Source of the DNA: a virus
Taxonomy: Duplodnaviria; Heunggongvirae; Uroviricota; Caudoviricetes
Length of the DNA stretch: 11,257 nt
Reading direction: 5' to 3' (one strand)
IMG/VR virus record: IMGVR_UViG_2734482772_000014
The position numbers and the translations under genes are program-made. Numbering within the stretch: position 1 is the first letter of the stretch; every line of letters begins with the position of its first letter. The notes beneath the pieces are model-generated. The model was not told the DNA's origin and searched no databases. It worked only from the letters and a program-made list of their open reading frames with translations. Of this stretch, positions 1 to 11,257 are shown in pieces.

Positions 1-282
1 CTACCTTTGCCTATTGCCGCCATTTAACCGGAAGGCGTTACCGTTCGGTTGCGCTATCCCCATGCGGTGTTGCGTTTCGGTAACAGCTTTATGCAGGTCG
101 CCAAAGTCCTCAACCTTCACGGGCGGGCGCTTCACGTTCTCAAGACACGTTTCACGGCGGCGCTTTATCCATTCCCGATCATCGGCCTCGGTGCATAACA
201 GCATGACTTCCATCCATCGCGCTGCGGCGCGTCGGTACATCCCTTTTGCTTCCAGATCCTCGGCTTTACTGTCGTTTACCAT
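1..282 (-). CDS. PerC-family-like small transcriptional regulator (93 aa)
   Basis: Complete ORF: ATG at 282..280, stop TAG at 3..1. SD GGGGGAG 6 nt upstream of ATG. N-terminus MVNDSKAEDLEAKGMYRRAAARWMEV...REWIKRRRETCL matches my recollection of the PerC/Pch family pattern (A..LE.KG..RRAA.RW..V). Family call is from memory, not a search. Confidence 0.5.
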   Translation of the reverse strand: MVNDSKAEDLEAKGMYRRAAARWMEVMLLCTEADDREWIKRRRETCLENVKRPPVKVEDFGDLHKAVTETQHRMGIAQPNGNAFRLNGGNRQR

Positions 283-336
283 GTTTATCTCCCCCAGAAT
301 GGCGTTTCATCGTCGAATGGTGGGCGTTGGTCAAAA
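263..336. repeat. Copy A of a ~75-90 bp duplicated 5' leader (SD + first 8 codons MVNDSKAE + upstream CCATTC direct repeats)
   Basis: Near-identical by eye (a handful of mismatches) to 1205-1296; contains start of the PerC-like gene. Confidence 0.8.
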
Positions 337-495
337 TCATCAGGGGTATTATATGACTCCCATCCCGGCGCGGATTGTGTTGCGTGGCCTCCTGTGTGCC
401 TGTAGCCTGGCTGATTCCGGTAATACTGCGGAGTTAGGTCTACCGGCATAGCTTACCCGTGGAGAAATGAATCATCGAATTAGTTTGGTCGGGAG

Positions 496-1167
496 TTATT
501 CCACCAGCAAAAATGGCGTTGCCCGGTCTATGACGTTGATGCCAATTAACGAGCTAACATTTCGACCATCCACAATGCTATCCCGTTCAAGCAAATGCGC
601 TATTTTTTCTACTTCATACCAGTATTGAGCCATGAGGGCTTTGGTCTTTTCAACGAGTTTAGAAAGCATTAACTCCCTGTTAATTAGCTTATCTGTAGCG
701 CAGATTAAATCGAGCATGTCATTTACGTTAGCCATGTCATAGCGATGAGGTAGCGAATACTTTTTGTTGAAAATATCGTTGTTTTCGTAAAGGGCTTCGC
801 TTACTGGTCCGGCGAGGGATACAAAAGCGGCCTTTTTTGCATCGCGCTTTATGCCATCCGCATAGTAACGTATGAAAGGGATAACTTTACCATTCTGCCC
901 AACTACACCAGATTTACTATCCCGCAAACGCCCGAGATCGTGGCTGTGAATTATGCTGTGTTTAACAACGCCCAAACACTTGGCCTCATGTACATGTTTG
1001 CCAGCAACGTAACCGTATTCATCCATAACGGCGATAACCTGTACATCTAAGCGAATAAGCCATGCAGCTACTGCATGTCCCGCTTCGTGGAATGCTACAC
1101 ATCGTTTACCATCACCTATCCAGTTATAGAACATTTCCGGTTTATATATCTGGTGAATGGCTACCAT
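496..1167 (-). CDS. Standalone zinc metallopeptidase-domain protein, FtsH/M41-like (223 aa), no AAA+ module
   Basis: HExxH motif as FHEAGHAV (FtsH has HEAGHA). Downstream SLAGPVSEAL and DMANVND resemble FtsH GGRLAEEI and ASNDI segments. SD GAGGG 6 nt upstream of ATG 1167..1165, stop TAA 498..496. Visibly lower GC than flanks (not computed). Confidence 0.55.
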   Translation of the reverse strand: MVAIHQIYKPEMFYNWIGDGKRCVAFHEAGHAVAAWLIRLDVQVIAVMDEYGYVAGKHVHEAKCLGVVKHSIIHSHDLGRLRDSKSGVVGQNGKVIPFIRYYADGIKRDAKKAAFVSLAGPVSEALYENNDIFNKKYSLPHRYDMANVNDMLDLICATDKLINRELMLSKLVEKTKALMAQYWYEVEKIAHLLERDSIVDGRNVSSLIGINVIDRATPFLLVE

Positions 1168-1223
1168 TACGCGCCCTCGCTTGCTAGTGAGGCCAGAGCC
1201 TCTGCTTTACTATCGTTGACCAT
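1167..1223 (-). CDS. 18-codon upstream ORF (MVNDSKAEALASLASEGA), stop TAA overlapping ATG of the M41-like gene (TAATG)
   Basis: ATG at 1223..1221 preceded by SD GAGGGAG; first 8 codons identical to the PerC-like N-terminus. Could be a coupling leader peptide or a recombination remnant. Confidence 0.3.
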   Translation of the reverse strand: MVNDSKAEALASLASEGA

Positions 1224-1296
1224 GTTTATCTCCCTCAGAATGGTGTTTCATCGTCGAATGGTGGGCGTTGGTCGTATTCATCACGGGATGGCTGCT
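1205..1296. repeat. Copy B of the duplicated 5' leader, upstream of the M41-like gene
   Basis: Same sequence as 263-336 with a few substitutions; the duplicated start codon opens an 18-codon ORF. Confidence 0.8.
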
Positions 1297-1669
1297 GCGC
1301 ACGTCTCAGCGCGTCCGTTGCCTGTCCCCGCTGTCCTGCCTTCCCGCCGGGGCGTACCGTTCTGGCGCTGATCACACTGTCGGCTACTACCTGATACCCC
1401 TGCTGTGTACCTCCGTCCTGCCCTGTCCACTGATTGATCTGCATCGCTCCGGCAACACTGACTAAATCGCCTTTAACGTGTCCTGCCAGTGCGTCGGCCT
1501 GTTTGCCGAATGCCACCACGCCCAGCCAGAAAGTAACCTCTCCGCCCTCTGCTGTATGGCAGGGCAGTGCCACCGCTAACCGTCCCATTGCCATGCTTGT
1601 ACCGTTTGCTGTGGTACGGGTCTGGGGATCTGCCACCAGCCGCCCGTATGCTGAAATTTGTGCTGTCAT
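1235..1669 (-). CDS. ssb: Single-stranded DNA-binding protein (SSB family, 144 aa)
   Basis: OB-fold pattern aligns by eye with E. coli SSB (G.L..DP..R...NG...A; W..VV.FGK.A....L.KG; W.D..G), Gly/Gln-rich linker, and acidic C-terminal tail FDDETPF (SSB: FDDDIPF). Confidence 0.75.
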   Translation of the reverse strand: MTAQISAYGRLVADPQTRTTANGTSMAMGRLAVALPCHTAEGGEVTFWLGVVAFGKQADALAGHVKGDLVSVAGAMQINQWTGQDGGTQQGYQVVADSVISARTVRPGGKAGQRGQATDALRRAQQPSRDEYDQRPPFDDETPF

Positions 1670-1968
1670 AGATATTTCCTCATGTAGTCACTACCTCCGG
1701 GGATAATTTTCATTTCTTCCCTTAAAGGCCACTGCTCCGCCATTGCTGCGGTCGAGTGATTCCCGTCATCACGTCCGGCCTGTGCTGCCGTCCAGTGTGT
1801 TGCATATTCTGTAAATCCAATTTCTGCTGGCTGCCTCATCCAGTGGGCGATCATCCTCAAGGTCATTTGCAGGCTTTGGGTGTCGCCCTGTAATGCGCGT
1901 TTGTCAGTAAACCCCTTCAATGCTTCACGCTCCTGATAGGTCATTTTCTGGCTGGTTTCTGTATTCAT
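1666..1968 (-). CDS. Hypothetical protein (100 aa), translationally coupled to ssb
   Basis: SD AAGGTGG upstream of ATG 1968..1966; stop overlaps the ssb start (ATGA at 1669..1666). No recognised motif. Confidence 0.5.
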   Translation of the reverse strand: MNTETSQKMTYQEREALKGFTDKRALQGDTQSLQMTLRMIAHWMRQPAEIGFTEYATHWTAAQAGRDDGNHSTAAMAEQWPLREEMKIIPGGSDYMRKYL

Positions 1969-1990
1969 TGCCCACCTTCGTTATAAGCTA

Positions 1991-2016
1991 CCCCCCCCAT
2001 AGAATTTTTTTGGGGG
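1991..2016. repeat. C8 / G5 homopolymer hairpin (CCCCCCCC-13 nt loop-GGGGG)
   Basis: Directly visible; lies between the iteron array and the SD of the 100-aa gene. No U-tract after the stem on either strand. Confidence 0.5.
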
Positions 2017-2022
2017 TGTAAT

Positions 2023-2270
2023 ATCCCTACCAATCCCTACTAACTGGCTCAGGCCACGAATGGCAAGGCTTTCAGACTGGTAGGCATTCAATTTTGTTGC
2101 CCTACATAACCCTACTTATCCCTACTAAATCACTTCAACGGCATTTTGCTGCCTGTTTTATTTGGTAGGGATATGTAGGGATAAGTAGGGATAAAAATAT
2201 ATATCCCTACCTAGTTTAAAGCCTTGCTACGTCTGGCCTCGTCTCGTTTTTAGTAGGGCAGTAGGGATAA
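2023..2270. repeat. Iteron array, putative replication origin (crr/ori-like)
   Basis: About 11 copies of core CCCTAC/GTAGGG, often as (T)TATCCCTAC or GTAGGGATA(A/T). Forward copies at 2025, 2035, 2100, 2110, 2120, 2205; reverse copies at 2165, 2175, 2185 (exact 10-bp period), 2254, 2261. AT-rich tract ATAAAAATATATAT at 2191-2204. Sits immediately 3' of the primase-helicase gene. Confidence 0.6.
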
Positions 2271-2287
2271 GTGCCGCCGTAAAAGTT

Positions 2288-4729
2288 TCAATCATCACTC
2301 TGCCCGCTCTCCACACCGTAAGCACGGGGCATGAACTCCTCAGCCTTCTCGTTATAGCCAACGTTGGTTTGCGCTCTGCCGTTAATGCTTCTCGTCAGGT
2401 AGCTGGCTCGGTACTCTTTTGCTGCTGATTTTATGGCGCGTGAAAACTTATTGACGGAAAGCGGTTTACCCAAACCGTGATACTCCATAAACGCCAGATA
2501 AAGATGATAAAGATACGTCCTCGGCTCTGGCTGGCCTGCCCATGTACCTCCGCCCATCATCATGCCTTTGGGTTCGTTCATGAAAAAAAGCGCCGCACAC
2601 ATATCGACAACCGGATCCGTGCCGCGTTTAACCTCTAGCGCCTCCTGCGAATCGCGCTGCTCTAGTAATAGTTCCTTTGCTTTGTTCTGGTCGGAAAAGG
2701 TGGTTAGCAGGTGGCGGATAATCACCGGGATTTCTCGCCTGATTTTTGCTGTTAAATCCGGGTCTTTGTCTGCGTCTGATACCGGGTTATTAAACGGGAA
2801 TATCACGCGGCGGCGGGCAATGCCCCCGTTTCGCTCCGTGAATGTCATCGGCTCGTTATTGGTTGCCATAACAACGGCATTTATCACGGTTGTGAACTGC
2901 TTTTCATATTTCCCATCAATCTCTACCGGATCGCCGCCCGTAATGGCTTTAATCCCCGCACCCTCTCCAACATAGCGGGTCTGGTCAGGCATAATAATCA
3001 GGCTTTTTCCTACGAACTGCGCCCGTCCCCGTGCGGTGTCCAGCGTCATCATGCTACCGCTGGCGGTGTTGTGTTCACCTGCCAGCGTGGTTGCTATGCT
3101 GCTGAATACGGATTTTCCACTGCCGCCCTCGCCAGTTATCTCAATGAATAGCTGCCAGTCGTGACGCTTCGCCAGCACCATAAACAAGGCTGCTTTGATA
3201 CGCTCGGCCTTATGATGGTCGCCAGCCGTTGCATGATTCAGCCAACTGGTAAAATTGGGGGCGCTGGTGGTAATATTTTCCCCCGGCGCTGGCGGGGTGT
3301 AGGTGATCCCATTGTGGTTCATCAGCCAGTTACCCGGCGAATGGGCGGAAAACGTCTGCGTAGCGAGGTCATAAACGCCGTTATCAAAACCAATCAAATC
3401 CCCGCTCCGCTCACCAATTACCGGTATTTGCAGCTTCATGGTTGCGACAACCGATTTAATCCCCTTTTCGGTGTAGTGGGCTTCGTGCTCGTCGAAAATT
3501 GCCACCATAACCCTTTCTAATTCACTGTCTGGTAGCTTCTCCCATACGCCAGATTCGTAGCAGTAAACAGTGCCACTATCAGGGTTAACCGCCAACATAT
3601 CCCATCGAGATGAAAGCAACCGCGCTTTCTGGCTGGCTGCCATTTGTGCAATATCTCCGACTTCGGCTTTACGGCGGGATTTACCGCCCGCAATGGCCTG
3701 TAGTTGTGGTTTCACGGCTTCCCCCTGAATCTGGTACATCGAATCGTTAAACGCAGCCGTAGCGACTTCCAGCCCGTTTTGCTGGCGGTAGTCGTCCCAG
3801 TCGGCTTTGTAGTCTGTCGGCGGCAGCGCCACCCAGCCAGCCACGGATAAGGCGGCTTTCTCTGCGGCATCTTTGCCCGTGTTCGCCTGTTCGTCCTGTT
3901 GGTGGTCGTTATCTGCGGCAATGATAATTTGCGACTGCGGGTGTTTCCGGCGCATCACTTCGGCAACGGGTAGCAGGTTGCCCGCATCAATGGCGCACAC
4001 TGTCAGCGCGTCAGGGCGCATCAGGTGGACTGATAAAGTGGTTGCCAGCCCCTCGGCAATAATCACCGCCTGCGGCTGTTCCGGTGCGTTAACGGCGTGA
4101 TATGCCCCGCGCTTTGCTGAACCTGTCAGGAGTCGCTTCTCTCCCTGCGGTGTAATGGTTTGCGCTGCTGCCACTGCGCCGGATTCGTCCACCAGCTCCA
4201 GCAATAACGAACCATCCGGCATAACCGGATAGTTAAACCCGGTCAGCCCTTTTGATTGCAGGTAATCAGATTCTCCCTGTGTGGCACTCTGGCGCATTCC
4301 GGCATACAGACGGGCAAACGTAGCCCTTCGCTGCTCTGCATCCTCTGCTGCCTGTTTCTGGCGCTCCTGCTCACGCTGCTGGCGGTCAGCTTCCAGTTGC
4401 TCTCTTCTATGGCTCGCTGCCACCGGGTCGGTTTCCGCTGCCCGGTAATCAATACCCAGCACATCAGCGGCAAGCCTTGCCGCTTCTGTGGTGTCGCAGT
4501 TGTTCACCTTCTTAATCAGGTCTAAACCGTCACCAGCGCCACACTGATTGCAGATAAAGCTACCGCGCCCGTTGTCGTCGAATCTGAAACGGTCTTTTCC
4601 ACCACATGCAGGGCATGGAGAATGGCGGCGCGATGAATCAGGCACGTCGATAGACAATCCAGCCAGCACATAAGGCCAGCGCCCGGCGGCGGCACTGGTC
4701 ACTTCGCGGATAATGTCGATATTACGCAT
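2288..4729 (-). CDS. P4 alpha-like bifunctional primase-helicase (813 aa from ATG 4729)
   Basis: Zinc ribbon CPACGG...CNQCG; Toprim signatures (IIAEG..., IIIAADND); Walker A GEGGSGKS in the C-terminal helicase region. SD AGGGGG upstream of ATG 4729..4727, placed just after the stop of the 113-aa gene (4724..4722). Confidence 0.88.
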   Translation of the reverse strand: MRNIDIIREVTSAAAGRWPYVLAGLSIDVPDSSRRHSPCPACGGKDRFRFDDNGRGSFICNQCGAGDGLDLIKKVNNCDTTEAARLAADVLGIDYRAAETDPVAASHRREQLEADRQQREQERQKQAAEDAEQRRATFARLYAGMRQSATQGESDYLQSKGLTGFNYPVMPDGSLLLELVDESGAVAAAQTITPQGEKRLLTGSAKRGAYHAVNAPEQPQAVIIAEGLATTLSVHLMRPDALTVCAIDAGNLLPVAEVMRRKHPQSQIIIAADNDHQQDEQANTGKDAAEKAALSVAGWVALPPTDYKADWDDYRQQNGLEVATAAFNDSMYQIQGEAVKPQLQAIAGGKSRRKAEVGDIAQMAASQKARLLSSRWDMLAVNPDSGTVYCYESGVWEKLPDSELERVMVAIFDEHEAHYTEKGIKSVVATMKLQIPVIGERSGDLIGFDNGVYDLATQTFSAHSPGNWLMNHNGITYTPPAPGENITTSAPNFTSWLNHATAGDHHKAERIKAALFMVLAKRHDWQLFIEITGEGGSGKSVFSSIATTLAGEHNTASGSMMTLDTARGRAQFVGKSLIIMPDQTRYVGEGAGIKAITGGDPVEIDGKYEKQFTTVINAVVMATNNEPMTFTERNGGIARRRVIFPFNNPVSDADKDPDLTAKIRREIPVIIRHLLTTFSDQNKAKELLLEQRDSQEALEVKRGTDPVVDMCAALFFMNEPKGMMMGGGTWAGQPEPRTYLYHLYLAFMEYHGLGKPLSVNKFSRAIKSAAKEYRASYLTRSINGRAQTNVGYNEKAEEFMPRAYGVESGQSDD

Positions 4730-5063
4730 GGTTGCCCCCTGCCACGGTCGCGCCCATGTCTTTAACCATGCTTTGCCATATCTCACGCCCTACGTCAGTC
4801 AATCCGTCATTAGTGACGCAACGATCAAGAATCTCGATCCCCACGGTTTCCCACTGCGGGTAGGACACTTTCATGGCTGCCAGTGTGTAGCTATCGATCA
4901 GGCTGCGAACGCCTTTTACTCCATTGACGATTTCCACACGGATTTGCTGGCCTGCCGCGTCAACCATGAAGTAATTGCCACCATTGATAGCCGTAATGTG
5001 GTTATACAGTGCCGACGCATACTTATTCGCCAGCGCATTAAGTCGGAAATTTTTAGTAATCAT
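4722..5063 (-). CDS. Hypothetical protein (113 aa)
   Basis: SD GAGGGGG upstream of ATG 5063..5061; ends 4 nt before the primase SD/ATG. No recognised motif. Confidence 0.5.
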   Translation of the reverse strand: MITKNFRLNALANKYASALYNHITAINGGNYFMVDAAGQQIRVEIVNGVKGVRSLIDSYTLAAMKVSYPQWETVGIEILDRCVTNDGLTDVGREIWQSMVKDMGATVAGGNHA

Positions 5064-5072
5064 GTCGCCCCC

Positions 5073-5699
5073 TCAGTGCGCCAGCGGCATTTCAGGCCAG
5101 CCGTTTTCATCCAGTTCAGCTATAAAGCTGTTGTGAAGTTCAGCAAGCGTTTCACGCCCGAACGGGGTCAACTCGCCGCGCTCCGTGTCGATCATGGCCT
5201 GATAAAAAACAATGGCGTTCGCTGTTCCCTGCTCAATGCCGTAGCGCTCAACCATTGCGCCCTCCATGTTGTTAGCCATCGCCAGACGTTCCGCGAACGG
5301 GTAAACCACAATCCCCGCCGTGCCATTGGAGTAAATCGCCACCTGCGATGAAGTGCCGTCAGACTCAGTTACCGTGGTTGTGCCGTTTTCGCGCTTCATC
5401 TCAGAAATGAACGTCGCAGCAATCAGCCAGCGCCACATAGTGACGTTATGCTGCGCGGTGAAGTCGAACCAGCCACGCGCCCCGCCATCAGCAACGGCAA
5501 AATGAATGGCGTATCCGATATCTGGCTTATCGTCGTACTCTCCGGCGTCAAGGCCGTTCACGGCGCTCTCGTAGCTGATAAGAGCAACCTGCTCATATCC
5601 CCCGGCATCATTGCGGGTCATGATATTGACGCCGTGCGGTGTGGCTTCGGCGTGTAATAAGTCGGCATTTCCCGATTTAATGGTCGGTGCGTTGCTCAT
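5073..5699 (-). CDS. Hypothetical protein (208 aa)
   Basis: ATG 5699..5697 overlaps stop of upstream gene (ATGA). No recognised motif. Confidence 0.5.
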   Translation of the reverse strand: MSNAPTIKSGNADLLHAEATPHGVNIMTRNDAGGYEQVALISYESAVNGLDAGEYDDKPDIGYAIHFAVADGGARGWFDFTAQHNVTMWRWLIAATFISEMKRENGTTTVTESDGTSSQVAIYSNGTAGIVVYPFAERLAMANNMEGAMVERYGIEQGTANAIVFYQAMIDTERGELTPFGRETLAELHNSFIAELDENGWPEMPLAH

Positions 5700-5959
5700 G
5701 CGCTGCCCTCCGCATCAATTCTGGCTATATCGACAATCGTCAGGACTTTACTCAGCCAGCAATACGCGATGGCTGCTTGCTCAACTTCGAGGAGTGGTAA
5801 TAAATCGGTCATAACGTGAGCCAGCCCATTGCGGGCGCGGGTCATGCGTTCTGCTGTTCGGTCTGCCAGCGTAAAATCATCCGGGTAAGCCTGCTCGCGG
5901 GATAACATCGCTTCGGCTTCCAGCTCTGCCGGGTGGCGATAGATGGTAGTTATGTTCAT
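5696..5959 (-). CDS. Hypothetical protein (87 aa)
   Basis: ATGA overlap with upstream gene at 5959..5956. No recognised motif. Confidence 0.45.
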   Translation of the reverse strand: MNITTIYRHPAELEAEAMLSREQAYPDDFTLADRTAERMTRARNGLAHVMTDLLPLLEVEQAAIAYCWLSKVLTIVDIARIDAEGSA

Positions 5960-6270
5960 TTGCCCGCCCTCCCTTTGGCTTCTTTTTCACTGATTGAGCG
6001 CAAGAATGCGGCGTTTGCAGCGATATCGTTCAGCGCCCGCGCAAATTCTCCGATATGTCCCAGCATTGCGCCTAATCTGTACATATCAGCCTTAGCGATT
6101 TCCTCCGGGTAGCCATCGCTACCAGCCGCCCAGAACATGAGGCTACCAATGGCACTTACGCCCAGCATTAAATCATCCACGGCATCACTGGCGCGGCTCT
6201 CAATTCCGTTCAGATCATCAGGTGTACAACCATCAAATTTGCAGGACACTAAATCGTCATACATGCTCAT
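5956..6270 (-). CDS. Hypothetical protein (104 aa)
   Basis: ATGA overlap at 6270..6267. No recognised motif. Confidence 0.45.
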   Translation of the reverse strand: MSMYDDLVSCKFDGCTPDDLNGIESRASDAVDDLMLGVSAIGSLMFWAAGSDGYPEEIAKADMYRLGAMLGHIGEFARALNDIAANAAFLRSISEKEAKGRAGK

Positions 6271-6446
6271 GCCGCCACCTCACGAACGCGGGTAATCTGG
6301 ATGTGGGAAAGGCGTTCATTTCTGGCCTGATTTAGCGCCTCAGCTTTGGCGCTGATCGCGCTGCGGGCGTCAACGATATAAACGAACTCGACTAATTCGC
6401 CGCTCCGGGCGGTGGCGCATCCTGCAACACGGAAGTAATTAAGCAT
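6267..6446 (-). CDS. Hypothetical small protein (59 aa from ATG 6446)
   Basis: ATG 6446..6444 preceded by AGGGGG; overlaps the stop of the Icd-like gene by 8 nt (ATGCTTAA). The ORF track's longer version begins at a TTG. Confidence 0.4.
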   Translation of the reverse strand: MLNYFRVAGCATARSGELVEFVYIVDARSAISAKAEALNQARNERLSHIQITRVREVAA

Positions 6447-6631
6447 GTGCGCCCCCTGTGCGAATACGTCCGGCAAAAAAGCAAACGTGATCCCGCGCCA
6501 GAATGCGGCGGGCTTCCTGCTCGGTCTCTGCGGCGATATGGTGAATTTTGGCGGTAATTGTCGGGCAATCGCGGCGAACTGCGGCGATAATCCAGATAAA
6601 TTGCGGTTTTTGGGTAGGGGTAGTAGCCATT
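6439..6631 (-). CDS. Icd-like small protein (63 aa, MATTPTQKPQFIWIIAAVRR...)
   Basis: Strong SD AAGGAGG 7 nt upstream of ATG 6631..6629. Size and position (immediately after a C4/CI-type leader) match Icd of P1/P4-like elements. Family call from memory. Confidence 0.45.
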
Positions 6632-6654
6632 ATGGCAGCCTCCTTTGTGTTTAA

Positions 6655-6845
6655 GGAGTCACCGCATAAGGTTCCAATCTTAATAGTGGCGGTGACGTTA
6701 GCAGGGTTGGAACTACCGGACACAAAGGAAACCGGCCTACGCGAACGTAGCCCCACTAACGCCACCATAGATACAGTACGGGCAAGGCCGCTGATTTGAT
6801 GTGCGTGGTGATCGGACACAAAAAAAGACGCTTTCGGCGTCTGTG
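6655..6845 (-). ncRNA. Putative C4/CI-type antisense-RNA leader
   Basis: On the minus strand, two direct repeats UUUGUGUCCG(A/G)U (plus coords ~6811-6824 and ~6717-6730) are complementary to the Icd-like RBS ACACAAAGGAGG (plus 6641-6653). No protein-coding signal with an SD in this interval. Boundaries approximate. Confidence 0.3.
6819..6842 (-). terminator. Short hairpin + U7 (AGACGC-CGAAA-GCGUCU-UUUUUUU): terminator or leader structural element
   Basis: Minus-strand stem-loop followed by 7 U. The stem is only 6 bp, so it may instead be part of the antisense-RNA leader. Confidence 0.3.
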
Positions 6846-7039
6846 TCGCCCTTAGTGTGTTCGGGGTTCCAATCCCGGTTGCTGATTTTGCAGCAACGCT
6901 TGGACTATAACAGCTTTTCTCTGCTAGGTGGTCATACCAGATAAAACCGTAACCCTTTAAGAGTTTTTCCTGTGCACGGCTCACCATCTTTTTGTTGAGG
7001 GTAAGCGCCTCGCGTACTGGTAACGGAACTCCGGGCGCT

Positions 7040-7085
7040 GCGGTATCAATATCAGGTTTTATAAGGTTGTAAGGGTTAACATTTG
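7040..7085 (-). promoter_or_regulatory. Putative promoter/operator region with twin GTTAAC palindromes
   Basis: GTTAAC-ATTT-GTTAAC at 7065-7080, followed on the minus strand by TTACAA...TATAAA/TATTGAT candidate -35/-10 elements. Sits in the non-coding gap upstream of the antisense leader. Confidence 0.25.
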
Positions 7086-7129
7086 TTAACAGGCTAGCCA
7101 GATTAAAGGCTTCTTTCTGGGCGGCAGGT

Positions 7130-7312
7130 TCATTCAGTATCACGGCGCACCTCCACGAACTCATTAACGAATCTCTCCAAAGGCTGAACACATGGCGACT
7201 GATAGCCCTCGCGGTAAAAGGTCACTCGGTTATGCTCGACGCGCTCAACGGTCACTACAGCCCCGTGCGAATCCTTGTAACGGCTTCCCGGCATCGGATT
7301 GTGGTTACGCAT
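7130..7312 (-). CDS. DUF4222-like small protein (60 aa)
   Basis: SD GGAGG 6 nt upstream of ATG 7312..7310; start overlaps the antirepressor stop by 8 nt (ATGCGTAA). Pattern GSRYKDSHGAVVTV...VTFYREGY...C...LERFVNEF resembles DUF4222 from memory. Confidence 0.45.
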   Translation of the reverse strand: MRNHNPMPGSRYKDSHGAVVTVERVEHNRVTFYREGYQSPCVQPLERFVNEFVEVRRDTE

Positions 7313-8114
7313 GGTTTACCTCCAGACGCTTAGCGAGCCAGCGTTGCGACAGGCGGGTGAGTTCTCCTTTGCGCTGCTCATATTCCATGCCCATATCAAT
7401 TAACGTGATATTGGTGCTTTCGAGATAGGCGAGGTGTTCAAGCTGTGCTGCGTTCATGCTGTCCCGTGGTTCGCCAGTAATGCCATTTGCCTGCGCCCAC
7501 TGCTTCGCCGTCATGCCACCCAGCACGATACGGGCGATCATGTTGCTCTCGTTGCTGTAGTGGCGAGCCTGCGTCTGTTTACCCTGTTCTGCGCGGGCGC
7601 TTTCCAGCGCTACGCACATCGGTTTAAACAGGTTTGCGGCACCGATACGGGCTTTTAGCTGGCGACGATAGCGGGCGGCGATTTCAGGCACGCTACGCTG
7701 TAGTGCTTCCTCGCACTGGATGAAATAACGGCGGATAGCGCGACCCTGCTCGTTGCGTTCAACCATTGCCACTTCTTTAGCCATATCCAGCGATAGCAGA
7801 TAATCATGTTCTATTTGTTGGCGAGTTTTTGCGCTCGCCAGTTTTGGCGTGCTCAAATTTTCAACACGGATAAAATCGGTTCCGGCAATAAAACCGTACT
7901 GGTCAATTCGGCCTTTAATCCAGTTAGTGAAGTCGCGGCCCACCCCCAGCGCCTTATGCAAGGCTCTGGCGCTAACAATATTGGTTTCACGCCCGCCAAT
8001 GCGTCCGGCAATAACGGGAACAATAGCGGCAAAGTCGTCGCCGTTAATTACTCCCGTGTTAACGTTGGGTTGCGGGGCGGCCTCAGAAATTAATCTGCTT
8101 TTTTCGATAGTCAT
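7305..8114 (-). CDS. AntA-like phage antirepressor (269 aa)
   Basis: N-terminal VPVIAG...VSARALHKALGVGRDFTNWIKGRIDQYGFIAGTDF matches the AntA/AntB N-terminal domain pattern (VSAR.LH..L.V...F..WIK.RI..YGF....DF). SD GGAG upstream of ATG 8114..8112. Confidence 0.6.
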   Translation of the reverse strand: MTIEKSRLISEAAPQPNVNTGVINGDDFAAIVPVIAGRIGGRETNIVSARALHKALGVGRDFTNWIKGRIDQYGFIAGTDFIRVENLSTPKLASAKTRQQIEHDYLLSLDMAKEVAMVERNEQGRAIRRYFIQCEEALQRSVPEIAARYRRQLKARIGAANLFKPMCVALESARAEQGKQTQARHYSNESNMIARIVLGGMTAKQWAQANGITGEPRDSMNAAQLEHLAYLESTNITLIDMGMEYEQRKGELTRLSQRWLAKRLEVNHA

Positions 8115-8127
8115 ATTTTCGGCTCCG

Positions 8128-8559
8128 TTATGCGGCGGTAAATGCGTCTGGGTAGAGGTTGAGAATGTCGGCTATTTCAGACTTACTAAGCCCCTGATAA
8201 CCCCCTGCGGCGGCGTTGCTGTTAACCAACTGGATAACTCGCATCACATCACCACGGCCCACAAATCTGTAGCGTAGGTGTGCGCCAATGCCATCGGGGT
8301 TCTTTTCGTCTATACGCTCAAGCTGAATATCAAGCCTGCGCTCTAACTCGCTGGCGTAGTTCCTTCCAGACGAAAGGCGGCAATAACGCAGAATATCGTT
8401 TTCTGTCCATCCCTCTATACCAGTACGCAGCATATAGACGCGGGCGCGGTGTTTCTTTGGGGTACGCCTAGGTACTTGTACCGGGCTGGTGGTCGGCGTA
8501 ATATCAGACGTGCGAATATCTGAGTTAGCCGCCTGTAATGGGCGGTTTTTCTTTTTCAT
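8128..8559 (-). CDS. Hypothetical basic protein (143 aa from ATG 8559), coupled to alpA
   Basis: ATG 8559..8557 overlaps the alpA stop (ATGA). Lys/Arg-rich N-terminus suggests nucleic-acid binding. Family not recognised. Confidence 0.5.
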   Translation of the reverse strand: MKKKNRPLQAANSDIRTSDITPTTSPVQVPRRTPKKHRARVYMLRTGIEGWTENDILRYCRLSSGRNYASELERRLDIQLERIDEKNPDGIGAHLRYRFVGRGDVMRVIQLVNSNAAAGGYQGLSKSEIADILNLYPDAFTAA

Positions 8560-8762
8560 CAAGCCACCTTTCCCCGACGTTCTGCCAGCCAGTTGTTAAT
8601 CTCTACCGCATCAAAGGCGGTAATCTTCTCGCCCAGCTTTACCGGACGTGGTAGTGAACCGTTTCTTACTTTACGGTCGATGGTGGATACACTAACGCCC
8701 AGTAATTCAGCCAGGCGGAAGCGTCTGATATAGCCTTTTGTAGGAATAGTGTCGGTGTTCAT
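8559..8762 (-). CDS. alpA: AlpA/Vis-family phage transcriptional regulator / excisionase-like (67 aa)
   Basis: Winged-HTH signature RLAELLGVSVSTIDRKVRNGSLPRPVKLGEKITAFDAVEINNWL typical of the AlpA family; position next to a P4-type integrase. Confidence 0.8.
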   Translation of the reverse strand: MNTDTIPTKGYIRRFRLAELLGVSVSTIDRKVRNGSLPRPVKLGEKITAFDAVEINNWLAERRGKVA

Positions 8763-8764
8763 GC

Positions 8765-8811
8765 TTCCCGTAACCTCTTAGCGATAGTTGTTGCTTCGTT
8801 ACGGGAGGAAG
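8765..8811 (-). promoter_or_regulatory. Inverted repeat spanning the alpA 5' UTR/RBS
   Basis: TTCCCGTAAC (8765-8774) and GTTACGGGAgGAA (8798-8811); on the minus strand the proximal arm covers the likely SD of alpA. Confidence 0.35.
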
Positions 8812-8828
8812 TATCTGTACATATATGA

Positions 8829-8860
8829 ACAATAAAAAGGCACAGTAATGATACTGTGCC
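8829..8860 (-). terminator. Rho-independent terminator for the 321-aa gene
   Basis: Minus strand: GGCACAGUA-UCAU-UACUGUGCC (perfect 9-bp stem) followed by UUUUUAUU; about 20 nt after the stop at 8877. Confidence 0.7.
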
Positions 8861-8876
8861 TGAATAGTTAGCTACT

Positions 8877-9842
8877 CTACCCCTTACCGTTGGCGGCAGC
8901 ACGTAAGTGTCTCAAAATCACATCTTCATTTGTGATTGCTAACGGTGGAATTTCGTCTTTATGAGCCACTATGCAATCCCGCCACTTCTCAGGGCTTATT
9001 TCTTTCTTTTTGCCACGGCATTCATCAGGATACTTTGACAAAAGATATATTGCAGATTTGAAAAGTTTTTCCCTGTTTTCAGCATGTCTCTCGGCATTAT
9101 GGTTGCTATTTTTTATTTCAGGTATTAGTTCCTGTTCTACCGCCATTTCGTATCGTTTTTTGCTCTTAGCTGCGTCAAAACTTCCATTAACCTTTGCGTC
9201 ATGAAGGTATTCTAAATCAGCCTTTGTTATATAAATGTTTTTATCTGACAGGCTACTCAGGTGAATTTGGGAACTTTGCATTTTGAATTTATATAGATCA
9301 CAATCAAATGTTGCTTCAAGTCGCACATATGGTTCTCCACATTCTTGTGAATGATAATGTCGTGTTGTTCTACCGCGTACACGCAACAATCCACATGCAA
9401 TTGATTTTCTTACAATAAAAGAGTTTTTGCCAATTTGTTCAAAAACATTTTTATTGTCGCTGTCTTCAACTGTCAGTGGTTTATGTGCATAAAATAGCTC
9501 ATAAGCACCGCTTTCAGATGCTGGGATATAAACTTCGTTGCTTGCGCTGGTAATAAGAAAAGGAAATGTAAACCTTACTTCTTCTGGGTACATAAGTAAT
9601 AAATCAGTTATAAAATTAGCATCTTTTTTGAAGTGGATGGTGGCATCAGATTCAATGAAATCAAGAAAGTCAGCATAGACATAAAAGTCTATATGTAGTC
9701 TATCTTTCCAATGCCATATATCATCAATTTCACAATTTAATAATTTTGATGCTCGCTCTATCGTGCAGTAGTCCAAAGGTGGAATACCTGATTCCTGCCA
9801 TAAATTTCTATGCACCACAGTTGTTTCATGAGAGTCGTTCAT
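8877..9842 (-). CDS. Orphan hypothetical protein (321 aa), AT-rich cargo between integrase and alpA
   Basis: SD AAGGTGA 7 nt upstream of ATG 9842..9840, stop TAG 8879..8877. Markedly AT-rich versus neighbours (by eye). No Walker A, HExxH or obvious hydrophobic TM stretch; C-terminal third is Lys/Glu-rich. Confidence 0.65.
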   Translation of the reverse strand: MNDSHETTVVHRNLWQESGIPPLDYCTIERASKLLNCEIDDIWHWKDRLHIDFYVYADFLDFIESDATIHFKKDANFITDLLLMYPEEVRFTFPFLITSASNEVYIPASESGAYELFYAHKPLTVEDSDNKNVFEQIGKNSFIVRKSIACGLLRVRGRTTRHYHSQECGEPYVRLEATFDCDLYKFKMQSSQIHLSSLSDKNIYITKADLEYLHDAKVNGSFDAAKSKKRYEMAVEQELIPEIKNSNHNAERHAENREKLFKSAIYLLSKYPDECRGKKKEISPEKWRDCIVAHKDEIPPLAITNEDVILRHLRAAANGKG

Positions 9843-9875
9843 TGCGTCACCTTTTACGCTGCGCCTTATTTTGTG

Positions 9876-9930
9876 ATTGAGCCAGGCGGTAAGGCTTCCC
9901 GCTTTTCGCCCCGTCGAGCTAGGCTCAATC
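9876..9930. repeat. Inverted repeat GATTGAGCC...GGCTCAATC in the int-cargo intergenic region
   Basis: 9-bp arms at 9876-9884 and 9922-9930 with a GC-rich ~37-bp spacer; no U-tract follows on the minus strand. Confidence 0.5.
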
Positions 9931-9937
9931 TATTCAG

Positions 9938-11197
9938 TTAGTTCGCCCTTCTGAGAGGCGTTACGTTGTAGTCTTTTCCGCTTTCCAGTGCCACCAGCAG
10001 ATCAGCCCACTGTGCCAGTGCTGCTTTACGCTCATCAAAATACTGATGGCGGTTATAAATCCCCTCTACGCCCTTAATGCGATGATTGAGGCATCGTTCC
10101 GCCACGACAGGATCAACACCCAACGCTGCTAAATGAGTACGTGCGGTGCGTCGGAAGTCGTGAATCGTGAAATTAGGCACATCCGGCATTTCGGCGCGAA
10201 CCTTAGCCAGTGCTACGGGCAAAGTGCTTTCCTGAATATGTGGGATCATTCTGTTTTGCATCTTCCTGGCTGGAAGCACCCATGCGCTATTACATGAAAA
10301 GGTGTGTAGCTCTCTCAACCATTCAACGGCTGGGGAAGGTAGAGGTATATCAATAGGGTCTCCGTTTTTGCTGCGTTCTTCCGGCAAATGCCATACCGCA
10401 CCATCTAAATCAAACTCTTCCCATCGTGCGGCGCATAACTCCATCTTACGAACGCATAGTGCCAGCAATAGCTTAAATGTCAGTTCGTTCTGGCGGCTGA
10501 ATCCTTTTGCGGTGCGCATAGCCTCGAATAGCCTGATAAGCTCATCGCGAGTTAGCCAACGGTCGCGGGAAACCTCTTTACCACCAGCATCAGATACTTC
10601 AAACGCTGAACAAGGGTTTATCTCCAGAGCGTGGCGTTTTATCCCGTAGTCAAAGATACGGCGTGTCCAGCGTAATACATCTGTTGCTATCGTTGGTGCT
10701 CCTCGGTCAACGATACCTTTCAACATGTCGTCAATGTGGCGTGGCTTAACGTCCTCTACCTTCATATGCCCAATGCAGGGGTTAATATCCTTATCAATTC
10801 TCCGGCGAAGGATATCGGGATGTTTCCATCTCGGAAGTATCTGGCGCTCGAAGTATTCGGAGGCCAGATCTGAAACACGCATGGCGTTTTTCTCAGCCTC
10901 CATTTTTGCCAGTGCTTCAGCTTTTCGTTCCTGTTTCTCTGCTGCTACGTCATAGCCAAGAGCAACTCTGGCTGACAGCTCTTTGGCTGTCTCTCTGGCC
11001 TTTGATAGTGATAGCTCGCTATACGAACCAATTAGCATGGCGCGGGACTTCCCTGCGAGTTTATAGCGGAATCTCCATGTGGGGGTTTTGTCGGCTTCAC
11101 GGTAACGTAGGTATAAACCGTTACCGTCTGCCCGCCCCTCGAATCGCTCTCCGCTCTTAATCCATGCGCGGATCTGCATGTCTGTTAGTTTTGGCAT
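9938..11197 (-). CDS. int: P4-type tyrosine integrase (419 aa from ATG 11197)
   Basis: N-terminus MPKLTD...GLYLRY...WRFRYKLAGK...LIGSY is characteristic of P4-family integrases; C-terminal HDFRRTARTHL (HxxR) and GIYNRHQYFDERK (catalytic Tyr region). The ORF stays open to the window edge (11257), but the MPKLTD start is the conserved one. Confidence 0.88.
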   Translation of the reverse strand: MPKLTDMQIRAWIKSGERFEGRADGNGLYLRYREADKTPTWRFRYKLAGKSRAMLIGSYSELSLSKARETAKELSARVALGYDVAAEKQERKAEALAKMEAEKNAMRVSDLASEYFERQILPRWKHPDILRRRIDKDINPCIGHMKVEDVKPRHIDDMLKGIVDRGAPTIATDVLRWTRRIFDYGIKRHALEINPCSAFEVSDAGGKEVSRDRWLTRDELIRLFEAMRTAKGFSRQNELTFKLLLALCVRKMELCAARWEEFDLDGAVWHLPEERSKNGDPIDIPLPSPAVEWLRELHTFSCNSAWVLPARKMQNRMIPHIQESTLPVALAKVRAEMPDVPNFTIHDFRRTARTHLAALGVDPVVAERCLNHRIKGVEGIYNRHQYFDERKAALAQWADLLVALESGKDYNVTPLRRAN

Positions 11198-11227
11198 TTT
11201 GCGAATATCCAAACTTTGAATAGGGGG

Positions 11228-11251
11228 TGTACCCAAAGCAATGTACCCAAA
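11228..11251. repeat. Direct repeats TGTACCCAAA x2 upstream of int
   Basis: Copies at 11228-11237 and 11242-11251 (14-bp period), within 50 bp of the int start. Candidate Int arm-type sites or int promoter operator. Confidence 0.4.
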
Positions 11252-11257
11252 CCTCAT

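Follow-up and report, generated by a model that had tools for sequence, protein, structure and literature searches.

What are the two short repeats that stand directly upstream of an integrase gene, int, at the very end of a viral DNA stretch, and which protein reads them? The window, by which we mean the whole stretch of 11,257 nucleotides that was analyzed, closes with ...GGGGGTGTACCCAAAGCAATGTACCCAAACCTCAT, and its plus strand contains exactly two copies of TGTACCCAAA. The copies start 14 nt from each other with a 4-nt gap (GCAA) between them, and they lie 31-54 nt upstream of the int ATG (11195-11197, a minus-strand gene). A GGGGG run at 11223-11227 directly precedes the first copy. An earlier note, made from the letters alone, had correctly picked out both 10-bp repeats and the adjoining G5 tract, and had read them as arm-type or operator sites of a P4-family integrase with an attachment site just outside the window, typically in a tRNA gene.

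Taken by itself, the repeat is statistically weak. When the window is shuffled with its dinucleotides preserved, 20% of the shuffles contain an exact, non-overlapping 10-mer repeat within 30 nt (mean of 0.30 per shuffle), so significance can come only from context. That context consists of further copies past the window and at the opposite end of the element, positions that are conserved in dozens of species, and co-variation with the integrase. On these comparative data, the arm-site half of the earlier reading emerges as the best explanation: the two TGTACCCAAA copies are very probably arm-type sites for the N-terminal domain of the adjacent P4-type integrase.

The element and its target gene

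The last 1.46 kb of the window is 100% identical to Escherichia coli CFS3292 (NZ_CP026935.2). We refer to the CFS3292 sequence that extends beyond the window as L001, in which a window position equals the L001 position minus 4201. The CFS3292 island is placed between dinD and yicC, whose flanks are ~12.5 kb apart. In K-12, the empty site has the same two neighbors and reads ...GGCGTTACGAG / TTATTCGATGTTCTGAATCTGCTCGCGC, with the slash at the point of insertion. Comparison with this empty site puts both junctions in the 3′ end of yicC, which in K-12 is TTATTCGATGTTCTGAATCTG. The yicC-side junction falls 132-154 bp past base 11257, so the boundary does lie just beyond the window, as the earlier note had anticipated, and the duplicated attachment core that it suggested looking for there exists, but as the end of yicC. 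The proposed tRNA gene did not materialize: across 29 kb spanning the element, ARAGORN found no tRNA, and no core of the P4-like kind, a tRNA 3′ end, is present. Instead, the final ~21-23 nt of a protein gene, yicC, form the attachment core. Because the core copies these nucleotides, integration rebuilds the final codons and stop of yicC. Empty and occupied sites alike encode the YicC terminus ...QIQNIE followed by the stop codon, with the reading frame restored, and the element supplies a terminator hairpin of its own.

The core duplication is clearest in a sister element from strain Z1323 (L003), where it forms a perfect 23-bp direct repeat, AGCAGATTCAGAATATTGAATAA. The far copy is full length in L003 (6234-6256), 2 bp shorter in L001 (3131-3150) and in strain VE-T2 (L085, ~890-915), and 6 bp shorter in strain 165 (L004, ~2045-2070). 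With far-end copies that vary in length among strains, the crossover is assigned to the 21-23-bp identity block as a whole and not to a point within it. The length variation could represent attachment-site drift, or decay that impairs excision; since its far core is 2 bp shorter than that of Z1323, the CFS3292 copy may no longer excise. The 2-bp-shorter form of CFS3292 and VE-T2 also creates a palindrome, ATTCAATATTGAAT. Among 79 species-representative loci, which were taken with a 10-kb flank that most elements exceed in length, the core duplicate is seen only in L003, L056 and L060; the far ends of L004 and L085 were located by hand.

Such islands recur at this site. A query running from int to yicC is matched over at least 80% of its length in 510 of 5426 complete E. 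coli genomes (~9%), and int adjoins yicC in every fetched or listed example of these matches. Strain 755 has two integrase matches in its genome, yet a single element at yicC. Knowing the target allows the true element boundary to be drawn at the yicC 3′ end and not at a tRNA gene, which is useful for island annotation.

The genes present include int, AlpA, AntA, Ash, and a Zn-ribbon/Toprim/D5 primase, accompanied by iteron-like repeats. By this content the island looks phage-satellite-like, with a gene set that resembles those of phage-inducible chromosomal islands (PICIs). Between int and alpA, a 321-aa ORF (8877-9842, minus strand) has no Pfam match and a G+C content of 35-41%, compared to 50-59% in most of the remaining window. 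Strain Z1323 has a different protein of 216 aa in its position, which is probably a variable cargo or defense slot. Just downstream of the primase gene, positions 2020-2272 are dense in GTAGGGATAA / TTATCCCTAC repeats in both orientations and include 80-nt inverted arms (2051-2130 and 2160-2239); this array is probably a replication origin whose iterons resemble the P4 ori/crr repeats. A 95-nt direct repeat with 89% identity occurs at 252-346, the perC 5′ end, and at 1193-1287, where it spans the 3′ end of the 1235-1669 ORF and lies 25 nt upstream of the 496-1167 ORF, possibly as a promoter or leader that was duplicated. Three structured RNAs also score above their Rfam gathering thresholds (Table 1).

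Six probable arm sites and their arrangement in attP

Although the earlier note was right that the window contains two copies on the same strand, they are not a self-contained direct-repeat pair. They are the int-proximal, inverted members of a larger set. Past the end of the window the sequence continues ...CCTCATTGGGTACACCTTTGTGTACACCATAATC, and inverted copies, TTGGGTACACC and TTGTGTACACC, follow directly. The far end of the element, where the earlier note had thought to search for additional copies, holds two in GGTACACCCTTGTGTACAC. Altogether, the set comprises six GTGTAC(C/A)CAA-like sites, which we call A to F: four of them precede int and the other two stand at the island's far end, with C and D inverted relative to A, B, E and F (Table 1). 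In the record NZ_CP026935.2, the int-proximal arm is found at 133550-133660 and the far arm at about 121360-121410. In CFS3292, sites A, E and F are off consensus (ACAA, ACAA and CCTA), and in a second E. coli element of that class site C reads TGTACACAAA.

We ranked these sites using a position matrix built from the sites of other species, with E. coli excluded, and scanned both strands of the 29-kb L001. Sites D, A, B, E and C take the top five places among ~59,000 positions, and F comes ninth. Site D is the best match of all (23.2 bits), while site C is the fifth-best. Two moderate matches lie inside the element, at 9581-9595 on the minus strand (TTATGTACCCAGAAG, 12.6 bits) and at 2473-2487 on the plus strand (CGGTTTACCCAAACC, 12.5 bits), and both may be due to chance; P4 too has an annotated arm repeat inside int.

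Two further stretches of the near arm recur among relatives. The leader between site D and the int start resembles a block, TATTCAAnGTTnnGGTATTCGCAA, that is common to many related loci and occurs in three of the four site classes. To judge from its sequence, the GGA/AGG in this leader could act as a weak ribosome-binding site. The second block, GCTATCATAAAGACGCAACAAAGCGCATGATTA (L001 15486-15525), sits between the element-borne yicC terminator and site A; it hardly varies among most of the Enterobacterales relatives, and three of the four arm classes share it. It might be bound by IHF or by the directionality factor, or it might be a promoter. For IHF, comparison by eye gave only a two-mismatch match to WATCAANNNNTTR, and we do not claim such a site. 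An Rfam search returned no family over the repeat region.

The arrangement of the two arms predicts an order that cannot occur while the element is integrated, namely the E/F tandem pair followed after 65-95 nt by TAAGCYATCAG. Three metagenome contigs match this pattern, each reading from the far arm through the core to the near arm (A-D) and int. The arms are joined through CAGATCCAGAATATCGAATAA in two of the contigs and through CATGTTCAGAATATCGAATAA in the third, and the fetched stretches of all three contain no yicC or dinD match. These contigs are the predicted attP, in a circular, concatemeric or possibly tandem form. They belong to the ATAA-class sister element, not to the exact element of the window, and they confirm the element boundaries for that sister class. 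Viral contigs scanned with attP-junction patterns yielded none. In CFS3292, the junction of the attP circle would read ...AACAGATTCAATATTGA / GTAAGCTATCAG..., with the slash at the joint.

Table 1. Features of the int-proximal region, the element ends and the structured RNAs. Positions are those of the window unless a locus is named.
Feature	Position	Strand	Description
AlpA-family helix-turn-helix protein, 67 aa	8559-8762	-	Pfam Phage_AlpA, E 1.9e-8
int, 419-aa tyrosine integrase	9938-11197	-	arm-binding N-domain, central domain, catalytic domain
Specificity patch, int codons 15-55	11033-11155	-	includes hairpin LYLRYREADKTPTW, aa 28-41
Non-coding leader, site D to int start	11198-11224	-	int-sense CCCCCTATTCAAAGTTTGGATATTCGCAAA
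Site D, nearest int	11225-11239	+	core TGTACCCAAA at 11228-11237; GGG of the 5′ flank is part of the G5 tract
Site C, second inverted candidate arm site	11240-11253	+	core TGTACCCAAA at 11242-11251
Sites A and B	L001 15459-15485	int-sense forward	A GTGTACACAAAG, B GTGTACCCAATG; B 12 nt after A
Sites E and F, tandem	~75 nt inside far junction		CCGTGTACACAAGGGTGTACCTACTG
yicC-side junction	L001 ~15590-15612		132-154 bp past window end; reads GCTTACTCGATATTCTGAATCTG
dinD-side junction	L001 ~3136		reads TTATTCAATATTGAATCTG
Arm-site and N-domain cassette	11033-11257 plus L001 15459-15485		compare L004 19180-19480 and L085 17180-17485
C4 antisense RNA	6470-6557	-	Rfam, 81 bits, above gathering score
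isrK Hfq-binding RNA	6606-6682	-	Rfam, 71 bits, above gathering score
int-alpA RNA	9863-9929	-	Rfam, 61 bits, above gathering score; just downstream of int stop

Co-variation of the sites with the arm-binding domain

The product of int has Pfam matches to Arm-DNA-bind_3 (aa 4-90, E 4.5e-20), Phage_int_M and Phage_integrase. Over its first 90 residues, the protein matches PDB entries 3jtz/3rmp and 3ju0 (E 5e-7 and 2e-6 for the 3jtz and 3ju0 chains), which were deposited as 'Integrase / CP4-like integrase' and 'Phage integrase'. A single-sequence AlphaFold model of the N-domain, of low confidence (pLDDT 58) and good for a rough strand/helix order, places strands at residues 27-33 and 41-47 on either side of a variable loop.

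To follow the sites among relatives, we drew on a scan of one genome per species, which gave 79 loci; 49 were analyzed for int spacing and 47 for co-variation of site and N-domain. In 41 of the 49, a group that includes Enterobacterales, Aeromonas, Tolumonas, Zobellella, Vogesella, Azonexus and Propionivibrio, the yicC stop is followed by the int start at a distance of 170-194 nt. GTAC- or GCAC-centered sites are found at matching positions in all related loci. The position of site D is filled in every one of the 47, and a GTAC/GCAC-centered site C is found in 36 of them, with a more degenerate sequence than site D.

The three bases that follow G(T/C)AC in site D fit the class of the integrase N-domain in 45 of the 47 loci. 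Integrases with the hairpin L-R-x-R-(E/A)-x-D (R31) are paired with GTAC-CCA at site D in 20 of 20 cases, those with L-S-Y-R-E-N-Y-Q (S31) with GTAC-ACC in 12 of 12, and those with (I/L)-C-x-P-K-N-Y (C31/P33) with GTAC-ATA in 5 of 5. For L-C-x-R-(E/K)-x-F...K (C31/R33), the partner is GTAC-CAA in 8 of 10, the two exceptions being Azonexus elements with GTGCACCCCT. In the 47 loci, site sequence tracks Int residues ~29-41, and neither the catalytic domain nor AlpA.

The sharpest comparison comes from within E. coli. The Int of the window and that of strain 165 are identical over aa 56-419 and differ at 15 residues, of which 13 fall in aa 15-40 and the remaining two are aa 51 and 55; part of the patch reads LRYREADKTPT in CFS3292 and ICYPKNYTVPF in strain 165. 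The window Int is paired with TGTACCCAAA-type sites and the strain 165 Int with TGTACATAAA-type sites, and the switch from CCAA/ACAA-type to ATAA-type is concerted at A-D and at E/F, 12 kb away. Both types are well represented, with a CCAA-class arm in 64 complete E. coli genomes and an ATAA-class arm in 266. When N-domain class is plotted on a neighbor-joining tree of the catalytic domain, at least 17 changes are needed, and sister pairs such as L021/L023 and L019/L025 differ in class.

The unit that moves can be delimited. In strain VE-T2, an ATAA-class terminator flank is joined to CCAA-class sites and N-domain, and this mosaic implies that the exchanged block begins immediately beyond site A and stops near codon 60. 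A cassette of ~250 bp, made up of sites A-D and int codons ~1-60, is swapped between otherwise near-identical E. coli elements (Table 1). Because the patch codons and sites A-D are contiguous (~250 bp), with E/F adjacent to them in the circle, the co-variation could in part be co-inheritance. Co-inheritance, however, leaves unexplained why four to six separate copies adopt one new motif.

From the sequence patterns we tentatively suggest a broader reading, which seems plausible to us but somewhat short of probable: the yicC integrases may have undergone repeated exchange of a cassette of arm sites and the beta-hairpin patch at aa ~15-55, with an unchanged catalytic domain, giving at least four mutually orthogonal arm-specificity groups (GTAC-CCAA, -ACCT, -ATAA and -CAAA) that share one target. 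The co-variation itself is plain from the sequences. If this reading is true, elements that compete for one attB would be orthogonal in intasome assembly, excision control and int autoregulation, and the groups would represent a natural residue-to-base recognition code for the Arm-DNA-bind_3 (DUF4102) domain. Near-identical integrases with switched patches and sites offer a variant set for studying how this domain reads DNA, and the same set allows testing whether arm specificity prevents interference between co-targeting elements.

Could some other protein, or none, account for the sites? Given their position directly upstream of int, they might be operators for the AlpA-family protein, another element repressor or a host factor and not be read by the integrase at all, and the directionality factors Vis of P4 and TorI of KplE1 do bind a comparable region (PMC2951348). 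AlpA, however, is the identical protein (WP_001090781.1) in elements with CCAA-type and ATAA-type sites, so it is not the reader of the repeats. A host factor cannot account for motifs that differ within E. coli, whereas the Int N-domain patch fits the motif in 45 of 47 loci and the copies occupy both arms in the layout of the P4 arm repeats. We consider operators of this kind improbable. Still further down the scale is a functionless chance repeat, which the 20% of shuffled windows with a comparable 10-mer repeat would allow. It is very hard to square with positions conserved in 47 loci from Enterobacterales to Betaproteobacteria, with copies that change in concert, or with more copies at the far end and top ranks for a matrix derived across species.

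The geometry of the pair raises two other readings. As a 9-bp inverted repeat with a 6-nt spacer, TGTACCCAAAcctcaTTGGGTACA resembles a recombinase core, and a simple terminator scan flags it on the plus strand, so that it might be a crossover site or a hairpin such as a terminator. But the junctions, as placed by comparison with the empty site, fall within yicC at a distance of 130-150 bp, and the attP-form contigs join their arms at the yicC-like core and not at TGTACCCAAAcctcaTTGGGTACA, whose motif recurs as tandem direct copies in both arms. As for a terminator, it would have a stem with only 4 G-C pairs and a poor T-run, and no plus-strand gene ends there; the hairpin was flagged because the two sites are inverted. 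This reading is quite unlikely. We give scarcely any weight to the last alternative, that the repeat is coding sequence in an N-terminal extension of int from an ATG at 11255-11257. The ORF list does contain an ATG-started frame over 9938-11257, and the NCBI pipeline annotates a 439-aa int in strain VE-T2 (L085 17399-17458 runs across C and D) compared to 419 aa in CFS3292. In most relatives, though, stops close the extension or it falls out of frame, and 22 of 49 loci lack any in-frame start farther upstream. Ahead of int, the frame is shifted by a 2-nt indel in ATAA-class E. coli elements and by a 10-bp insertion in L086, an E. coli element that shares the class of the window. All relatives begin M(P/A/G)KLTD (MPKLTD in the window), and the extension from 11255-11257 is not conserved. 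The comparison also exposes an annotation error, in which the int ORF has been extended over the arm sites in some genomes.

A model for Int at the proposed arm sites and its relation to known systems

With the arm-site reading preferred over these alternatives, the excised element would carry, in order, E and F, ~75 nt, the core, ~110 nt, A and B, C and D, 30 nt, and int. We infer that Int would physically bind the arm sites and that recombination would require them. In such a model, Int N-domains on arms A-F and C-terminal domains on the yicC-like core would build a recombination complex that bridges arm and core and lets the element enter the yicC 3′ end or leave it. Excision would additionally involve the AlpA-family protein, which is probably an excision or directionality factor as well as a regulator and hence the probable source of directionality.

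The location of the inverted pair may have a second consequence. Because C and D are 31-54 nt upstream of the int start, bound Int would probably also limit int transcription. Sites A-D span -31 to -92, where an int promoter would have to be. In the 190 nt that separate the yicC stop from int, a scan for the sigma-70 consensus found no promoter, and by eye only poor hexamers are present there. Argued by analogy with P4 and KplE1, autoregulation of Int through C and D is about as apt to hold as to fail.

Arm-type sites beside a P4-type int are textbook, and yicC is known as a target gene too. One of the closest models is P4, whose attP targets a tRNA-Leu gene and whose Int reportedly regulates its own expression negatively. 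The P4 record (NC_001609) annotates five 'attP arm sequence repeat' features with the motif TTGGGGGCA(Y)A. In the int sense, two tandem repeats (4174-4151) are followed by 54 nt, the core (4097-4078), 112 nt, two more tandem repeats (3965-3942) and an inverted one (3915-3926). Both elements have an Arm-DNA-bind_3 integrase and the same succession of a tandem pair with 12-bp spacing, core, ~110 nt, tandem pair and inverted site near int. Both also transcribe int away from attP and have a small AlpA/Vis-type regulator downstream. They differ in the motif, which is GTGTAC(C/A)CAA in the CFS3292 element and TTGGGGGCA(Y)A in P4, and in the inverted sites, of which P4 has one over the int ATG while the CFS3292 element has two at -31 to -54. 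The P4 record also marks the attP core. The target of the CFS3292 element is the yicC 3′ end.

The lambda integrase recognizes the arm-type sites P1, P2 and P′1-P′3; its attB is intergenic, and sites for IHF, Xis and Fis have been mapped. The predicted Int of the yicC element would resemble it as a heterobivalent integrase with its N-domain on an arm motif and another motif at the core, and with sites on both sides in mixed orientations. The N-domain of lambda Int is of another family, and the number and spacing of its sites are different.

In KplE1, the intS promoter overlaps with arm-type IntS sites and with sites for TorI (Panis et al. 2010, PMC2951348). Shared features are an int beside the attachment junction and arm-type Int sites upstream of it, which in KplE1 go with negative autoregulation (PMC2951348). 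KplE1 differs in that its promoter, transcription starts and repression were measured, while the CFS3292 element has no predictable promoter, and in being inserted at the argW tRNA gene.

The target itself is shared with other mobile elements. A passage of Durand et al. 2021 (PMC8409611) gives the yicC 3′ end as the target of MGIVflInd1 and SGI1-like IEs, and a passage of a preprint places reference PICIs in yicC (bioRxiv 10.1101/2022.07.18.500453). As described in those passages, the yicC-targeting IEs and PICIs have in common with our element the yicC 3′ end and an int at the junction, and the int-alpA-primase set is PICI-like. The SGI1-like elements, again as described there, are larger at 23-37 kb, are mobilized by conjugation and carry other cargo. 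The passages on yicC elements in the two sources make no mention of arm sites.

The coupling of arm sites to the N-domain has a precedent in Cluster K mycobacteriophages, in which N-terminal substitutions in related integrases go with an altered arm-site consensus (Pope et al. 2011, PMC3203893). Since this was noted earlier, the principle of arm-site/N-domain co-variation is not new. The Cluster K case involves one or two bases, two residues and four phages, whereas the yicC integrases fall into four to five classes distinguished by a 15-residue cluster and 3-4 bases in many genera. What may be new is the existence of four to five arm classes over so many genera, together with the sharp boundaries of the cassette.
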